This document shows, in pieces, positions 1-64,000 of a stretch of DNA of 64,000 bases (position 1 is the first letter of the stretch; the number at the start of each line of letters is the position of its first letter). Source of the stretch: Planctomycetota bacterium (GTDB lineage Bacteria > Planctomycetota > SZUA-567 > H5-PLA8). The DNA is taken from NCBI GenBank assembly GCA_038227875.1, contig JBBRPR010000017.1, positions 32,001-96,000 of the forward strand, given 5' to 3'. Made by a program: the position numbers and the translations under genes. The notes below the pieces were generated by a model, which had not been told where the DNA came from, did no database searches, and saw nothing but the letters and a program-made list of their open reading frames with translations.

Positions 1-1
1 G

Positions 2-589
2 ATCTGTCCGGCGGAGCACGGTTACAGCGCGTGGTCGGTGGATCTGGATTGCGACGCGACGGATCGAAGCAAGATTCTTTCGATCAGCATTGAAAAGTTG
101 AAGCGGAAGAACGCCAAGGATTCGACGTTCGCCGAAGTGGTGAAGGCGCAGTTCGATCCCAAGACCGAACGCGAACAGATTGCCATGCTGGACGTCAAGG
201 ATTTCGGAACCGGGACCTTGTCGGTGAAGAAAGACGAGGCGCTGTCCATTCAATTGAAGCCCGCGACAGAGGGCGATTACCACCTGCAGATCAATCTGCG
301 TGTTGGCGTCGCCGCGGCCGACCACTTTTACATCGGCGGCAAAGAACAGTCGAAACGCGATGTTGTGCTGCATTTCGATAAAGCCAAGAATAAGTGGAGC
401 GCGTACGCGGCTGTGCTGGAAGACACGGCTGGCAAAAACGCGATCGCCGGTGCCAAAAAACCGATGGCCGGCATCGTCTTTCCGGTCAATCAGGCTTCCG
501 GAATCAGCAAGGTCGTCGGGGTGCTCAATACCGACGACGCCATTGATCTCTTTGAAAAGCCGGATACCGCGCCCAAGCCTTCGGAATAA
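2..589 (+). CDS. Hypothetical protein, probably 5'-truncated by the window edge
   Basis: Frame is open from position 2 (ICPAEHGYSAWSVDLD...) to the TAA ending at 589; coding-like codon usage; no recognisable motif. Confidence 0.7.
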   Translation: MCPAEHGYSAWSVDLDCDATDRSKILSISIEKLKRKNAKDSTFAEVVKAQFDPKTEREQIAMLDVKDFGTGTLSVKKDEALSIQLKPATEGDYHLQINLRVGVAAADHFYIGGKEQSKRDVVLHFDKAKNKWSAYAAVLEDTAGKNAIAGAKKPMAGIVFPVNQASGISKVVGVLNTDDAIDLFEKPDTAPKPSE

Positions 590-636
590 TCGGCGCCAGA
601 ATTCAGAACGCACCCGATCTCGCATTAAAGGAAACC

Positions 637-1458
637 ATGTCGCGCATCGCAGAAACGTTCAAACGGCTCAAGTCTGAGAAGAAGGCCGCCTTCATTCCGT
701 TCTTCGTCACTGGCGACCCGGATATTCAGACCACGATCGACCTGGTCCGTGCGGCGGAAGCCAGCGGCGCGGACATCGTGGAGCTCGGAGTGCCCTTCTC
801 GGATCCCATCGCCGACGGTCCGGTGATCCAGGCGTCGTACTACCGCGCGCTTGATAAGGGATTCCGCGTCAGCCAGTTGTTTGAAATGGCCAGCGCGCTT
901 CGCGCCGGCGGCTTGAAAATTCCGCTGGTCTGCATGGTCAGCCAGACGCTGGTCTTCAAGCGCACGCTGCCGGTCTTTCTGGAGTCCTGCAAGAAGGCGG
1001 GCTTCGACGGCCTGATCATCCCCGACCTGCCCGCTGGTTACGAAGGCGATTCCGCTGAACAGACCGCCGCGGCCGGGCTCGACCTGATTTTCCTGATCGC
1101 TCCCACGACCCTGACCGAACGCCGCTCAGTGATCGCCACGCGGTCGCGCGGATTCATTTACTACATTTCCACCACCGGCATCACCGGCGCGCGCACCACG
1201 CTGCCGCCGGATCTGGCGGAGAACATCAAGGACATCCAATCGCGCACGCAGACGCCGGTCTGTGTGGGCTTTGGCATCTCGCGGCCGGATCAGGCCTCCG
1301 CGGTTGCCGTCGCCGCCGACGGCGTGATTATTGGCAGCGCTTTGGTGAAGAAAGTCGAGGAAGCGCAGTCTCTTCAATTGGCCGGAGCGGCGCTGGTCAA
1401 TCACGTCACGGCTCTGGTAAAAGAGCTGGCGGAGGCGGCGCATCAGGTGAAACGATAA
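637..1458 (+). CDS. trpA: Tryptophan synthase alpha subunit
   Basis: ELGVPFSDPIADGPVIQ, GFIYYIS-TGITG and VGFGIS...ADGVIIGSALV motifs; AAAGGA upstream. Confidence 0.97.
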   Translation: MSRIAETFKRLKSEKKAAFIPFFVTGDPDIQTTIDLVRAAEASGADIVELGVPFSDPIADGPVIQASYYRALDKGFRVSQLFEMASALRAGGLKIPLVCMVSQTLVFKRTLPVFLESCKKAGFDGLIIPDLPAGYEGDSAEQTAAAGLDLIFLIAPTTLTERRSVIATRSRGFIYYISTTGITGARTTLPPDLAENIKDIQSRTQTPVCVGFGISRPDQASAVAVAADGVIIGSALVKKVEEAQSLQLAGAALVNHVTALVKELAEAAHQVKR

Positions 1459-1471
1459 CAGGAGTCGTTCG

Positions 1472-2200
1472 ATGTCCAAACATCCGCTCGGACTGGTCAC
1501 CTTTGACATCGACGACACGCTGTACTCCAGCACCGAATTTGCACACCTCGCGCGCGAGAATTCCGTCAAGGCGATGATCCAGGCCGGGCTCAAAGTCGAC
1601 CTGAAAACGGGGATGACCGAACTGCTCGAAGTCGTCGCCGAATTCTCCTCCAACGACGAACGCCACTTCGACCGGTTGCTGCAGCGCCTTCCCGTGAGCT
1701 GCCTGCAGGGCATCAATCCCGCCATCCTGATCGCCACCGGCGTCGCCGCGTACCACGACACCGTCCACGACAACCTTCAGCCTTACGAAGACGCGCTCGA
1801 AGCCTTCAAGCGGCTTTTCGCACAGCAGTACAAACTCGGCATTGTCTCTCAGGGCTACACCGTCAAGCAGGCGGAGAAAATGGTGCGGCTGCGCATCCTT
1901 CCGTATGTGGACAAGCGCGCGATTTTCTTCTCCGACCAGTTCGGCATGAGTAAGTCGAATCCCAAATTCTACGCGCGCGCCGCTGAAGCGCTCGGCGTGA
2001 AGCCGGCCCACTGCATGCACATCGGCGACCGCCCCGATCGCGACATCGACCCCGCCAACCAGGCCGGCTGGCTGACGGTCCTCAACCGCCGCACGGGCCG
2101 CTATCACGAACGTCCCGGCCAGACGCCGCCAGCCCACGTCATCCACAATTTCTGGGACCTGATCGAGATCTTCGACAAGAGCTACGAACCGGCGACGTAA
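1472..2200 (+). CDS. HAD-superfamily hydrolase (subfamily IA)
   Basis: Motif I FDIDDTL, motif II GIVS, motif III/IV SKSNP...HIGDRPDRDI; AGGAG RBS. Confidence 0.9.
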   Translation: MSKHPLGLVTFDIDDTLYSSTEFAHLARENSVKAMIQAGLKVDLKTGMTELLEVVAEFSSNDERHFDRLLQRLPVSCLQGINPAILIATGVAAYHDTVHDNLQPYEDALEAFKRLFAQQYKLGIVSQGYTVKQAEKMVRLRILPYVDKRAIFFSDQFGMSKSNPKFYARAAEALGVKPAHCMHIGDRPDRDIDPANQAGWLTVLNRRTGRYHERPGQTPPAHVIHNFWDLIEIFDKSYEPAT

Positions 2201-2235
2201 GCGCACAGTCAAGCGCTGGCGTGTCCGGAAATGAA

Positions 2236-2263
2236 TTGACACAAGCGAGTATTACCTTATCAT
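2236..2263 (+). promoter_or_regulatory. Sigma70-type promoter for the metal-uptake operon
   Basis: TTGACA (2236-2241), 16-nt spacer, TATCAT (2258-2263). Confidence 0.65.
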
Positions 2264-2287
2264 ACCGCACGCTCTCAAGGATGGTCC

Positions 2288-2638
2288 ATGCGTCACTCCA
2301 AGCTTGCTCCGCTTCTCGTTTGTGCTCTCGCCCACGCGCTGTGGGTCGGGTCGGCGTGGCATGCAGCACACCATCAGCATGAACTCGAGCAGCTCGCCGC
2401 GGCCGTGCAGCAGCACGAGCACGCACAGCCGCATCTCGACCTCGGCGCGGACAACGACGGACCGTGTCCGATCTGTCACGTCGGAGCACTGCACTCCGTT
2501 GCCGCCCTGCCCACGGTGCCTGTGTGGCCGCCGCTGCATGCTCAGTTTGCTCCACCGGCAGATCCTCAAACGATTCTTGCCGCGGAGCGGGTACCGCTGC
2601 CGCCCGGACGCGGACCTCCGGCGAACACCTTCGCTTAA
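2288..2638 (+). CDS. DUF2946/CruR-like small protein, putative regulatory uORF
   Basis: N-terminal hydrophobic segment, His-rich stretch (HAAHHQH...QHEHAQPH), CPIC, C-terminal PPGRGPP; lies directly upstream of an outer-membrane metal-uptake gene. Confidence 0.75.
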   Translation: MRHSKLAPLLVCALAHALWVGSAWHAAHHQHELEQLAAAVQQHEHAQPHLDLGADNDGPCPICHVGALHSVAALPTVPVWPPLHAQFAPPADPQTILAAERVPLPPGRGPPANTFA

Positions 2639-2797
2639 GCCGCACTTCCTCTCCTGACTTTTTTGCGCTGCTGACGCGCTGTCGCGTCGCGCGTTCGCCA
2701 TAGTGCCGCTCCATGTGGAGCGCGGCGCGGCGGAATTCCGCAGGCCGGACGCCTGCATCACACTATTTGGTTCTGACACAGAAAGTGAGGCACCCTC

Positions 2798-4165
2798 ATG
2801 CGCTTTCGCGGCGTGTTTTGGGTTGTAATCGGAGCATTGGCGCTGACCGGAAGGGTCAGCGCGGAAGAGCTTGGACCGCAGCTTCATGTATTGCAGACGC
2901 GGGTTGATGCACTTTTGAAAACGGTGGCCAGCCAGGCGAATAAAATTGACGAACAGCGCGCGCGCATCGATCAGCAGGACCAGGCGCTCCAGCGCATGGT
3001 CCAATCGGCGCCAATCGCTCCAGATGCGGTGCTGGCGCGGATTGAACGCGCGGACGCACAATCGGCGCAGGCAATCAAGATCGCCAGCCGCAAGAAGCCC
3101 AACGAACTGAACATGTCGATCGGCGCGGCCATCGACACGAGCTACAGCTTTTTCGACGGACCGAAGTCCGACGCCAACGGCCGCGCGGCGGGCAGCGACT
3201 TTGCCGTGCGCGGAGCGGAGTTGGTTTTCTATACCGATGTCGATCCGTATTTCAAAACGTACATGGTTCTGAACGCCACGCCGGACCCGAAGAATAACGA
3301 CGAGGCCGTGCCGTCGCTGGAAGAGGCGGCGATCATGACGACGTCGCTTTCGTACGCGCAGGTCAAGGGCGGGCGCTTTTTTCTGCCGTTCGGGCGCCTG
3401 TCGATGATCCACGATCACGATCTGCCATTCACCACGCGTCCGCCGTCGCTCGACCATTATGTCGGCGGCGAGAGCTCCGGGGATGGCGTCCAGGTTCAGG
3501 CGCTGCTGCCGATCAGTCATTTCCTGCAGATCACCGGCGGCGCGTTTAACAAAGTCGGCGCGGAAACGCCGCTCACGAACACCGTCGGCAACCGCCGCGA
3601 TGGCAATGAGCTTTCGTATTTCGCCAAGGCGCTAACAAGCTTCGATATTGGCACCGACCATACGATCGAGTGGGGTGTTTCGAGCGTTCAAAATCCGGCG
3701 ACGGAAACGCGGCGCGATCTGCTCGACATGGAGCTCACTTACAAGTGGCATCCATCCGGTTCGCCACTGCGCGAGCGGCTGGTGTGGGGCACGGAAATTC
3801 TCCGCGAAGACTTGCGCACTCAATTTCATGCGGCACCCGCTGGGGATCCTCTGGACGACTCGATTGCACAGGGCGCTGCACGCCGTGGCTACGGCGGGTA
3901 CACGTACGCCGAATATTTTCTGAATCGCAACTGGTCGCTCGGCCCGCGCGTCGACCTGTTCGAAAACGTCGATCCACAAATCGTCAGCAAGCGCACGTAC
4001 GACCAGACCTACACGGCGTTTCTCTCCTACAAATTCAGCGAGTTCAGCCGGCTCCGGTTTGAGTACGACCGGCAGTATCTTTTCGACGGGCGCTCCGCAA
4101 ATCAATTCTACCTGCAGTGGACCGTATTCTGGGGAGCCCACACCCACAGTTTTGAGCAGCGCTGA
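2798..4165 (+). CDS. Outer-membrane beta-barrel protein associated with metal uptake
   Basis: Signal peptide, short coiled coil, alternating aromatic beta-strands, IHDHDLPF and C-terminal FSEFSRLRFEY...WGAHTHSF; precedes a metal-binding protein gene. Confidence 0.75.
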   Translation: MRFRGVFWVVIGALALTGRVSAEELGPQLHVLQTRVDALLKTVASQANKIDEQRARIDQQDQALQRMVQSAPIAPDAVLARIERADAQSAQAIKIASRKKPNELNMSIGAAIDTSYSFFDGPKSDANGRAAGSDFAVRGAELVFYTDVDPYFKTYMVLNATPDPKNNDEAVPSLEEAAIMTTSLSYAQVKGGRFFLPFGRLSMIHDHDLPFTTRPPSLDHYVGGESSGDGVQVQALLPISHFLQITGGAFNKVGAETPLTNTVGNRRDGNELSYFAKALTSFDIGTDHTIEWGVSSVQNPATETRRDLLDMELTYKWHPSGSPLRERLVWGTEILREDLRTQFHAAPAGDPLDDSIAQGAARRGYGGYTYAEYFLNRNWSLGPRVDLFENVDPQIVSKRTYDQTYTAFLSYKFSEFSRLRFEYDRQYLFDGRSANQFYLQWTVFWGAHTHSFEQR

Positions 4166-4211
4166 TGGTGTCACGAACGTCACCCACAACCCCGTGAAAG
4201 GAATTTGAATC

Positions 4212-5117
4212 ATGAAACTCAATTGTTCGTTGATCGCAATTTTGATCTGGTGTTCGACCCTGCATGCCGCCGATCCGCTGAATGTCATCGCGTCGATCCC
4301 CGACTTCGCCGAGATCGCACGCGAGATCGGAGGCGCTCACGTTTCAGTTGAGAGCATCGCGCGCGGCGTTGAAGATCCACACGGTGTGCCCGTGCGCGCC
4401 AGTATCGCGGCGAAACTCGCGCGTGCCGATGCGCTGATCGAAATGGGATTGGGCATGGAACACGCATGGCTGCCGGCGCTGATTGACGCGTCGAACAATC
4501 CGAAACTGCGCGGCGATGGCGACATCCAGGCCAGCGAAGGCATTACCCCCAAGGATGTCCCGCTGGTCGTCGGCCGCACCGAAGGCGAACAACACGCCGA
4601 GGGCAACCCGCACTTCAATGTGGGACCGGATTGCGGCCGGACCTTTGCGAAAAATATCGCGTCGGGTTTTAAAAAATTATCTCCGAAATACGCATCGGAC
4701 TTCGAAGCGAATTTGAATAAGTATCTGGAGAAACTCGCGAAGAAGGAAATCGAATGGCAGGCCGCCGCCAAAAAACTGAAGGGTGTGAAATTCATTTCCT
4801 ACCATCCTGACATGGTTTACTTCGCGGATTTCCTGGGCATGGAGCAGCTCGGCACGCTGGAGCCCAAGCCCGGCATCCCGCCCTCGGCCAGCCACACGGC
4901 CGATCTGATCGCCCTGATGAAAGCCCAGCACGCGCAGTTGATTCTGCGCGAGCCGCAATATTCCGACGACCTGCCGCGTGAAATTGCCGCCCAGACCGGC
5001 GCCAAAGTCGTCACCATCGCGATCATGGTCAACGGCGGGCCCGGCGCGAAAACGTGGATCGACATGATCGACACAAATATCAAGTCGCTCATGGGGGCGC
5101 TCGACGCGAAACCATGA
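4212..5117 (+). CDS. Metal ABC transporter substrate-binding protein (ZnuA/TroA family)
   Basis: EDPH, GNPH, SYH metal-ligand motifs; EPKPGIPPSASH; signal peptide. Confidence 0.92.
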   Translation: MKLNCSLIAILIWCSTLHAADPLNVIASIPDFAEIAREIGGAHVSVESIARGVEDPHGVPVRASIAAKLARADALIEMGLGMEHAWLPALIDASNNPKLRGDGDIQASEGITPKDVPLVVGRTEGEQHAEGNPHFNVGPDCGRTFAKNIASGFKKLSPKYASDFEANLNKYLEKLAKKEIEWQAAAKKLKGVKFISYHPDMVYFADFLGMEQLGTLEPKPGIPPSASHTADLIALMKAQHAQLILREPQYSDDLPREIAAQTGAKVVTIAIMVNGGPGAKTWIDMIDTNIKSLMGALDAKP

Positions 5118-5986
5118 ACAAACTCCTCGAGATGCTCAGCCCTGCGTTTGTGCTCCGCAATTCGCTCTATGGCAGCGTGCTGCTGGGTGCCTGCGTGCCG
5201 CTGGTCGGCGTGTTTCTCCTGATCGGCCGGCGCACGATCCTGGCGCTCGCGCTGCCGCAGGTCAGCACATTGGGTGTTGCCGCGGCGGTGTGGCTGCTGA
5301 CGTTCTGCGGCGTGCGTTTGCATCGCGGCGATTCACCGTTGCCCATCGTGGCGATGTTCGGCGGCGCCATTGCCGCAATGGCGGCCGTGCTGCTCTGGCA
5401 GTTCGTGCTGGAGAAACGCGTGACTCGGTCCGAAGACGCGGACCTCGGCGCGACGTATGCGGTCGCGTCGGGGCTCACGCTGGCGCTGGCGGCAAGCAAT
5501 TTCGTGCCAGAACTTGGACTGCTCGACACGCTTCGCGGTGAAGTTCTGGCGCTGCCGTCGCTGCTGCTCTGGGTGGAATGCGCCGGATTCGCATGCATCG
5601 GTGTGGTGCTGCTGGCGTTCGCGTGTCCGCTGCAGTCGGTACTCTACGACCGCACGCAGGCCTGGGCTTCCGGGTTGCCGGTGGATTTTCTCGCGGGGCT
5701 GACCACGGCGGTGATCGCGGTCACCATCGCGCTGGGTGGATTGTGCGCGGGACCCTTAACCGTCTTTGCGTTTCTCGTGCTGCCGTCGGTCGCAATGCTG
5801 CCGCACGTCCGTCATTTAAAAACGCTGTACGTCTGCTCTGCGTTGACGGGAATCGTCTGCGCGTTTGGCGGGTTCTGGATCTCGTACGCGATTGAGGATT
5901 GGACGCTGCCGATCCCCGCCGCGCAGATTGCGCTGCTGGGACTGGTCTGGCTGGTCAGCCGATTACTGTCGCTGGCACGCGGATGA
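5114..5986 (+). CDS. Metal ABC transporter permease (ZnuB/ABC-3 family)
   Basis: ATGA overlap with the upstream gene; multiple TM helices; PLVGVFL..RR..LALALPQVS and GPLTVFAFLVLP motifs. Confidence 0.85.
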   Translation: MNKLLEMLSPAFVLRNSLYGSVLLGACVPLVGVFLLIGRRTILALALPQVSTLGVAAAVWLLTFCGVRLHRGDSPLPIVAMFGGAIAAMAAVLLWQFVLEKRVTRSEDADLGATYAVASGLTLALAASNFVPELGLLDTLRGEVLALPSLLLWVECAGFACIGVVLLAFACPLQSVLYDRTQAWASGLPVDFLAGLTTAVIAVTIALGGLCAGPLTVFAFLVLPSVAMLPHVRHLKTLYVCSALTGIVCAFGGFWISYAIEDWTLPIPAAQIALLGLVWLVSRLLSLARG

Positions 5987-6144
5987 AGGAGTCGGCAATT
6001 CCGTCTGCATGTCTGAAATTCCAATCAACTGTCCTGATCCGCTCTCAAATCCCGCTGGAACAAATCGATATAGAAAGTGTAGTACGGTTCGTACAAGTGA
6101 ATGGAATCCGGACACGCGCCATGGATGGCGCAAGGAGCGGCAAG

Positions 6145-6477
6145 ATGTATCTCGACGAATTGGTTATCGAAAAGAATCACAAGTGTTCCACCGACGGCGT
6201 GCAGTTCCGCCTGAACGGTTGCGTGAACGCGAACACCTATCACAAACTCGAAGGCGCGATCTTCGATGCATTCGACAAGGGCCGCTACAACGTCGAACTG
6301 CATCTCGGCGGCGTTCAGTACATGACCTCGGCCGGAGCCGGAGTGCTGATCAACGCGCGCTGCGAAGCGACCAAGAACCACGGCGAAGTCGTGCTCGTCA
6401 GCGCCTCCAGCCACGTCCACGAAGTGCTCGACCTGCTCGGACTGACGGATCTGTTTCCGATTGACCGGACGCGCTAA
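6145..6477 (+). CDS. STAS-domain anti-sigma factor antagonist
   Basis: AAGGAG at 6132-6137 before ATG 6145; LHLGGVQYMTSAGAGVL phospho-Ser motif; VHEVLDLLGLTDLF. Confidence 0.85.
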   Translation: MYLDELVIEKNHKCSTDGVQFRLNGCVNANTYHKLEGAIFDAFDKGRYNVELHLGGVQYMTSAGAGVLINARCEATKNHGEVVLVSASSHVHEVLDLLGLTDLFPIDRTR

Positions 6478-6518
6478 ATCGACTGTGACGCGTCGCCTCG
6501 CATCGCTACGATGCAGTC

Positions 6519-7700
6519 ATGAACGACGCTCGCGATCCGCGCCTGCTTCCGCAGGCGCTGTATGTCCACCTCCCATTCTGCACCGCCATTTGCACGTACT
6601 GCGACTTCGCGGTGGAACGTTACGCGGCCGCGCGGGCGGTCCGGTACCTCGATGCGCTCGAACGTGAGCTGCACACCCGCACCGCGGCGCTGGGCTTGAG
6701 TGAACGCTTCGCACCCCGCACCATTTTTCTCGGCGGCGGAACTCCTACGGCGTTCAACATTCCCGAACTGCAACGCTTCTTCGAGATTCTCGAACGGGAC
6801 GTGGACACGAGCCGCACGGTCGAATTCACCATCGAAGCCAACCCCGGCACCGTCGACGACGCGAAGCTTCGCTTTCTGCTCGAACATGGCGTGACGCGCC
6901 TGAGTCTCGGCGTGCAATCGTTCCAGCCGCATCTCCTGCAACTGCTCGGGCGTGTCCACGGCGCCGACCAGGGTCCGGAAGCGATCTCCTCGGCGCGCGC
7001 GGCGGGCTTCAAAAATGTCTCCATCGACTTGATGCACGGCCTGCCGCAGCAGACGCCGGAGAAACTGCGCAACGATTTGCAACGCGCCATCGCGCTCGGC
7101 ACCGATCACATCTCCGCCTACAGCATCATGTACGAAGACGGCACGCCACTGGCGAACGCGGTGACGCGCGGTCTGGTCACGCCGCTCACGCCCGAAGAGG
7201 AAGCGGCCCATTTTCAGACGGTGATGGAGACGATCGAGAGCGCCGGGTGGACGCAGTACGAAGTCAGCAACTTCGCGCGGCCGGGGTTTGAATCGGAACA
7301 CAACTTGATCTACTGGCGCAACGAAGCATATCTCGGGGTCGGCGTCGGATCGGCCAGTTCGATCGGCGGAGAACGGAACGTGAATCATGATTCCGTGGAC
7401 GACTACATTCGCGACGCGATGAGCTCGGGGCTCGCCATTGCTTCGCGGGAGCGCTTGGATCCGGTCGCGCGCGCGGGCGAGGCACTGATGCTGGAGTGGC
7501 GGCTGCGGCGCGGCGTAAACCTCGCGGAGTTTGCGGCGCGGTGGGGTGTGGATCTGTTTGACGGCGCGGACAAATCCCGTTCCGAATCGCTGGAGCGGTA
7601 TCTGCGCGAGGGACTGATGGAGCGCTTGCCGGACGGGCGAATTCGGATCAGCCGGCGCGGCTTGCCAGTTTCTGACGGCATTCTCGCGGATTTCGTGTAA
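6519..7700 (+). CDS. hemW: Radical SAM heme chaperone HemW (HemN-like)
   Basis: LYVHLPFCTAICTYCDF (CxxxCxxC), GGGTPT, EANP, LGVQSF, YEVSNFA...HNLIYW. Confidence 0.9.
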   Translation: MNDARDPRLLPQALYVHLPFCTAICTYCDFAVERYAAARAVRYLDALERELHTRTAALGLSERFAPRTIFLGGGTPTAFNIPELQRFFEILERDVDTSRTVEFTIEANPGTVDDAKLRFLLEHGVTRLSLGVQSFQPHLLQLLGRVHGADQGPEAISSARAAGFKNVSIDLMHGLPQQTPEKLRNDLQRAIALGTDHISAYSIMYEDGTPLANAVTRGLVTPLTPEEEAAHFQTVMETIESAGWTQYEVSNFARPGFESEHNLIYWRNEAYLGVGVGSASSIGGERNVNHDSVDDYIRDAMSSGLAIASRERLDPVARAGEALMLEWRLRRGVNLAEFAARWGVDLFDGADKSRSESLERYLREGLMERLPDGRIRISRRGLPVSDGILADFV

Positions 7701-7747
7701 TATAAGGGGGAATTGCGCGTCTTTTTGAGCACCAACCCGGGAGTTCG

Positions 7748-10552
7748 ATGCCTTTGACGGGCCCGATTCCTCGCTTCGTTTCGAAATCGCCGCAGCGCAT
7801 GCTGCTCGTGCTGGTTCACGTCGTTCTCGCATGCGCTTGCGCGAGCTTGGCGCGGGCTTCCGATGCTGAAATTCCAGTTACGACCGCCGGCGAAGGCGTG
7901 CCGATCGTCCAACCCGTACCTGAAAATCCACCGTCGAAAACGCCACTCCATTCCAACGATCCACTGCTCTCCATTGTCGATCGTTTACACGAAACGAAAA
8001 AGGACGATGCGGAATCGGCGGACGTCGTGGAACTCGGCGACGGCCCCGATGTGCTGCCAACGCTGACGACGGGCAAGTGGGATGTCGCCAGCGAAGAAGC
8101 GGCTCCGCCGGGCGTCACCCGCGATGCGGAGACCCCCGCGCCGCATCACACCGCGAACGATCCGGAATTCGTGCGCGCGCCTCTGGCCGACGACGGCGAA
8201 CCGGTGGAAGAACCGCACGCAGCGAAGGCCAAAACGTTCTCGCCCGCGCCCAACGATCCTGAAGTTCCCTGGCGCCTGTTGCCGGTGCCTCACGACGAAC
8301 CCGACGAGAGCGTGGCCGAAGCGCCGCACGTGCATGGCGAACGCGCGGCAGTGACGCTCGACCGCCCACGATTCCGCAGCGGAGAGGGACTCGACAGCAA
8401 CGCAGCGGAGATTGTCTCCGAGATGGCCTTGCGCGCGCGACAGAAGGAAGAAGCGGCGAAGGCCGAAGGCTCGCCCGACGCGCCGGTTTCGGCGCTGGAG
8501 CGCGCGCAGCAGGAAGTCGCGGCCGCGGAGAACAAGCCGGCGGCTCCGGTGGCACCGCCCACGGACGGCGAAAAGCCCGGTGCGAAAAAGAAGAACGAAA
8601 AGAATGACAAAAATGGGAAGAAGGGCGAGAAGAAACTCGATCCCGAACAGGAATACAACGAGCTGATCAAAAAGATCGACGAAGACAAACCGCGTCAGGA
8701 AAAGCTGATGGAAGCGGCGCGCAAGGAAGCCGACGAGCGGATGTCCAAGTTCGGCGACTTCCGCAAACGCGACGAACGCGCGGCGATGGTGCTGGACGTG
8801 CTCAGCCGCAAGGCGGAACTCAGCCGCCTCTCCGGCCGGATCATCGACGCGTTTACCAAGCTGCCGGTCTGCGCGCGGGTTCGCCTCACTGACATGACCG
8901 ATCTTTCTGTCGACGCCGTGCTGCCCGAAGGATTCTGGACCACGGGCGAATTCACCGCGCAGCCGCTGACGGGGTTGTCAAAAATTGAAATCACGCGCGG
9001 GCGCTTCCGGCCGACGTACGTCGAACGCGTCGAAACGAAAAAAGCCGTGATCACGCCCTTCGAAAAAGCGGTCGCCTGCCCACCCGGCTACGATTTCGCG
9101 GCGAAGGGCTGGTACCTCGCCGATCTGAATCTGGGCGTGCAATGCCAGCGCCGCGAGAGCCCGGTCTGGCTGGGTGCCAAGCCAGCGCTGGTCGATCTCG
9201 TCCGCATGGCCCAGGCCGAAAATGTGCAGATCGTAGGTGTGCCCGCGCCGTGGGGCGACGGCAACGACGCCAACGATCCGGCGGTGCTGAAAAGCTTCCC
9301 CAACGCCAACGTGCTCCTGTTGCCGGTCTTCCGGGGTCCAGAGCATCCGTTCCACGGCACGGCGATGGGGCTGGGCATGCGCACGAGCAAGGGTCTGCCC
9401 TCGGAACTCAGCGATCCGGAAATTCCGCTGCGTGAAACGTTCGAAGAAATCCGCGCGCGGGGCGGCTTGAGCGTCTATTCGAATCTCGGCGGCACCCGTG
9501 TGGCCAACATCCGCAGCGAAATCTTCCCACTCTTCCCGCGCCTGGAAGCCTCAAACTACTTCGGCACCAACGACGGGTTGGCGCACCTTTACGCGGCCAA
9601 CGAACTGCCCTTCGACACCGTCGCCGGACCGGCGTACGACCTTTTGGAATTCGACGGCTCCGAGCAGGCCGAGCGCCTCTGGTACAATCTGCTCGATCAT
9701 GGGTATTCAGTCTCCATCATTGGGGCGGGCGGGGGGAGCATCCAGGGCGGACGGATTCCGTTTGGTCAGACTCTGATCAAGCTGCCCTCCAAGCCGACCA
9801 TTCCGAACGTGCTCGACGCGATCAAGGCGGGGCGCACGGTGGTCTCGTTTGGGCCGGCGGTCTTCTGCAAAATTGCCGAACGCGACATGGGACCCGGCTC
9901 GATTCTGCCCGCCGACGGCCGCGCGCTGACGCTTCAAGTGCAGGCCTTCGCGTCGCTCGCGCGCGACATGCAGCTCGACAAGATCGAAGTCATCCGCAAC
10001 GGCGTCATCGTCCACACGCACTCGGCCAACGATGGCGAAACGGAAATCCACCAGATGTCTCTGCCCGTCCGCGAAACGTCGTCGGCATGGTACGTCGTGC
10101 GGGTCACGGAGCGGACGACCAAGCGCGAACCCGACCAGAAAGTCACGACCGCTTGGACCAGCCCGATCTTCTTCCGCGGCGCCGCCTACTCGCCGCCCGC
10201 GCCGGCGCGTTCGAAGATCTCCGGCGTGCTGCGCATTGGCCAGACTCCGGTTGCCGGAACCGTGAAGGCGGTGGTGCCGGGCCAGCCCGACAAAACTGTC
10301 GCGACGGACGCCAACGGCCGCTTCACCATCGAACTGGCTTCGGCCGGCACGCTGATTTTCGAAGCACCGCACGCCGAGCCCCTGGCCAAGCGTGTTTTCG
10401 AGCACCCGAAAGTTCAACGCGCCATCGGCGCGCTGCAGAGCGACCGAGACGGCAAGCTCAGCGCCCAATTCGCGCGTCCGGCTCTGTTCGGTGCGTGGAG
10501 TTTGCTGCTCTCGGAGCTCGATTGGGACGTGTCGTTGCAGCCGAAAGACTGA
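7748..10552 (+). CDS. Large exported protein with low-complexity N-terminus and degenerate CehA/McbA-like (PHP-fold) C-terminal region
   Basis: Signal-like segment (start may be ATG 7799); LWYNLLDHG, IEVIRNG, WYVVRV and AWTSPIFF motifs resemble CehA/McbA-family proteins. Confidence 0.6.
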   Translation: MPLTGPIPRFVSKSPQRMLLVLVHVVLACACASLARASDAEIPVTTAGEGVPIVQPVPENPPSKTPLHSNDPLLSIVDRLHETKKDDAESADVVELGDGPDVLPTLTTGKWDVASEEAAPPGVTRDAETPAPHHTANDPEFVRAPLADDGEPVEEPHAAKAKTFSPAPNDPEVPWRLLPVPHDEPDESVAEAPHVHGERAAVTLDRPRFRSGEGLDSNAAEIVSEMALRARQKEEAAKAEGSPDAPVSALERAQQEVAAAENKPAAPVAPPTDGEKPGAKKKNEKNDKNGKKGEKKLDPEQEYNELIKKIDEDKPRQEKLMEAARKEADERMSKFGDFRKRDERAAMVLDVLSRKAELSRLSGRIIDAFTKLPVCARVRLTDMTDLSVDAVLPEGFWTTGEFTAQPLTGLSKIEITRGRFRPTYVERVETKKAVITPFEKAVACPPGYDFAAKGWYLADLNLGVQCQRRESPVWLGAKPALVDLVRMAQAENVQIVGVPAPWGDGNDANDPAVLKSFPNANVLLLPVFRGPEHPFHGTAMGLGMRTSKGLPSELSDPEIPLRETFEEIRARGGLSVYSNLGGTRVANIRSEIFPLFPRLEASNYFGTNDGLAHLYAANELPFDTVAGPAYDLLEFDGSEQAERLWYNLLDHGYSVSIIGAGGGSIQGGRIPFGQTLIKLPSKPTIPNVLDAIKAGRTVVSFGPAVFCKIAERDMGPGSILPADGRALTLQVQAFASLARDMQLDKIEVIRNGVIVHTHSANDGETEIHQMSLPVRETSSAWYVVRVTERTTKREPDQKVTTAWTSPIFFRGAAYSPPAPARSKISGVLRIGQTPVAGTVKAVVPGQPDKTVATDANGRFTIELASAGTLIFEAPHAEPLAKRVFEHPKVQRAIGALQSDRDGKLSAQFARPALFGAWSLLLSELDWDVSLQPKD

Positions 10553-10573
10553 GAAGGGCAATTCAAAATTAAA

Positions 10574-10898
10574 AATTCAAAATTCAAAAACGCACGCGCT
10601 GGGAAACAGTTCGTGGGCTGAGTATCGTTCCACAGGTACTACACCACTATTAGTTGTGCTTCAGGCCAATTGGCCTGAAGGTTTAGGCCGTATTCGTTAC
10701 CGGTCAAATTTGACCGCTGGTTAATTTCCAACATGGGGAAAATTTTTCCTATGCTGTCCGACCTTGTCGACCATGGTCGACAGGGTTGCCTCGCGTCGTA
10801 CAGGCGACACGGCACGGATGAGCGAAGTCTTCGCTACGCTCAGACTTTTGCACATCCATGGCATAGTGTCTTCCGCGTGCGTTTTTGAATTTTGAATT
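10574..10898. repeat. Intergenic element bounded by a perfect 25-bp inverted repeat and containing several palindromes
   Basis: AATTCAAAATTCAAAAACGCACGCG (10574-10598) is the exact reverse complement of 10874-10898. Confidence 0.85.
10813..10863. repeat. REP-like hairpin unit (copy 1)
   Basis: CACGGATGAGCG...TTCGCTACGCTCAG...GCACATCCATGGCA, homologous to the two units at 30289-30437. Confidence 0.85.
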
Positions 10899-10902
10899 GC
10901 TT

Positions 10903-11493
10903 TCACGCCATTTCGTCGATAAACGGCTCGACCTGCTTGCGCCAGACCGCGTAGCCCGCGGGTGAGAGATGCAGCAGGTCTTCGGCGAAAAATTCATCTC
11001 GCGGGATGCCCTGCGCGTCCAGCATCGCTTCGAAAATGCTGATGTAGCGCGCGTTGGGCCAGTTCTTGAGCTCGGCCTGAACCATCGCGTTGACCTGTTC
11101 GATTTCCTTCCGCAGATGCGCGCGGTTCTTGCTCGGCTTGATCGACATGAACGCCACCGGCCGTCCCGGAAATGCGCGGGTGAAACGCGCCATGAAATCG
11201 CGGTAGGACGTGATTACGTCGTTGACCGACCGGCCGAGGCCGAGATCGTTGTCGCCGGCGTAGAGCACCACGGCGCGCGGCGCGTAGCGCAGGACCAGCC
11301 GGTCCATCAGTTCGACGCATTCGTTAAGCATTGAGCCGCCGAAGGCTCGGTTGATGATCGGCACGCCCGGAAAATCACGGTGGAGCGTCGTCCACATGCG
11401 GATTGACGAACTGCCGTAGAAGAGAATGGGGTGGGTGGGCGGTGGATCCTTGCGGTCTTCTTCGTCGTAGGCCTTCACTTCATTGTCGTACAT
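10903..11493 (-). CDS. SGNH/GDSL-family hydrolase
   Basis: FYGSSSIRMW, NRAFGGS, YAGDND and DLLHL blocks. Confidence 0.92.
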   Translation of the reverse strand: MYDNEVKAYDEEDRKDPPPTHPILFYGSSSIRMWTTLHRDFPGVPIINRAFGGSMLNECVELMDRLVLRYAPRAVVLYAGDNDLGLGRSVNDVITSYRDFMARFTRAFPGRPVAFMSIKPSKNRAHLRKEIEQVNAMVQAELKNWPNARYISIFEAMLDAQGIPRDEFFAEDLLHLSPAGYAVWRKQVEPFIDEMA

Positions 11494-11571
11494 GTTTGGC
11501 GCGAAACTCCTGAACGGGTGAATGCCACCACGTTACGGCGGAGCGAAGAAACGTCGAGCGCAGGCGCGGAT

Positions 11572-12240
11572 TCAAGAAATTGGCGCGGTGGCCGGGCCGT
11601 CCTGCGTGCGCAGCACGCGCTCGAGCACGGCTACCATTACGACACCCACAGGAAAGCACGCCAGTGTCATGCGGTGCAGCATCAGATAAGGCCGCTCGGG
11701 GTCGTCGACATAGCCGATGTCCAGCATCACTTTTCTGAACCAGTAAAACGGAACGTTGAAACAGATTCCATCCATGAGAATCACCGCCACACAAGCTCCA
11801 GCCGCGACGAGTCCCACCAACCGCGTGCCATACGCGAACGCAAAGAGCAGCTTTCGCAGGCGCTGAGTGTGCCCGCTGCGTTGCGCTGCGAGACAGCCGA
11901 CGACCAACCCAATCGCCTGGCACGCGGAAAACACAATCCCAACGAGAGGAAACCAGGAATCCAGCAGCGGCTTGAGAATCGCGAGCAGCAAGCCAAAATA
12001 GAGTCCCGCGAAGATCAGGTCCTCCAGCCGCAGATGCCAGAAGCCGCGCAGGTCGCTGGGCTCGCGTCGGTAACAACGTACCAGCGCGAGCGCGGAGATC
12101 AGTGTCAGTGGCGGCCAGATCCACCAGATGGGTGGAGCAATAGCCTGAGCCACGATGCTGAGCACAAGCAGTGTCAGTGTTCCGCCGGAACTCATGAACA
12201 ACAGTGCCGTCCAGATATTTTTCTGCCAGCGGACAGGCAT
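11572..12240 (-). CDS. Hypothetical integral membrane protein
   Basis: About six hydrophobic segments; ATG 2 nt after the stop of the upstream sigma gene. Confidence 0.65.
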   Translation of the reverse strand: MPVRWQKNIWTALLFMSSGGTLTLLVLSIVAQAIAPPIWWIWPPLTLISALALVRCYRREPSDLRGFWHLRLEDLIFAGLYFGLLLAILKPLLDSWFPLVGIVFSACQAIGLVVGCLAAQRSGHTQRLRKLLFAFAYGTRLVGLVAAGACVAVILMDGICFNVPFYWFRKVMLDIGYVDDPERPYLMLHRMTLACFPVGVVMVAVLERVLRTQDGPATAPIS

Positions 12241-12242
12241 GA

Positions 12243-14213
12243 TCAGAATTCGTCCTTCTGGGGTTTCACGTCCGCGTTGTCCTGCGCCTTGGGAGCGTGC
12301 AGGTAGCGGATCATGCCGGCCGCCATTTCCTGGGTAAACGGATTGGAACTGGTGCTCCGTTTGGTCCAGCGCTCCTCCGCCATTTTCAAGGCCTCGGGTG
12401 CGGGTTGTTGTTCAGAGAGCAGTTTCGCCTGATCTTCGTCGAGCAGCGTGTCGTCCACTGTAAACCGCACGCCCAGGACCAGGTCACTTCCCGCCATTTT
12501 GCGAATGGCGTCGGGCATGGTTTCGGGCAAATCCAATTTGTAACCCAGCTTCGCCGTGACGATGCGTTTGTGATGGATCACGACGCCGCGTTCCACGTCG
12601 ACACTCACTTCCTCATCGCTCTGCCCGGTCAGCGATTTTGGCGCCAGCGTCAGCATCGTGGCTCCGATGTTCACGGATTCCTCAGGCAAAAGTTCGGGAT
12701 TCAGCGTGATGGGCGTCGGCCGCGATTTTAAAGTTGCGATCAGCCGGCCTTTCACGATCTCCAGATTTTCCAGCGTGTACTGAATGGGAAAATGGTATTT
12801 CTGCTGCAGCGATACGTCTGTTTGCCACGAATCGTTCACTGCGCGGGGCATGCCGCCGGTTGAACTGAACGGTGCCAGGCCGATATCGTTGAGCAGCAGA
12901 AAGCCGAGACCCACCTGGCCGAGCGTGAGCGTCGCGTTATCGAGTCCGGGAGACAAGACTTTGAATTGATGCGTGTCCGCGTCTTTCGTCGAGGCTACGC
13001 GGGTTGAACCGTCCGGGCGCCAGGTAATCCGGCATCCTGGCATCTTCGATTGGTCGTCGATCGAGTACGCGAAGAGATTCATCGGCGCGCGCGGCGCTTT
13101 GTCGACTTGGACGTTGTAATGGTTTGCGTTAAAGGCCTTGATACACGCGAATTTGAACGTCAGCTCGCCCTTGACCTTCGGCATCTCAGCCGGCGCTGCC
13201 GTGGTCACTTCATAAATCTGGCAGTCCGACATGTCGGGGATCAGGCCATCGATCACCGCCATAATTGGCGGCCGATCCGTGGTCGTTGTCTCTGTCAGGC
13301 GCTCATAGAGCAGCCGCCCTTTCAAAACCTGCGGACCAAAGCTGACGGTTTTCGGAATGACGAGCGGCAACGGTGCCGGCGCGGCCCCATTCGGCCCGTC
13401 CTTGTCTCCGTGCGTGACCGGAGCGCTTTCACCCGCGGCCAACTTCATCGTGACAGGCACTCCAATCAGTGCTGAAATGAGAAGTACGGCTGCGACGACT
13501 TTGATTTTCATCCAGAACAAGGCCTTCATCGTTCCCTCCGCAAGAGTTTTTGCACCCAACGTCGCTGTCGCGCCCGCCGTTCCGAGGCAGGCCGCGTGGA
13601 GGGAGGCGACAAAGTGCGGCGGCGCCGCGTGCGTGGCGTGATGTTCCAGCGCCAGTGCCAGAATCGCCGCCGGAACGGACGTTCCGGTCCCGGCGAAGCG
13701 CTGACGCAAGCGGTTGATCGCGCGCGACACGCGCGCCGAAAGAGTTCCGACCGGGCAGCCGAGCTCCTTGGCCGCTTCCGGTTCGGTCTTGCCCGCAAGG
13801 TAGCGCAGCACCACCGCGTCCCGCTCGGCTGATGGCAGAGCGTTAAGCAAGGTGTCGAGCTGCGGCTTCAACGTCTGCCAGACTTCGCTTTCGCCAGCCG
13901 CCTCTTGAATTTTCGCCCGCATCGCTGCTGCCTCCTGCTCATGCCTGGTACGCGTCCGACGCTCCCGGTTGGCGCGTTGCGCCACGTACACAGCCGTCCG
14001 GTAAAACCACGCGGAAAGCGGGGTATCCGGCCGGAGCGACGCGGCTTTCTGCGTGAAGACCAGGAACACGGCTTGTCCCGCGTCGTCGGCCAGATGCGGA
14101 TCGCCGACGATGCGCAGGCACGTGGCGTAGACCAGATCCGCGTGGCGCTGGATGATCTCCTGCAGCGCCTGCGGATCACGGTTCTTCGCATACTGTGCCA
14201 GCAGACTCGACAT
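12243..14213 (-). CDS. ECF sigma-70 factor with TM segment and long C-terminal extension
   Basis: Sigma2 (LADDAGQAVFLVF...LSAWFY) and sigma4 (RDAVVLRYLAGKTEPEAAKELGCPVGTLSARVSRA); hydrophobic KVVAAVLLISALIG; alternative start 14285. Confidence 0.88.
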   Translation of the reverse strand: MSSLLAQYAKNRDPQALQEIIQRHADLVYATCLRIVGDPHLADDAGQAVFLVFTQKAASLRPDTPLSAWFYRTAVYVAQRANRERRTRTRHEQEAAAMRAKIQEAAGESEVWQTLKPQLDTLLNALPSAERDAVVLRYLAGKTEPEAAKELGCPVGTLSARVSRAINRLRQRFAGTGTSVPAAILALALEHHATHAAPPHFVASLHAACLGTAGATATLGAKTLAEGTMKALFWMKIKVVAAVLLISALIGVPVTMKLAAGESAPVTHGDKDGPNGAAPAPLPLVIPKTVSFGPQVLKGRLLYERLTETTTTDRPPIMAVIDGLIPDMSDCQIYEVTTAAPAEMPKVKGELTFKFACIKAFNANHYNVQVDKAPRAPMNLFAYSIDDQSKMPGCRITWRPDGSTRVASTKDADTHQFKVLSPGLDNATLTLGQVGLGFLLLNDIGLAPFSSTGGMPRAVNDSWQTDVSLQQKYHFPIQYTLENLEIVKGRLIATLKSRPTPITLNPELLPEESVNIGATMLTLAPKSLTGQSDEEVSVDVERGVVIHHKRIVTAKLGYKLDLPETMPDAIRKMAGSDLVLGVRFTVDDTLLDEDQAKLLSEQQPAPEALKMAEERWTKRSTSSNPFTQEMAAGMIRYLHAPKAQDNADVKPQKDEF

Positions 14214-14401
14214 GTACGGCTCCCGACGCGAACTGACACGATTGGGCGGTTGAGCAGTTGTTGCGAGCACGTTGATCGCCTCCATCCTACCCTCATATCC
14301 CTGCTCGCGGCAGCACCCCTGCGGGAAAAGCGCGGAAAAATGAAAAAGCACGGATTTGATCCGTGCTAAGCGAAGGGCCATAAGTGGTGAATCTGCGGGC
14401 G

Positions 14402-15721
14402 TTACCAGATGATCGGAATGGCGCCACCGTCGTCGACGGAGTAATTCCAGCGTTTCAAATACGTTTCCGCTGGCTGGAAGTCATCGTTGAAGCGCGCCAA
14501 TTCCTGCTTCAATCGCGCGTCCAATTGAGCTTGAAGCGCGGCGCAATCCGGGCGGCCGATGAGATTCGTGAGTTGGTACGGATCGCGTTCGTTGTCGTAG
14601 AGCAGCCAGGGACCGTCCAAATTTCGTGCGTACGTATGCCGGTGCGTGCGCAGTGTCCGCCACGGCAAGCCACGGTACTCGGCAAACGGAGCGATTGCTG
14701 CGGCGAGCGTGGCGTCAGGACCCACAAAGTCGCGGTTCAACACCGCGGCGGAAAGATCCAGACCGTCCACCGTCGACGGCACGGGTACGCCCAGCAGAGA
14801 CAGCAGCGTGGGCATCAGGTCCCAGACATTCAAGAGCGTGTTGACTCGGCTTCCCTTGGTGAATTGCTTCGGTGCACGGATCACAAATGGAACGTTGATG
14901 CTCTCTTCCCACGGATGTTGTTTGCGTTGAACGCCGTGACTGCGCAGCATGTCGCCGTGATCGCTGGTAAAAACAAAAATTGTCTTCTCCAGCTGACCGT
15001 TCTCAGTCAGTCCGCGCACCAGGCGGCCAATCTGTTCGTCCAGCGCTGTGACATGAGCGTAGTAGCCGCGCAACTCGTCCCGGTTGGGATTCGGGCAATT
15101 GGGTCGCACCGGCACGTCGGGCGGGTACAGGTCGAGAAATTCCTTGGGCACCTGATCGTAGGGATTGTGTGGCGGACCCCAGGACAGAAACAGCGCAAAA
15201 GGATCCGCGCCGCTTCGCTTTAAAAAGTCCAGAGCAACATCGGTCTGCGCGCGCGCGTCGTAGCCGTTCCAATGTTTCTTTTCAGTGGAGTCGCCGGAAT
15301 AGTAATGCGACTGCATGTAATTGTGATCGCAGTTGGCGACGGCCCAGAAATCGAATCCCTGGCGCCGCGGTCCGGGCGGCGTATAGGCCGAACGTTCATT
15401 GCCATCCAAATGCCATTTGCCAATGTAGCCGGTGCGGTATCCCGCTTCTTTCAATACGGTGCCGAATGTGGGGCGATCTGTTGGCAGGCGCAAATCGTTG
15501 ATGAACAACCCGTGCCGCAGCGGGTATTGGCCAGTCAGCATGCTCGCACGCCAGGGCGTGCAGACCGGCATGCCCGAAATGCAGTTCACGAATTCCAGTC
15601 CTTCGGCCGCGAGCTTGTCCAAGTTCGGTGAAATCACCGCGCGATTGCCGGAGTATCCCGTGGCTTCCGCGCGCATTTGATCGGCAAAAACAAAGACCAG
15701 ATTGTATTCGGGTCGACTCAT
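14402..15721 (-). CDS. Formylglycine-dependent sulfatase
   Basis: FADQMR, CTPWRASMLTG (CxPxR), GYIGKWHL, PPHNP, FTSDHGD. Confidence 0.95.
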   Translation of the reverse strand: MSRPEYNLVFVFADQMRAEATGYSGNRAVISPNLDKLAAEGLEFVNCISGMPVCTPWRASMLTGQYPLRHGLFINDLRLPTDRPTFGTVLKEAGYRTGYIGKWHLDGNERSAYTPPGPRRQGFDFWAVANCDHNYMQSHYYSGDSTEKKHWNGYDARAQTDVALDFLKRSGADPFALFLSWGPPHNPYDQVPKEFLDLYPPDVPVRPNCPNPNRDELRGYYAHVTALDEQIGRLVRGLTENGQLEKTIFVFTSDHGDMLRSHGVQRKQHPWEESINVPFVIRAPKQFTKGSRVNTLLNVWDLMPTLLSLLGVPVPSTVDGLDLSAAVLNRDFVGPDATLAAAIAPFAEYRGLPWRTLRTHRHTYARNLDGPWLLYDNERDPYQLTNLIGRPDCAALQAQLDARLKQELARFNDDFQPAETYLKRWNYSVDDGGAIPIIW

Positions 15722-15823
15722 CGTGGGCACCTTTCAACAGTAAACGGCAGTCACGCTCTAATCACTCCACGCGTTGCGCGCAAGTCGCAGTTCCGCGTTC
15801 TTAAAGAACGTTTCACGGAAAAT

Positions 15824-15852
15824 TTGACAGTTTGCTGTTCGTGAGGTTGAAT
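15824..15852 (+). promoter_or_regulatory. Sigma70-type promoter of the tyrS leader
   Basis: TTGACA (15824-15829), 17-nt spacer, TTGAAT (15847-15852). Confidence 0.6.
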
Positions 15853-15876
15853 GCCCTGGTCCGAATGGAGATCAAC

Positions 15877-15930
15877 ATGCTACGCGCGTTTTACGGCTAC
15901 GGATATCGATTCAACTCCCCCGTGGCGTAG
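15877..15930 (+). CDS. Putative Tyr-rich leader peptide MLRAFYGYGYRFNSPVA
   Basis: GGAG at 15867-15870; ATG...TTT TAC GGC TAC GGA TAT CGA TTC...TAG; lies upstream of tyrS and of attenuator helices. Confidence 0.75.
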   Translation: MLRAFYGYGYRFNSPVA

Positions 15931-15953
15931 CGCGACTGTTTTGAATTTAGGCG

Positions 15954-16039
15954 AGCCATGGGTATGATCATCCCATGGCTTTTTTGTTGGCGTAAATAAA
16001 GGGGCCATGGGATGCGCGGAAGCGTCTCATGGCCTTTTT
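15954..16039 (+). terminator. Tandem intrinsic terminators / attenuator upstream of tyrS
   Basis: AGCCATGGG/CCCATGGCT plus T-run (15954-15985) and GGCCATGGGATGC/GCGTCTCATGGCC plus T-run (16003-16039); 15970-15979 is also complementary to 16004-16013. Confidence 0.8.
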
Positions 16040-16057
16040 AATTGAACGGAGGATGCA

Positions 16058-17365
16058 ATGCTGGGCGATGTCGTTCAGGAATTACGGTGGCGCGGGTTGT
16101 TGCAGCAGATGACCGACGAGACGCTCGAGAAGCGTCTGCTCCAGAATCCATTTACGCTCTACGCCGGTTTCGACCCGACGGCCGACAGCCTCGCGGCGCA
16201 TCACATGATTCCGCTGCTCAATCTCGCCCGCTTCCAGCGCGCCGGGCACAAGCCCATCGCGGTGGTCGGCGGCGGCACGGGGTTCATCGGCGATCCGTCG
16301 GGCAAAACTGAAGAGCGCCAGTTGCTCACCGCGGAGCAGCTTGAGGCCAACGTCGCCGGTCAGCGCAAGCAGATGGAGCGCTTCCTGGATTTCACGCCCG
16401 GTACGGCGCAGGCCTCCGTGCTGAACAACGCCGATTGGCTCTGCGGCATGAACCTGATCACGTACCTGCGCGACGTCGGCAAGCATTTCACGGTCAACTC
16501 GATGCTGGAGAAAGATTCCGTCCGCCGGCGCCTGGAAGATCGCGCACAGGGCATCAGCTACACGGAATTCAGCTACATGCTGCTGCAGGCGTACGATTTT
16601 TATCACCTCTTCAAGCACCACGGGTGCCGGCTGCAGATTGGCGGCAGCGATCAATTCGGCAACATCACCGCCGGCTGCGAATTGATCCGCCGCCGTCGTC
16701 CCGAAACCGAGGCGCATGAGACGTGGGGCGCATACGGTTTGACCACGACCCTGATTACCGATTCCAACGGCGAGAAAATCGGCAAGACCACGAAAGGCGC
16801 GCTGTGGCTGGATCCGAACAAGACGACGCCGTTCGATTTCTACCAGTACTGGATCAACACCAGCGACGCCGACGCCATCAAGTACGTCCGTTACTTCACC
16901 GACGTGAACGAAGCCGACGCGCAAGCCGGCGAGGCCGATCACGCCAAGGACCCGGGCAAGCGTTTGCTGCAGAAGAAGCTCGCCCGCTTCATGACGGAGC
17001 TGGTTCACGGCGTGACGGAACGGGAGAACGCACAGAAGATGACCGACGATCTTTTTACCAAGTCGGTAAAAGACCTCGACGAAGCTGCGCTCTTGAACCT
17101 TGTGAAAGATGCTTCGAGTTCGACACTCTCGCGATCGCGGTTGGAAGGCGAAGGGATGCCAATTATCGAGTTGCTTGCAGAAGCTACCAAACTGTGGGCA
17201 TCAAAGGGCGAGGCGAAGAAGTCGATTCAAGGCAACGGAGCGAATCTCAACGACGTTCGAGTGACTGATCTTCAGAAAAAAGTGACGACGGCTGAGCTGC
17301 TCCATGGCAAGTACTTGGTGCTGCGGAAGGGGAAGAAAGACAATCATCTGGTGAAGGTGGAATGA
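16058..17365 (+). CDS. tyrS: Tyrosine--tRNA ligase
   Basis: LYAGFDPTADSL, GDPSGK, EFSYMLLQAYDF, QIGGSDQFGNI, KIGKT, C-terminal S4-like domain (LRKGKK); GGAGG RBS. Confidence 0.97.
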   Translation: MLGDVVQELRWRGLLQQMTDETLEKRLLQNPFTLYAGFDPTADSLAAHHMIPLLNLARFQRAGHKPIAVVGGGTGFIGDPSGKTEERQLLTAEQLEANVAGQRKQMERFLDFTPGTAQASVLNNADWLCGMNLITYLRDVGKHFTVNSMLEKDSVRRRLEDRAQGISYTEFSYMLLQAYDFYHLFKHHGCRLQIGGSDQFGNITAGCELIRRRRPETEAHETWGAYGLTTTLITDSNGEKIGKTTKGALWLDPNKTTPFDFYQYWINTSDADAIKYVRYFTDVNEADAQAGEADHAKDPGKRLLQKKLARFMTELVHGVTERENAQKMTDDLFTKSVKDLDEAALLNLVKDASSSTLSRSRLEGEGMPIIELLAEATKLWASKGEAKKSIQGNGANLNDVRVTDLQKKVTTAELLHGKYLVLRKGKKDNHLVKVE

Positions 17366-17395
17366 ACGATTAGCTGGTCATATCAAGCCGACGGG

Positions 17396-17436
17396 ACTTC
17401 GTCGGGAGCGACGCCAATCACGGCTCCCGACGAAGT
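17396..17436 (+). terminator. 14-bp stem-loop after tyrS (possible terminator)
   Basis: ACTTCGTCGGGAGC (17396-17409) pairs perfectly with GCTCCCGACGAAGT (17423-17436); only a short T tail. Confidence 0.55.
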
Positions 17437-17518
17437 TTAAAATAATTCATAATCTTCCGTCACATTTCGATCCCACTGCATCTTGAGTCTGAGTGAATGA
17501 GAGAGGTGTGGAGGAAAA

Positions 17519-18781
17519 ATGTCGCTCAACGAATGGCTGGAGTCGGCTCGCGGCGGAAATCTCGACGCCTTTGAACGGCTCATGGATGCGACGCAAGGCA
17601 TGGTCTATGCCGTCGTGCGCCGCATTCTGATCGACCGTGAAGACGCGGCGGATGCCGTTCAGGAGACCTACGTCCGGGCGTTTGGAAAGCTGTCGGAGAT
17701 TCGGAATCCAGACTCCTTTCCGGGATGGCTCAGGCGTATCGCGGTGACGACTGCGATGGGTCTCCAGCGTTCTCGCCGTAACCACTTTGTTGAGTTCGAC
17801 GACGATCTGCACATTCCCATTCTGGACGATCAGGAAACACGCTGGAGCGAATTTCAGCACGCGGCGATGGCAGAAGCCATCGTCAAGCTCGGCGAGAGCG
17901 ACCGGCTGCTGTGTGAACGCTTTTATCACGGCGGCTGGCCCCTGGCGCGACTGGCGGAAGATCTGGAAATTTCGGAAAGCGCCGTGCGCAAACGCCTCCA
18001 GCGCATCCGCGAACACTTGCGAAAGGATATTGAAATGAACGAACAACGAACACTGGCCGGCGAACACCTGCCAGGAAATCTGCCGCGGAAAGTGATTGAG
18101 CTGCTGGCCCGTCCCCGGCTCACCACCATTCCGGAAAATCCGGTGGGCCGCATCTGGCATCTAATCCAATCGCACCTGCCCAAGTCCGTGGACATGGACG
18201 TTTCGGAAACGGTGACCGACGAGCAAGTGCGGGAGATGCTCGGCGACTTATATGACGCCGGTTCTGACATCGGAGGGGGGCAGGGCATTCATCGCGTCGA
18301 CGACGCGCAACACCTCCGCGCCGAAATCACGCTGCCGTTGCTGCTGGCGTGCCGCGGGCGCAGCGGGCCTCAGTCGATCGTGAGCGCTGGGAAAGTCTAC
18401 CGGATTGCGAAAGTCGGACCCGCTCACATGGAATCCTTTCATCAAGGCGAATGGCTGAACGTTAGCGAGTCGGCCTCGCTCTGGGACTCGATGGGCCTGA
18501 TCAGCGGAATGATCAAGGGGCTCTATCCCGACAAGGCGATCCGCTGGGAGAAAGTTCAGCTTCCTCTGTGCGAGGAAGCGTGGGAACTCTTTGTGGACTG
18601 GAACGGCAAGTACGTCGCGGTGCTGGGGTGCGGCCGCTACAAGGATCGGATCGTGGAGTACCTCGGCAACGATCCCCGTCGATTTACCGCTATCGGCGCG
18701 GGCTTCGGTTTGGAGCGCATGGCCTGCGCTCACTTCGGGATCGATGACATTCGCAAGGTGGAGGGAATCCGGCTGAGTTGA
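17519..18781 (+). CDS. ECF sigma-70 factor fused to a PheRS-alpha-like class II aaRS domain
   Basis: N-terminus: AADAVQETYVRAF...FPGWLRRI and LAEDLEISESAVRKRLQR; C-terminus: AGKVYR...HMESFHQGE (motif 2), VLGCG, GFGLERMA...FGIDDIR (motif 3); GGAGG RBS. Confidence 0.85.
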   Translation: MSLNEWLESARGGNLDAFERLMDATQGMVYAVVRRILIDREDAADAVQETYVRAFGKLSEIRNPDSFPGWLRRIAVTTAMGLQRSRRNHFVEFDDDLHIPILDDQETRWSEFQHAAMAEAIVKLGESDRLLCERFYHGGWPLARLAEDLEISESAVRKRLQRIREHLRKDIEMNEQRTLAGEHLPGNLPRKVIELLARPRLTTIPENPVGRIWHLIQSHLPKSVDMDVSETVTDEQVREMLGDLYDAGSDIGGGQGIHRVDDAQHLRAEITLPLLLACRGRSGPQSIVSAGKVYRIAKVGPAHMESFHQGEWLNVSESASLWDSMGLISGMIKGLYPDKAIRWEKVQLPLCEEAWELFVDWNGKYVAVLGCGRYKDRIVEYLGNDPRRFTAIGAGFGLERMACAHFGIDDIRKVEGIRLS

Positions 18782-18826
18782 AGCACGAACTTGGGGATCG
18801 TGAAATGCGGTCCCCAGGTTCGACTC

Positions 18827-19267
18827 TCATCCCGCCAACTTCGTGCGAAATTCCTTCGGCGTGTAGAACTGGTGCGACTTCTCGTCGAGCAGCGTGGCAC
18901 CAAACTGCTCAAATATCTGCACGTACAGCCGGTAAAAAATGCGCTGTTCCGCGCCGCTGCGGGCGTTGATGGTGATGACTTCGCCGGGCTTCGGCGGTCC
19001 TTGCTCGAGATGCACTTTCAGGACCACGCCGCCTTCGACTTCCCAGAGCAGTTTGACGTTGCTGTCGGTGGCCGCCTGATCCCATGGCGCAGCCGGGATT
19101 TTGGTCATGTGCGGAACTTCCATCAGCTTCTCGGTAACGGAGTTCAGTGAGCCGAGCGAATGAAGTTCGATGGGCAGAATGGTGGTGTCTTTGGGTGGTA
19201 TGGGATCGGGTTTCCAGAACGAAAACTGCGCGATCTCTGAATTGTGACTGGAATGATTGTCTGACAC
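18827..19267 (-). CDS. Hypothetical protein (146 aa)
   Basis: GTG start with GGAGG upstream on the minus strand; globular-looking composition. Confidence 0.65.
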   Translation of the reverse strand: MSDNHSSHNSEIAQFSFWKPDPIPPKDTTILPIELHSLGSLNSVTEKLMEVPHMTKIPAAPWDQAATDSNVKLLWEVEGGVVLKVHLEQGPPKPGEVITINARSGAEQRIFYRLYVQIFEQFGATLLDEKSHQFYTPKEFRTKLAG

Positions 19268-19428
19268 GAGAAGCCTCCTTCGCCCGCCAAGTCCGCTCCC
19301 CCTCCAAAGCCCTCACGCAACACGTACCCTATCCCTAAGCAAAATATACACCATAGTTATCGACGTGGATGCAGACCAAGTGGGCAGAATTGGACAATAA
19401 AATGAGGCACGTGTGCAACGGCCGGACG

Positions 19429-19619
19429 GATGGCATCGGGGATCAGGTAACAGGCATCGGTTAATGGGCGTGCTTACCGTGTCGATCTATTTTATTGCGA
19501 GTTGAGGACGTCCATCAAATCTTGAAGAGTGCCTTCAACTCGCAGCAGCATTGGATTCAACAGCCGTGCACGCCCATTAACCGATGCCCGAGGCCCGATG
19601 CCCGACCCCCGATCCCATC
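19429..19619. repeat. Nested inverted repeat with heptamer-rich arms
   Basis: Perfect 21-bp IR 19453-19473 / 19568-19588; inner TGCGAGTTGA/TCAACTCGCA pair; outer CCGATGC-like heptamers. Confidence 0.75.
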
Positions 19620-19632
19620 TGTTCTGTTCGTT

Positions 19633-21621
19633 CTAGTACTCCACCTGCGCCACTCCGTAGAGCTTCGGCGTGCTGACACTAAAGGTCAGCGTTCCATTGC
19701 GGACGGCGCTCTTGATCTCCTTAGCGACCGGATGATCCTGATGCGGGTCGGTGAGGGTGACGCGCGCTTTTTTGCAGCCAGCGGGAAGTGCGACGGTGGC
19801 CGTCATCCGCGGTTTGACGTTCGCGGCGTTGTAGTTGATGAAATGCAGATCGACACCGCGGCTGGCACGGATGGCTTCGACGAAGACATGGTCGTTGCCG
19901 GTGACGTGGTGTGACAGCGGCTGTTCGCCGGCAGCATCGGCGATGGCTTTCAGGAAAACCTTCCGGTTCTTCACCGGCGCCAGCGCTTCGCCGCTGATCG
20001 CAAACCAATCGGAGATATTCCAGGCGGTGAGCACGTCCCAGGTCGGGACGTAGACGAGGCAACCGTTCCCCACCGGAGACTTCACGTACTTATCCGAGGG
20101 CTCTTTCATCCACTTGCCCAGTCCGCGCGACCATTCGCGCGGGCGATACCACTCGTTAAATTGCACGGCCTTGCCGGAGACAATCACGCCACCGCCGGCG
20201 CGCATAAATGCATCCAGCGCGTCGATCCACGCGTCGGGGATCGCTTGAATTTCGGGCAGCGCGACGATGCGGTACTTCGACAACTGATCGATCTGCTTGT
20301 TGAAGATGATGCCCCACGGCAGCTTCTCGACGGCCAGCGTCTGCTCGAAGGCGATCAGTTGTTCGTGAACCTTGGCGCAATTGTAATTCGTCGACGGTTC
20401 GCTGCGGAAGACGGCGATGTCGTGAAGGTGTTCGCGTTCGTGGTAGAGCGCCTGGTTGGCGCGCAGAAACTGCGTGACCGGCGTGAACGCCATGCAGTCG
20501 CCAATGCCGCCGATCCAGCCGTGGCCTTCGATCTTCTTGCGGTAACCGTAGACCTGGCTTTCGACAGCAGCCATCTCGTCGTGCGGTTCGTCCACGACGC
20601 CAATATGCGTGACGTGCGACGACTTCCACAACCGCACTTCGCTGACGACCTGCCCGCCTTTGACGCCGGGGCTGTAGCCGTCGATGCAGGTGAAATCGAG
20701 AATGTCGGTGAACGCGCCGTGGCAGATGCCGTTGTCGAAGGCGCGGTTGTTACCGTGAATGCCCTTGATGTTCATGCCCACGGCCGTCGTCGGCGACTGC
20801 TTCTTCACGTAGTTGGCCATCTCCGCGTAGAATTCCACCACGGACGTGATGCGGTGATCGATCCAATCCTGCATTTGCGGCAGGACAATCCGGTCCATGC
20901 GCCAGGGTTTGTTGGCCTGGCTCCAGACGGGAGGCATCACGTCCGGATGCTCCGCGAAGCCGTAGCGAATGAGGCATTGTTCGGGCGTGTACTTCGCGCG
21001 CACCATCTCACGCAGATGCGCGACGCAATGTTTGCAGCGGCACGAACGCGGTTCGTGGCGCAGGATCTGGTTGTCGAAGAAAATCTCGTCGGCCTTGACT
21101 TCCTGAACCGCGACGTCCAGCACACGTTTCACATACGCGCGGTAGCCGGGGTTGCGCAGGCACGGAAACCAGCGCTGCAATTGGTAGCCGCTGTACGTGA
21201 CGGGTTGTCCGTCCTGATCTTTGCGCGCCCACTCGATGGCCTCCGGAACTTCCTTGAAGAAGTAATCCGTGAACATCGTCCCACCTACATAGACCGAGAC
21301 GAGTAGCCCGTGAGCTCGGGCTCGTTCGGCATACTGAATTGTCTTTTCGATCGACGAGCGTTCGTAGGTCAGCCCGGCACCTTTAAAGAAGTGCGCGCGA
21401 TCGGGAATTTGAATCCCCGTCGCCGCCATGCGTTCCACATTTTCCTCGGATTGATAACCTTCACTGCGGCGGATGTCCCGTTCGCTGGCCGTGCCGCGGT
21501 TGCGGTAAAACCAGGTGGGTTCGTGCGTGGGCCAGAGGACCGACTTGGCGGTCTCCTGAATCGCTGAAAGATCAGTGGGGAAAGGACGTGCAGGATCATT
21601 GCGCAACCATTTTTTAGACAT
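19633..21621 (-). CDS. Putative glycoside hydrolase-like protein (TIM barrel plus GH42-type trimerisation-like domain)
   Basis: PCLRNPGYRAY...DEIFFDN...CRCKHC followed by LSKYRIVALPE...FMRAGGGVIVSG; family not resolved. Confidence 0.55.
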   Translation of the reverse strand: MSKKWLRNDPARPFPTDLSAIQETAKSVLWPTHEPTWFYRNRGTASERDIRRSEGYQSEENVERMAATGIQIPDRAHFFKGAGLTYERSSIEKTIQYAERARAHGLLVSVYVGGTMFTDYFFKEVPEAIEWARKDQDGQPVTYSGYQLQRWFPCLRNPGYRAYVKRVLDVAVQEVKADEIFFDNQILRHEPRSCRCKHCVAHLREMVRAKYTPEQCLIRYGFAEHPDVMPPVWSQANKPWRMDRIVLPQMQDWIDHRITSVVEFYAEMANYVKKQSPTTAVGMNIKGIHGNNRAFDNGICHGAFTDILDFTCIDGYSPGVKGGQVVSEVRLWKSSHVTHIGVVDEPHDEMAAVESQVYGYRKKIEGHGWIGGIGDCMAFTPVTQFLRANQALYHEREHLHDIAVFRSEPSTNYNCAKVHEQLIAFEQTLAVEKLPWGIIFNKQIDQLSKYRIVALPEIQAIPDAWIDALDAFMRAGGGVIVSGKAVQFNEWYRPREWSRGLGKWMKEPSDKYVKSPVGNGCLVYVPTWDVLTAWNISDWFAISGEALAPVKNRKVFLKAIADAAGEQPLSHHVTGNDHVFVEAIRASRGVDLHFINYNAANVKPRMTATVALPAGCKKARVTLTDPHQDHPVAKEIKSAVRNGTLTFSVSTPKLYGVAQVEY

Positions 21622-21941
21622 GGAATCTCCTGAAGAAGTGACGGCGGCTTTTGGCGAGTCGTGCCGCTAAGTCAAAGGATCCCCGCCCAACCGACGAGGA
21701 CTCCCAATAACCAAGAGCCAATAGCTTAGAGCCAATCTGTTCTGAATACAGCACACCTGTGGCGTAGTTAGTACAATAATACGAAACTTTTTGTTCTGTG
21801 CTTGAGGAAAACCCCCAATCTCCTTACCGTGCTTGCCCACAATGCGTGAAATCGCGGAAAAAGTCGGCAAGGTCTGATAGTCACATTCGTTAGTGTACCG
21901 GCAAATAGTCTCTCAGCCGGGCTCTGGAGGTCGATTCAACG

Positions 21942-24900
21942 ATGATTCGCGGCAGCAAATCCCCCTTCGTAAATTACTGTAAGTGGATTCCGGTCACCGC
22001 CTTAAGCTGCTTTCTCGGCGGCACCATCGCCACCTCCGTTCATGCCGAACAGGACTTTGAATACGCCAAGCTGCTCGTTGAGCGTGACGAACAAAGTTTC
22101 CCGACCGACGACATCATCGGACGGCTGATCACCAAGCTGCTGGAAACGCCGAGCACGCAGTTGGAAGGCAAGCTGATCAAGGCCACCTTCCTGCGCCATC
22201 AGGCCGCGACCTCCAGCTCTGAAAAGAAGAACAAGCTGCTGACGGAAGCCAACGACCTCTATAAAGAGGTGCTTGCCGGCGACAAGAAGTTCCGCCTGAT
22301 GTCCGTCGCCGAACGCGATGCGGCGAGCATGACGTCGGAAATGATCCGCGCCCAGATCGACCTGGCCGGCAACGACAAGGTTAAGGCCCGCGAACTCCGC
22401 GCCCAGGCGGCGAGCAACCAGGAAATCATCGCCAACGCGCAGAAGACGAACATCGACGCGGCCGAACCGAAATTCGTCGCCGAATTCACCAAGTACACTG
22501 AATACGTCAAGACGCACACGGATCAGGAATCCGGCGAAGTCAAGCCGCCGTATCCCAACGGGCAGATGGACGCCCTGATGAAGACGTTCGACGAATGGAT
22601 CATCGCCGACAAACGCTACGTCGCCGCGAAGGTCGAACAGATCAACTGCTACGACGACTCCGATCCCGCGAAGAAAGCCGCGGCCGAAGTGATGGCCAAG
22701 TACTGCGACGAAAAGATCAACAACGAAAAGCTCGCCGACTTCCCCGTGATCACGTCGTGGTACTCGTTCATGCAGGGCCGCATTTACGGGCTCGTCGGCG
22801 ATGACGAAAAAGCCAGCGCATCGTGGGGCACGGCGCTCGGGCTGGAAATGCAGCATCTCAATGACGACCAGCGCAAGCAGATGTTCCAGCTCAAGAAGTT
22901 CATCATTCACGATTTGATCAAGATGAACATGAAGGGCAAGAAGTACGCCGCGGTCGAAGAATACATTGCCACCTCGCTGATCGATCCCGTGCTGCGCACG
23001 CTCTTCGACGACGATTCCGGCAAGGACCTGCTGATCGACTACTCCAAGGCGCTGACGTTCAAGGATGGCGCCGACCAGTCGGACGTCGAAAAGGCGATCA
23101 AGAAGCTGCGCGAGCAGATCGAAAAGGAAAAGGGCGTCAACTCCGTCTGGGCGGCGCGCTTCTCCCGCGCGATGGCCGAAGTCCTCGACTACGCCCGCAG
23201 CCACAAGGGCATGATGCCCCGCCTCAGCGGCCAGGAATGGTACGACGCCGCGCGCGGCTTCTTCGTGATGGGCCAGACCGAACATCAGAAGTACGTCGAA
23301 ATGGAACGCGACGCCAAGGGCGATCCGAAGAACAAGGAGCAGTTCGAAAAGGCGTACACGGAATTCCAGAACGCCGTCGACTTCTACCGCCGCGCCGTCA
23401 CCGCTGCGCGGTCGGCCGATCTCCTTACCCGCGTCACCGTCGAACCGAAGGCCTGGTTCGAAATGGGACTGTGTTACCTGAAGATGCGCCATTACTACGA
23501 AGCGATCGTGGTCTACCAGGCGATGCGCAATACGTTCCTGCCGGAATTCCGCGGCAAGTTGCTCCCTGAGCCCACCAGCGCCGACTACAAGAAGTTCGTC
23601 ACCAAGGCCGTCAAAGACGCCATTGAAGAATTGGACAAGCCCAAGGACGGCCTGATCGCCAAGTCCGGCTCGAACGTGCTTTACGCGTTCGAAGAAAACA
23701 AGAAGCTCCACAATGGCGCCGGCGACATGTGGAACAAGGCGCTGCAGGGCAAGGTGCTCTCGACCGACACCAGCCTGATCAAGGACAGCGGCATCTCCGA
23801 CATCGCCTACACCCAGGCGCGCACGACGATGGACGAAGCCAAGAGCTTCTCGGACAACGGCAAGTTCAATGCCAAGGACGCGAAGCTCTCCGAGGACGCG
23901 TACGGCCAGGCGCTGACCAAGTACACTGCCGCTGCCGAGAAATTCCTGAAGGTGGCGCCGACTTCCGACGCCTACGAAATCGCACTCTTCCAGGCTGGCT
24001 GCTGCTACAACTACGCGCAGGGCATCTGGTCCGACAAACTTCCCAGCCGCCGTGCCGACGCGGAAGCCGCGATCAAGGATCTCGGCGCCAAGGGCGTGGC
24101 CGCGTTCGACAAGTACATGGAGTACGTCGCCAAGAACGCCGCCAAAAAGGACGAAGACAAGGACCGCCGCAAGAAACTCGAAGGCGAAGTGTTGCTGGTC
24201 CGCAATGCGTTGAGCTTCGGCATGCAGGACTGGCCGATGACGCTGAAGACCGCCGACGAATACCTGAACTGGGAAAAGGATAATCCCACCAACAGCAAGA
24301 AGGACGCGGCGATGCTGAATAAGTTCGTCGCGCTGATCTCGCTGGCCGCGCAGAACTTCGCGCCGAAGTCCGATCAGTTCCTGAAGGACGCCGAAGCGGT
24401 GATGCGCGACGTCCGCGTCATGAAGCCCAAGGACAACAAGCTCTTCCGCACCATGCTCGACCAGCTCGGCCGGCGCTACAACATCGCCGCCTTCCAGGTC
24501 GACAAATTCCTGAAGGAAAATCACACCGACGTCACCACCGACATGCAGGACCTGTACGAAGACAAGGTCGCTGAAATCCAGCTGGAACGCGTCACGGTGG
24601 TGGAAGAAGAAGCCAACCCCAACGAAGAAGTCTCGCTGGAAGATTACAGCCGCCTGGTCTACCTCTTCGACAAAGCCAGCCACCGCGTGAAGGACCGCGA
24701 GAAGGCCACGTCGATGCAGGAGAAGTCGGCCGAAATGGCCAAGAAGCTGCTCGACAAGTACGACCCGACGAAGAAGAACCTGCGCATTCCGGAAGACAAG
24801 GACGCCTGGCAGCCGCTGCTGAACAGAATGATCGGTGACAACCAGACCGTACGCGGCCTGCTGCGCATCCAGGAAGACTTCAAGGGCGACGTCAACCGCC

Positions 24901-25904
24901 GCGATCAGTGCAAACGCGACCACTCCACGCTGATCGACTACATGTACGACACCGTGCCGCAGGACACGCCGGCCGACAAGCGCCCGGACTACGACAAGCA
25001 GAAGACCGATTTGGAAAAGGCACGCCAGCAGCTCAAGACGATCCGCGATAATTACCCGAACATCCCGACGCTGGCCGATAAGGCCGGCAATGTCAGCGCC
25101 GCCGCGGCTGCGGTCGTCACCGACTGGATCGATGCGGTAAAAGAAAAGTATCCGGATCTCGAGCAGCTCAAGCCGAAGAAGGGCGAACCGGCCAAGGCGC
25201 CGCTGCAGATCATTGAAGAAGAAATCGATTTCCGCCGCAAGATCGAAGCCACCCGCGACCTGCTCTCGCGCCAGTCGCTGGAACTGGCCGAAAAGTACGC
25301 CAAGGGCGGCAACAACGACAGCGCCAAGAAGTTCCGCGAAATCGCCAGCGAGCAGATCAAGATCCTCGGCGACCTGCGCGGCGATACCCCGGTCATGATG
25401 GAACAGACCGCCGAACTGGACATGGCCGACGGCAAGTACAAGGAAGCCGAAGAGACGCTGTGGAAGATTGCCGACAACGCCGACAAGGATTCGGATACAT
25501 ACTTCCGCGCCAAGCGCAAGCTCTCCGAAATCTTCGCCAACCAGAAGAAGTGGCGCGAAGCGGCGGAGTTCCCGGAATACATCGCGCTGGTCGTCGGCGT
25601 CAAGGGCAACCGCCCCAAGCGCCTGTGGCCGGACATGGCCTCGTTCCTGGAAGAATGCTACAAGAACGGCGCACCGCGTCCCGCCGCGCTGAAACTCGAT
25701 GGGTCCGACGACGTCAAGGACGTGAAGAAGGACGACGTGAAGAAAGACGACGTCAAGAAGGATGAACCCAAGGCCGACGCGCCGAAGGCGGACGCACCGA
25801 AGACCGACGAGAAGAAAGCCGACGAACCCAAGGCCGAAGAGAAAAAGGCCGACGAGAAGAAACCGGAAGAGAAGAAAGCTGACGAACCGAAGACGGACAA
25901 GTAA
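21942..25904 (+). CDS. Large exported TPR-like alpha-helical protein with K/D/E-rich repeat tail
   Basis: Signal peptide (..VHA-EQD); TPR-like AWFEMGLCYLKMRHYYEA; tail of KKDDV, PKADA and KKADE repeats; strong codon bias. Confidence 0.8.
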   Translation: MIRGSKSPFVNYCKWIPVTALSCFLGGTIATSVHAEQDFEYAKLLVERDEQSFPTDDIIGRLITKLLETPSTQLEGKLIKATFLRHQAATSSSEKKNKLLTEANDLYKEVLAGDKKFRLMSVAERDAASMTSEMIRAQIDLAGNDKVKARELRAQAASNQEIIANAQKTNIDAAEPKFVAEFTKYTEYVKTHTDQESGEVKPPYPNGQMDALMKTFDEWIIADKRYVAAKVEQINCYDDSDPAKKAAAEVMAKYCDEKINNEKLADFPVITSWYSFMQGRIYGLVGDDEKASASWGTALGLEMQHLNDDQRKQMFQLKKFIIHDLIKMNMKGKKYAAVEEYIATSLIDPVLRTLFDDDSGKDLLIDYSKALTFKDGADQSDVEKAIKKLREQIEKEKGVNSVWAARFSRAMAEVLDYARSHKGMMPRLSGQEWYDAARGFFVMGQTEHQKYVEMERDAKGDPKNKEQFEKAYTEFQNAVDFYRRAVTAARSADLLTRVTVEPKAWFEMGLCYLKMRHYYEAIVVYQAMRNTFLPEFRGKLLPEPTSADYKKFVTKAVKDAIEELDKPKDGLIAKSGSNVLYAFEENKKLHNGAGDMWNKALQGKVLSTDTSLIKDSGISDIAYTQARTTMDEAKSFSDNGKFNAKDAKLSEDAYGQALTKYTAAAEKFLKVAPTSDAYEIALFQAGCCYNYAQGIWSDKLPSRRADAEAAIKDLGAKGVAAFDKYMEYVAKNAAKKDEDKDRRKKLEGEVLLVRNALSFGMQDWPMTLKTADEYLNWEKDNPTNSKKDAAMLNKFVALISLAAQNFAPKSDQFLKDAEAVMRDVRVMKPKDNKLFRTMLDQLGRRYNIAAFQVDKFLKENHTDVTTDMQDLYEDKVAEIQLERVTVVEEEANPNEEVSLEDYSRLVYLFDKASHRVKDREKATSMQEKSAEMAKKLLDKYDPTKKNLRIPEDKDAWQPLLNRMIGDNQTVRGLLRIQEDFKGDVNRRDQCKRDHSTLIDYMYDTVPQDTPADKRPDYDKQKTDLEKARQQLKTIRDNYPNIPTLADKAGNVSAAAAAVVTDWIDAVKEKYPDLEQLKPKKGEPAKAPLQIIEEEIDFRRKIEATRDLLSRQSLELAEKYAKGGNNDSAKKFREIASEQIKILGDLRGDTPVMMEQTAELDMADGKYKEAEETLWKIADNADKDSDTYFRAKRKLSEIFANQKKWREAAEFPEYIALVVGVKGNRPKRLWPDMASFLEECYKNGAPRPAALKLDGSDDVKDVKKDDVKKDDVKKDEPKADAPKADAPKTDEKKADEPKAEEKKADEKKPEEKKADEPKTDK

Positions 25905-25912
25905 GCGCAGCG

Positions 25913-25936
25913 CGGGCGCACCGCCCGCCTTTTTTT
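25913..25936 (+). terminator. Intrinsic terminator-like hairpin
   Basis: GCGGGCG-CAC-CGCCCGC followed by a T-run. Confidence 0.55.
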
Positions 25937-25999
25937 CGGCCGGGCGGCCTGACGGTCACATCTGAATACTTGAGCAAAGGTACGACAAGGAGTTCCATC

Positions 26000-27388
26000 A
26001 TGCGCAAGATTGCACTGATTCTGTTGTCACTCGTGCTGGCCGTAACTTCAGCCACCGTCGTGATGGGTGCTGAAGACCCGCAGCCGGAAGACGGACTCGA
26101 TTCGCTGATCCCCGTGGCCGCCAACGGTCGCGTCGATCAGACCAAGATCATCAAGGAAGACTACCTCTACATCGTCGGCAAGCACAAGATCGACATCAAA
26201 CGCAAGAGCTGCGATGTCAAGGAAGTGACCTACGGCGACCAGGATTCGGAATTCCAGTCCGGCATCACCGCCCGCGACGACGGCAAATTCACGGTGGCCG
26301 CCTATCACTTCGTCAAGTCGCTGGAAAACCTGAAAGGCAAGACGCGCATTCCCTGGCCGGCCGAGTACTGCAACTACCAGATCGCCAACGCGCTCTACCT
26401 GAACGGTTCGTTCAAAGGCTACACCGGCCGCACCGGCACCGTGTACGCGCCGCCGTCGGAATACTACAAGCTGGCGCTCGCCGCCAACCCGCGCTCCCGC
26501 TTCCTCCCGGACATCGTCTCCAAGCTGCCCTACTGCCTCAGCGAAGAGGACAAGCTTGACGATGCCGAAGCCGCCGTGAAGGACGGCGCGGCGAAGATCA
26601 AGACGTTCCGCGAAGAAGGCGTCGCCATCGCGCCGGCCTACGCCGACGTGGCCGAAAAAGCCTCCGCTCAACTGGCGCTGGCCGACGCGAAGATCGTCGA
26701 AAAGCGCACAGACAAAGCCGGTGCCGCCGCCAATCTTCAGGACGTCGTCGACCGCTGGCATCTGGCGCGCACCAAGTCCGACAAGTTTCCGGACATTCAG
26801 GCCGAAGCCGTCGACGGTGAACTCCAGGCGATGGTGCGCATGAAGAACTACGACGGTGTGATCGCCGAAGCGCAGACGCTGATCGACAAATACAAGCAGA
26901 CCGGCGACAGCAAAGTGTTGCCGCTGCTCCCGGGCGCGTACACCGCGCTGGGCAAGTCGTACCTCGGCAAGGCCGCCGATTACGAGACCCGCAAAAATCT
27001 GCCGCAGGCGCTCAACAGCTATGCCGAAGCGCGCTGGCAGTTCATCAACGTCGTCGCCCAGTTCTTCGACAAGGACGAATACGTCGCCAACGCCCATTAC
27101 CTCGCCGGATTCTGCTACAACAAGCTCAAGGACATCGAACCCGACGCCGCCGAGAAAGCGCAGCGCCACTGGAAACTGGTAGTCACCAATTTCCCCAAGA
27201 GCGCCTTCAACGATCTCGCCGCCAAGGCCCTCGCCGACGCGACGCCGGCCGCGGCCCCCGACGAGAAGAAGGATCCCAAAGACGCTCCCAAGGACGCGCC
27301 GAAAGACGCGCCGAAGGATGCGCCTAAAGACGCTCCGAAGGACGCCCCCAAAGCCGCGCCAAAGGACACCCCAAAGAAGGGCGTTTAA
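26000..27388 (+). CDS. Exported TPR-containing protein with (KDAP)n tail
   Basis: AAGGAG RBS; signal peptide MRKIALILLSLVLAV; TPR-like AHYLAGFCY...LVVTNFPKS; 12-bp tandem repeats encode KDAP. Confidence 0.8.
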   Translation: MRKIALILLSLVLAVTSATVVMGAEDPQPEDGLDSLIPVAANGRVDQTKIIKEDYLYIVGKHKIDIKRKSCDVKEVTYGDQDSEFQSGITARDDGKFTVAAYHFVKSLENLKGKTRIPWPAEYCNYQIANALYLNGSFKGYTGRTGTVYAPPSEYYKLALAANPRSRFLPDIVSKLPYCLSEEDKLDDAEAAVKDGAAKIKTFREEGVAIAPAYADVAEKASAQLALADAKIVEKRTDKAGAAANLQDVVDRWHLARTKSDKFPDIQAEAVDGELQAMVRMKNYDGVIAEAQTLIDKYKQTGDSKVLPLLPGAYTALGKSYLGKAADYETRKNLPQALNSYAEARWQFINVVAQFFDKDEYVANAHYLAGFCYNKLKDIEPDAAEKAQRHWKLVVTNFPKSAFNDLAAKALADATPAAAPDEKKDPKDAPKDAPKDAPKDAPKDAPKDAPKAAPKDTPKKGV

Positions 27389-27408
27389 CGGCGAGGACTG
27401 AGGACTGA

Positions 27409-27439
27409 AAAAATCCCCCGCACACAGCGGGGGATTTTT
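27409..27439. terminator. Bidirectional intrinsic terminator
   Basis: AAAAATCCCCCGC-ACACA-GCGGGGGATTTTT. Confidence 0.85.
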
Positions 27440-27454
27440 ATTAATTAAGACGCT

Positions 27455-27832
27455 ATGGATCTTCGAGTGGAAATCTTCTACGTCGTTAGTAAGTCCAAGC
27501 TTCCAAAGGGTATGTCATTTCCCTTGAAGCGAAGTGAATTCGATTCAGCAATGTCCACGATTGCATACGATGGCATTCGCTTCGTCTACTTCAATCTCGG
27601 TCAGCGCAGTTCAGGAAAATCAATCCTCATGCACTGCGACGCAAAATGCATAATCCTTTATGCAGTGCCGTCAGCCGAACGGCAACGTATCGGCGAGGCA
27701 TTGCTGAACGAGGGCTTTCCCAAGTTAAGGCGTTGGCTGGAGAATATTGGCAAGACCGAAACCGCGCGCATGATGAAGCACTATTTTGGCATGAGGTGGG
27801 TTGATGGGCGGCTGGTCGTTCACGCAGAATAA
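27455..27832 (+). CDS. Hypothetical protein, lower GC than neighbours
   Basis: 125-aa ORF with AT-richer codon usage; no motif recognised. Confidence 0.6.
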   Translation: MDLRVEIFYVVSKSKLPKGMSFPLKRSEFDSAMSTIAYDGIRFVYFNLGQRSSGKSILMHCDAKCIILYAVPSAERQRIGEALLNEGFPKLRRWLENIGKTETARMMKHYFGMRWVDGRLVVHAE

Positions 27833-28096
27833 ATTTTAAACGCAGTACTCTGAAAGCTGAAAACCGAACCCGCTATAATAGCGGAACGTTTTATTTCGAA
27901 AGCCCGATGACTGTCTGTCATTTTTCCCTTGCATTCCACCCCTACATTAGGGTAATCTTCACCCACCTGCGAACGTCCGTCCTTATCGCTGAAACGCGGT
28001 CCGGCGCTCGCCAACTTTCTCCCACACAACCCAGCACACCGATCAAAGCGCGTAGCGCCTTCGTGTCGCTCTGTGGGTAAAGAAAGGAATCTCGCC

Positions 28097-28768
28097 ATGA
28101 AGCTCGAACCGACCCACGACCGTGCCATCGACCTGCTCGTCTCCGGACACCGCCAGTACGAAATCGCCGCGGAGCTGAAAATCAGCGACCGTACTCTGCG
28201 CCGCTGGATCAAGAACCCCGACTTCCGCGAAGAGCTGGAAACCCAGCGCGACGGCGCCCGCACCATGGCCCAGACCGTGATGGCCATCGCCGCCGCCGAC
28301 CAGGCCGCTTACGCCCATAACGCCATCAATTTAGCCTACGATATGCTCAACTCCCACGACCCAAAGACGCACGAACGAGCGATCGTTCTGGGCATGAAGC
28401 TGATCGCTCAGCAAGAACGTCAGGCGAGCAACGAAAAGTGGCGCGAGTTCGTCTACTTCGACAAACTCAAACGCAAAGAAGCCGAAGCCGCCAAGAAGGC
28501 CCAGTCCGAGAGCGAAGCCGTCCCATCCGTCCCATCCGTCCCACCCGTCCCGCAAGATCCTGCGACAGCCGAATCCGGCCAAGATCGGACAAAAGCGGAC
28601 ACCACCGGCGAAGCAACTCCCGAAAACGGCCAAAACCGGACAAATCCGGACACCGCCGAGCCGCTCATCGTCATCAAAGAGGCCAAATTCACTAGCGCAT
28701 CGACAAAACCGAACGTAAAGGTGCCGAACAAAGCCCCCTTCTACGCTGGAGTCGCCGGCCGACGGTAA
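28097..28768 (+). CDS. N-terminal helix-turn-helix protein with low-complexity C-terminus
   Basis: AIDLLVSG..QYEIAAELKISDRTLRRWIKNPDF HTH, similar in style to phage-type HTH proteins; AAAGGA upstream. Confidence 0.7.
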   Translation: MKLEPTHDRAIDLLVSGHRQYEIAAELKISDRTLRRWIKNPDFREELETQRDGARTMAQTVMAIAAADQAAYAHNAINLAYDMLNSHDPKTHERAIVLGMKLIAQQERQASNEKWREFVYFDKLKRKEAEAAKKAQSESEAVPSVPSVPPVPQDPATAESGQDRTKADTTGEATPENGQNRTNPDTAEPLIVIKEAKFTSASTKPNVKVPNKAPFYAGVAGRR

Positions 28769-28779
28769 TCGAAGTGGCT

Positions 28780-29457
28780 TTACTTGGCTTCTGGAGATAC
28801 GGCGCCGTACAGCCCGTGCTTGCGGATGTACTCCTCGACGTCCTTGCGCAGGTAGCCGGGGATGCGCTCGCCCTTCTTCAGCAGCTGACGGATCAGCGTT
28901 GAACTGATGTCCACGCGCTGAACTTCGACCACGCCGCTGCGCAGCTTTGCGGTGGCTTCATCGCCCAGTGCTGTGCGGACGCGTTCCCAGAGCGCGGGAA
29001 GAATGGGAACTTCGCGCCGTTCGGCGATGCCGAAGTGGATCAGCTTCACCAGTTCGCCGATCTCGCGCCAGATCGGTAGATCGGCGAGACTGTCGGAGCC
29101 GATCAGGAAGTAGATCTCCGCGTCCGGTCCGTAGGCCTTGCGGACAATGCGCGCGGTGTCGACGGTGTAGCTGATCCCGCCTTTGCGGATCTCGAAGTCG
29201 CTGACGGAAAGCCCGCGCATGTTGTGGACGGCCAACTTGCACATTTCCAGCCGGTCGGCCGCGGACGCCTGCTCGCGGCCGTCCTGCTTGTGCGGCGGCG
29301 CGGCGGCGGGGAGCAGCACGACTTGCTCGAGCTTCAAGCCGTTCAACAATTGCTGCGCGATGGAAAGGTGGCCAATGTGGACCGGATCGAATGAACCGCC
29401 CATGATGCCAAAGCGCTTCAACGGTCCGAACAAATCAGTGGGAGTCGGTTCGCTCAT
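28780..29457 (-). CDS. nadD: Nicotinate-nucleotide adenylyltransferase
   Basis: GGSFDPVHIGH, PPHK, SYTVDT, FLIGSDS, DISST, YIRKHGLY. Confidence 0.96.
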   Translation of the reverse strand: MSEPTPTDLFGPLKRFGIMGGSFDPVHIGHLSIAQQLLNGLKLEQVVLLPAAAPPHKQDGREQASAADRLEMCKLAVHNMRGLSVSDFEIRKGGISYTVDTARIVRKAYGPDAEIYFLIGSDSLADLPIWREIGELVKLIHFGIAERREVPILPALWERVRTALGDEATAKLRSGVVEVQRVDISSTLIRQLLKKGERIPGYLRKDVEEYIRKHGLYGAVSPEAK

Positions 29458-29520
29458 AGCCACATATCATACACGTGTTGCCGCACTGGAAAAGCAGACG
29501 GGTCCTTCCATACTTAAACC

Positions 29521-30285
29521 ATGAGCGAACGGAAGCGAACAAAGAAACAAGTCGAACGCGATTTGCGCGCCGAAGAAGCCAACCGCCTGGCCTACATCGG
29601 CACGCTGGCTTCCGGACTGGCCCACGAAATCCGCAGCCCCCTCAACGCAATGAAGCTGAACCTGGACCTGCTGCGCGAGGACCTCGATTCGGTCGCGGAG
29701 GCCAAGCGCTCCGATTTCAAACAGCGCCTGGAGATGATCTCGCGCGAAGCCGATGGCCTCCAGACGCTGCTGACGGAATTTCTCTCGTTCGCCAAACCGC
29801 CGAGCATGGAGTTGCTGCCGACGGACCTCAACCAGTTGCTCAAGGAGATGATGCAGTTCCTCGATCCGGCCTGCAAGCAGCGCCACATTCAGATCCAGAC
29901 CGATTTTCAGAAGGACCTCTATCCCGTCCCGCTCGACCAGAACCAGTTCGGCCGTGGCGTGATTCTCAACCTGCTGACCAACGCGATGGAACAGATCGGT
30001 GAACAAGGCACGATTAACCTGCGCACGCGCGAAACGCCCGACTACCTGGAAGTCCAGATCGAAGACAACGGCGGCGGCGTGAAGCCCGAGAACGAAGCGC
30101 ACATTTTCGAGCTGTTCTTTTCCACAAAAGCCCACGGCACCGGCCTGGGACTGGCGATCGCGCGGCGCATCGTCCAGGAACACGGCGGCGAACTCACACT
30201 GCAGAATCGCGCGAATCAAGGCGCGACGTTCGTCATCCGGCTGCCGAAGAGCAAGATTCTGGAGTTGAGCCCGCGCGCTCAGTGA
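29521..30285 (+). CDS. Histidine kinase (HisKA + HATPase only)
   Basis: LAHEIRSPL H-box, NLLTNA N-box, DNGGG, FFSTK, GTGLGL. Confidence 0.92.
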   Translation: MSERKRTKKQVERDLRAEEANRLAYIGTLASGLAHEIRSPLNAMKLNLDLLREDLDSVAEAKRSDFKQRLEMISREADGLQTLLTEFLSFAKPPSMELLPTDLNQLLKEMMQFLDPACKQRHIQIQTDFQKDLYPVPLDQNQFGRGVILNLLTNAMEQIGEQGTINLRTRETPDYLEVQIEDNGGGVKPENEAHIFELFFSTKAHGTGLGLAIARRIVQEHGGELTLQNRANQGATFVIRLPKSKILELSPRAQ

Positions 30286-30288
30286 ATA

Positions 30289-30437
30289 TGTGCCATGGAT
30301 GTGCGGACATCTGAGCGAAGCGAAAATGTCCGCTCATCCGTGCGTTACGCATAGACCTCGCTCGCGACGTCATGGTGACAACACACGGATGAGCGAATTT
30401 CTTCGCTACGCTCAGAAATTCGCACATCCATGGCACA
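30289..30437. repeat. Inverted pair of 54-bp REP-like hairpin units (BIME-like) between convergent genes
   Basis: 30289-30342 and 30384-30437 are inverted homologues; a third copy lies at 10813-10863. Confidence 0.88.
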
Positions 30438-31688
30438 CTACGTGTGCTTGTACTGAAACAACTTCAGCGTCTCAAACGAGTAATTGATCTCGCAGAGGAA
30501 GTTGGCCAGATCGCGCGTCACCAGCGGCTGCGCCATCACGGTCGCTTCGCCCATCAGCACGGGATTTTCTTTGAGCCGGCCACTGGTGAAAAGCTTATGG
30601 ATGCCGCGGCGCAGACGGATTTCGCTCAGGTTCAAATCCAGATGCATCTGCGCGCCCGGCGCTGTCGCCGACCCATTTTCCCGGAAGCAGCGCGGATCAA
30701 AGATCGTGTGCTGCCGTGCGTACAAGTGCTGCGACAGGTGCGAGAGCTCTTCAACGCGAGCCGCAAAATGCTCGTCGGTCACCCAGCCGTACTTGCGTTC
30801 CTTCTCGACCAGCCGCTTGATTGCTTCGATGCGCTGCTCTTCGTCGGAGCGGCCCTGGTAGTAGTCCTTCACTTCCTTCTGGTACTGATCGTTGTAGCGC
30901 AGGTGCTCGATCACTTCCGTCAGCACGCGCGGAATTTTGCACTGCCACGCGCACTCCGTGATCGGCCGGTTGTGCGCACCGGGCTCCACTATGCGACTGT
31001 AGCGGCGGCGGTCTTCGGAACTGATCGACGACGGATGCGAAATCGACGGCATCCCCGGCATCTTGTTGGCCTGCTGCAGGGCGTTGGCAAACTGCGGCGC
31101 GACGACTTCTTCGAAGACGCGCTCCGGCGAGGTCCCCGCACGGAAGGTCTGCGCTTCCATCTTCAGCAGCTTGACCGGAGTGCCCGAAATTCCCGGCCCG
31201 AACGCTTCGATCAACAAATTGCGCGCGCCGGGAACTTTGACGTTTTCCAGCGGTAGCTCGTAAGCTTCCACGCGCACTTCGACGGCACCCTTGGTCGGGA
31301 CGAGCAGCGGATAAGTAAACGTGGTCGTGATGCTCGCCGTCAGTTCCGTCGGCGGCACGAAGCGCTCGAAGCAGATCGCCGCCAGCACGATGCCCGGCAT
31401 GACCACCACGTCCTGGCGGTCGAGCAGCTTGGCGCCGAGCGTGTAGGTCCGTTCAACCGGTCCGGCGTGCTCGAGCGACTCCTCGGTTCCGCCGACACCC
31501 TGCGACGCGAGCAGACCCAGCATCCATTGAATCGCATGATCGGGCCGGTGATGAACGGGATTGGCGTCGTGATTGTAGAGCAGGCTGACGATCACCTGTT
31601 CGCCGAACTGCACCGGCACAATGGCGCGGCCGATCGGTGTGCGATTTTCTGTGTCGTTGGGATTGCCATTCCGCGGCATCGAGCGCAT
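30438..31688 (-). CDS. Hypothetical protein, possible MaoC/hot-dog fold
   Basis: HDANPVH resembles the MaoC D-x-N-P-x-H motif, followed by VVMPG and TFTYPL; weak. Confidence 0.55.
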   Translation of the reverse strand: MRSMPRNGNPNDTENRTPIGRAIVPVQFGEQVIVSLLYNHDANPVHHRPDHAIQWMLGLLASQGVGGTEESLEHAGPVERTYTLGAKLLDRQDVVVMPGIVLAAICFERFVPPTELTASITTTFTYPLLVPTKGAVEVRVEAYELPLENVKVPGARNLLIEAFGPGISGTPVKLLKMEAQTFRAGTSPERVFEEVVAPQFANALQQANKMPGMPSISHPSSISSEDRRRYSRIVEPGAHNRPITECAWQCKIPRVLTEVIEHLRYNDQYQKEVKDYYQGRSDEEQRIEAIKRLVEKERKYGWVTDEHFAARVEELSHLSQHLYARQHTIFDPRCFRENGSATAPGAQMHLDLNLSEIRLRRGIHKLFTSGRLKENPVLMGEATVMAQPLVTRDLANFLCEINYSFETLKLFQYKHT

Positions 31689-32082
31689 CCTTTTTGTGGG
31701 CGTTCAAGGTAACTTTTGAGGCGTCGAAGTTCAATCTCGTTTGCGGATAGTCGCCTGCGAAAATCCCATAAACAGGCAGAAGGAGGGGTCGTGGGCGCCG
31801 TCCTTTGATTACTCCGGAAGCTAAGCCTTATGTCCGACTAATGCCGCTCGACTATCGCTACGATACAAATTCATTATCTTTAACATCATTATATATTATC
31901 GATATAAGCCTACATACAGATTGTTTTTAAGTACACTTGTCTTGTTTTCGTTTACCATTACTGAAATTTCAAAAACTTTAAAGTATTTGAATATCGATAC
32001 TTGCGGGTTTCTATTCATAAAGTATTATGATCGCAACTGAAGCGGATGGGCTCGTCACCTTGTTTTAAAAGGGAGGAATGCA

Positions 32083-33807
32083 GTGGGAAAGCGTATCATT
32101 TCTGAACCCATGGTCGGCGCTCGTCTGTTGTTGGAATGCCTTAACCACGAGGGCGTCGAGTACATCTTCGGCTACCCCGGTGGCGCTCTGATTCCGATTT
32201 ACGACGCGCTCTACAGCTTCCCCCAGATCAAGCACATCCTCGTCCGCCACGAACAAGGCGGAGCTCACGCTGCCGACGCGCTCTCCCGCGCGACGGGCAA
32301 GGTGGGCGTCTGCATGGGCACCTCCGGCCCCGGCGCGACGAACCTGGTGACCGGCATCGCCACGGCGTTTGCCGATTCCATTCCGATGGTCGCGATCACC
32401 GGACAAGTCCGGCGTTCACTGATCGGCAGCGACGCGTTCCAGGAAGCCGACATCACCGGCATCTGCCGACCGATCACCAAGCACGCGTACCTGGTCAAAG
32501 ATGTGAACGACATTCCGCGCATCGTCAAAGAAGCATTCTACATCGCCCGCACCGGCCGCCCAGGCCCGGTGCTCATCGACGTGCCGCGCGACGTCCAGAC
32601 CGACAAGTACACGGGGCCCATCGACGTCGAGATGGATCTGCCCGGCTACAACCCGCAGGTCGATCCGATTCCGGGACAGTTGGAAGCCGCTGCCGAAGCG
32701 ATCAACAAAGCCGAACGTCCGTTGCTGTACGTGGGTGGCGGCTGCGTGATCTCCGGCGCCTACCGTGAACTCCGCGCGGCGGCCGAACGCGCCGGCGTTC
32801 CCGTGACCACGACCCTGATGGCGCTGGGTGCTTTCCCCGGTAACCATCCGCTCAGCGTCGGCATGGCCGGCATGCACGGCACCGCCACCGCCAACTACGC
32901 GATGGACAACTGCGATCTGATGATCAGCGTCGGCGCGCGCTTCGACGACCGCATCACCGGCAACCTGAACCGCTTCTCCGTCGGCTCGAAGAAAGTCCAC
33001 TTCGACGTCGACCCGACTTGCATCGGCAAGAACGTGAAGACCGAATACCCCGTCGTCGGCGATGTCCGCGAGAGTCTCAAGCGCATCTTCAAGCACTTGA
33101 AGTTCAAAGACCGCAAGCCGTGGCTGGACACACTTAAGGATCAGCGCACGCAGCACCCGCTCCAGTACCCGGCTAACGGCATGCGCGGCCAGCACGTGAT
33201 CGACCGCATCTGCCAGCAGACGAAGGGCAAGGCGATCGTCACGACCGACGTCGGCCAGCATCAGATGTGGGCGGCGCAGTATTACACGTTCGTGGAGCCC
33301 CGCCATTTCCTCACGTCGGGCGGCCTGGGCACGATGGGCTATGGTCTGCCCGCGGCCATCGGCGCGGCGGTCAGTCGGCCGGGCGAAGACGTCTGGTGCA
33401 TCACCGGCGACGGTTCGATTGTGATGAACATTCAGGAGCTGGTCACGGCCAAGCGCCTGAAGTTGCCGATTAAGATCGCGCTGATCAACAACAATCATCT
33501 CGGCATGGTGCGCCAATGGCAGGAGATGTTCTGGGACCGCCACTACTCGGAAGTCGATCTCTCCGACAATCCCGATTTCGTCGAAGTGGCGAAAGCGTTT
33601 GGCTGTCACGGCATCCGCTGCGAAAAGCGCGAAGACGTCGATGAGACGATTCGCCAGTCGTACAAGTTCAAGGACGCCCCGGTGATGCTCGACTTCCGCG
33701 TCGCCCTGGAAGAAAACGTCTACCCGATGATCCCTGCCGGCGGCGCGCTCGACGAAATCGTCTACGATCCGCTGGAGAAGGTGGAGGCGGAGGTTACGGC
33801 GAAGTAA
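32083..33807 (+). CDS. ilvB: Acetolactate synthase large subunit
   Basis: [52 protein letters not shown]...NN, GMVRQWQ. Confidence 0.97.
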
Positions 33808-33912
33808 GATCCGCGCTTCATTTCGATTTCTTTTTTGGGAATCTGACCCCTTGCCGCTTTGCCGGCGAAACGAAGGCTATTGAGCCTTGAAAAACACGGA
33901 GGACACAACGCA

Positions 33913-35094
33913 GTGAAAACTTTTACCGTCGGTGGCGTCAAGGAAACTGTCATTGAGCGTTCGGATGTGACGCCGAAGAAACTGAAAGACACCCTGGGCA
34001 AGGAAACCGTCGCCGTGATCGGTTACGGCGTGCAGGGCCGCGGCCAGTCGCTCAACATGCGCGACAACAAGGTCAAAGTCATCATCGGCTCGCGCCCGGG
34101 CAAAAGCTGGGACCTCGCGGTCTCCGACGGCTGGGTTCCCGGCAAGACGCTCTTCGACGTTCCCGAAGCCGTCCGCCGCGGCACCGTCATCCAGTACCTG
34201 CTCTCCGATGCCGGTCAGAAGGCCAGCTGGCAGGAGATCAAGGCCAACCTGCAGCCTGGCTCGGCGCTCTACTTTTCGCACGGCTTCTCGATCGTCTTCA
34301 AAGACCAGACCGGCGTGATTCCGCCCAAGAACGTCGACGTGATTCTCGTCGCGCCCAAGGGTTCGGGCACCACCGTTCGCCGCCTGTTCCTTGAAGGACG
34401 TGGCATCAACAGTTCCATCGCCATCTACCAGGATTACACCGGCCGCGCCAAGGAACGCGCCGTCGCGCTGGGCATTGCGATCGGCTCCGGCTACCTCTTC
34501 GAAACCACGTTCGACAAGGAAGTGCTCTCCGACCTGACCGGCGAACGCGGCGTGTTGATGGGCGCGATCTACGGCATCTGGAAGGCGCAGTACGAAGTGC
34601 TCCGCTCGAAGGGCCACTCGCCGTCGGAAGCGTTTAACGAAACCGTCGAAGAAGCGACTCAGTCGCTCTACCCGCTGATCGCGCAGAACGGCATGGATTG
34701 GATGTACGCCAACTGCAGCACCACCGCGCAGCGCGGTGCGCTCGATTGGTTCCAGCCTTTCTGCGACGCCAACAAGCCGGTCTTTGAGAAACTCTACGAA
34801 AGCGTCCGCTCCGGCAAGGAAACGGAAATCACGCTGGCCGCCAACAGCCGCGCCGATTACCGCGAACGCCTGAAGAAGGAACTCGACGAAGTCGCCGACG
34901 ACGAAATCTGGCGCATCGGCAAGATCGTGCGGCAGCTCCGCCCGGAGAACAAGAGCGCCAAGGCGCTGCAGGGTGCGGCAGCCGGCGTAGGCATCGCGGG
35001 TACCGCCGGTCCGAAGAAGAGCAAGGCTGTCAAGAAGGCCGTCAAGAAGGCCGGGAAGATCGTGAAGAAGAAGGCCAAGGCCGGAGCGCGTTAA
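33913..35094 (+). CDS. ilvC: Ketol-acid reductoisomerase (Ilv5/Bacteroidota-type) with Lys/Ala-rich tail
   Basis: GYGVQG, FSHGF, VAPKGSG, SDLTGERG, SPSEAFNETVEEATQSLYPLI, YANCSTTAQRGALDW; GTG start after GGAGG. Confidence 0.95.
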   Translation: MKTFTVGGVKETVIERSDVTPKKLKDTLGKETVAVIGYGVQGRGQSLNMRDNKVKVIIGSRPGKSWDLAVSDGWVPGKTLFDVPEAVRRGTVIQYLLSDAGQKASWQEIKANLQPGSALYFSHGFSIVFKDQTGVIPPKNVDVILVAPKGSGTTVRRLFLEGRGINSSIAIYQDYTGRAKERAVALGIAIGSGYLFETTFDKEVLSDLTGERGVLMGAIYGIWKAQYEVLRSKGHSPSEAFNETVEEATQSLYPLIAQNGMDWMYANCSTTAQRGALDWFQPFCDANKPVFEKLYESVRSGKETEITLAANSRADYRERLKKELDEVADDEIWRIGKIVRQLRPENKSAKALQGAAAGVGIAGTAGPKKSKAVKKAVKKAGKIVKKKAKAGAR

Positions 35095-35181
35095 CAGAAG
35101 GACTGAGGACTGAGGGCCGAGGACTGAGGTATGGAACGCTCCGTACCTCAGTTCCGGCTACATAGGAGAAAGTCATTGATC

Positions 35182-35754
35182 ATGTCGAAGACCGCCGATG
35201 CAACTCTTCCCGCCGCGCCGCCTGAAGTGGCGGCCCAACCGGCGCCGCGCTTGAAGCGCCACGTCATCTCGACGCTGGTAAAAAACGTGCCGGGATTGCT
35301 GGCGCAGGTGGCGAACCTGTTTGCGGCGCGCGGGTACAACATTGAATCGCTGACCGTCGGCGAAACCGAGACGTCGAACTTCTCGCGCATGACGATCACC
35401 GTCCGCGGCGAAGAAGCGACGATCGACGCGCTCAAGAAGGGGCTCTCAAAGTTCGTCAACGTCATCAAGGTGCTCGATTTCACCGGCATCGACCACGTCG
35501 AACGCGATCTGGCGCTGGTCAAGATCACCACGCCCGCCGGCGCGCGTCAGGAAATTCTGGAACTGGTCCAGGTCTTCGAAGGCAAGATCGTCGACATCGG
35601 CTTGAAAGACATCATGGTCGAAATTGTCGGGCCCGAGCAGAAGATCGACGCATTCCTCAACATCGTCCGCCCGTTCGGCATCAAGGAGATGGCCCGCACC
35701 GGCCGCCTCGCGCTGGCCCGCGGTTCGGCGATGGAAGGCCGCGAACGCGAGTAA
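35182..35754 (+). CDS. ilvN: Acetolactate synthase small (regulatory) subunit
   Basis: NVPGLLAQVANLFAARGYNIESLTVG ACT domain; ERDLALVK; GIKEMARTG. Confidence 0.95.
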   Translation: MSKTADATLPAAPPEVAAQPAPRLKRHVISTLVKNVPGLLAQVANLFAARGYNIESLTVGETETSNFSRMTITVRGEEATIDALKKGLSKFVNVIKVLDFTGIDHVERDLALVKITTPAGARQEILELVQVFEGKIVDIGLKDIMVEIVGPEQKIDAFLNIVRPFGIKEMARTGRLALARGSAMEGRERE

Positions 35755-35778
35755 GCTTGTAGTTCAATCAGAATGTTT

Positions 35779-35815
35779 AGCACGCCGCATTTCCAACCCG
35801 GGAATGCGGCGTGTT
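35779..35815. terminator. Hairpin between convergent ilvN and AraC genes
   Basis: AGCACGCCGCATT...AATGCGGCGTGTT. Confidence 0.65.
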
Positions 35816-35820
35816 GCTTT

Positions 35821-36672
35821 TCAGGCTGGAGTACTCTGCGACCGCCGCTGCGCGCGGAACTCGCGCGGGCTTACCGCGTTGGCGCGGCGGAACTGGCGCG
35901 CAAAATAAAACGGTGATTGAAAGCCCGACTCCGCCGCGATCTCTTTCACGCTCTGCTCCGTGAATTCCAGCAGCCGCGCGGCGTGTTGCAGACGCAGACG
36001 CAGCAGGCACGCGATTACCGATTCGCCGGTCTCGTCCTTAAACCGATGCACCAGCCGCGACGGCGAGACATGCGCCAGTTGCGCGAGGCTCTCGAGCGAA
36101 TGGTCTTCGGCGAGATTGTTGGTGAGATGCTCCAGCACCGCGCGGATCGGCGCGGTGATGCGCTGCGTGCCGCTGTTGAGCGCCACTTCGCGCGCCAGCA
36201 GCCAGACGACTTCCTCCAGCGCGTTGAGCGCCAGCTCGCCGCTCAGCGCCGCGGGCGCGGATTGCGCGTACTTGATGGTCCGGAAGAACGCGGCGCGAAT
36301 CAGTCCGCGCGTCGATACATCTGAAATGGGGTAGCGAAAAAGCCCCTCGCCAGTTGCGTGTGTCCGGAGCACCGGCAACCACGCGGGGCGGGGGAGAACA
36401 TGCGCCCACAGGCTGTCCCAGCCACCCGGCTCGACGGGCGCGTAGTGGTGGTAGGAGCCCGGTTCCAGCGCGACCAGGTCGCCGGCTCCCACTTCGAATT
36501 CGCCGCAGGGCTGCTGGTAAAGCCCCTTGCCGGCCAGCGTGTACGTGATCAACCAATCGTTCGTGCCGTGCGGCCGCATGACTGTTTTTCGGTAGCAGCG
36601 GGTCATGTGTCCGGCGCAGAGCAGTGTTGGCCGCAGAGCTTCTTTGTGCTTGTCTTTGGCTGGATAGTGCAT
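35821..36672 (-). CDS. AraC-family transcriptional regulator
   Basis: Cupin-like RPHGTNDWLITYTLAGKG; HTH SPSRLVHRFK; GFQSPFYFARQF. Confidence 0.92.
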   Translation of the reverse strand: MHYPAKDKHKEALRPTLLCAGHMTRCYRKTVMRPHGTNDWLITYTLAGKGLYQQPCGEFEVGAGDLVALEPGSYHHYAPVEPGGWDSLWAHVLPRPAWLPVLRTHATGEGLFRYPISDVSTRGLIRAAFFRTIKYAQSAPAALSGELALNALEEVVWLLAREVALNSGTQRITAPIRAVLEHLTNNLAEDHSLESLAQLAHVSPSRLVHRFKDETGESVIACLLRLRLQHAARLLEFTEQSVKEIAAESGFQSPFYFARQFRRANAVSPREFRAQRRSQSTPA

Positions 36673-36881
36673 GTTTCGTTCTCGCCGCGCGGGGTATGTG
36701 TGACTGGCACTGACGCGTTTGTACAGCATTCGCGACGGCGGGGCAATACGGCAGGGATGGAGCTCAAAAGAATTGTTTGCGTCAATACGTTCAAAATTTA
36801 CCACTGCTCAAGATAGCAACATAGACTCCCGAATGACAGGTGTACCAACTGACGGGAAGTGGTCCCCGTGGAGATGTCGCG

Positions 36882-39800
36882 ATGGCTGAAAATTACGAAG
36901 AGCTCCAGAGACACCTGAACCGCGTCCGCCGCGCATGGCGTCGCGCCAAAGCGCTGCAGGGACTCTCGGCGGTGGTGATCGAAGGCGTGGGCATGTTCCT
37001 GGTCTTCGCGCTGATCGATCACGCCTACGCGATGCCGCAGACCGCGCGCATCCTGGTCCTGGCGGGCATCGGCGCGGTGCTCGCCGTGCTGTTTGCGCTC
37101 CATGTCGGCCGGCCGCTGACGAAGAAAATCTCCGACGACCAGATCGCCCTCTACATCGAAGAACACCAGCACGCCGACGGCGCGCTGCTCACCGCGACCA
37201 CGTTCGGCCGTGAGAAATCCAGCGGCAACGCCGTCTCCCGTTTCATCGTCGAACGCGTGATGAATTCGGCAGTGAGCACCGCGGGAAGTCTGAAGCTCGC
37301 CGAACTGCTCGATCTCTCCAAGCTCCGCAAGTACGGCATTGCCGTGCTGCTCCTGATCGGCGTGCTGGGGATCAGCGCGGTCCGGTTTTCGAATCTATTC
37401 GGACGGAGCGTCAACCGGCTGCTGCTGCCGTGGGAAGTCAGTGAAGAAGACCGCAGATCGCAGAACAGCATGACAGGCGAACCGGCGATTCAGTTCGAGC
37501 TCTCCACCGACACCGGCGATCGCGTGCTGCGGGGCACGGCGGTCACGGTAAAAGCGAAGTTGAGCCTTCGGCCGGCCAACGGCGCGCCGGTGGAATTAAA
37601 ATACCGCGCGGGCGGCGACCAGTTCCGCAGCATCAAGCTCGAGGAAATCGACGAACTCAATACCTTCGCCGTTCGACTGCCGGACATCAACGACGACCTC
37701 CATTTCTTCGCGCAAGTGGGCGCTGACAAGTCCGACGAGCGCACCGTCAATGTGTACGACCGCGTGGAGTTGAAAGGCCTGCAGATCACGCAGACGCCGC
37801 CGGCGTACACGCATCTGGAAGCGACGACGCAGGATACCGACAGCGGAGACATCACCGCGCTGACCGGCACACGCGTAGCAATCCGCGCGATGGCCAACGG
37901 CCCGCTCTTCAGCGGCACACTGAAGTTTGACGACGGCCGGACCATCGATCTGAAAGCCGACGAAAAGTCGGGTGCCGTCTCCGGTGAATTCGTGCTCGAG
38001 AAAGATGCGACCTACACGGTCAGCGCGACGACGCTCGACGGCCAGCACGTCGGGCCGACCTCAAGCTTCGTGCTGAAAACGATCAACGATGAGCCGCCGT
38101 CGGTGGCCGTCGACGCGCCGGGCTCCGATCTGGAAGTCCACGCCTTCGCCGAAGTCGACTTCCTCGTCAAAGCAAACGACGACGTGGGGCTCGACAGCGT
38201 TGCGCTGGTTTACACACTGTCCAGTGACGAATCCCATTCCGTGACGGTGCCCTTCAAGCTGGACGGCAAACAAGGTCCCGGCGAGCACATTGGCACGCTG
38301 ACGCTCGCGCTGGGTGATCTGGGCAAGAGTGTTCAGGCCGGCGATTCGCTGATGTACTACGTCTCGGCGAAGGACTTGAAGGGGCAGGAGACGCTCACGG
38401 ATCTGTTCTCGATCCAGGTTCGTCCGTTCGAGGTACTCGTCGCGCTGCCAAAGAAGGGCGGGCACGCGCCGGATCACGAATCATTTGCGTCGCTGCTCCA
38501 GTTCATCGCGACGGCGTGGAATATCCACACGCAGAAGCCGCACACACCGGAGGCCGAATACAACCAGCGCTGCGACGCGCTGGCCGGGCAGATCATGAAA
38601 GTCGACAGCGCTCACATCTTCGGACCCGGTGGTGGCGCGGAGACGCCGGAATCGAAAAAGCAGGTCGGCGATGCATTCAAGTCGGTGCTCGCCGGCGTCG
38701 ACGCGCTGAAACATCACGATGCGCTGAAGGCCGTCACGCTGCTGCGGCAGGGCATGATGATGTACAAGCGTGCCACGGTCAGCAGCAGCGCCATCGCGGG
38801 CGCGCTGGGTGGGAAGCAGTATTCGAGCTTCGCGGGCGGCGACCCGATGCGCCAGTCGCTGGGCAGCGTCGAGATCGCTCCTCCGCCGATCCACGAGGAC
38901 GATCCGCCGTTCTTCAGCAATCCCGTCAAGCCCGACTACCTGCGCCAGATCAACATCCAGGACGAGAAGAACGCCAAGGAACTGGCCGTGAAATTGAAGA
39001 AGCAACAACAGGACATCAACAAAGAAGCCCGCAAGCTCGCCGACCAGAATCAAAAAGGCGGCGGCGGAGGAGACGAGGAGCAGGAGCAACAGCAGCAGAA
39101 CAACGCCAACCCGGAGAAGGCCGCTGCGTTGCAGAAGGAGCAGGAAAAGCTGGCGAAAGATGTCGCGAAGATGGCGCAGCAGCTGGGTGAGAAAAATCCC
39201 AACGGCGACAAGGAGATGAAAGCCGCCACCGACGAACTGCGCAAGACGGCTGACGAGATGCAGAACGCCGCCGCCGATATGAAGGCCGGAAACATGCAGC
39301 GCGCCGCAGCGCACGGCGATCAGGCCGTCAAGGATCTGAACCTCGCCGAACAGCGCCTGAACGCCGGCCAGTTCGATCAGCTCGAACAAGCCGTGGCCGC
39401 CGCGGAGGACCGTGCGATGCAGGTCGCCGACAACCAGAAGAAGATCCGCGAAGCGACGCAGCGTGTTCTCGACGAGGCGAAGAAACGCAATCCCAACAAC
39501 ACTCCACATGCCGGCGAACCCGGCGATGCGAATCCCGCCAAACCCGAGGGTGCGAATCCGGGCAAGCCGGAACTGAACGCGCAGGACCTGCAGAAATTGA
39601 AAGGCATCGCGCGCTGGCAGGCTGAAAATCAGAAGAACGAGGAGAACCTGGAAGAGTACGTCGGCGAACTGGGCCAGTGGGCGGAAAAAGCCAATAAGAA
39701 GGAAACCGCCGACGCCCTGCGCAAGGCCGGCCGCGCGATGAAGCTCGAAAAAGTCGGCGATAACATGCTCAACATCGCCGTCGACCTGGGCATGAACGAC

Positions 39801-40685
39801 CTCGAGGGCGTGGCGGAAGCCCAGGCGAAGCTCGACAAGGCATTGAACAAAGTTGAGGCGCATCTGCAGGACGCCAACGGCGGGCTGGCGCAGACCAGCG
39901 AACAGAAAATGCAGCGCGCGCTGGGAGACGCCAAGCGGCTGCTCGACAAGGCGCAGGAACTGGCCGACGCGAACACCGAGCACAAAGGTGGCGAGGCTCC
40001 GGGCCATGAGAACAAGGACGGCGAGAAGCCGGGCAACGACAAGGCCGGAAACGTGAAGCACGGCGACGACAAAGCCGGCGGCGAGCAGAACAAGAAGCCG
40101 GGCGAGGGCGGCGCTCAAGCCAAAGCCGATGAGAAAAAGGGCGAAGTCAAAGGCGGCGACGCCAACAACAAACCCGGCGAAGCCAACGCTCAAGCCAAGG
40201 CAGACGCGCACGGCGATCCCGGCAAACCGGGCAAGGGCGAGCAAAACGGCGAGCCGAACAAAGACGCCGACAAGCAGGCCGCCAACGCGCCCGGGCAAGG
40301 GAAGGGCAAGGCCGCTCCCGGCGAGAACGCACCGAAGAAACCGGCGCTCACGGCCGAAGAAAAACGCGAAGCGGCGGCAGAGCTCTTCCGCGGCACGGTG
40401 CGTTTGGCCAAGCGCCTGGAGCAGGACAAGCTCGCGCTGAACGCTCAGCCGCAGCTCGGCGATGCGGCGCGCGACGAGAAGAGTTTCGCGGAGATGTTCA
40501 AGGAGGGGCGCAAGACGAAGCTCGACGCCTACCTCGCCACGGTGAAGAGCGTTTCGACGACGCTGGAAGGCAAGCTGGAGATGACGCTGAAAGCGCGGCG
40601 CCTCACGGCCGGCCAGCGCGAAGAGACGCCGACGCAATACCGCGAGATGGTCAACTCGTACTATCAGCGGTTGGCGAACCAATAG
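36882..40685 (+). CDS. Large membrane-anchored protein, DUF4175-like (TM + Ig-like beta domains + helical/low-complexity C-terminus)
   Basis: Three N-terminal TM helices; PPAYT, DEPPSV, ANDDVGL and YYVSAKD motifs; C-terminal TPTQYREMVNSYYQRL. Confidence 0.7.
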   Translation: MAENYEELQRHLNRVRRAWRRAKALQGLSAVVIEGVGMFLVFALIDHAYAMPQTARILVLAGIGAVLAVLFALHVGRPLTKKISDDQIALYIEEHQHADGALLTATTFGREKSSGNAVSRFIVERVMNSAVSTAGSLKLAELLDLSKLRKYGIAVLLLIGVLGISAVRFSNLFGRSVNRLLLPWEVSEEDRRSQNSMTGEPAIQFELSTDTGDRVLRGTAVTVKAKLSLRPANGAPVELKYRAGGDQFRSIKLEEIDELNTFAVRLPDINDDLHFFAQVGADKSDERTVNVYDRVELKGLQITQTPPAYTHLEATTQDTDSGDITALTGTRVAIRAMANGPLFSGTLKFDDGRTIDLKADEKSGAVSGEFVLEKDATYTVSATTLDGQHVGPTSSFVLKTINDEPPSVAVDAPGSDLEVHAFAEVDFLVKANDDVGLDSVALVYTLSSDESHSVTVPFKLDGKQGPGEHIGTLTLALGDLGKSVQAGDSLMYYVSAKDLKGQETLTDLFSIQVRPFEVLVALPKKGGHAPDHESFASLLQFIATAWNIHTQKPHTPEAEYNQRCDALAGQIMKVDSAHIFGPGGGAETPESKKQVGDAFKSVLAGVDALKHHDALKAVTLLRQGMMMYKRATVSSSAIAGALGGKQYSSFAGGDPMRQSLGSVEIAPPPIHEDDPPFFSNPVKPDYLRQINIQDEKNAKELAVKLKKQQQDINKEARKLADQNQKGGGGGDEEQEQQQQNNANPEKAAALQKEQEKLAKDVAKMAQQLGEKNPNGDKEMKAATDELRKTADEMQNAAADMKAGNMQRAAAHGDQAVKDLNLAEQRLNAGQFDQLEQAVAAAEDRAMQVADNQKKIREATQRVLDEAKKRNPNNTPHAGEPGDANPAKPEGANPGKPELNAQDLQKLKGIARWQAENQKNEENLEEYVGELGQWAEKANKKETADALRKAGRAMKLEKVGDNMLNIAVDLGMNDLEGVAEAQAKLDKALNKVEAHLQDANGGLAQTSEQKMQRALGDAKRLLDKAQELADANTEHKGGEAPGHENKDGEKPGNDKAGNVKHGDDKAGGEQNKKPGEGGAQAKADEKKGEVKGGDANNKPGEANAQAKADAHGDPGKPGKGEQNGEPNKDADKQAANAPGQGKGKAAPGENAPKKPALTAEEKREAAAELFRGTVRLAKRLEQDKLALNAQPQLGDAARDEKSFAEMFKEGRKTKLDAYLATVKSVSTTLEGKLEMTLKARRLTAGQREETPTQYREMVNSYYQRLANQ

Positions 40686-40733
40686 ATGTTGGACTATATT
40701 ACTCCGGTGTTGGCAATTCCGACTCTGGAGGCC

Positions 40734-41750
40734 ATGCCCATGGCAGAAGACGCGCAAGTCGTGCCCGCAATCTTCGAAGCCAACGATCGCGTCTACAAGG
40801 CCGACACCTGCGATCCGGTGAAAGTCGCCGTCGAACGCGGGCAGATGCGCAACGTCGCGCTGGTTCATGGCGCGTATCCGGGCCTGCAACTTCCTGCCAA
40901 GTGTCTTCCGGAGCTCTGCTGCGTCGGCTATTGGGACATCACCAAGGATCAGTCGTGGGGTCTGGGCGATCATCGCAACGAAGGGCTTGAGCTCTCGTAT
41001 ATCTCCAGAGGCAAATTGGCGGCGGGAATCGCGGGGCAGGAGACGGAACTGCGCTCCGGATCGCTGGCGGTGATCCGGCCGTGGCAGGTTCACAATTGGG
41101 GCAAGCCGAACATTACGGCCTGCCGGCAGGTGTATTTCATTCTCGATGTCGGCGTGCGCCGTCCCGATCAGGAATGGAACTGGCCGGATTGGCTGGTGCT
41201 CTCACCCGAGGACGTTCGCCGCCTGACGCAACTCCTGCGGCACAACGAACAGTCCACGTGGAAAGCCCTGGCGCTGGGCGATGCGTTTGAGAAGCTGCGC
41301 AAAACCGTCGACGCTTGGAGCTCCGCACCGAACGAATCGCGGCTGCGGCTGTGCATCAACGAACTGCTGATCTCGTTTCTGGAGATGCTGGAAGCGCACA
41401 ACATTCCGCTGGATGAGTCGCTCTCCAGCGCGCAGCGAACCGTGGAAATGTTCCTCGCCGCGCTGCCGCAGCATGTCGCGCATCCCTGGGATCTGGATCT
41501 GATGGCCGAGCAGTGCGGTTTGGCGCGGAGTCGGTTCGCGCATTACTGCAAGCTCTCGGTCAATCTGACGCCGATGGAATTCCTGGTGCGCTGCCGCGTC
41601 AACGCGGCTCAGAAAATGCTCCGCGAACAGCCCGAACGCAGCGTCATCGACATCGCTGCCGCGTGCGGCTTTCAATCGGCGCAGTATTTCTCGACGGTCT
41701 TCAAAGCGCGCACGGGACGTTCGCCGCGCGACTTTGCCAGCACGAAATAG
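40734..41750 (+). CDS. AraC-family transcriptional regulator
   Basis: WGLGDHRNEGLE cupin; MAEQCGLARSRF; CGFQSAQYFSTVFK; GGAGG RBS. Confidence 0.92.
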   Translation: MPMAEDAQVVPAIFEANDRVYKADTCDPVKVAVERGQMRNVALVHGAYPGLQLPAKCLPELCCVGYWDITKDQSWGLGDHRNEGLELSYISRGKLAAGIAGQETELRSGSLAVIRPWQVHNWGKPNITACRQVYFILDVGVRRPDQEWNWPDWLVLSPEDVRRLTQLLRHNEQSTWKALALGDAFEKLRKTVDAWSSAPNESRLRLCINELLISFLEMLEAHNIPLDESLSSAQRTVEMFLAALPQHVAHPWDLDLMAEQCGLARSRFAHYCKLSVNLTPMEFLVRCRVNAAQKMLREQPERSVIDIAAACGFQSAQYFSTVFKARTGRSPRDFASTK

Positions 41751-41753
41751 TTC

Positions 41754-42596
41754 TTACAGCACCTTCTGAATCTGTTCGACGCGCGTCGACGTGCGGCAGA
41801 TCGCCTGCTCGACGTCTTTTCGCTTCAGCGGCCAGCGTTCGACCACCTTGTTGGAGATGCGGTAGCGCAGCCCATCGCCGGCGCCAAATTGCCCGCCGAG
41901 CAGCGACAGATGCGTGGAAAGATGGACGAGGTCGAGCGTCGTCGACGGGTGCGGCGCGGATTCCGGCGCATGGTGCCAGCGCACAATTTCGACGAGTTCC
42001 GAAGGCAGCTTCCAGCGTTCCAGCAGCGCGGCGCCGACTTCGGCGTGATCGGTGCCGAGCACTTCCATTTCAGCGACATCGAACGAGACGTTGTTGCGCT
42101 GCGCGAAACTTAAGATCGGCGTGGCGTCGACGTTGACGTACGTACCCAGCACGATTTTGCCGATGTCGGCGAGCAATCCGGCGGTGTAGGCCTGCGGCGG
42201 CTGCGGAATGCGCAGCACTTTCGCCAGTTCTTCAATGCCGAAAGCGGAGGTCAGCGACGCGGCCAGCAGCCGGCCGGGGGGCATGTCGTAGCCTTTGATT
42301 TCACCCCGCACGGCCGAGGGCAGACTGGCGGTGAGGATCAGTTGTCCCAGCAGCGCGGCGCCGAGGCGCATCGCGGCTTCATTGAGCGACGAGAGTTTGC
42401 GCGCGGCGCTGAATGCGGCGGAATTGGCGAGGCGCAGAATGTTGGCGGTGAGTCCCGGGTCGGTCTTCAGGGAATCGGCGATGGCGTTGAGATTCGCGTT
42501 TTCGTCGCGCAGTTTGTGGATCGCATTTACCGCAGACGCGGGAAGGGACTGCACTTTGTAAATCTGATTGAGGATCTCTTCACGCTGGTTAGCCAT
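41754..42596 (-). CDS. HDOD-domain protein
   Basis: DPGLTANILRLANSA, AGLLADIGK, DHAEVGAALLERWKLP, WHHAP. Confidence 0.92.
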   Translation of the reverse strand: MANQREEILNQIYKVQSLPASAVNAIHKLRDENANLNAIADSLKTDPGLTANILRLANSAAFSAARKLSSLNEAAMRLGAALLGQLILTASLPSAVRGEIKGYDMPPGRLLAASLTSAFGIEELAKVLRIPQPPQAYTAGLLADIGKIVLGTYVNVDATPILSFAQRNNVSFDVAEMEVLGTDHAEVGAALLERWKLPSELVEIVRWHHAPESAPHPSTTLDLVHLSTHLSLLGGQFGAGDGLRYRISNKVVERWPLKRKDVEQAICRTSTRVEQIQKVL

Positions 42597-42690
42597 ATCC
42601 GCCCCCACTAAAAGGTAAGGAATTGCAAAATTTGCCGAAACCGTCCGCTGAAACGGAAGCTCCGCTGGGTACTACGCAACGGTGAGACCA

Positions 42691-42726
42691 AACAGACCTT
42701 TGTGCCTTTGGGCACAAAGGTCTGTT
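42691..42726. repeat. Perfect 16-bp stem / 4-nt loop inverted repeat in a divergent intergenic region
   Basis: AACAGACCTTTGTGCC-TTTG-GGCACAAAGGTCTGTT. Confidence 0.8.
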
Positions 42727-42825
42727 AACACGCTGCACATGCGTTGAAAAAGCGTGGTGATCGGCTCTTCCCATGGATACCGGCGCACAGTATCGTAACG
42801 GGTCCAATCCTGTGGGGGGATTCAG

Positions 42826-45381
42826 ATGACCGTTCTCGTGACGTGCGCTGGTTGCGGCAAGAAGTACAAGGGTTCGCCGGGATCTAAAAAATTCAAATGT
42901 GGGTGCGGCAATCGCTTCACCTATCCCGACATGGCCAAAGCGCCGGCGCTGGGCCACGTGCTCTGTTCCAATTGCTGGACGGAAGTTCCCAGTACTGAAG
43001 ATTTGAAAGCCTGCCCAGCCTGCTCGCAGAAAATGTCCTCCCGCTTCAGCGGCCGCGCGATTTTGGAAGGCGCGGAGAGCGCCTCCACGGAACCCGACGC
43101 GCCGAAGGCTCCCGAACCTGCCGCCACGCCGCCGTCGACCGGGCCGGGTGTGCTGCCCGACGAGCCCCCCGAGAAACCGAAGACGAGCGAATCGCAGCGC
43201 GTCGAAGTCTTCCGCATGGATGCCGATCCGACGCCTCCTTCCGCGCACACGGATTCCGGCGACACGCTGGCTTCCGAAGGCCGCCAGGAACTGGAAGCGA
43301 CCATCGCCGACATGGCGCAGATGTTGAAGGTGACGCGCGACGCCAAGGACGCGGCGGTGAAGGAACGCGATGCGCAGCGCGATGCGCGGCGTGAACTGGA
43401 AGCGAAGATCGCGGAACTGCAGGCGCGGCTGGCGTCCGATGAGGCTGCCGAGAAGACCGCATCGAGTGCGCGCACCAAGCTCGCCGACGAGCGCCGTGAA
43501 CTGGAAGTGAAAGTCGCCGACCTGGAAGCGCGACTGGCCACCGATATCAAGGCCCGCGAAGCGGCGCTGCTGGAACGCGATGAAGTGGCGGAGATCCGCC
43601 GGCAGCTCGACGCCAAGGTCGCCGATCTGACCGCGCGCATCGAAGCCGACCGCCGCGCCGCGTCCGCCACGCCGGCGGCCCGCGACGAACTGCTCGAAGC
43701 CCGCCGCGATCTGGAAGCGAAAGTCGCCGAGCTGTCCACGCTGCTGAGTTCCGACAAGAAAGCGAAGGAGCAGCTGGTCAAGGAACGGACCGAACTGCTC
43801 GACCTGCGGCGTGAATTGGAAGCGCGGGTCGCGGAACTGTCGACGCGGCTCTCGTCGGGACTCACGGAACGGGAGACGGTTCAGAAGGAACGCGACAGCC
43901 TGTTCGATGCCCGGCGCGAGCTGGAAGCGCGCATGGCCGATCTGGAAGCGCGGTTGAAGAACGAACGGGAATCGAAGGACACGCTGGTCGGTGAGAAGAC
44001 GGAACTGACGGAAGCGCGCAAGGAACTGGAAGCGAAGCTCGCCGAAATGGCGACGCGCCTGGCCTCCGACCGCGGCGCGAAGGAAGCGGCGAACAAGAAG
44101 CGCAACGAGCTGACGCAACTCCGCCAGGAACTCGAAGCAAAAGTCGCGGACCTCGACGCGCGCCTGGCGTCCGACCGCAAGGCCAAAGAATCTCTGGTGC
44201 GCGAGCGCGACGGCCTGACCGACGCGCGCCGGGAACTGGAAGCGAAAGTCGCCGACCTGGAGACGCGCTTGAAGTCGGAGCGCGAATCGAAGGAGACGGC
44301 CTTCAAGCGGCGCGAAGAGTTGGTGGAGATCAAGAACGAACTGGAAGCGAAGACCGCCGATCTCGAATCGCGGCTGGCTTCGGAGACGGAAGCAAAGAAC
44401 ACCGCGCTGCATGACAAGGAGAAGCTCGCCGAGACCCGCAAGGAGCTCGACGCGAAGATCGCCGATTTGACGCGGCGGCTGGCCTCCGAGCGTGAATCCC
44501 GTGAAGCGGTCGTCACCGAGCGCGATGGACTGGCCGATGCGCGGCGCGAACTGGAAGCGAAAGTCGCGGACCTGCGCACGCGGCTGAAATCCGAGACCGA
44601 TGCGCGCGAAGCCGTGCGCCGCGAGCGCGATGAAGCCGTCGAGCGAGCGGATGCTTCGGACAGCAAGGCCGATCGTTTCGAAGCGGAGATGGGACGATTC
44701 CGCAAGGCGACGACCGACGCGCTGGAAACCCTGGCCGCCGATTACGACGCGGCGATCGAGCAGCTCACGGGCAGCGTGGTGGAATTGACCAGCCAGGTGC
44801 GCACCGCCAAGAAGCGGTTGGAAGAAGAGCACGCTCACGCCGGAAAGATCGAAACCGCGGCCGGCGACGTGCGCGCGAAGCTGGAGAAGCAGGGCAAGGA
44901 ACTCTCCGAGCGGATGACGCAACTGGTGGAAGCCGCCGCGGAAAAACCCGCAGAAGCGCCGCCGGAACCGAAGAAGGCTCCCGCAGCCGCCAAACCTGAA
45001 GCGCATGCGACCGCCAACGGCGCCGAAGTCGAGACGGCCGACGCAGCAGATGTAACTGAAAAGACTGAAGAAACGGAAGAGGTCGAGGAGGCAGAGGCTC
45101 CGAAGGAGCCCGTTGAGGCCGCTGCCGTGGAAAAAGTGGAGATGGACGCGTCCCACGCAGCCGCTTCCAGCCATGCCGAAACGGAAGATGCGGACGACGA
45201 CGATTCAGGCGAGGAAAAAACCGAAGCGCAGAAAGCCGATCGCGAGGCCGTGCGGCGCCTGCCGTTACGTGAGCAGCAGAAGCTTCGTTCGGACAAGGCC
45301 CCGGCGCATCCGCCGGGTGCGCAGACTCCCGGCGGCAAGGGCGTCTGGTCCCGGTTCTTTGGCGGACCGAAGAAGAAGTAA
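42826..45381 (+). CDS. Zinc-ribbon plus long coiled-coil repeat protein
   Basis: CAGC/CGC and CSNC/CPAC; 13 tandem 35-aa repeats (43282-44646); acidic linker; C-terminal GVWSRFFGGPKKK. Confidence 0.85.
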   Translation: MTVLVTCAGCGKKYKGSPGSKKFKCGCGNRFTYPDMAKAPALGHVLCSNCWTEVPSTEDLKACPACSQKMSSRFSGRAILEGAESASTEPDAPKAPEPAATPPSTGPGVLPDEPPEKPKTSESQRVEVFRMDADPTPPSAHTDSGDTLASEGRQELEATIADMAQMLKVTRDAKDAAVKERDAQRDARRELEAKIAELQARLASDEAAEKTASSARTKLADERRELEVKVADLEARLATDIKAREAALLERDEVAEIRRQLDAKVADLTARIEADRRAASATPAARDELLEARRDLEAKVAELSTLLSSDKKAKEQLVKERTELLDLRRELEARVAELSTRLSSGLTERETVQKERDSLFDARRELEARMADLEARLKNERESKDTLVGEKTELTEARKELEAKLAEMATRLASDRGAKEAANKKRNELTQLRQELEAKVADLDARLASDRKAKESLVRERDGLTDARRELEAKVADLETRLKSERESKETAFKRREELVEIKNELEAKTADLESRLASETEAKNTALHDKEKLAETRKELDAKIADLTRRLASERESREAVVTERDGLADARRELEAKVADLRTRLKSETDAREAVRRERDEAVERADASDSKADRFEAEMGRFRKATTDALETLAADYDAAIEQLTGSVVELTSQVRTAKKRLEEEHAHAGKIETAAGDVRAKLEKQGKELSERMTQLVEAAAEKPAEAPPEPKKAPAAAKPEAHATANGAEVETADAADVTEKTEETEEVEEAEAPKEPVEAAAVEKVEMDASHAAASSHAETEDADDDDSGEEKTEAQKADREAVRRLPLREQQKLRSDKAPAHPPGAQTPGGKGVWSRFFGGPKKK

Positions 45382-45533
45382 CTCTTTCTCCTGCCGATGC
45401 GATCCGCAGTCGCGGATCGCTGCTGGCATAAAACGTGCAATCTCCAAGCTATCCAGAGGAGCACCGGGCAAGGTCTGGCGCGGCTGCGTTGTATTTGGAC
45501 AGAACGTTGGACAGCGTGTGTACAGGAGGCGAG

Positions 45534-46583
45534 ATGAGGTACTTTCTAGCACTGATGGCAGTGGTCCTTTCCGTGCGTTGCGTAGTGGCGGCGGAGGTAG
45601 CCTCTCTGGTTGACGATCTGGCCGACGACAAAAAGCGCGCGGTGGCGATTGCTGAAATTCTGAAGATGGGCCCGGCGGCGGAATCGGCTCTCGAACAGAT
45701 CGATCTGGCGGGGAAGGTGAACGAGCGACAGTTGACGATTGTGCGGCGGCTGCTCGGTGAGATTCAGATCAATCGCTCCGAATTGAAACCGGTGGATACA
45801 AGCCATTTGAAGCCGTTCGGGATCAAAAAGGACAATCCTGGCGACCCGACGATCCTGCTCGATCCCGATGAGGCCGCACGCGCCAGGCATCGGACCATTG
45901 TACTGAGCGCCGAAATCGCGCACGAACACGGGGTGCTCGAGTATGCCGTCGTCTGCAAGGATTCGCCGAAAGGGCAGGACTCGCCCAAATTGCATGAAGC
46001 GATCATCGCCATTGACGCGGTGCCGCAGGACGTCTTCGTGGCGTTGCTGGTCTGCGGATACGCGGATGCAGGAGCGATCAGTGAAGAAGGCGTGGTGCCG
46101 CTGGCGAAGGATTCCGGCGTGATGATGTCGGTGGAATTCGAATGGGAAACGCCCGATGCTCAAACCGGCGAGGCCGCTGATGACAACTTGCCGAAGCCGA
46201 ATGACAAACCTGTCCCCATCAAGAGGCTGGTGCGGGTGCCCATCGAGTATTTTGCGTTCAACCGGCAGACTGGAAAATGCATGAAGCGTGTCCCCTTTGC
46301 TTTCACCGGTTCGAAGACGGAGAAGAATCCCAAGAACGGGCGTCAGTATTTCCTGGCCGATCTGGAGAAAACGATTGCCGCCCTGCGTGTCGACGAGATC
46401 GCGGTGCTCAACTCGCCCTTGAACACCAGCACGGTCAATCCGAGGCACGCGAAGGGATACCAGATTAACGAGCGCTGCATTCCGCCCCAGCACTCACCGT
46501 GCAAGCTGGTCTTTGAACCGTACGACGGACCGGAACTCTCCGCGGCGGACCTTTCGGACACCGGCGAGGTCAAAAGCAAGTAA
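45534..46583 (+). CDS. Exported hypothetical protein, YdjY-like domain
   Basis: AGGAGG RBS; signal peptide; LEYAV...KLHEA...PQDVFVALLVCG...FAFTGS pattern. Confidence 0.6.
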   Translation: MRYFLALMAVVLSVRCVVAAEVASLVDDLADDKKRAVAIAEILKMGPAAESALEQIDLAGKVNERQLTIVRRLLGEIQINRSELKPVDTSHLKPFGIKKDNPGDPTILLDPDEAARARHRTIVLSAEIAHEHGVLEYAVVCKDSPKGQDSPKLHEAIIAIDAVPQDVFVALLVCGYADAGAISEEGVVPLAKDSGVMMSVEFEWETPDAQTGEAADDNLPKPNDKPVPIKRLVRVPIEYFAFNRQTGKCMKRVPFAFTGSKTEKNPKNGRQYFLADLEKTIAALRVDEIAVLNSPLNTSTVNPRHAKGYQINERCIPPQHSPCKLVFEPYDGPELSAADLSDTGEVKSK

Positions 46584-46762
46584 CCCCGCCAGCGCTCCGC
46601 TTATCTAACTAAAGTGAGAACCATCGGCGCGATGAAAAGCCCCTATTTGTCGCGGGGTATATTCATCGTGACACGATTTTATAAAATTCATGTAAACAGT
46701 TGCAGGACAAGACTCCCAGATTAAAACGGAGCGCCACAACTGAACCCAAGGAATCCGATCCG

Positions 46763-49700
46763 ATGAACCGCATTTTTGTGATTCTGATTACCGCATTTGC
46801 AGTGTCCACCGTCCAAGCGGCAAATCTGGACACGGTGGCCGATCGGGTACTGGGGCAGGCGAATTTCACGACGACTGCCGTCGGTGCTTCCGCCACGCAG
46901 ATCAGCACGGCATACGGATTGGGCGTCGACCGGCGCACGGGCCGCATCTATGTGGCAGACACGACCAACAACCGCGTTTTGAGCTGGCTGAACGCGGCGA
47001 CATTCACCAACGGCCAGGCGGCCGACAAGGTCTTCGGGCAGCCGAATTTTACCGCGGTTGCGAGCAACAATGGCGGCGTCAGCGCGTCGTCGCTGAGCGG
47101 CCCGCGCGGCGTGGCGGTGGACGACAATAGCAATCTCTATGTCGCCGACACGAACAACAATCGCATTCTCGTTTACCGCAATCCCAATACACAGGACAAC
47201 GTCGCCGATTTTGTGATCGGGCAGACCTTGTTCACCACGGTCACGTCCGGAACTTCGAGCACGAAACTTTTCGGACCGCGCGGAATCGCCATCGATTCCT
47301 CGAACAACCTTTACGTGGCGGATACCCAGAACAACCGCGTGCTGGAGTTCGACACGCCGCTGGGCACCGATGCGGTCGCCAACCGCGTGTTTGGCCAGCT
47401 GAACAGCTTTACGTCGAACTTCACGAATAACATCGGCGGCGCCAATGGCACGCCGACCAGCACCAATCTGAACAGTCCGTTCGGCGTGGGCGTTGATTCG
47501 CAGTCCAATGTCTACATTGCCGATACCTCCAACAACCGCGTGCTGGTCTACACCACGCCGTTGACGACCGATGTCACGGCGGACTTTGTTCTCGGCCAGA
47601 CGGTTTTCACGGCGGCGGGGACAGGCATCACCTCGACGACCTTGAATGGACCCTACCGCCTGGTCGTCGACAGCGCGGACAACCTGTACGTTTGCGACGT
47701 GAACAACAACCGCGTGCTGGAATACAATACGCCGATCTTCACGAACGGCCAGGCCGCCAACAAGGTCTTCGGCCAAACTAACTTCACCAACAATCTGGCT
47801 AACCAGGGTGGCACGCCCACGGCGAGCACCGTCAGCTCGCCGTACGACGTGGCCGTCGATAGCGCTAACAACGTCTACATCATGGATACGGGCAACTTCC
47901 GCATCCTGGGTTACGACCTTCCCGTGGCCAATACGTTTCCGACACAGAATTCGCTCTTTCCTTCGGTGATTGCGGCGGGGAGTGCTTCGTTTCTGCTGCG
48001 CGTGGACGGGGCGGGATTTGTGCAGAGCTCTTTCGTGCTGGTCAACGGTTCGGCGCGTCCCACTTCCTTTATCAACCCCACCCGGATCGAGGCCGCCTTA
48101 ACCGCAGCGGACATTGCCACGGGCAGCACGGCCACCATTACGGTGTCGACGCCAGTGCCGGGCGGCGGCACGTCGCAGTTGCAGAACCTGCAGATCTACA
48201 CGCGCGCGAATCTCGATACGACCGCCGACCGCATCGTGGGCCAGCCAGACTTCAATACCAAAACCGCCAACACCGGAGGCATCACCGCGCGCAGTCTGAA
48301 CGGCATCGTGGACATGGCCGTCGATCCGAAGAGCGGGCGATTCTGGGCCGCCGACTCCTTGAATAACCGCGTGCTGAGTTGGCCGAGTGCCGCGGCCATT
48401 ACAAACGGCCAGCCGGCCGATATCGTGCTCGGTCAACCGGATTTCAGTTCGAAGATTCCCAATTTCGGCGGCGCGGGAAGCACGCCGACGGCCAGCAATC
48501 TCAATGCGCCCAGCGGGATTGTGGTGGACAGCGTGGGTAATCTTTATGTGTCGGATACGGGCAATCACCGCGTGCTGCTGTACTCCACCCCGATTGTCTC
48601 CGGGCAGGCCGCGTCGAAGGTTTTCGGTCAGACTAATTTTACGTCCGGATCGGCGAACGCGGGCGGCACCGTCGCGGCCAACTCGCTGTTTTCGCCCTTT
48701 GGCGTGGCGCTGGATTCCGTCGGGAATCTGTACGTTTCAGATTACCAGAACAATCGCGTGGTGGTTTACTTCGCTCCATTGACCGGCGACACGACCGCTG
48801 ATTTCGTCTTCGGGCAGGGCGGTTCGTTTATCACGAACACGGCGAACAAGGGAACTCTGGCTACCAACGGCGCGTCGTGTTTGAACGGTCCGGTCTCCGT
48901 GGCGCTGGACAGCCAGGACAATGTCTACATCAGCGACTTCGGAAACAGCCGCGTGCTGGAATACAACACGCCGTTGACCACCGACTCCGTGGCCGACCGG
49001 GTCATCGGACAGAACAACGATTTCACCAGCGCCGTTTCCAATCTGGGCGGAGTGAGTGCCTCGTCGCTGGGCGGTCCGTATGGCGTGGCGGTGACCTTCG
49101 CTGGTGACCTGTACGTGGCCGATTACAACAACAACCGCGTACTGGAATACGATACGCCACTGACCACCGACCTGGTCGCCGACCGTGTCTTTGGCCAGGG
49201 CGGTTCCTTCTCAAACGCGTTTATAAACAACGGTGGAGTGAGCAAGAACAGCCTTAACCATCCGCGCGCCGCGTCCCTGGATTCCAGCGGCAACCTGTAC
49301 CTCAGCGACAACTTTAACAACCGCATCTTGATGTACGACAAACCGACGAACAAGACGCCCGTGGTGGTCTCGGCAGCGATGGCCACGCCGGCGGCGCAGT
49401 TTGTGGGACTGCCGGTGATGTTCACGACGTTCAACACCGATCCCGACGGCGATCCGCTGACGTATACGTGGAGCTTCGGCGATGGCGGGTCGGGGACCGG
49501 AGCGGCGCTGTCTCACATTTACGCGGCGCCCGGCACGTTCATGGCCACGGTAACGGTCAGCGATGGATTTGGCGGTCAGACGACCGGGAATGTGCAAGTG
49601 GTCATCACCGCGCCGGATTTCCCGGCCTTCACCAGTCTGGCCGTTGCATCGGGACCCGTCGGGGTCGCGTTCAACTTTCAAATTTCTGCCACGGGCACGA

Positions 49701-50461
49701 CGCCGATCACCTATGGAATTTCCGCGCTGCCACCGGGTCTGACGAGCAGCGGGACCACGATCAGCGGTACGCCGACGGTGGCGGGAAGTTATCCGATCAA
49801 CGTCACGGCGACGAACGTGGCCGGCACGGCTTCGCAGACGCTGACGATCGTGATCACCGGCGACGGGGTCAGCAATTCCAGTGTCGACAGCGATGGCGAC
49901 GGATTTTCGGATGAAGTGGAGACGGCGCTGGGACTCGACCCGAAGAATCCCAGCGATACACCATTTGGAGGCGCGCCCGCGGGCACGCCGGAATCGCTGT
50001 TCGTCACCAACCTGATCATCGGCGTCAACTTCGCCAAGGCCGGTAGCGACAGTCTTCAACTGGCCGGTGTACTGAACGTCCCGGCGGGATTTACACTTTC
50101 CGGAGCCAAGGTTGTCGTGGATGTCGGCGGAGTAGTGCGCAACTTCACGCTGGATTCTAAGGGCTCTACGCCGAAGGGAAATGACACATTAAAGCTGAGC
50201 GTAAAGTCCGTCAAAGGCGTCGTCGCGGGCCAGGCGTCGAAGTTCACGATTCGCTTCACGAAGGGCAGTTGGCAGGGGCTGTTGACCGATGAAGGCCTGA
50301 CCAACGACAACGCCACGGGCGTACCGAAGACCGTTCCCGTTGTGATCCTGTTCAACAAGAAAGTCTTCAAAGCCGACGTCGCGCAGCTGTACACGGCCAA
50401 GAAAGGCGCATCGGGAAAGACGAAGCTGCCAGCGACCGGCGCAGCGATTCCGGGGCGCTAG
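46763..50461 (+). CDS. Secreted NHL-repeat beta-propeller protein with Ig-like, PKD and C-terminal domains
   Basis: About 12 repeats of P.GVAVD..NLYVADT.NNRVL in two blocks; YTWSFGDG...H.Y..PG.F PKD; LPPGL Ig-like; DSDGDGFSDEVE motif. Confidence 0.9.
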   Translation: MNRIFVILITAFAVSTVQAANLDTVADRVLGQANFTTTAVGASATQISTAYGLGVDRRTGRIYVADTTNNRVLSWLNAATFTNGQAADKVFGQPNFTAVASNNGGVSASSLSGPRGVAVDDNSNLYVADTNNNRILVYRNPNTQDNVADFVIGQTLFTTVTSGTSSTKLFGPRGIAIDSSNNLYVADTQNNRVLEFDTPLGTDAVANRVFGQLNSFTSNFTNNIGGANGTPTSTNLNSPFGVGVDSQSNVYIADTSNNRVLVYTTPLTTDVTADFVLGQTVFTAAGTGITSTTLNGPYRLVVDSADNLYVCDVNNNRVLEYNTPIFTNGQAANKVFGQTNFTNNLANQGGTPTASTVSSPYDVAVDSANNVYIMDTGNFRILGYDLPVANTFPTQNSLFPSVIAAGSASFLLRVDGAGFVQSSFVLVNGSARPTSFINPTRIEAALTAADIATGSTATITVSTPVPGGGTSQLQNLQIYTRANLDTTADRIVGQPDFNTKTANTGGITARSLNGIVDMAVDPKSGRFWAADSLNNRVLSWPSAAAITNGQPADIVLGQPDFSSKIPNFGGAGSTPTASNLNAPSGIVVDSVGNLYVSDTGNHRVLLYSTPIVSGQAASKVFGQTNFTSGSANAGGTVAANSLFSPFGVALDSVGNLYVSDYQNNRVVVYFAPLTGDTTADFVFGQGGSFITNTANKGTLATNGASCLNGPVSVALDSQDNVYISDFGNSRVLEYNTPLTTDSVADRVIGQNNDFTSAVSNLGGVSASSLGGPYGVAVTFAGDLYVADYNNNRVLEYDTPLTTDLVADRVFGQGGSFSNAFINNGGVSKNSLNHPRAASLDSSGNLYLSDNFNNRILMYDKPTNKTPVVVSAAMATPAAQFVGLPVMFTTFNTDPDGDPLTYTWSFGDGGSGTGAALSHIYAAPGTFMATVTVSDGFGGQTTGNVQVVITAPDFPAFTSLAVASGPVGVAFNFQISATGTTPITYGISALPPGLTSSGTTISGTPTVAGSYPINVTATNVAGTASQTLTIVITGDGVSNSSVDSDGDGFSDEVETALGLDPKNPSDTPFGGAPAGTPESLFVTNLIIGVNFAKAGSDSLQLAGVLNVPAGFTLSGAKVVVDVGGVVRNFTLDSKGSTPKGNDTLKLSVKSVKGVVAGQASKFTIRFTKGSWQGLLTDEGLTNDNATGVPKTVPVVILFNKKVFKADVAQLYTAKKGASGKTKLPATGAAIPGR

Positions 50462-50507
50462 GCGTGTGCGGGGCGTTTTGTGAGAGCGGCGCGTTTAGTT
50501 TCGCCCA

Positions 50508-50583
50508 CTCAGTCCGGCTAAAAGTGGTCGGTGAATGTCAATCAACCCGCATGCTGTTACCGACCACTTTTCGCCGGATTGAG
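50508..50583. terminator. Long imperfect hairpin downstream of the NHL gene
   Basis: CTCAGTCCGGC-TAAAGTGGTCGGT...ACCGACCACTTT-TCGCCGGATTGAG. Confidence 0.5.
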
Positions 50584-50703
50584 AATGAACTCGAATGGAA
50601 TGTCCAAGCCCAACTGAGGCTTCACACGGGGTAGAACTGCTAATGCTTTGCATTGCAAAGTTTTTCCGTTGACTTCGTTCTTTTGGACGTTAATTTCTTC
50701 GCC

Positions 50704-51540
50704 ATGAGTTCAATCAAGATGACTCCCAAACTGGCCGCGGCGGTCGCCAAGGCGCTGCGCTGGCCGGTGATTTCGAAGCCGACCGACGACGCGCGCATGC
50801 CCCGGCACGTCGCGATCATCATGGACGGCAACGGACGCTGGGCGACGCGGCGCGGCATGGTGCGCATCAACGGGCATCAGGCCGGCGTCGACGCGGTGCG
50901 CGCGGTGACGCGCTACTGCGGACAGGTTCACGTCACGGCGCTGACGCTCTATGCGTTCAGTACCGAAAACTGGAAACGGCCGAGCGCCGAAATCCGATTT
51001 CTCTTCCGCCTGCTCAAGAAGTACCTCGTGGATGAACGTCCGGAACTGATCGCCAACGGCGTGCGGCTGACGACGATCGGCAACATCGCCGGCTTGCCTG
51101 AAGATGTGCAGGCGGAACTGGCGATCACCCGGGAACTCACCGCGCAGAACACCGGATTGAATCTCTGCCTGGCGCTCAATTATGGCGCGCAGGACGAACT
51201 GGCCGCCACGGCGCTGGCGCTGGCCCAGCGTGCGGCAGCGGGAGAAATTGAAGCGGGCGCGATCACCGACGCGGCGTTTCAGGACAATCTTTTCACCTCG
51301 GGAATGCCGCCGCTGGATCTGCTGATCCGCACGGCCGGCGAGCGGCGGCTGAGCAACTTTCTGCTCTGGCAGGCGTGCGGCGCGGAATTCTATTCGACGC
51401 CCGTGTGCTGGCCGGAATTCCGGCACGGCGATCTGGAAGCAGCGATGATCGATTTCTCGCGGCGCGCGCGGTTCTCGGCATTCGGCGCGCTGACGCGCGA
51501 GAGCCAGGGGTCAGAGATGGGTGTGGGCAAGGTGGGGTAG
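50704..51540 (+). CDS. uppS: Undecaprenyl diphosphate synthase (cis-prenyltransferase)
   Basis: HVAIIMDGNGRWA, YAFSTENWKRP, LNYG, LIRTAGERRLSNFLLWQ; exact start uncertain. Confidence 0.93.
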   Translation: MSSIKMTPKLAAAVAKALRWPVISKPTDDARMPRHVAIIMDGNGRWATRRGMVRINGHQAGVDAVRAVTRYCGQVHVTALTLYAFSTENWKRPSAEIRFLFRLLKKYLVDERPELIANGVRLTTIGNIAGLPEDVQAELAITRELTAQNTGLNLCLALNYGAQDELAATALALAQRAAAGEIEAGAITDAAFQDNLFTSGMPPLDLLIRTAGERRLSNFLLWQACGAEFYSTPVCWPEFRHGDLEAAMIDFSRRARFSAFGALTRESQGSEMGVGKVG

Positions 51541-51558
51541 AATGCCAGGCGCGGTCGT

Positions 51559-52029
51559 TTAGCTCTTCTTCTTTGGCGTCGCTTTTTCGGACTTCAACAC
51601 CGTCGTTCCATCCTGACTGACTTTCACCACAATATCGTTATCGCGCGCTTTCACGCCGACCACGTAAACGGTCTGGCCGCCGCGGGTGCTCAACCATGCG
51701 TCGATTAAACGGGCGCTGGGGTAGGTGTCCTTGATCGTGTCTTTCACGGTCTTGGGCAGGTCGGGCAACTTCACTTCCTGCTGCTCGGCGACCACTTCGC
51801 CCAGGTCGGTGATCTCAATTTCAAAGCGGGTGCCTTTGGCGTCTTCGAATTCGACGGTGAAGTTGCTCTCCTGCGCCTTGGCCTTCGACACGCGCATCGT
51901 TTTGTGCACGCAGTCTTTGTATTTCTCGTTGAAGACCCGTTGCGCGGCGGCCGGGAGGTCCACGTCATCGGCGCGCAGCGTGGGCGCCAGGCAGAGTAAC
52001 ATCACAAAAACAACCAACGTGGTGCGCAT
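51559..52029 (-). CDS. Exported PepSY-like domain protein
   Basis: Signal peptide; two LP..V/A...F/Y repeats (DLPAAAQRVF, DLPKTVKDTI..TYP). Confidence 0.7.
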   Translation of the reverse strand: MRTTLVVFVMLLCLAPTLRADDVDLPAAAQRVFNEKYKDCVHKTMRVSKAKAQESNFTVEFEDAKGTRFEIEITDLGEVVAEQQEVKLPDLPKTVKDTIKDTYPSARLIDAWLSTRGGQTVYVVGVKARDNDIVVKVSQDGTTVLKSEKATPKKKS

Positions 52030-52201
52030 AGGGCCCTCCATCCGCTACGGCTCTGAGTAGAGTGTGCTCTATATACGCGTCCGTGAGACATGGTTTGGTG
52101 GAAAAATATTCAAATATTCGCCGGCGCAGCGCGATCTGAGCCTCAAACGCCCCAAGCAATAGCATTGGTCATTTTTCATCAAGATGACCGATAACTCAGT
52201 C

Positions 52202-54634
52202 TCAGTCCGCGGTGCGGACGATGACGTGGCTGAGCGCGCAGGCGGCTTCGCGGGTGCGGAAGGTGAGCGTGCCTTTCAGCGCTGAAAGGCCGGCGACCTG
52301 GAGCGTCTGGGTTTTGCCGCCGACGGTGACGTTCAGTGTGTCGCCTTGGATCGCCACGTCGACGTGCGTCGCGGCGGGCTTCCACGCTTTGTCTTGGACG
52401 TTGGCCGCGTCGCCGATGTTGCTGTGCAGGGTCAATCCGCCGGCGTTGAAAATGGCGCTGACGGCGTGCTGCTCGTCGGGTCCGAATTCCACGGCGAAGA
52501 GAAAATTGTTCTGGGGCGCGGTCAGTTCGAAATCGAAACCGATGCGCAGATTCTTGCCGAGGATCGGGCCGCCCACGGCGTCGGCGCGGAGCGCAGTGTC
52601 GCCGCCTTCGGGGCTTTCCTGAACGTACTTGCCGTTCTGGATCGACCAGCTTCCCGAGAGCGCGTCCCAGTCGCTCTGATGCTGCCACTTGCTGAAGTCC
52701 CAGGCGTGGAGATTGCGCATTTCAAAAACGCTGCCGGCGATCGCGGCGGCGGCGGTCGCCTGGCCGGGGTCCTGCAGCGCGGCGTCGAGTTCCTTGCGCG
52801 CGGCGTCCTTGCGGTCCAGCGCCAGCCAGAGGTAGGCCTGGTCGAGATGCCGGCCGCCGAGGTCGAGGCTGTCGAGCAGCTTGGCGAAATCGGTGGGGTC
52901 GATGTTCTTCAGCGAAACCATCAGTACGCCGCTGCTCATTTTCAGGTCCAGCGTCACGCCGCGGACTTTGGCGAGCACGCCTTCGAGCTTCTTGGAGACC
53001 ATATTGAAGACCGGCTCTTTGCCGCTGTCGGCGCGCTTCTGGCGCACGGCTTCCATCTTCTCCAGCAGCGTGTCGGCCATGATCGCTTCCAGCTGCATCG
53101 AGGCGATGACGGCGGCCCACTTGGTGCCGCCGAGTTCATCCAGGGCGCGGCCGAGCGTATCGGCGGCTTCGCGGAGCTTGCCGGCGTGCATTTCGCTCTG
53201 CGCCTGCGTCTGGTATTCGGAGAACTTCGGCTCGGTTTCAATGTCGATGTTGGAGAGGATCTCGCGCGCCTGCTGGCCGTACTTTCCGGACGGATCGGCG
53301 GCGATCAAGCGCGTGCAGCGCTGGGTGGCGACGTTGTATTTCTTGTCCGACGCGGCGCGTTTGGCGCCATCGAGAATGGGCTGCAGCGCGGCGTCGATCA
53401 GCGCCAGCGTGTCCTTCCATTCCTGACGCGCTTTCTTGCCGACTTCGCCTTCCGGATGGGCGGCGGCGAAGGACTGAATTCCCGAGCGCGCGCCAGGATA
53501 GTTACCGGCGGCCAGAGCCTTGTCCCGGTCGGCGAGCGCTTTGGTGAGCAGATCCTGGACGGCCGGATCGGGGGTTTTGGGCGTTGTCTGCGTCTGCGTG
53601 GCCGGAACTGTGGGCACGTCCGGCGGCAAACTCGGTGGAGTGGGCGGAATGTTTGTCTGTTGCGTGTTCGTCTGTTGCGTGTTCGCTGGCGCGATGGGCG
53701 GTAGCACGGCCGGTCCAGGATCGCTGGTCTGAGTGCCGGGTAATGGCGGGGGCATGTCCGTTGGATTTTTTGAGGAATCGCCGGGACTTACCAATCCTAC
53801 TTTGTGGGCCAGTTTCCAATCGCGTTCATACGAGACGACGGCGTACACCGTGATGATGAAGATGACGAGCGCCGCGATGCGGATGCCGGTGCCGATCATC
53901 TTGTTGAACTGGCGCTGCTCGGCGGCTTCGCGGCGGAGGCGGGCGGTCTTGTTGGCCTCCGTCTCGACTTCGCCATCCTCGTGTTCTTCGTGATCTTCCT
54001 CGTGCTGTTCGTCGTGCGCGTCTTCATGAGCCTCTTCGTCGTGCTCGGGTTCCGGTTCGGCGGCGACAGCGGCCTTGCGCTTGGAGACGCGCGGTTCTTC
54101 AGCGACCGCGGCCGGCGAAGCGGCGCGGCGCTTGGATTCGGTGGACTTCTCCAGGCGCGCGGACTTGGCGGGCTTTTCCGCCTTCTCCACCTTTTCGAGC
54201 GTCTCCGGTGTATCGGCTCTCTTCTTCTTCTCGATGCGTATGGTATTCGGCGAGGCTGGAGCCGGTTCGTCGGGGAGGACGATCTCCTCGTCGTCCTCGT
54301 CTTCGTCATCGACGGCCGGCAATTCCATGGTCCGGTCGAGGTGTTTCTCCTCGTCCTGGAAAACGATTTTGGTTTTGCCAATCTTGATCGTGTCGCCGTC
54401 CCTCAGGACGTAGAGCGCTTTGATCCTGTGGCCGTTGACTCGGGTGCCGTTGGAACTGCCCAAGTCTTCGAGCGTGACGCGGCCTTTTTCGGGTTTGACT
54501 TTGCAGTGTGTGCGGGAGGCTTTGTCTTCGTTGACGCGGATGTCGTTTTCTTTGTTGCGGCCAATGACCATTTCTTTCGTAATCGGGAATTCCGCCTGGA
54601 CGCCATCAGCAGAGGTGACTACGAATTTGACCAT
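52202..54634 (-). CDS. FHA-domain membrane protein
   Basis: IGRNKENDI...ASRTHC...LEDLGSSNGTRVNG...DGDTIKIG FHA; acidic linker; one TM; Pro/Thr linker; extracytoplasmic region. Confidence 0.88.
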   Translation of the reverse strand: MVKFVVTSADGVQAEFPITKEMVIGRNKENDIRVNEDKASRTHCKVKPEKGRVTLEDLGSSNGTRVNGHRIKALYVLRDGDTIKIGKTKIVFQDEEKHLDRTMELPAVDDEDEDDEEIVLPDEPAPASPNTIRIEKKKRADTPETLEKVEKAEKPAKSARLEKSTESKRRAASPAAVAEEPRVSKRKAAVAAEPEPEHDEEAHEDAHDEQHEEDHEEHEDGEVETEANKTARLRREAAEQRQFNKMIGTGIRIAALVIFIITVYAVVSYERDWKLAHKVGLVSPGDSSKNPTDMPPPLPGTQTSDPGPAVLPPIAPANTQQTNTQQTNIPPTPPSLPPDVPTVPATQTQTTPKTPDPAVQDLLTKALADRDKALAAGNYPGARSGIQSFAAAHPEGEVGKKARQEWKDTLALIDAALQPILDGAKRAASDKKYNVATQRCTRLIAADPSGKYGQQAREILSNIDIETEPKFSEYQTQAQSEMHAGKLREAADTLGRALDELGGTKWAAVIASMQLEAIMADTLLEKMEAVRQKRADSGKEPVFNMVSKKLEGVLAKVRGVTLDLKMSSGVLMVSLKNIDPTDFAKLLDSLDLGGRHLDQAYLWLALDRKDAARKELDAALQDPGQATAAAAIAGSVFEMRNLHAWDFSKWQHQSDWDALSGSWSIQNGKYVQESPEGGDTALRADAVGGPILGKNLRIGFDFELTAPQNNFLFAVEFGPDEQHAVSAIFNAGGLTLHSNIGDAANVQDKAWKPAATHVDVAIQGDTLNVTVGGKTQTLQVAGLSALKGTLTFRTREAACALSHVIVRTAD

Positions 54635-54816
54635 GGTGAAAGGGAGCCCTTTTGTGAATGTCAGACATGACTGTAAAAGAGGATGAGGAATTTGCAATTT
54701 TGAATTTGCTTCATTGGTGCGATCCCATGCGAGCTGTGCCATTTAAGTTGCGCAGGTGCACGGCTGCGCATAACGTTTGTAACAGTGAGGTGACGTTGCC
54801 CGCGGGGAGAACTCAG

Positions 54817-55641
54817 TTGAAATTGCGTCTATTTTGTCTTTTACCGCTATTCGTTTCATTGGTGCTGAGCGCGGCTGACACTGCGCCGGGTCAGGATGCT
54901 CCGAAAACGGAGACGGCCGCGACGACTTCCAGCGAGACGCAGGCCGTTCCGGCGGACGCGGCCAGCGCACTCAAGCCGACTGAATTCAAGGACACTGACG
55001 CGGGTTACGTGGTGACGATTCCGGCGGGATACTCCCGGCTGTCCGACGATCGCGTGCGCATGGCGTTCAAAGGCGCCAGCAGTTACCTGGGCAAGGATGT
55101 CAGCGAGCGGGCGCTGGTGAAGCCGCCGGCTTGCTTTCAGGGTCCGGTCGATCCACTTCATCCAAAAACATTGCCGCCAGGATTGGCGATTGGTTTTTCG
55201 GCGCTCTCGGCACCCGTCGACCCGGCGCAGATGAGCAAATACAAAGAAGACTACGAACAGGAATTGAAGAAGTCCGGCGAAAGCGCGGGCGATGTTTTCG
55301 TGGACGTGGTGAGCGTTAATGGCATTCCCTCGCTGCGCATCGAACACGATATTTTCAGCCCGATCGACAACACGCGCAGCAGGATGATTAAGTTGTCCGT
55401 GCCGGGACAGCAGCGACGCTACGACATTGTGTTCAGCTTTTTCAATGACCAGGCGCCGCAGGTAAAGGACGCGATGGACGTGGTGATGAAATCGTTCGCC
55501 ACCACAGAGATCGCCGATCCCAACGCGGGCCGTTGGATGCGCGTGGCGCTGTGGACCGTGGGAGGACTGGTGGCCGGCGTGTTGCTCGGCGCCTTGCTGG
55601 GCGCATTGGCCGGAAAAAAGACGACGCCCGCCAACGCGTGA
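54817..55641 (+). CDS. Hypothetical exported protein with C-terminal TM anchor
   Basis: TTG start after GGGGAG; signal peptide; C-terminal hydrophobic helix followed by KK. Confidence 0.7.
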   Translation: MKLRLFCLLPLFVSLVLSAADTAPGQDAPKTETAATTSSETQAVPADAASALKPTEFKDTDAGYVVTIPAGYSRLSDDRVRMAFKGASSYLGKDVSERALVKPPACFQGPVDPLHPKTLPPGLAIGFSALSAPVDPAQMSKYKEDYEQELKKSGESAGDVFVDVVSVNGIPSLRIEHDIFSPIDNTRSRMIKLSVPGQQRRYDIVFSFFNDQAPQVKDAMDVVMKSFATTEIADPNAGRWMRVALWTVGGLVAGVLLGALLGALAGKKTTPANA

Positions 55642-55652
55642 GCAAAGCAACC

Positions 55653-56546
55653 ATGCCGACTTTGCCGCGGATGATGATGCCGGAACTCTCGCATCCCACC
55701 GGATTCGGAATGGCGGTGTACCCCGCCGGCGCGGAATTCGGCCCGCGCGTGATGCGTGATTACGAATTCGTCTGGCTGATCGAAGGCGACGCCGAATACC
55801 GTTGGGGCAGCACGACCGTCGCCGCGCCGGAAGGCTCAATCGTGCTCTGCCGCCCGGGCGCGACCGATGCCTTCCGCTGGGATCCGGTGAAGCGGACCCG
55901 GCATGGCTTCTATCATTTTCAAATCACAGCGCTGCCCCCGGATTTCCCACCGGAAAACACGTGGCCGCTGGTGCGCGTCCCGGAAGAAGGCGACACCTTG
56001 CGCCCGCTCTTCAGTCATCTGCTGGCCTGGGTGGGGCAGGGAAACGCGTTGCTGACGCGTCTGACGATGGCGCACATGCTCACGGCCTTTGTCTCCGGCG
56101 AAACGAGCACCGGCGAAATTCCGCGGGACGCGCTGCATCAGGCGGTGCAGCGCGCCTGGACGTTCATCGATGAAACGCTGGAAGAGGACCCCGGCGCGCG
56201 GATCACGCTGGGCGACATGGCCAAGGCGGCGTGCGTGACGCCGGAACATCTCTGCCGCTTGTTCAAAGCGGCTACAGGGCGATCACCGGTGGAGACGCTG
56301 CGGCTGGCGCGGCTGGACCGCGCGGCGCTGCTATTGGCGAGGAGCAACTACGGCGTGGGCGAGATCGCGCATCAATGCGGCTTCGCCAACCCGTTCCATT
56401 TTTCGCGGCAGTTCAAAAGCGCGTACGGACAGTCGCCGCGACAGATGCGCGACGCGATCAAAGCCGGCGCAGTGCCGCCGATCTCGAGGTTAGTGCAGCT
56501 GTTTCAGAACCGGGAAGGCGCGCGGAAACTGGGACGGGTGCGGTAA
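55653..56546 (+). CDS. AraC-family transcriptional regulator
   Basis: FGPRVMRDYEFVW cupin; VTPEHLCRLFK; CGFANPFHFSRQFK. Confidence 0.92.
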   Translation: MPTLPRMMMPELSHPTGFGMAVYPAGAEFGPRVMRDYEFVWLIEGDAEYRWGSTTVAAPEGSIVLCRPGATDAFRWDPVKRTRHGFYHFQITALPPDFPPENTWPLVRVPEEGDTLRPLFSHLLAWVGQGNALLTRLTMAHMLTAFVSGETSTGEIPRDALHQAVQRAWTFIDETLEEDPGARITLGDMAKAACVTPEHLCRLFKAATGRSPVETLRLARLDRAALLLARSNYGVGEIAHQCGFANPFHFSRQFKSAYGQSPRQMRDAIKAGAVPPISRLVQLFQNREGARKLGRVR

Positions 56547-56964
56547 CAGGAATTCGCGCATCCGTGGCACCACGGCTCAATTGCTATTTCTTCTTCGGCG
56601 GATTTTGTTTGGCTTTGTTCAGGCGATCGATCGTCCGCTTGCGGCGCTGCATGGCGGAGATCTTGGATTGCTTGGCGTGTTCGCTCTCACCTGAAAACAA
56701 CATCAGCAATAATCGGATCAGCATTCTGTATCCCTTTATAGCTCGTGTACAAATAGCCAATGATGTAAACGAGGGCCGATGATACTTGGCAGTGGCCGTC
56801 AATCAATATATGTCTTTGCTCTTTTATCCAGCGCTCCCGTTTCTTGCACCGCCGCCATTCGCCTGCGGAATGGAAAATGGGAAATCGAAAATGGAAACTG
56901 GAAAATGGCAGTCCCACTTTTCTACTTCACAGCGTAGCACAAATCATCATACTGTGACGCCATC

Positions 56965-57858
56965 ATGCTTCAACAACGGTTGCTCGCCGGATCCATCATG
57001 ATCGCGGCACTTATCGGTGTACTCTGCCTCGACTACTACGTCTTGCACGACAGCCAACTACTGCACGTCCTGTTTCTAGGCGGGGTGTGCATGAGCATGC
57101 TCGAGTTCTGGAAAATGTGCCGCGCCACAGGGCATCAGACCTTCTCGGTCTGGGGGACGTTCTGCGGCTGCGCTCTGGTGGCGGTTCATTACGTCTGTGT
57201 GCATCAACCTCAAGACAATGCACAAGCGCAGCAGTTCTCGGCGAATCTTTTCAACGGCTCGATCGCACTGGCGATTCTTGGCGCGTTCATTCTCGCGGCC
57301 AAGCGGCATCAGTTCGAAGCTTCGCTCGGCGCGCTGGCGGTGACCTGCCTGGGGCTGCTCTATATCTTTTTCTTACCATCTTTCGTCCTGACGCTCCGCC
57401 ATTTAAGCCCATCGGGGCTGGTGGGCGGGGAAGGCTGGCGGGAATTCGGTCATAAGATGGTTGTAGCGACGATAGTTCTGGCCAAAGGATGCGACGTTTG
57501 GGCGTTTCTTATTGGGAAAATGTTAGGGAAACACAAAGCATTTCCTCAACTCTCCCCCGGAAAAACCATTGAGGGCCTTGCGGCAGGCCTGATCGGCAGT
57601 GTCCTCACGGCACTGTTCTTACATTGGGCACCGATCGGAATTCTGACTCACTTCAGTATTACAAAGACTTGCGTGATCGGATTTTGCATCGGTTTTGCGG
57701 GCATCATGGGCGACCTGTCCGAGAGTCTCCTGAAACGAAGTGCAGGGGCCAAGGACGCAGGCATGGTGATCCCCGGTTTCGGGGGTGCCATGGACGTCGT
57801 CGACAGCTTAATGGTAGCCGGACCCGTTGCCTATTTCCTAATTCAGGCTATGCTATAG
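56965..57858 (+). CDS. cdsA: Phosphatidate cytidylyltransferase
   Basis: SPGKTIEG and GDLSESLLKRSAGAKDAG..IPGFGGAMDVVDS signature; multiple TM helices. Confidence 0.95.
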   Translation: MLQQRLLAGSIMIAALIGVLCLDYYVLHDSQLLHVLFLGGVCMSMLEFWKMCRATGHQTFSVWGTFCGCALVAVHYVCVHQPQDNAQAQQFSANLFNGSIALAILGAFILAAKRHQFEASLGALAVTCLGLLYIFFLPSFVLTLRHLSPSGLVGGEGWREFGHKMVVATIVLAKGCDVWAFLIGKMLGKHKAFPQLSPGKTIEGLAAGLIGSVLTALFLHWAPIGILTHFSITKTCVIGFCIGFAGIMGDLSESLLKRSAGAKDAGMVIPGFGGAMDVVDSLMVAGPVAYFLIQAML

Positions 57859-57949
57859 GGGTCGTTTTCAGCTGTTGGCTGTGGGCTCTTCAGGAGCGTA
57901 GCCAATGTGTTGCGCTCCTCTTGCTATTGGAAGCCCAGAGTCAGGACTG

Positions 57950-59020
57950 ATGCGAAAGACCATTGAACTCGAAGATCAGGAGACGACTCGCACTCTGCTG
58001 GGCGTCGGCGACTGCAACCTCCGGCGCGTCAAAGAAGCCTTGGGCGTCGATATCTTCGCACGCAACGAGATGCTCCATCTTGAGGGCACCGACGACTCGG
58101 TGGACCGCGGTGTCCGGGCGTTTTTAGGGATGCTCCGCATCATCCGCAAGAGCCAGCATTTGGAATCCCGCGATGTGGACCGCATTCTTGATTCGGTCAC
58201 CGGGGAGGACGATACGCCCGATCCCAGCCACATGAACCACAATCAGCACCACAACCAGAATCGACACGGCCGCCATGCGCGTTCGCACGGTCCGCAGGAT
58301 CCCCATTACGGAACTCAAGGGCAGAACGTGACGCAGGAAGCGCATGCGCCGTCGGGCAATCAGGAAGAACGCGCCCTGGCCGGCCGCGTTCGCGCGATGA
58401 CGACCGGGCAGGAGAAGTACCTCGCGGCGATCAAGAAGCACGACATTGTCTTCGCCATCGGTCCGGCGGGCTCGGGCAAGACTTATCTGGCCGTGGCCAG
58501 TGCGATTGAAGCTCTGTCGCGCAATGAAGTGAACCGCATCGTCCTCGTCCGCCCGGCCGTCGAAGCCGGCGAGCGCCTGGGCTTTCTGCCGGGCGATCTG
58601 GCGGAGAAGGTCAATCCCTACCTGCGCCCGCTGTATGATGCGCTTCACGACATGCTCAACCCGAATCAGGTCGCGCGCTACATCGAGCGGGGCGTGATCG
58701 AAATCGCGCCGCTGGCGTTCATGCGCGGCCGAACCTTGAACAATGCTTTTGTGATCCTCGACGAAGCACAGAACACCACGCCCAAGCAGATGAAGATGTT
58801 CCTGACGCGCCTGGGCCGCGACGCGCGCGCGGTGGTGACTGGCGACGTGACACAGGTCGACTTGCCCGATGGCGATCTCTCCGGGCTGGCGCACGCGCGG
58901 GAAGTGCTGCGCGCGGTGGACGGCGTGGAGTTTGTGAAGCTCGACCGGCAGGACATTGTCCGCCACCCGCTGGTACAGCGCATCGTCGACGCCTATGACG
59001 AAAGTGAAGGCTTGAATTGA
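57950..59020 (+). CDS. phoH: PhoH-family ATPase (YbeZ-like)
   Basis: [51 protein letters not shown]. Confidence 0.95.
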
Positions 59021-61497
59021 AACGCGGTACGGCCAAGAAGCTGCGCGACCGCGACGATCACAATCGCAGCGCGGCGTTCACCGAAGAGAGCATCGGCCCG
59101 CTGGGCGTGATCTTCTCGTTGATCCTGATCGCAATGACTGTGGCGATCCTGGACTACGGCGTGCCGCCGCCGCCCCACGCGCTGAATTCCCGCGCTGATA
59201 ACGATGTCAAAGCGCGCCTGGATTTCCGCTACAACGATCCCGACGAGCTCAACCGACTGCGTGACGAAGCCATTCAGCGCGCGCCGCGTGTTTATGTGGA
59301 AGACCCGGCGTGGGTTGATAACACGCTGCACCCCTTAAGTGAGTTGATGTCGATCGTCGATGTTGCCAGCAGCGCCGCCGACGCGCGCGAACGCGCCAAC
59401 CGCTTTCCGTCCGATCTCGCACTGATCGAAGAACTTTACAAGTACAACGAAGAGCACGGCGCGCACCGCAAGAGCTTCCTGGCCAGTACCCTTCTGGAGT
59501 ACATCCGCTCGCGCTTGAAATCGATCTCCGAAACCGGCGTGCTGACTGACGAGAATCTGAAATTCGAACGCAACAAGCAGGGCGAACTGCGCGAGATCAT
59601 TCGTCTGACGCCGTCCGCGGCAAAAGCCGGTCCCGCGCCTTTGCCGCGCGCCAATGAGCCGCGCCCGCGCATCCTCGTGGAGCAGCTCCGCGACATTCAA
59701 TCCGCGCGCGAAACGCTGGAAAACGGCGCCTGGCGCAGCGGCTTGCCTGGCGATTTGAAATTCCAGCTCTCGAATTATTTCTCCAGCAAGCTCACCGCCA
59801 ACCTGCAGCTCGATGAAACGCAGACCGACTTTGAACGTGAACGGGCGCGCGATTCGGTGGGCAGCGGCGAGATTCTCGTCCACCGCAACGATTCGATTTT
59901 GGTCAAAGGCCAGACAATCACCAAGTCGAAGTTCGACAAGCTTCATGAAGAGTACCGCGCGTACAAACAGAGTCTGCCGTTGAGCGACCGGATCCGTCAC
60001 ATCACGGGTTTGGCGACGCTGGCGTTTGGCGTGTTGATGTGCTTCCTCTTCGCCGCCAGCCGCTTGCAGGAGTACGTTTTCAAGCGGCGCCAGGCGCTGG
60101 TGATGCTGGGCCTGCTCTCGATGTCGATCCTGCTCATCACCAAGCTTTACCTGCTGGCGGGCTTGAGCATTGCCCTCGCGCCGCTGGTGTTTCTGGGCAT
60201 GGTCGCGTCGATTGCTTTCGGCCAATCCATTGCAGTATTGACGCTCTTTGGCGTCACCGTGCTTATTATGTTCTCGGGCATCGTGTGGGAAGCGTCGCCG
60301 ATTGAAGTGGGCGTGCCGGCGCTGCCGCTGGCGATGCTCGTCGGCGCCATCGCGGCCGCGCTGCCCGCGCAGAGCTTGCAGGACCGCTGGGATCTGTTGC
60401 GCTACGGCGCGGTCGGCGGCGTGGTGCAGTTTGTGCTCACCGCCGGACTTTCGCTGCTGGGCACCGGCGTGGGCGTTCCGTCCCTTCCCGATGCGGCCAT
60501 TGTGGGCATCAATGGTCCGATCTGCGGACTGCTCGTGCTGGGTTCACTGCCGCTGATCGAATCTCTCGTCGGCATCCTCACCAACATCCGCCTCTTTGAA
60601 CTCTCCGACATGAATCAGCCCGCGCTGCGCCGCTTGCAGCTCGAAGCCCCCGGCACATTCGCGCACACGCTGCAGGTGCGCTTCCTGGCCGAGCCGGCGT
60701 CCGATGCCATCGGCGCCAATACGCGACTGGTCAGTGCCGGCGTGCTCTATCACGACCTGGGCAAGACGCTTAAGCCGGAGTACTTCGTCGAGAACCAGAT
60801 GGACGCGGAAAATCTGCACCGCCGGTTGCGTCCGTCCGTGAGCGCGCTGTTGATCACCGCGCACGTCAAGGATGGCATCGATCTGGCCAAGGAATACAAG
60901 CTCCCGCAGCAGATCATCGATTTCATTCCCGAACACCACGGCACGACGCTGGTGAGCTACTTCTTCCACACAGCCAAGAAGAGCGCCGAAGCGGAAGCCG
61001 TGGCGACCGGCCACGACAACGGTGCGGCCCAGGCGGTGGAAGAATCGTTCTTCCGCTATCCCGGCCCGCGTCCGCGCAGCCGCGAAACGGGCATCGTCAT
61101 GCTCGCCGACACCGTCGAAGCCGCGTCACGCACGCTCTCAAGCCCCAGCGCCGCGCGTCTGCAGACGTTCGTTCACGAACTGATCATGGACAAGATGCTC
61201 GACAACCAGCTCGACGAATGCGAACTGACGTTCGCCGATCTCTCCGCGATCGAAGACGCCTTCGTGCGCGTGCTGGTGACGCGCTTCCACAGCCGCATCC
61301 GCTACCCGGGCCAGCTGCCGGAAGAGGGCGTGCCGCAGGAAGCGACAGGCAAGACGACGATTATCGAATCCCCGCCGCCCGGCACGATTACGCCCAAGCC
61401 GTCGGTTGTGGAGTCGAGCACACGGAACAAGGCATTGACGGAGACGCGCTTCATGGCGCGAAAAGAAACGGGTAAAGGTTCAGGACGAGAAGCTTAA
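59017..61497 (+). CDS. 7TM-HD family phosphohydrolase (PgpH/YqfF-like)
   Basis: Extracytoplasmic domain + multiple TM + [42 protein letters not shown]. Confidence 0.92.
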
Positions 61498-61601
61498 AGC
61501 AGACCGATGATTTTAGTTGAGAGTTTTTAGTTCTATCCGCTCAATACCGGCGTAGAACTGGAGCTTGAGACTGAGATCTGTTGTTACGAAGGAAGATCGT
61601 C

Positions 61602-62105
61602 ATGCGAAAAAAGACGACACACCACGCTCTGCCCGGCGACCTGCCGGTGTTCGATGTGATGCTCGTGCGGCGCACCGGCTCGCCGGCGCGGCCGGGCAAG
61701 GACAAACTCGTGGCGCTGTTCGAGCGCACGTGGAAGCTGCTCCCCGCCAGCCGCCGGCCGGATCGCCAGGGCCTCAAGCGCGTGGCCGTCGACGTCCTCG
61801 TGGTCGACGACGCCGAAATCGAAAAGCTCAACGCCGCGCATTTGAAGGAACGCGGACCGACGGACGTGCTTTCGTTTCCGATGGGCGAGACGGATTTTGA
61901 ACGCGACGCGTTCCACCTCGGCGAGATTGTGGTCAGCTACGATACCGCCGCCCGCGAAGCGAAATCCCGCAGCCTGACGCTGGAGAACGAACTGGCGCGC
62001 TACTGCGTCCACGGCTTTTTGCATCTCCTCGGCTACGAAGACGCGACGTCGACGCAGCAGAAGGAGATGTTTGAGATTCAGGAAAAGAGCTTGGCCGCGG
62101 AGTAA
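61602..62105 (+). CDS. ybeY: rRNA maturation endoribonuclease YbeY
   Basis: PTDVLSFP, LGEIVVS, VHGFLHLLGYED. Confidence 0.92.
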   Translation: MRKKTTHHALPGDLPVFDVMLVRRTGSPARPGKDKLVALFERTWKLLPASRRPDRQGLKRVAVDVLVVDDAEIEKLNAAHLKERGPTDVLSFPMGETDFERDAFHLGEIVVSYDTAAREAKSRSLTLENELARYCVHGFLHLLGYEDATSTQQKEMFEIQEKSLAAE

Positions 62106-62119
62106 TGGCGGCATCGCGA

Positions 62120-62208
62120 TGTCGCCCCTGCCGGGGCTTATAAATTTCTAAATCTGCTACTACCCACGGCTCACGCCGTGGGCTACTTTATTTCGCCACT
62201 CCGTGGCT
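62120..62208. repeat. REP-like composite palindromic element
   Basis: GCCCC-TGCC-GGGGC, CCCACGGC-TCAC-GCCGTGGG and GCCAC-TCC-GTGGC hairpins in series. Confidence 0.65.
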
Positions 62209-62256
62209 TACGGACTACGCCACAGTACGAAATAATGCTGAGAACTCGATGTATCC

Positions 62257-63108
62257 ATGCCAACGCTCAAAGACAACGTCCAAGTTCTCTCCGTGATCGA
62301 GCAAGGCAACACCAGTCTCGTGCTGGTGATGCTGGGCGAACACGTCGGGCAGATTCATGTTCATGCCAAAGGCGGGCGGCGCTGGCCGAAAAAAGGGTTT
62401 GAAGGCGGCATGGATCTGCTGACCCGCGGCGAGATCGTCGTCTATCCCCGCCCCGGCGAGATGCTCTGGCTGCTCAAGGAATGGAACGAGCAGTCGCGCC
62501 CGCGCTTGGGGCGCACCGTGCCGATGCTTTACGCTGCCAGTTTCCTAAGCGAGCTCACGCAAGCGCTGACGCGGTCGACGACGGGGCAGTCGCCGGAACA
62601 TGCGCACGCTCACGGCCACGGCGCGAACGGCGCGGCCAAGCTCTACCATTTGCTGGCCGCTACTACAGACGCCATCGCCGCCGGAGCGTCGCCGGGGCCG
62701 GTGATCCTCGCCTTCACGCTGCGCGCGCTGGAAAGCGAAGGCTTTCTGCCCTCGCTGAAATCCTGCGACGAATGCGGTCGCGATCTTGCCAAATTGTCCA
62801 CGCCTGCCTGGCTGACGCGCGCCGGACTGATCTGCGCGACCTGCGCTCTGGAAGCGACGCGCGCGATGGGCAAGAGCGGCAATCCCGGCAACGACATCGG
62901 CCTGCGGCTCACCCCCGACGTGCTGCGCGCGCTGATCCACATTCACGCCACCGGACTTCCCGTAAGTTTAAGCCCCACCGGTGCCGACCAACTCGCCCGC
63001 GCGCTGGTCGTGCTGATTCACAGCGCGCTGGAACATGACCTGCGCACGCTGCCGGCCGCCGTGCGAATGGTGCGCAGCATGGGCGGGCGGGCGAAGAAGA
63101 AACCGTGA
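62257..63108 (+). CDS. recO: DNA repair protein RecO
   Basis: N-terminal OB-like G.I...AKGGRR, LYAASFLSEL, LESEGFLPSL..CDECG...GLICATC zinc finger; position after ybeY. Confidence 0.85.
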   Translation: MPTLKDNVQVLSVIEQGNTSLVLVMLGEHVGQIHVHAKGGRRWPKKGFEGGMDLLTRGEIVVYPRPGEMLWLLKEWNEQSRPRLGRTVPMLYAASFLSELTQALTRSTTGQSPEHAHAHGHGANGAAKLYHLLAATTDAIAAGASPGPVILAFTLRALESEGFLPSLKSCDECGRDLAKLSTPAWLTRAGLICATCALEATRAMGKSGNPGNDIGLRLTPDVLRALIHIHATGLPVSLSPTGADQLARALVVLIHSALEHDLRTLPAAVRMVRSMGGRAKKKP

Positions 63109-63430
63109 CTTTCCATTTTCCATTGCACGGCCGTCGCGAAGTCATTGTGCATCGGCCGAGCGGACCGTTCCGATGGAAAATGGGAAATGGAAAATGACCG
63201 ATGGAAAATGCTTTTGAAGCCCGTCTTCCGGACACGGTCTATTCCCTAATACCCGGTCCGACTTCGGCCGATACACCTGGGGCAGCCCTCGAAAGGATTT
63301 TTGGCCGACGCCGTGATACGCCTCTACAGCCAGGCGTTTCACGGACCCTCAGGCGGAAAGACGCTTTTAACGGGCTGCCAGGGGCTTAATTCGATTGCGT
63401 TCACACGTCACTAAGTTAAAGATATTGCCT

Positions 63431-64000
63431 ATGTTAACACGGGTGGGCCTGGTTTTGGTGCTCTGCGCGGCGGTGCTGCGTTGCGGCGTCGCGTTTGCCG
63501 CGGCGGCGGGCGCGGATGACGATTTGGCCGATTGGGCCAACGAAGGCAAGTGGCCGCGCGGACCTCAGGCCGTCGAACCCACGCCCGAAAAGCAGGAAGT
63601 CAAAGCCAAGCGGCTGCAAGGCATCGGCGACAGCCGCCAGGCGGCTGATCAGTTCAGGCGACTGGCCGACGTCTACAGCGAATCGACAGAAGCCGAAGAA
63701 GGCCTGATTCTGTCCGCCAAGAATTACCTCGCGGCCGGCGATTTCACGCACTGCCGCGAAGAAATCAATGAACTGCGCCGCCGCTACGCCAACCCCACGT
63801 TCCTCGACGCCATCGGCGAAGTCGAAATCGCGCTGGGCCGCGGGTTCCTCGAAGGCAAGGGCGAAGGCGGTACATACACGCTCAAGAGCCGCCTGCGCAA
63901 AGCCAACGCGATCTTCCAGCGGCAGCTCGACAGCGACCCGCAAGGCCGCTGGGCTGCCGATGCGCTCTTCGGCCTGGGCCAGTGCGCTCAGGTGATCCAC
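63431..64000 (+). CDS. Exported TPR protein (BamD-like), 3'-truncated by the window edge
   Basis: ATG 63431 frame is open to the window end (missing from the ORF track): MLTRVGLVLVLCAA...FRRLADVYSESTEAEEG...DPQGRWAADALFGLGQ. Confidence 0.75.
   Translation, partial: MLTRVGLVLVLCAAVLRCGVAFAAAAGADDDLADWANEGKWPRGPQAVEPTPEKQEVKAKRLQGIGDSRQAADQFRRLADVYSESTEAEEGLILSAKNYLAAGDFTHCREEINELRRRYANPTFLDAIGEVEIALGRGFLEGKGEGGTYTLKSRLRKANAIFQRQLDSDPQGRWAADALFGLGQCAQVIH

Follow-up and report, generated by a model that had tools for sequence, protein, structure and literature searches.

The leader in front of tyrS in the genome of an uncultured planctomycete is best read as a ribosome-mediated leader-peptide transcription attenuator, through which the level of Tyr-tRNA(Tyr) would set expression of the tyrosine--tRNA ligase gene, and on the strength of sequence and folding models this reading is given a probability of about three in four. 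A leader of this kind would probably raise the output of the synthetase when tyrosine-charged tRNA runs short. It lies within a stretch of 64,000 nucleotides (the window) from an assembly of 9.3 Mb, referred to here as G000, for which an original prediction had proposed a Tyr-sensing attenuator of tyrS. That proposal emerges as the best-supported reading. Most of its support lies in the layout found in relatives, to which the rarity of the Tyr cluster and the behaviour of truncated RNAs when folded can be added. Every element that it had listed was found again, base by base, between 15824 and the tyrS ATG at 16058.

The gene itself (tyrS, 16058..17365, on the + strand, as are all the features described below) encodes a tyrosine--tRNA ligase of 435 aa (TIGR00234, E = 5.3e-106; PF00579, PF22421), which is the single TyrRS match in the whole Planctomycetota assembly, and it is preceded by the Shine-Dalgarno sequence GGAGGA at 16048..16053. 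At the other end of the leader is a candidate promoter (15824..15852), in which a -35 box TTGACA (15824-15829) is separated by a 17-nt spacer from a weak -10 box TTGAAT (15847-15852). The latter is missing the canonical A at position 2, which is why a consensus promoter scan did not call the site. A Shine-Dalgarno-like GGAG (15867..15870) stands 6 nt upstream of the leader ATG at 15877, and the leader ORF that begins there, MLRAFYGYGYRFNSPVA followed by a TAG stop at 15928 (15877..15930), is 17 codons long, such that the 5' leader of tyrS contains a start codon, a ribosome-binding site and a short ORF. A second in-frame ATG, at 15865, is present without a Shine-Dalgarno sequence. The putative sensor codons, TAC-GGC-TAC-GGA-TAT (15892..15906), specify Tyr at 15892, 15898 and 15904, placing three Tyr within five consecutive codons ahead of tyrS, with Phe codons on both sides (F5, F12). 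No ORF of at least 60 aa overlaps 15738-16041 on either strand. Contigs from two further public runs, belonging to different studies, each cover parts of the leader and hold no variants, with 0 differences over 15720-15870 and 15875-16025 in one (X4) and 0 differences over 15700-15952 in the other (X5); these identical independent copies mean that the leader sequence is no assembly artefact.

The leader contains a series of segments with more than one possible pairing partner. The first helix, P1 (15885..15934; segment 1:2), joins 15885-15902, which carries two of the Tyr codons, to 15920-15934, which comprises S1 and the stop codon. This pairing of the Tyr-codon stretch with the S1/stop region is an extra element, absent from the original list, that gives a six-segment scheme resembling the his leader. 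At -19.1 kcal/mol, P1 is found in both the MFE and the centroid structure of the leader and forms in the ribosome-free fold of the truncated RNA. A U-rich stretch comes next in the leader, and P1 may be a pause hairpin. S1 (CCCGTGGC, 15919..15926), the 5' strand of the putative antiterminator, ends 1 nt ahead of the stop codon and can form 8 bp with segment A, one of them G-U, in a duplex of -16.5 kcal/mol that only marginally exceeds chance expectation, as 103 of 2000 shuffles were equally good. Segment A (GCCATGGG, 15955-15962) is also the 5' arm of a first predicted terminator, T1 (15953..15985), where it is followed by a 9-nt loop, CCCATGGC at 15972-15979 and a T6 run at 15980-15985. Arm B (CATCCCATGGC, 15969..15979), which includes CCCATGGC and runs directly into the T6, can alternatively pair with GCCATGGGATG in a second putative antiterminator, helix B:C (15969..16014; -29.6 kcal/mol), which weak U:A/G pairs extend to ~20 bp. 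Segment C (GGCCATGGGATG, 16003-16014) can in turn pair with D (CGTCTCATGGCC, 16023-16034) to give a second predicted terminator, T2 (15998..16039), with a T5 run at 16035-16039. The description of A:B and C:D as terminator-like is borne out by folds made for this analysis, in which T1 reaches -17.3 kcal/mol and T2 -29.1 kcal/mol, each with its T-run directly 3'.

As a whole the 203-nt leader folds to -78.1 kcal/mol, versus -61.3 +/- 4.4 kcal/mol for shuffled sequences (z = -3.86), and 0 of 200 shuffles were as stable. Hairpins of at least -12 kcal/mol strength lie 5' of 1392 of 15,494 T5 runs in this genome and 5' of 875 of 15,494 A5 runs, and the hairpin GCCATGGG...CCCATGGC has a single occurrence in the genome. 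A simple terminator scan of the leader region called 0 sites, neither T1 nor T2, a miss attributed to the rules it applies to loop and tail; the T1 loop has 9 nt and the scan maximum is 8. A Rho-independent terminator, as predicted from the fold, thus lies between the leader ORF and tyrS with no later promoter: the consensus scan found no promoter-like site 3' of T1 and only 18 nt separate the T-run of T2 from the tyrS ATG, from which it follows that tyrS would be transcribed through both hairpins. The neighbouring upstream gene is sulfatase-like and divergent, and the hairpins are therefore not terminators of an upstream gene.

In the proposed mechanism transcription would start ~25 nt upstream of the 17-codon leader ORF, and a ribosome would load while RNA polymerase continues. 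When Tyr-tRNA is plentiful the ribosome would reach the stop at 15928 and cover S1 (15919-15926), leaving A free to pair with B once B is made, whereupon T1 would form and most transcripts would end at 15980-15985. Polymerases that pass T1 would then be caught by T2, as with B locked in T1 segment C would pair with D. When Tyr-tRNA is scarce the ribosome would instead stall at the Tyr codons (15892-15906), with P1 melted and S1 exposed; the exposed S1 would take A before B exists, the free B would take C before D exists, and with no terminator formed the polymerase would continue into tyrS. In the case where no ribosome loads, P1 would hold S1 and T1 would form.

The comparison with related tyrS loci draws on L124, a metagenome contig of the same family, and on the family relatives G014/L033 and G004/L015. 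The original prediction had proposed looking in relatives for two marks, a Tyr-rich ORF before tyrS and covarying helices. The Tyr-rich ORF is there in all three, and the 8-bp stem of the hairpin is invariant rather than covarying. In L124, whose TyrRS is 71% identical, the leader peptide is MRRYCYYYAINIKELSQA and in G014/L033 it is MGNRGYILYYPLSHRGPRPRAR, each having 3-4 Tyr codons. Behind a similar promoter, G004/L015 has a further Tyr leader, MAPFVYAYYRYSC, the fourth of the set. A -35-like TTGAC(A/G) box precedes the leader ATG by 53 nt in G000, 53 nt in L124, 55 nt in G014/L033 and 60 nt in G004/L015, and Shine-Dalgarno-like motifs are also found 5' of the leader ORFs in L124, L033 and L015. 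Across G000 and these three relatives the Tyr cluster is the sole common feature of leader peptides that are otherwise unalignable. Both L124 and G014 have a GCCATGGG/CCCATGGC hairpin identical to that of G000, followed by a TTTTTTG tail, and the distance from leader stop to hairpin is 24-28 nt across the three lineages (25-28 nt in L124 and G014). No canonical terminator was identified in the G004/L015 leader, where a long-range helix in the MFE structure encloses the entire leader and U-rich sequence comes next.

The distribution of this layout ahead of orthologous tyrS genes is patchy. Leader and hairpin occur together in 3 of 24 family loci, spread over the two deep clades that the TyrRS tree of the family shows, and neither Tyr leader nor hairpin is found in 18 of the 24, including the closest relatives (TyrRS 72-74% identity). 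Two further genomes, G006 and G012, have the hairpin directly 5' of tyrS, behind a dGTPase-like gene and with no Tyr ORF, which means that the hairpin can persist without the sensor. In a DNA similarity search with the leader against 17 family genomes only the self-match was significant; one 18-nt exact match 5' of tyrS in G014 pointed to the common hairpin. The distance from leader stop to tyrS is 127 nt in G000 versus 78 nt in both L124 and L033, and T2 sits in the ~49 nt absent from L124 and G014. Judged from the sequences, the second terminator stage appears to come from an insertion of ~49 nt, which is probably a duplication of the hairpin.

These relatives also bear on whether the leader region might be an independent small gene or an sRNA that ends at terminators of its own, or a pair of leaky insulator terminators, with tyrS expressed constitutively via readthrough or a cryptic promoter. 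The sole promoter-like site called by the consensus scan, TTGAAT-16-TATGAT at 15941-15968, does lie inside T1, and tyrS is expressed without such a leader in most relatives; an RNA from this site would, however, begin within arm B and still meet an intact T2, and the site is within the chance expectation of 0.6 +/- 0.7 per shuffle. Nor are the leader peptides conserved as peptides, and in L124 and L033 the T-run is 27-32 nt from the tyrS start, which leaves no space for a promoter. Either of these arrangements is judged very improbable. About as slim is the chance that the leader reports overall ribosome availability or speed, with the Tyr codons carrying no special weight. Any slow codons would serve the same structural logic, Phe codons F5 and F12 flank the Tyr codons, and the supply of Tyr is reportedly without effect on the Phe-Tyr-Phe leader aroR of C. 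glutamicum, according to PMC11802643. Against this, Tyr is the sole residue enriched in 4 of 4 leaders, it is cognate to the regulated gene, and Tyr clusters are very rare in the genome: at least 3 Tyr within 5 residues were found in 6 of 10,637 small ORFs (8-36 codons, with ATG and Shine-Dalgarno) across the whole 9.3 Mb. Among those 6, the tyrS leader is the only one that has terminators after it.

For the attenuator reading, the folds give a divided answer on the switch itself, which the original prediction had tied to the position of the ribosome. It is seen in truncated RNAs but not on the whole leader, where the terminators are always preferred; here equilibrium folds gave both terminators a probability of 1.00 under every ribosome mask, with no switch visible. 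Since equilibrium on the whole leader says nothing about a switch that works kinetically, folds of truncated transcripts and barriers along folding paths took its place, the switch folds being computed on RNA that stops short of arm B, under a ribosome mask on either a Tyr codon or the stop codon. Under the Tyr-codon mask the partner of arm A is the leader ORF's 3' end in G000, L124 and L033 alike, and under the stop-codon mask this pairing is gone in all three. For RNA at terminator completion the antiterminator is the MFE structure in L124 (-28.9 kcal/mol), and for G000 and L033 the more stable state is the terminator (-21.6 vs -17.4 kcal/mol for the antiterminator in G000), with barriers between the two states estimated at 9.9 and 15.4 kcal/mol. 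The two-terminator scheme needs B:C to outcompete T2 once S1:A has formed, and this holds in G000, where with S1:A fixed the B:C fold has -51.2 kcal/mol and the T2 fold -46.3 kcal/mol. Downstream of a stalled ribosome in the same locus the readthrough fold (-51.2 kcal/mol) and the terminated fold (-53.3 kcal/mol) are nearly equal, with a barrier of 15.5 kcal/mol. Given that the terminators win at equilibrium, the model depends on co-transcriptional kinetics, which these calculations approximate. The geometry and pairing of an exclusive antiterminator are present in G000, L124 and L033, with uneven support from shuffles, in that the duplex is strong in L124 (2 of 2000 as good) and not better than chance in L033 (508 of 2000).

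One feature that plain attenuation does not explain, as far as the sequences indicate, is the constancy of the T1 stem. The same 8-bp stem with a T-run lies 5' of tyrS in L124, G014, G006 and G012 as in G000, and it is identical in these five loci even though their TyrRS proteins are only about 57% identical and no alignment is possible for the loops or the remainder of the leaders. Variation is too small for a covariation analysis of the stem, which yielded one compensatory pair from one event, a score reached by 56 of 500 shuffles. It could be, therefore, that a sequence-specific protein, either TyrRS itself or another RNA-binding regulator, binds the GCCAUGGG/CCCAUGGC stem-loop and sets termination or translation, with the Tyr ORF being secondary or a second input. 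The self-regulation of ThrRS in E. coli, by a tRNA-like operator whose hairpin resembles the anticodon arm of the cognate tRNA, provides a model for the TyrRS version of this idea. Alongside the invariant stem, it is favoured by the hairpins of G006 and G012, which stand directly before tyrS without a Tyr ORF, and by the remark of Naville and Gautheret (PMC2965389) that attenuation is frequent among genes for RNA-binding proteins, which in some cases regulate themselves. What such a factor leaves unexplained is why 3-4 Tyr codons recur in otherwise unrelated peptides with a constant spacing to the hairpin. Moreover, the loops vary in sequence and in length (5, 5, 5, 7 and 9 nt), CCATGG is absent as a substring from both tRNA-Tyr(GTA) genes of G000, and each of G000, G006, G012 and G014 has a single copy of the hairpin, which gives no regulon. 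Protein reading in place of ribosome sensing is thus regarded as improbable.

A perfect, sequence-conserved palindrome between promoter and gene might also suggest a DNA operator, with a dimeric transcription factor binding at the inverted repeat GCCATGGG-N-CCCATGGC. This has the faintest claim of all, as the half-sites lie 5 to 9 nt apart, depending on the locus, a T-run always comes directly after the repeat, the repeat is 130 nt downstream of the -35 box and it is absent elsewhere in the genome. Attenuation remains the preferred reading, and an elaborated form of it can be put forward tentatively, although it is itself rather unlikely. Here a single S1 decision would be relayed via a chain of three mutually exclusive helices (S1:A, then B:C) to two serial terminators, and a second sequence-specific reader, TyrRS or another protein, acting on the GCCAUGGG/CCCAUGGC stem may provide a dual input of ribosome and protein. 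The second reader is proposed because the stem is invariant across the deepest split of the family and persists in G006 and G012, which have no Tyr ORF. Were two serial terminators to be placed under one S1 decision, the dynamic range of the switch would be multiplied.

Wider screens indicate how restricted the arrangement is. In 401 Planctomycetota genomes the hairpin pattern matched in 37, versus 3 for a reversed control, and among the 30 of 40 places examined only 4 family loci sit before tyrS. The other examined places were mostly inside apparent coding sequence, with a few ordinary terminators. A screen for Tyr-rich ORFs, for which 185 of 200 loci had usable upstream sequence, flagged 29, two of which are the window itself. 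Flagged loci outside the family were AT-rich Bacteroidota promoter regions (e.g. MYYFLNYFFL, 33 nt upstream of tyrS) or frames that start with TTG and have no terminator, and were rejected as attenuators. No Tyr leader with a terminator was found in the 15 order- and class-level loci (L016-L030). Within G000, no cognate leader was found upstream of pheS, trpS, hisS, leuS or thrS, and a crude genome-wide attenuator screen gave 156 raw matches, of which the 10 inspected lay in or at gene ends and none was convincing.

The tyrS leader belongs, on this reading, to a classical class of attenuator. The his operon leader of Salmonella and E. coli has one terminator and a run of 7 His codons. The tyrS leader is like it in having more than four pairing segments in alternative hairpin chains and in holding its sensor codons inside the first segment, and differs in that two complete terminators would be switched together and in using 3 alternating Tyr codons (Y-G-Y-G-Y). 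Closer in its target is E. coli pheST, for which the logic of leader-peptide attenuation is established (pheM; Springer et al. 1985, as cited in PMC11802643). There, a short ORF rich in cognate codons and a Rho-independent terminator place a synthetase gene under charged-tRNA control, as is proposed here. The two differ in amino acid, gene and phylum (Phe and Gammaproteobacteria versus Tyr, tyrS and Planctomycetota), share no sequence similarity and are distinguished by the two serial terminators linked here via a common middle helix, with class membership of the tyrS leader drawn from sequence and comparison. In C. glutamicum the aroR leader, which controls the DAHP synthase gene aroF, likewise has a Tyr codon in its sensor, but the sensor is Phe-Tyr-Phe and the response reported is to Phe, not Tyr (Neshat et al. 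2014, by way of PMC11802643), whereas Tyr codons dominate here and the target is tyrS. Synthetase leader-peptide attenuators outside the Proteobacteria have been predicted computationally for other amino acids and phyla, with trpS and leuS in Streptomyces (PMC1262725) and His leaders of hisS paralogues in bacilli (PMC2965389). In the accessible portions of these two sources, tyrosine figures in the former only as T-box-regulated in other species and no mention of tyrS was found in the latter.

The T-box of Bacillus subtilis tyrS (PMC2879506) serves the same gene by antitermination in the 5' leader, with a shortage of charged tRNA-Tyr as its signal. A T-box works without a leader peptide, through direct binding of uncharged tRNA. 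A T-box riboswitch was rejected for the planctomycete leader, there being no match to a T-box model here or in relatives. A cmscan of 15000-17000, with E up to 10, returned only two weak microRNA-hairpin matches, on the stretch that is helix B:C, and no other Rfam family, T-box included; the leaders of L124, L033, L015 and L013 gave no match at gathering level. The statement that no Tyr leader-peptide attenuator has been described for tyrS agrees with a full-text literature search, which found none, and the same kind of search found no leader-peptide attenuator described in Planctomycetota. It is therefore the specificity (Tyr, tyrS) and the phylum, rather than the class, that were not found in the literature searched.

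If the attenuator is real, tyrosine would join the amino acids that are sensed by leader-peptide attenuation of synthetase genes, and tyrS would be seen to be controlled by neither a T-box nor TyrR. The 17-codon ORF would be a sensor and no protein gene, which is a caution for annotators. One of the older debates about planctomycetes concerns the compartmentalisation of their cells, to which close coupling of transcription and translation is relevant; a working leader of this type would be indirect evidence that translation runs close behind RNA polymerase in this lineage. The family itself would then offer a series that ranges from one terminator (L124, G014) through two interlocked terminators (G000) and a hairpin without a sensor (G006, G012) to complete loss, in which the gain and loss of an attenuator would be directly comparable.

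The leader preceding tyrS is probably a tyrosine-sensing, ribosome-mediated attenuator of that gene, a reading to which we would give a probability of about 0.75. On base-by-base reading of 15600-16400 the candidate promoter, leader frame and complementary segments of the original prediction are all in place on the forward strand. The -35 box TTGACA (15824) is followed after a 17-nt spacer by the -10 hexamer TTGAAT (15847), which lacks the canonical A at position 2, and a Shine-Dalgarno-like GGAG (15867) lies 6 nt 5' of the ATG (15877) of a 17-codon frame, MLRAFYGYGYRFNSPVA, with Tyr codons at 15892, 15898 and 15904 and a TAG stop at 15928-15930. Segments S1 (15919-15926), A (15955-15962), B (15969-15979, then T6), C (16003-16014) and D (16023-16034, then T5) provide two predicted terminators, T1 (A:B) and T2 (C:D), and the alternative antiterminator helices S1:A and B:C. 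The tyrosine--tRNA ligase gene starts at 16058 (TIGR00234, E = 5e-106; PF00579 and PF22421), and the window's own 9.3 Mb genome assembly (G000) has no other TyrRS match. The element displays every sequence-level feature of the leader-peptide attenuator class.

Other identities for the region were considered. The sulfatase-like gene on its 5' side lies on the opposite strand, so the hairpins are not terminators for a gene on that side, and no frame as long as 60 aa crosses 15738-16041. No Rfam family matches the leader, and it is not a T-box; at E values up to 10 there are just two weak microRNA-hairpin matches, attributable to the long B:C hairpin. A weak point, beside the -10 hexamer, is that a simple scan called neither the leader promoter nor T1 or T2, the 9-nt loop of T1 exceeding its limit. 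The only promoter-like site that it called, at the chance frequency for the region, is TTGAAT-16-TATGAT (15941-15968, forward strand, 9/12), inside T1, whose loop contains the -10 of the site; a transcript from here would begin in arm B, with T2 still lying ahead of the polymerase.

The leader also stands out from its genomic background. The 203-nt leader fold is 3.9 sd better than its own shuffles, none of 200 equalling it. Among 10,637 small ORFs (8-36 codons, ATG start, SD-like motif) counted on both strands of the whole 9.3 Mb genome, six carry at least three Tyr within five residues, and terminators follow just one of these, the ORF before tyrS. The GCCATGGG...CCCATGGC hairpin has a single copy in the genome and is therefore not a dispersed repeat, and two further public runs, belonging to different studies, include contigs that match parts of the leader without a single difference. 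Of the 15,494 T5 runs in G000, 1392 are preceded by a hairpin of -12 kcal/mol or below, as against 875 of 15,494 A5 runs, which fits the use of intrinsic terminators in this planctomycete. Elsewhere in the genome, the neighbourhoods of C3:147063, C40:62858, C82:6125 and C57:15100 hold near-identical AACTCCCCGC-loop-GCGGGGAGTT hairpins with a T-run, which may be a dispersed repeat of terminator type.

How the position of the ribosome could be turned into a decision was followed in folds of the transcript truncated before arm B, with a ribosome footprint masked at a Tyr codon or at the stop. When the mask covers a Tyr codon, base pairing joins arm A to the 3' end of the leader frame in G000, in the metagenome contig L124 and in the related genome G014, through an 8-bp S1:A helix, a 15-bp helix and 8 bp with one mismatch, respectively; moving the mask to the stop codon abolishes this pairing in all three, and A is free for B. 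The predicted ribosome-position switch is thereby reproduced in three loci. In ribosome-free G000 RNA a further helix, P1 (-19.1 kcal/mol), between the Tyr-codon stretch (15885-15902) and 15920-15934 is predicted to lock S1 away, a role played by segment 1:2 in the trp and his leaders. Within 15885-15948 (forward strand) P1 is followed by the U-rich ACUGUUUUGAAUUU, and the two together could form a pause site synchronising polymerase and ribosome.

Beyond this first choice, the computed folds give -17.4 kcal/mol for S1:A, -17.3 for T1, -29.6 for B:C and -29.1 for T2. With a ribosome stalled at the final Tyr codon, folding of the RNA beyond it gives the antiterminator as the minimum free-energy structure in L124 (-28.9 kcal/mol); in G000 and G014 the terminator has a modest advantage over the antiterminated state, and the barriers between the two are estimated at 9.9 and 15.4 kcal/mol. 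Taken through both stages in G000, S1:A plus B:C (-51.2) and T1 plus T2 (-53.3) differ little in energy and are separated by a barrier of 15.5 kcal/mol, and once S1:A is held B:C is favoured over T2 (-51.2 versus -46.3), so the proposed relay would be workable on paper. In such a relay the decision at S1 would liberate B, which would capture C ahead of the synthesis of D and switch off both terminators; were T1 to form without stopping the polymerase, C would be left free and T2 would serve as a backstop. This exact two-terminator scheme is roughly an even bet. A point against the model is that at equilibrium the full leader forms T1 and T2 with probability 1.00 under every ribosome mask; the attenuator model is a kinetic one, and the modelled kinetics are approximate. 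Compared with dinucleotide shuffles, the L124 antiterminator duplex is strong (2/2000), that of G000 marginal (103/2000) and that of G014 indistinguishable from chance (508/2000 as good).

Loci of tyrS were pooled from 60 related genomes, GTDB genome contigs and metagenome contigs, giving 24 family-level loci after de-duplication and the addition of G010, each with at least 140 nt upstream (L122 and L123 being near-identical). A Tyr-rich upstream ORF accompanies the GCCATGGG/CCCATGGC hairpin and T-run in only 3/24 loci (G000, L124 and G014/L033), a patchy spread that counts against the attenuator; 18 of the 24, including the nearest relatives (72-74% TyrRS identity), have neither element. One further locus (G004/L015) has a Tyr-rich ORF, MAPFVYAYYRYSC, and a similar promoter without such a hairpin. 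Also counting against it, G006 and G012 keep the hairpin, 70 nt past a dGTPase-like gene, without a Tyr ORF. There (L014 and L013, respectively; 2847-2867, reverse strand) hairpin and T-run lie 30 nt before tyrS, which must be read through that terminator. The fourth Tyr leader (L015, 1279-1492) has four Tyr after a TTGACG promoter and no CCATGG hairpin, and its minimum free-energy fold has a long-range helix between the leader SD region and the stretch just before UUUCCUUUU that closes the whole leader.

A further point against the attenuator is the lack of covariation: the 8-bp stem is invariant, and the one compensatory change, A-U to C-G, is a single event whose score is reached by 56/500 shuffles. 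The attenuator model leaves this invariance unexplained, and on a rival reading a protein, perhaps TyrRS itself, may also read the hairpin; no motif is common to the hairpin and the two tRNA-Tyr genes of G000. For the attenuator itself, the three complete loci (G000, L124 and G014, in that order) agree in their spacing from the -35 box to the leader ATG (53, 53 and 55 nt), from the stop to arm A (24, 28 and 25 nt) and in the tail TTTTTTG. From the stop to the tyrS ATG there are 127, 78 and 78 nt, T2 sitting in about 49 nt that are extra in G000. The peptides MLRAFYGYGYRFNSPVA, MRRYCYYYAINIKELSQA and MGNRGYILYYPLSHRGPRPRAR have only the Tyr cluster in common, the pattern expected if the codons, not the peptide, matter.

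In the TyrRS tree G014 belongs to one deep clade of the family and G000 and L124 to the other. The simplest history would be an ancestral leader with repeated losses as the upstream neighbourhood was rearranged, and the proposed G000 relay would be built upon a single-terminator form older in the family. The TyrRS genes of G014 (C1:2353439-2354908) and G010 (C128:4238-5746) match as two segments, the gap between them following roughly residue 217, and their frames of 508 and 555 aa, versus 435 aa in G000, suggest an insertion in mid-enzyme. Outside the family, none of 15 order- or class-level loci has a Tyr leader with a terminator; the hairpin pattern has matches in 37 of the 401 Planctomycetota genomes searched, and among 30 of 40 such places that were inspected it precedes tyrS only in four family loci. 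Tyr-rich frames before tyrS in Bacteroidota were rejected as AT-rich promoter regions without terminators. Marine Flavobacteriia (L065, L143, L149-L158 and others) do conserve a frame, MYYFLNYFFL(LF), at -66 to -27; it stops some 30 nt short of tyrS, within a divergent, AT-rich promoter region that has no terminator. A sensor role for this frame is unlikely, but its conservation is notable. Three genomes of genus g18 (L019, L023 and L029) have in common, at about -180 to -40 before tyrS, what is probably a conserved non-coding element, one frame of which reads ...YLQY..VDIKGLICTI....

Within G000 no cognate leaders precede pheS, trpS, hisS, leuS or thrS, and a crude genome-wide screen gave no other convincing attenuator. 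Between an L20-like gene and pheS (C23, about 41,370-41,440), a GC-rich hairpin and T7 abut the pheS start without a Phe-rich leader ORF; in E. coli pheM occupies the corresponding position. About 150 nt downstream of tyrS a single 420-aa ORF (17519-18781, forward strand) joins an ECF-type sigma factor part (Sigma70_r2 and r4, residues about 16-172) to a PheS-type class II synthetase core (PF01409, residues 267-414, E = 7e-21), and also matches the 'PheS-related mystery ligase SrmL' model; we know of no sigma factor that ends in a synthetase-like domain.

The element would work in the manner of E. coli pheM-pheST (Springer 1985, as cited in PMC11802643). Leader-peptide control of synthetase genes is predicted for trpS and leuS in Streptomyces (PMC1262725) and for hisS paralogues in bacilli (PMC2965389), whose authors, in 2010, knew of such leaders being shown only in Proteobacteria and Actinobacteria, and the Phe-Tyr-Phe aroR leader of C. 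glutamicum reportedly does not respond to Tyr (PMC11802643). Searches of openly available full texts yielded neither a Tyr leader for tyrS, as the original prediction had supposed, nor any leader-peptide attenuator in Planctomycetota. The classical attenuator class probably gains a member with Tyr codons, before tyrS and in this phylum; the mechanism is textbook, and the specificity and the phylum are, as far as can be searched, new to print. Within the family, gain, elaboration and loss of the attenuator can be compared as a natural series.

Follow-up and report, generated by a model that had tools for sequence, protein, structure and literature searches.

The locus and its surroundings

The window, by which we mean the whole stretch of 64,000 nt of planctomycetotal DNA analysed here, carries a gene in which an ECF sigma factor is joined in frame to a domain resembling the catalytic core of PheS, the alpha subunit of phenylalanyl-tRNA synthetase (Table 1). 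The gene is a single open reading frame of 420 aa plus stop with an ATG start, and its limits agree exactly with those given in the sequence-only reading that preceded this analysis. It is preceded by tyrS and followed by a convergent ORF of 146 aa without family matches in Pfam or NCBIfam. An inverted repeat located 3' of tyrS, which was missed by a simple terminator scan with a loop limit of 8 nt, is likely the tyrS terminator judging from its sequence and would separate tyrS from the fusion gene. Canonical pheS and pheT genes, which score 300.6 and 450.8 bits, adjoin on contig 23, while the fusion gene is located on contig 17; the presence of a canonical pheS elsewhere in the genome, which had been left to be confirmed, is thereby established.

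Table 1. Features of the fusion gene and its upstream region (nucleotide positions within the window)
Feature	Residues	Position	Strand	Basis
Inverted repeat 3' of tyrS, arms 17397-17409 / 17423-17435, 13-nt loop, then TTTAAAATAATT		17397..17435	+	read from sequence
ECF-type promoter-like site, -35 GTCACA (17459-17464), -10-like CATCTT (17479-17484)		17459..17484	+	family motif comparison
Shine-Dalgarno GGAGG, 4 nt 5' of ATG		17510..17514	+	read from sequence
Sigma-PheS-core fusion CDS		17519..18781	+	ORF list, Pfam, NCBIfam, homologue search
Sigma region 2, four helices	1-87	17519..17779	+	Pfam 22-80; model helices 3-85
Sigma2-sigma4 linker	88-110	17780..17848	+	conserved family motif VPVLDExETxW
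Sigma region 4	111-180	17849..18058	+	Pfam, family alignment, model
Connector, family consensus ...ELLARPxLT..	181-204	18059..18130	+	family alignment
PheS-type class II aaRS catalytic core	205-420	18131..18778	+	Pfam, profile alignment, Foldseek, structure match
LRAEIT, aligned with PheS LR[ST][HQ]TS	266-271	18314..18331	+	family alignment
Class II motif 2, GKVYR...H...FHQGE	291-311	18389..18451	+	family alignment
Side-chain pocket strand, LPLCEEAWE versus PheS FPFTEPSAE	348-356	18560..18586	+	family alignment
Class II motif 3, GAGFGLERMA	393-402	18695..18724	+	family alignment

The sigma factor half

The N-terminal half shows the domain composition of an ECF (group 4) sigma factor, with regions 2 and 4 present and regions 1.1 and 3 absent. 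Sigma70_r2 is detected at residues 22-80 (E 1.5e-10, 41.1 bits versus a cut-off of 24) and the NCBIfam model sigma70-ECF (TIGR02937) scores 81.7 bits versus 42.9, which substantiates the assignment of sigma2 and sigma4 made from the letters alone. The region 4 models come slightly below their thresholds, namely Sigma70_r4_2 at residues 135-167 with 24.7 bits (cut-off 25.7) and a second Pfam model with 23.6 bits (cut-off 24.1); C132 and Y136 of this region are invariant in the family alignment. In the AlphaFold2 model the sigma half consists of two helical bundles with a linker between them, and the last sigma4 helix extends as a long helix (153-179) toward the C-terminal domain. The linker has a mean column identity of 0.66, yet its pLDDT is below 50 at residues 88-107. 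The connector to the C-terminal domain is the best conserved of all regions (mean column identity 0.75), with invariant L195, L196, P199 and L201. No transmembrane segment was found in the fusion protein, whose highest 19-residue Kyte-Doolittle mean is 0.87, in line with the earlier reading of a soluble protein. The nearest sigma paralogue in the genome of the window comprises 314 aa and bears an extension that is different and unassigned.

A PheS-type catalytic core with a rebuilt side-chain pocket

The C-terminal extension spans about 240 aa, and tRNA-synt_2d, located at residues 267-414 (E 7.3e-21, 75.2 bits versus a cut-off of 19.8), is the only Pfam family detected there. The family profile of residues 203-412 aligns with the entire catalytic core of E. 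coli PheS (chain 102-314, E 8e-30), including the motif 1 region (211-265), where conservation is lowest in the protein, with a mean column identity of 0.50 compared with 0.69-0.75 in other regions and 0.66 in the linker. The AlphaFold2 model of the full fusion has a pLDDT of 87.8 and a pTM of 0.71, a value that leaves the arrangement of the domains unfixed. Residues 205-420 of the model superimpose on E. coli PheS alpha with a Z score of 24.9 and an rmsd of 2.1 A over 213 residues, and Foldseek yields TM scores of 0.75-0.78 (rmsd 2.3-2.7 A). Lower-scoring matches are the class II proteins GenX (3a5y, Z 16.2), Bll0957 (3mey, Z 16.6) and AsnA (11as, Z 15.8) as well as HisZ (Z 15.5-15.7). The PheRS-alpha-like class II fold that had been recognized from the motifs is thus well documented, and all motif strings quoted at the time (GKVYR...H...FHQGE, VLGCG, GFGLERMA...GIDDIR, LRAEIT, LPL) are found in the translation.

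The conservation of the core, which is read here as constraint and not as proof of function, is concentrated in the class II active site. R267, R295, F307, Q309, E311, G397, L398 and R400 are each present in 76 of 76 family members, and R295, R400, F307 and the L266-R267 pair are also invariant (19/19) across the distant fusion tiers and true PheS. At the LRAEIT site both L266 and R267 are invariant, position 269 is occupied by D in 69 and by E in 5 of the 76 members, and position 271 is T in 71 of them. The residues that surround the side chain of the substrate have changed. The FPFT strand of PheS and the Ala in its GFAFG motif, which we take to form the Phe-specific pocket, correspond to Y/F-P-M/L-C in the family (LPLC in the window) and to Gly, respectively; G393 is found at the position of the PheS Ala in 72 of the 76 members, and C351 (75/76) and W355 (74/76) of the pocket strand are nearly invariant. 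The changes from FPF to LPL and from LRTHTS to LRAEIT that the initial reading had pointed out therefore hold in the alignment to PheS. The window protein itself departs from the family at the near-invariant pocket positions A268, E269, L348, L350 and C371. As judged from the alignment, the core keeps an intact class II site for ATP and the alpha-amino-acid moiety, and its side-chain pocket is rebuilt. It accordingly seems most likely that the core binds ATP and an amino-acid-like ligand other than phenylalanine. The stretch of PheS that holds the HPAR motif is unconserved in every fusion tier.

Docking of the two halves as separate chains weakly supports a contact between them, with a score of 0.48 compared with 0.00 for the best control; 116 of 157 solved complexes attain this mark, as do 2 of 215 mismatched pairs, and only 18 of the 157 solved complexes but both mismatched pairs do so at a score of at most 0.60. 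The docking runs share at least 92% of their contacts, and the pLDDT of the partner is at least 82.

Distribution and age of the fusion

The distribution of the architecture had been put forward as a check in the sequence-only reading. In a homologue search, all 120 best homologues are proteins of about 419 aa with PF01409 and PF04542 in the arrangement of the fusion. Relatives are encoded on at least 90 stretches from species-representative genomes. They belong to five phyla, with a predominance of Acidobacteriota, and the fusion is common in soil Acidobacteria; further carriers are found among Myxococcota, Planctomycetota, Steroidobacteraceae and Latescibacterota. At least one host is in culture, namely Paludibaculum fermentans (L033). 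The homologues form 29 clusters at 50% identity, each of which matches the C-terminal domain alone at E <= 1e-30, and three clusters of the ESM Atlas with 92, 152 and 57 members exhibit the fusion architecture. The two halves co-evolve, as indicated by the correlation of their pairwise identities (r = 0.905). The window protein represents a long-branch member of the family that shares at most 50% identity with any homologue, and a distant fusion (P0210) bears an additional GNAT acetyltransferase domain.

Among proteins of up to 735 aa, no free-standing or split form was found. Two of the short relatives come from contigs about 1.3 kb long, and the others start inside sigma4 or the linker. No relative was detected in 300 other genomes of the window's phylum, for which five candidates per genome were compared with the whole protein and nearly all with the C-terminal domain. 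A single-protein query against the named genomes likewise returned no relatives, whereas the query with the alignment recovered at least 90. The shared architecture of 120/120 homologues, the occurrence in at least 90 species representatives and the correlation of the halves rule out an assembly chimera or a singleton, and they support a fusion that is real, old and widespread.

Promoter, probable autoregulation and gene neighbourhood

The family carries a bipartite ECF-type promoter in front of its own gene. Of 62 upstream regions, 57 contain the motif GTCACN-N16-GTCYT, whose spacer is 16 nt in every case. After shuffling, the motif is found on average in 0.275 of the 62 (at most in 2), and on the opposite strand in 0 of 62. 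A position weight matrix (PWM), trained on 57 of the 80 loci that it scanned, matches just upstream of the fusion gene in 75 of these 80 loci. In each of five genomes the extended motif occurs exactly once, at the fusion gene, and the backwards control gave two matches in total. On the basis of this conserved self-promoter, the best reading of the upstream sequences is that the sigma half recognizes its own promoter and works as a sigma factor.

In the window the site is no more than a near-match, in which one base is changed (A for G) and the spacer to ATCTT is 15 nt long and hence 1 nt short. This site scores less than 14 bits with the family PWM, while the best matches in the window's genome reach 20.7 bits; because of this departure from the consensus, autoregulation is less certain in the organism of the window than in the family. 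A regulon beyond the fusion gene itself was not found in the window's genome, in the five other genomes or around the 80 loci, in scans that weaker target promoters would escape. The relaxed motif gave 16 matches in the five genomes, five of them the self-promoters, compared with 15 in the backwards control; in the genome of the window the strict boxes show no enrichment (14 at spacer 16 versus 11-27 at other spacers); and a second PWM match within 6 kb on either side is present at only one of the 80 loci.

The fusion gene is the only gene common to the 80 related loci and the window. The search revealed neither an anti-sigma factor gene nor any other neighbour that is conserved there, which extends to the family the earlier observation that no anti-sigma gene adjoins the fusion in the window. 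None of the 80 loci shares any neighbour with the window and a terminator-like hairpin lies between tyrS and the fusion gene, so that a link to tyrS was rejected as a family feature. Pairs of PadR and FtsX/MacB genes are located near the fusion at 14-15 loci, where their position and strand vary, and 8-9 loci of Vicinamibacterales have a DNA-repair-like set. These recurring neighbours are lineage-local, and a conserved operon was likewise not found.

Comparison with known systems

In PMC7826278 and PMC8999054, ECF sigma factors with fused C-terminal extensions are described as having a soluble domain after sigma4 and no anti-sigma gene nearby, together with a conserved motif in the sigma2-sigma4 linker and a self-promoter. 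The fusion, with more than 50 aa after sigma4 and no anti-sigma factor nearby, resembles in these respects ECF41 (SnoaL-like extension), ECF42 (TPR) and ECF238 (Cys-rich, CorE). Its extension differs from theirs in that it comprises an entire class II synthetase core whose nucleotide site is intact; membership in the three groups was rejected, as tRNA-synt_2d is the only Pfam family found and a SnoaL-like, TPR or Cys-rich extension is lacking. The main text of PMC7826278 and the part of its supplement considered here contain no ECF group with a synthetase extension. ECF270, listed with an 'unknown mechanism' in PMC8999054, is described there with a soluble zinc anti-sigma factor in position +1 and is hence not the fusion family.

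The core shares with PheS the fold, motifs 1, 2 and 3, the LR pair and FHQxE, but it is only 25% identical to the PheS of the same genome and scores 76 bits with the pheS equivalog model TIGR00468 (cut-off 237.45). The Phe_tRNA-synt_N domain, present in the true PheS matches, is absent and the sigma factor stands in its place; neither the FPFT pocket nor the specificity Ala has been retained, and the fusion gene is located apart from pheT, with the real pheST operon elsewhere. Another PheS paralogue, the 'PheS-related mystery ligase' SrmL (NF051887), gives a partial match of 60.6 bits, which is far below its cut-off of 300 bits and also weaker than the match to true pheS; none of the papers listed in a literature search contains the name 'SrmL'.

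BirA combines an N-terminal DNA-recognition module with a C-terminal adenylate-forming class II synthetase-like domain, and its enzyme-bound adenylate serves as the regulatory signal. The likeness to the fusion, a transcription module joined to an adenylate-type class II-like domain, is one of logic only, since BirA is a winged-helix repressor and not a sigma factor and has a catalytic domain of the BPL/LplA type; BPL_LplA_LipB has no Pfam match in the fusion at E <= 1. HisZ and the HisRS-like domain of GCN2 are non-catalytic aaRS paralogues reused for regulation. They have in common with the fusion that a synthetase paralogue takes a regulatory role, but they are of the HisRS type, whereas the fusion contains a PheS-type core with fully conserved ATP-site residues; this intact active site makes the GCN2 analogy looser than the one to BirA. 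The literature search found no published description of a sigma-PheS fusion, in agreement with the earlier statement that no characterized sigma-aaRS fusion was known. The fusion is apparently a conserved, undescribed design.

Proposed mechanism and alternatives

We lean towards an autoregulated one-component sigma factor in which the synthetase-like domain would bind an amino-acid-like ligand along with ATP, as in a BirA-type regulator. The protein would represent a soluble single-polypeptide signalling device composed of an N-terminal ECF sigma factor and a C-terminal PheS-core paralogue, in which the sigma factor presumably replaced the tRNA-binding N-terminal domain of a diverged ancestor. 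Its sigma half is predicted to recognize GTCAC(A/G)nT-N12-(G)TGTC(T/C)T and to transcribe at least its own gene, which would amount to positive autoregulation. The core, which may also form the adenylate, would change its packing on sigma2, sigma4 and the conserved linker upon occupancy of the site, and we infer that this change decides whether the sigma factor joins RNA polymerase. The small molecule bound with ATP would probably switch transcription directly. Such a logic would resemble that of ECF41- and ECF42-type extensions and also the adenylate of BirA, which controls an N-terminal DNA-binding domain. The sequence-only reading had likewise suggested a one-component sigma factor, gated by an amino acid, an aminoacyl-adenylate or a tRNA, that would link translation status to transcription; the fusion itself, the lack of a transmembrane segment and of a conserved anti-sigma gene or other neighbour, and the retained class II ATP-site residues speak for part of this reading, while tRNA appears to be the weakest of the three ligands because the N-terminal tRNA-binding domain of PheS is replaced and the HPAR stretch is unconserved. 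A stronger version, in which a catalytically alive domain, with an enlarged pocket that would suit a bulkier or hydroxylated aromatic amino acid, makes a tightly held aminoacyl-adenylate of a non-Phe ligand that frees the sigma factor, is tentative and rather doubtful.

An active ligase might alternatively be the primary function, adenylating an amino acid and handing it to an acceptor, be it a small molecule, a tRNA or a protein (a carrier protein or some other), with the sigma factor setting the enzyme level. EpmA/GenX, AsnA and the amino acid:carrier-protein ligases adenylate an amino acid and pass it to an acceptor, and such non-translational class II paralogues share the fold of the core (GenX, Bll0957, AsnA). 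Every mapped ATP-site residue is invariant, the distant fusion with an extra GNAT domain would fit an enzyme, and the strict promoter is found only at the fusion's own gene in 5/5 genomes, so that the visible conserved output is the fusion protein itself. A self-only sigma factor would nevertheless be an odd means of enzyme control, weaker target promoters could have escaped the scans, and no acceptor or partner gene is conserved alongside at the 80 loci and the window. Bacterial PheS alone is, moreover, inactive without PheT. We regard this alternative as unlikely. Contact with a protein instead of a small molecule appears somewhat less probable still. The core would dock on PheT or another protein via the old alpha-beta interface, and the partner would act as a remote anti-sigma factor. 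The PheS core is normally paired with PheT, a canonical pheT is present in the genome, and the motif 1 region is retained. Extensions of the ECF42 type are thought to act by protein contacts (PMC8999054). The same motif 1 region is the least conserved of the protein, and a protein partner would leave the intact ATP site unexplained.

Sensing of uncharged tRNA, by which the domain would bind tRNA like the HisRS-like domain of GCN2 and couple charging to sigma activity, is improbable to a slightly greater degree. An aaRS catalytic core does receive the CCA end in PheRS, but the fusion has the sigma factor in place of Phe_tRNA-synt_N, contains no anticodon-binding domain and lacks conservation of the HPAR-holding stretch in all fusion tiers, and tRNA sensing alone would not require the ATP and amino-acid residues to be strictly conserved. 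The least probable of these alternatives, if only just, is a ligand-independent extension, a structural or inhibitory appendage required for folding or autoinhibition, much like portions of the ECF41 extension, with its conserved residues retained for stability. The strongly conserved connector and, weakly, the docking of the two halves would be in accordance with such a role. The two arginines that bind ATP, the Phe that stacks on adenine and the Q/E pair are conserved in 76/76 members and largely kept in the distant tiers, which is hard to explain without ligand binding and thus counts against it.

Implications

ECF sigma factors with built-in sensors represent the 'one-component systems' among sigma factors, and few of their extension types have been studied. 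The favoured reading of an ATP- and ligand-binding sigma factor would add an enzyme-derived, nucleotide-binding sensor to these types and lengthen the short list of aaRS paralogues recruited for regulation. The cultured host Paludibaculum fermentans makes the hypothesis directly testable, and the sharply defined, genome-unique promoter could provide an orthogonal sigma/promoter pair. If the domain does form a regulatory adenylate, the fusion would be the first sigma factor controlled by an enzymatic reaction that it carries out itself, which would bring a principle like that of BirA to sigma factors, and it would tie promoter choice directly, at the protein level, to the quality of the amino-acid pool.

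Domain structure and fold of the fusion protein

The sequence-only reading had proposed an ECF sigma factor in frame with a PheRS-alpha-like domain, and this architecture is borne out by the ORF, the Pfam and NCBIfam matches, the family profile and the structural model; every motif string quoted there is found in the translation. Pfam places Sigma70_r2 at residues 22-80, sigma region 4 at residues 129-169, where both region 4 models score slightly below their cut-offs, and tRNA-synt_2d at residues 267-414 (75.2 bits vs. a cut-off of 19.8). NCBIfam assigns the N-terminal half to the ECF superfamily (TIGR02937, 81.7 bits vs. a cut-off of 42.9), and the C-terminal half remains far under the cut-off of the pheS equivalog (76 vs. 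237 bits). An identity as PheS is ruled out by this score, the missing N-terminal domain, the altered pocket and the lack of a pheT context, and an identity as SrmL by a score of 60.6 bits under a cut-off of 300. The profile of the 76-member family covers the whole catalytic core of E. coli-type PheS including the motif 1 region (profile 203-412, chain 102-314, E 8e-30). The predicted structure also agrees with the class II aaRS fold claimed for the C-terminal domain. The AlphaFold2 model (mean pLDDT 87.8, pTM 0.71) matches PheS alpha both in Foldseek (TM 0.75-0.78, rmsd 2.3-2.7 Å, ~215 columns) and, with residues 205-420, in VIA-align (Z 24.9, rmsd 2.1 Å, 213 residues), followed by other class II synthetases and their paralogues (Z 15-22).

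Features of the window and further sites in the same genome
Feature	Sequence	Position	Strand	Remarks
Sulfatase, 442 aa	window	14402-15730	-	PF00884, 200 bits; SGSH_C-like C-terminus
tyrS	window	16058-17365	+	full-length, TIGR00234, 355 bits; directly upstream of the fusion gene
Hairpin after tyrS	window	17397-17435		arms of 13 bp, then T/A-rich tail
-35-like GTCACA	window	17459	+	followed by CATCTT as -10 after a 15-nt spacer; near-match
Sigma-PheS-core fusion	window	17519..18781	+	single ORF, 420 aa
Convergent ORF, 146 aa	window	18827-19267	-	no Pfam match above threshold, no NCBIfam match
ORF, 662 aa	window	19633-21621	-	sub-threshold glycoside-hydrolase-like matches (DUF6259, GHL6, Glyco_hydro_42/42M)
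PWM match	contig 26	~19397	+	20.7 bits
PWM match	contig 2	~248485	+	20.7 bits
Nearest sigma paralogue (locus L105, ORF 1486-2430)	contig 4	136331-136879	+	ECF, 314 aa; 34% identity, E 4e-20

Conservation and distribution of the fusion

The best 120 of 929 homologues are all about 419 aa long and carry PF01409 and PF04542. Scanning a single genome per species with a family alignment yielded 90 stretches encoding a relative, 80 of which were kept; a scan of named genomes with a single protein as query had returned none. The C-terminal domain as sole query found 29 clusters (50% identity) at E <= 1e-30 and 108 at 1e-10, and three ESM Atlas clusters, with 92, 152 and 57 members, have the same architecture. 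Conservation is about the same in both halves, whose pairwise identities are correlated (r = 0.905). Short matches resembling free domains start within sigma4 or the linker and are therefore cut gene calls. An assembly chimera or a singleton is ruled out by the many homologues of the same architecture and the correlated halves; the combination of sigma factor and tRNA-synt_2d is widespread, and by its conservation the fusion is old and stable. The genome of the window contains one copy and, as the sequence-only reading wished to see confirmed, a canonical pheS-pheT pair on contig 23, whose PheS is 25% identical to the fusion core.

The 80 kept stretches stem from Acidobacteriota (Vicinamibacterales, Bryobacterales, Terriglobia and the cultured Paludibaculum fermentans), Planctomycetota (Phycisphaerales), Myxococcota (Polyangiaceae, Sorangium), Steroidobacteraceae and Latescibacterota. 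No fusion was found in 300 other genomes sampled from the phylum of the window, including seven of its own family. In the FastTree phylogeny (62 rows) the window sequence pairs with a Phycisphaerales MAG, a join that is unsure due to the long branches of both. The four gammaproteobacterial copies from Steroidobacteraceae (L041, L043, L046, L053) form one clade with a support of 100 inside the acidobacterial sequences, which suggests a transfer from Acidobacteriota, and the patchy distribution likewise points to some transfer. A further tier of fusions from metagenomes (about 415-428 aa; P0153, P0156, P0157, P0158, P0161 from Candidatus Poribacteria, P0188, P0214 and P0220) has cores that are 24-32% identical to that of the window; they are much nearer to true PheS, with Pfam scores of 104-175 bits and pocket strands of the kind W-PFTDPGW. 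This makes the architecture older and broader than the family of the window.

Active site and pocket

Across the family alignment, L266-R267 (aligned with LR in the LRTHTS stretch of PheS), the motif 2 arginine R295, the FHQxE residues F307, Q309 and E311, and G397-L398 and R400 of the motif 3 GLER are present in 76/76 members. R295, R400, F307 and L266-R267 persist in 19/19 sequences when the distant fusion tiers and true PheS join the comparison. The positions that we take to line the phenylalanine pocket of PheS are altered, and these changes are conserved within the family: FPFT reads Y/F-P-M/L-C (C351 in 75/76), SAE reads A-W-E (W355 in 74/76), the Ala of GFAFG is Gly in 72/76, and the H/Q of LRTHTS is Asp in 69/76 and Glu in 5/76. 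The window protein retains all invariant residues and deviates at the near-invariant pocket positions A268, E269, L348, L350 and C371. The HPAR-containing stretch of PheS is without conservation in the fusions, and the sigma factor occupies the place of the N-terminal tRNA-binding domain. Taken as residue conservation, these patterns indicate a nucleotide and alpha-amino-acid site under strong constraint, a side-chain pocket with a specificity other than that of PheS, and a core from which the tRNA-handling parts are gone.

Promoter and genomic neighborhood

Family ORFs of 400-470 aa with at least 200 nt upstream (62 of 81 fusion ORFs) were used to count promoters. The motif GTCACN-N16-GTCYT occurs in 57 of these 62 upstream regions, with a spacer of 16 nt in 57/57 copies and 4-105 nt (median 25) between its end and the start codon; 200 shuffled controls gave a mean of 0.275/62 and a maximum of 2, and the opposite strand 0/62. 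In 75/80 loci a PWM built on these copies exceeds 15 bits immediately before the fusion gene; for the 57 sites on which it was trained this count is circular. Five genomes (5-10 Mb) each contain exactly one copy of the extended form GTCACRNT-N13-TGTCYT, always at the fusion gene (backwards control: two matches in total). This pattern marks an autoregulated ECF promoter, and the conserved self-promoter indicates that the N-terminal half functions as a sigma factor. The promoter-like site of the window scores <14 bits, and in L003 and L020, other Planctomycetota copies, the -10 box is likewise off consensus.

No target besides the fusion gene was found: the relaxed motif gave 16 matches in the five genomes vs. 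15 in the control, the strict boxes are not enriched in the genome of the window, and a second PWM site was present in only one of 80 loci. The best two PWM matches of this genome, on contigs 26 and 2, precede open frames of 1225 and 631 codons by 18 and 6 nt and could be targets or chance.

No neighbor is common to the 80 loci and the window; recurrent neighbors are lineage-local, and those of the window, including tyrS, recur in 0/80 loci. The hairpin after tyrS and the convergent downstream ORF, which is not conserved beside the fusion elsewhere, make the fusion gene of the window a unit of its own. A class I TyrRS beside a PheS-like sensor is suggestive, yet the pairing is limited to the window. 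The 662-aa ORF may be a diverged glycosidase. A sub-clade of Vicinamibacterales and other Acidobacteriota (L004, L006, L007, L010, L013, L018, L021, L034, L037) has DNA-repair-like surroundings that are absent from the rest of the family: a 5'-3' exonuclease precedes the fusion gene, which is followed by an ATP-dependent DNA ligase, a DJ-1/PfpI protein and an Lhr-type helicase. The sigma paralogue on contig 4 has a different C-terminal extension of ~130 aa. In the same genome, 27 ECF-like matches (E <= 1e-6) lie in open frames as long as 801 aa, which suggests that ECF sigma factors with extensions are frequent there.

Regulatory interpretation

The computed parts are an ECF sigma factor with a sharp promoter of its own and, joined to it covalently, a PheS-type core in which the ATP/amino-acid site is conserved and the pocket altered, with no partner gene. 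They partly sustain the proposal of a one-component sigma factor gated by an amino acid, aminoacyl-adenylate or tRNA that links translation status to transcription; the loss of the tRNA-handling parts speaks against the tRNA option. We lean slightly towards a switch operated by ATP and an amino-acid-like ligand. The core would bind both and perhaps make an adenylate, the ligand state would alter its packing on sigma2, sigma4, the linker VPVLDExETxW and the connector ELLARPxLT, and the altered packing would switch the sigma factor. Folded as separate chains, the halves reached a docking score of 0.48 (best control 0.00), which lies in a weak band (<=0.60: 18/157 solved complexes, both mismatches), with a contact agreement of at least 92% between runs and a partner pLDDT of at least 82; the docking mark is reached by 116/157 solved complexes and 2/215 mismatches.

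If the core were instead an active ligase and the sigma half set its level, the constrained site would also be put to use, and P0210, a metagenomic protein of 596 aa with sigma factor, PheS-like core and C-terminal GNAT domain (Acetyltransf_7, 27.7 bits), gives a hint that some relatives perform enzymatic chemistry; we consider this ligase reading unlikely. Sequestration of the fusion by PheT or another protein is less probable still. A tRNA sensor, for which the synthetase ancestry of the core might speak, is improbable with the tRNA-handling parts gone, and least credible is a ligand-independent appendage, given ATP-site residues that are invariant throughout the family.

The proposed ligand-switched sigma factor comes closest in its logic to BirA, which joins a DNA-recognition module to a class II-like adenylating domain. 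Full-text literature searches for an ECF sigma factor with a synthetase-type or PheRS-like extension returned nothing relevant, and no synthetase-type extension appears within the text covered of PMC7826278 (main text, part of the supplement), PMC8999054 and PMC7671368. The fusion would be placed among the ECF sigma factors with a regulatory extension, a known kind, as a variant that is undescribed in the literature searched and directly testable.
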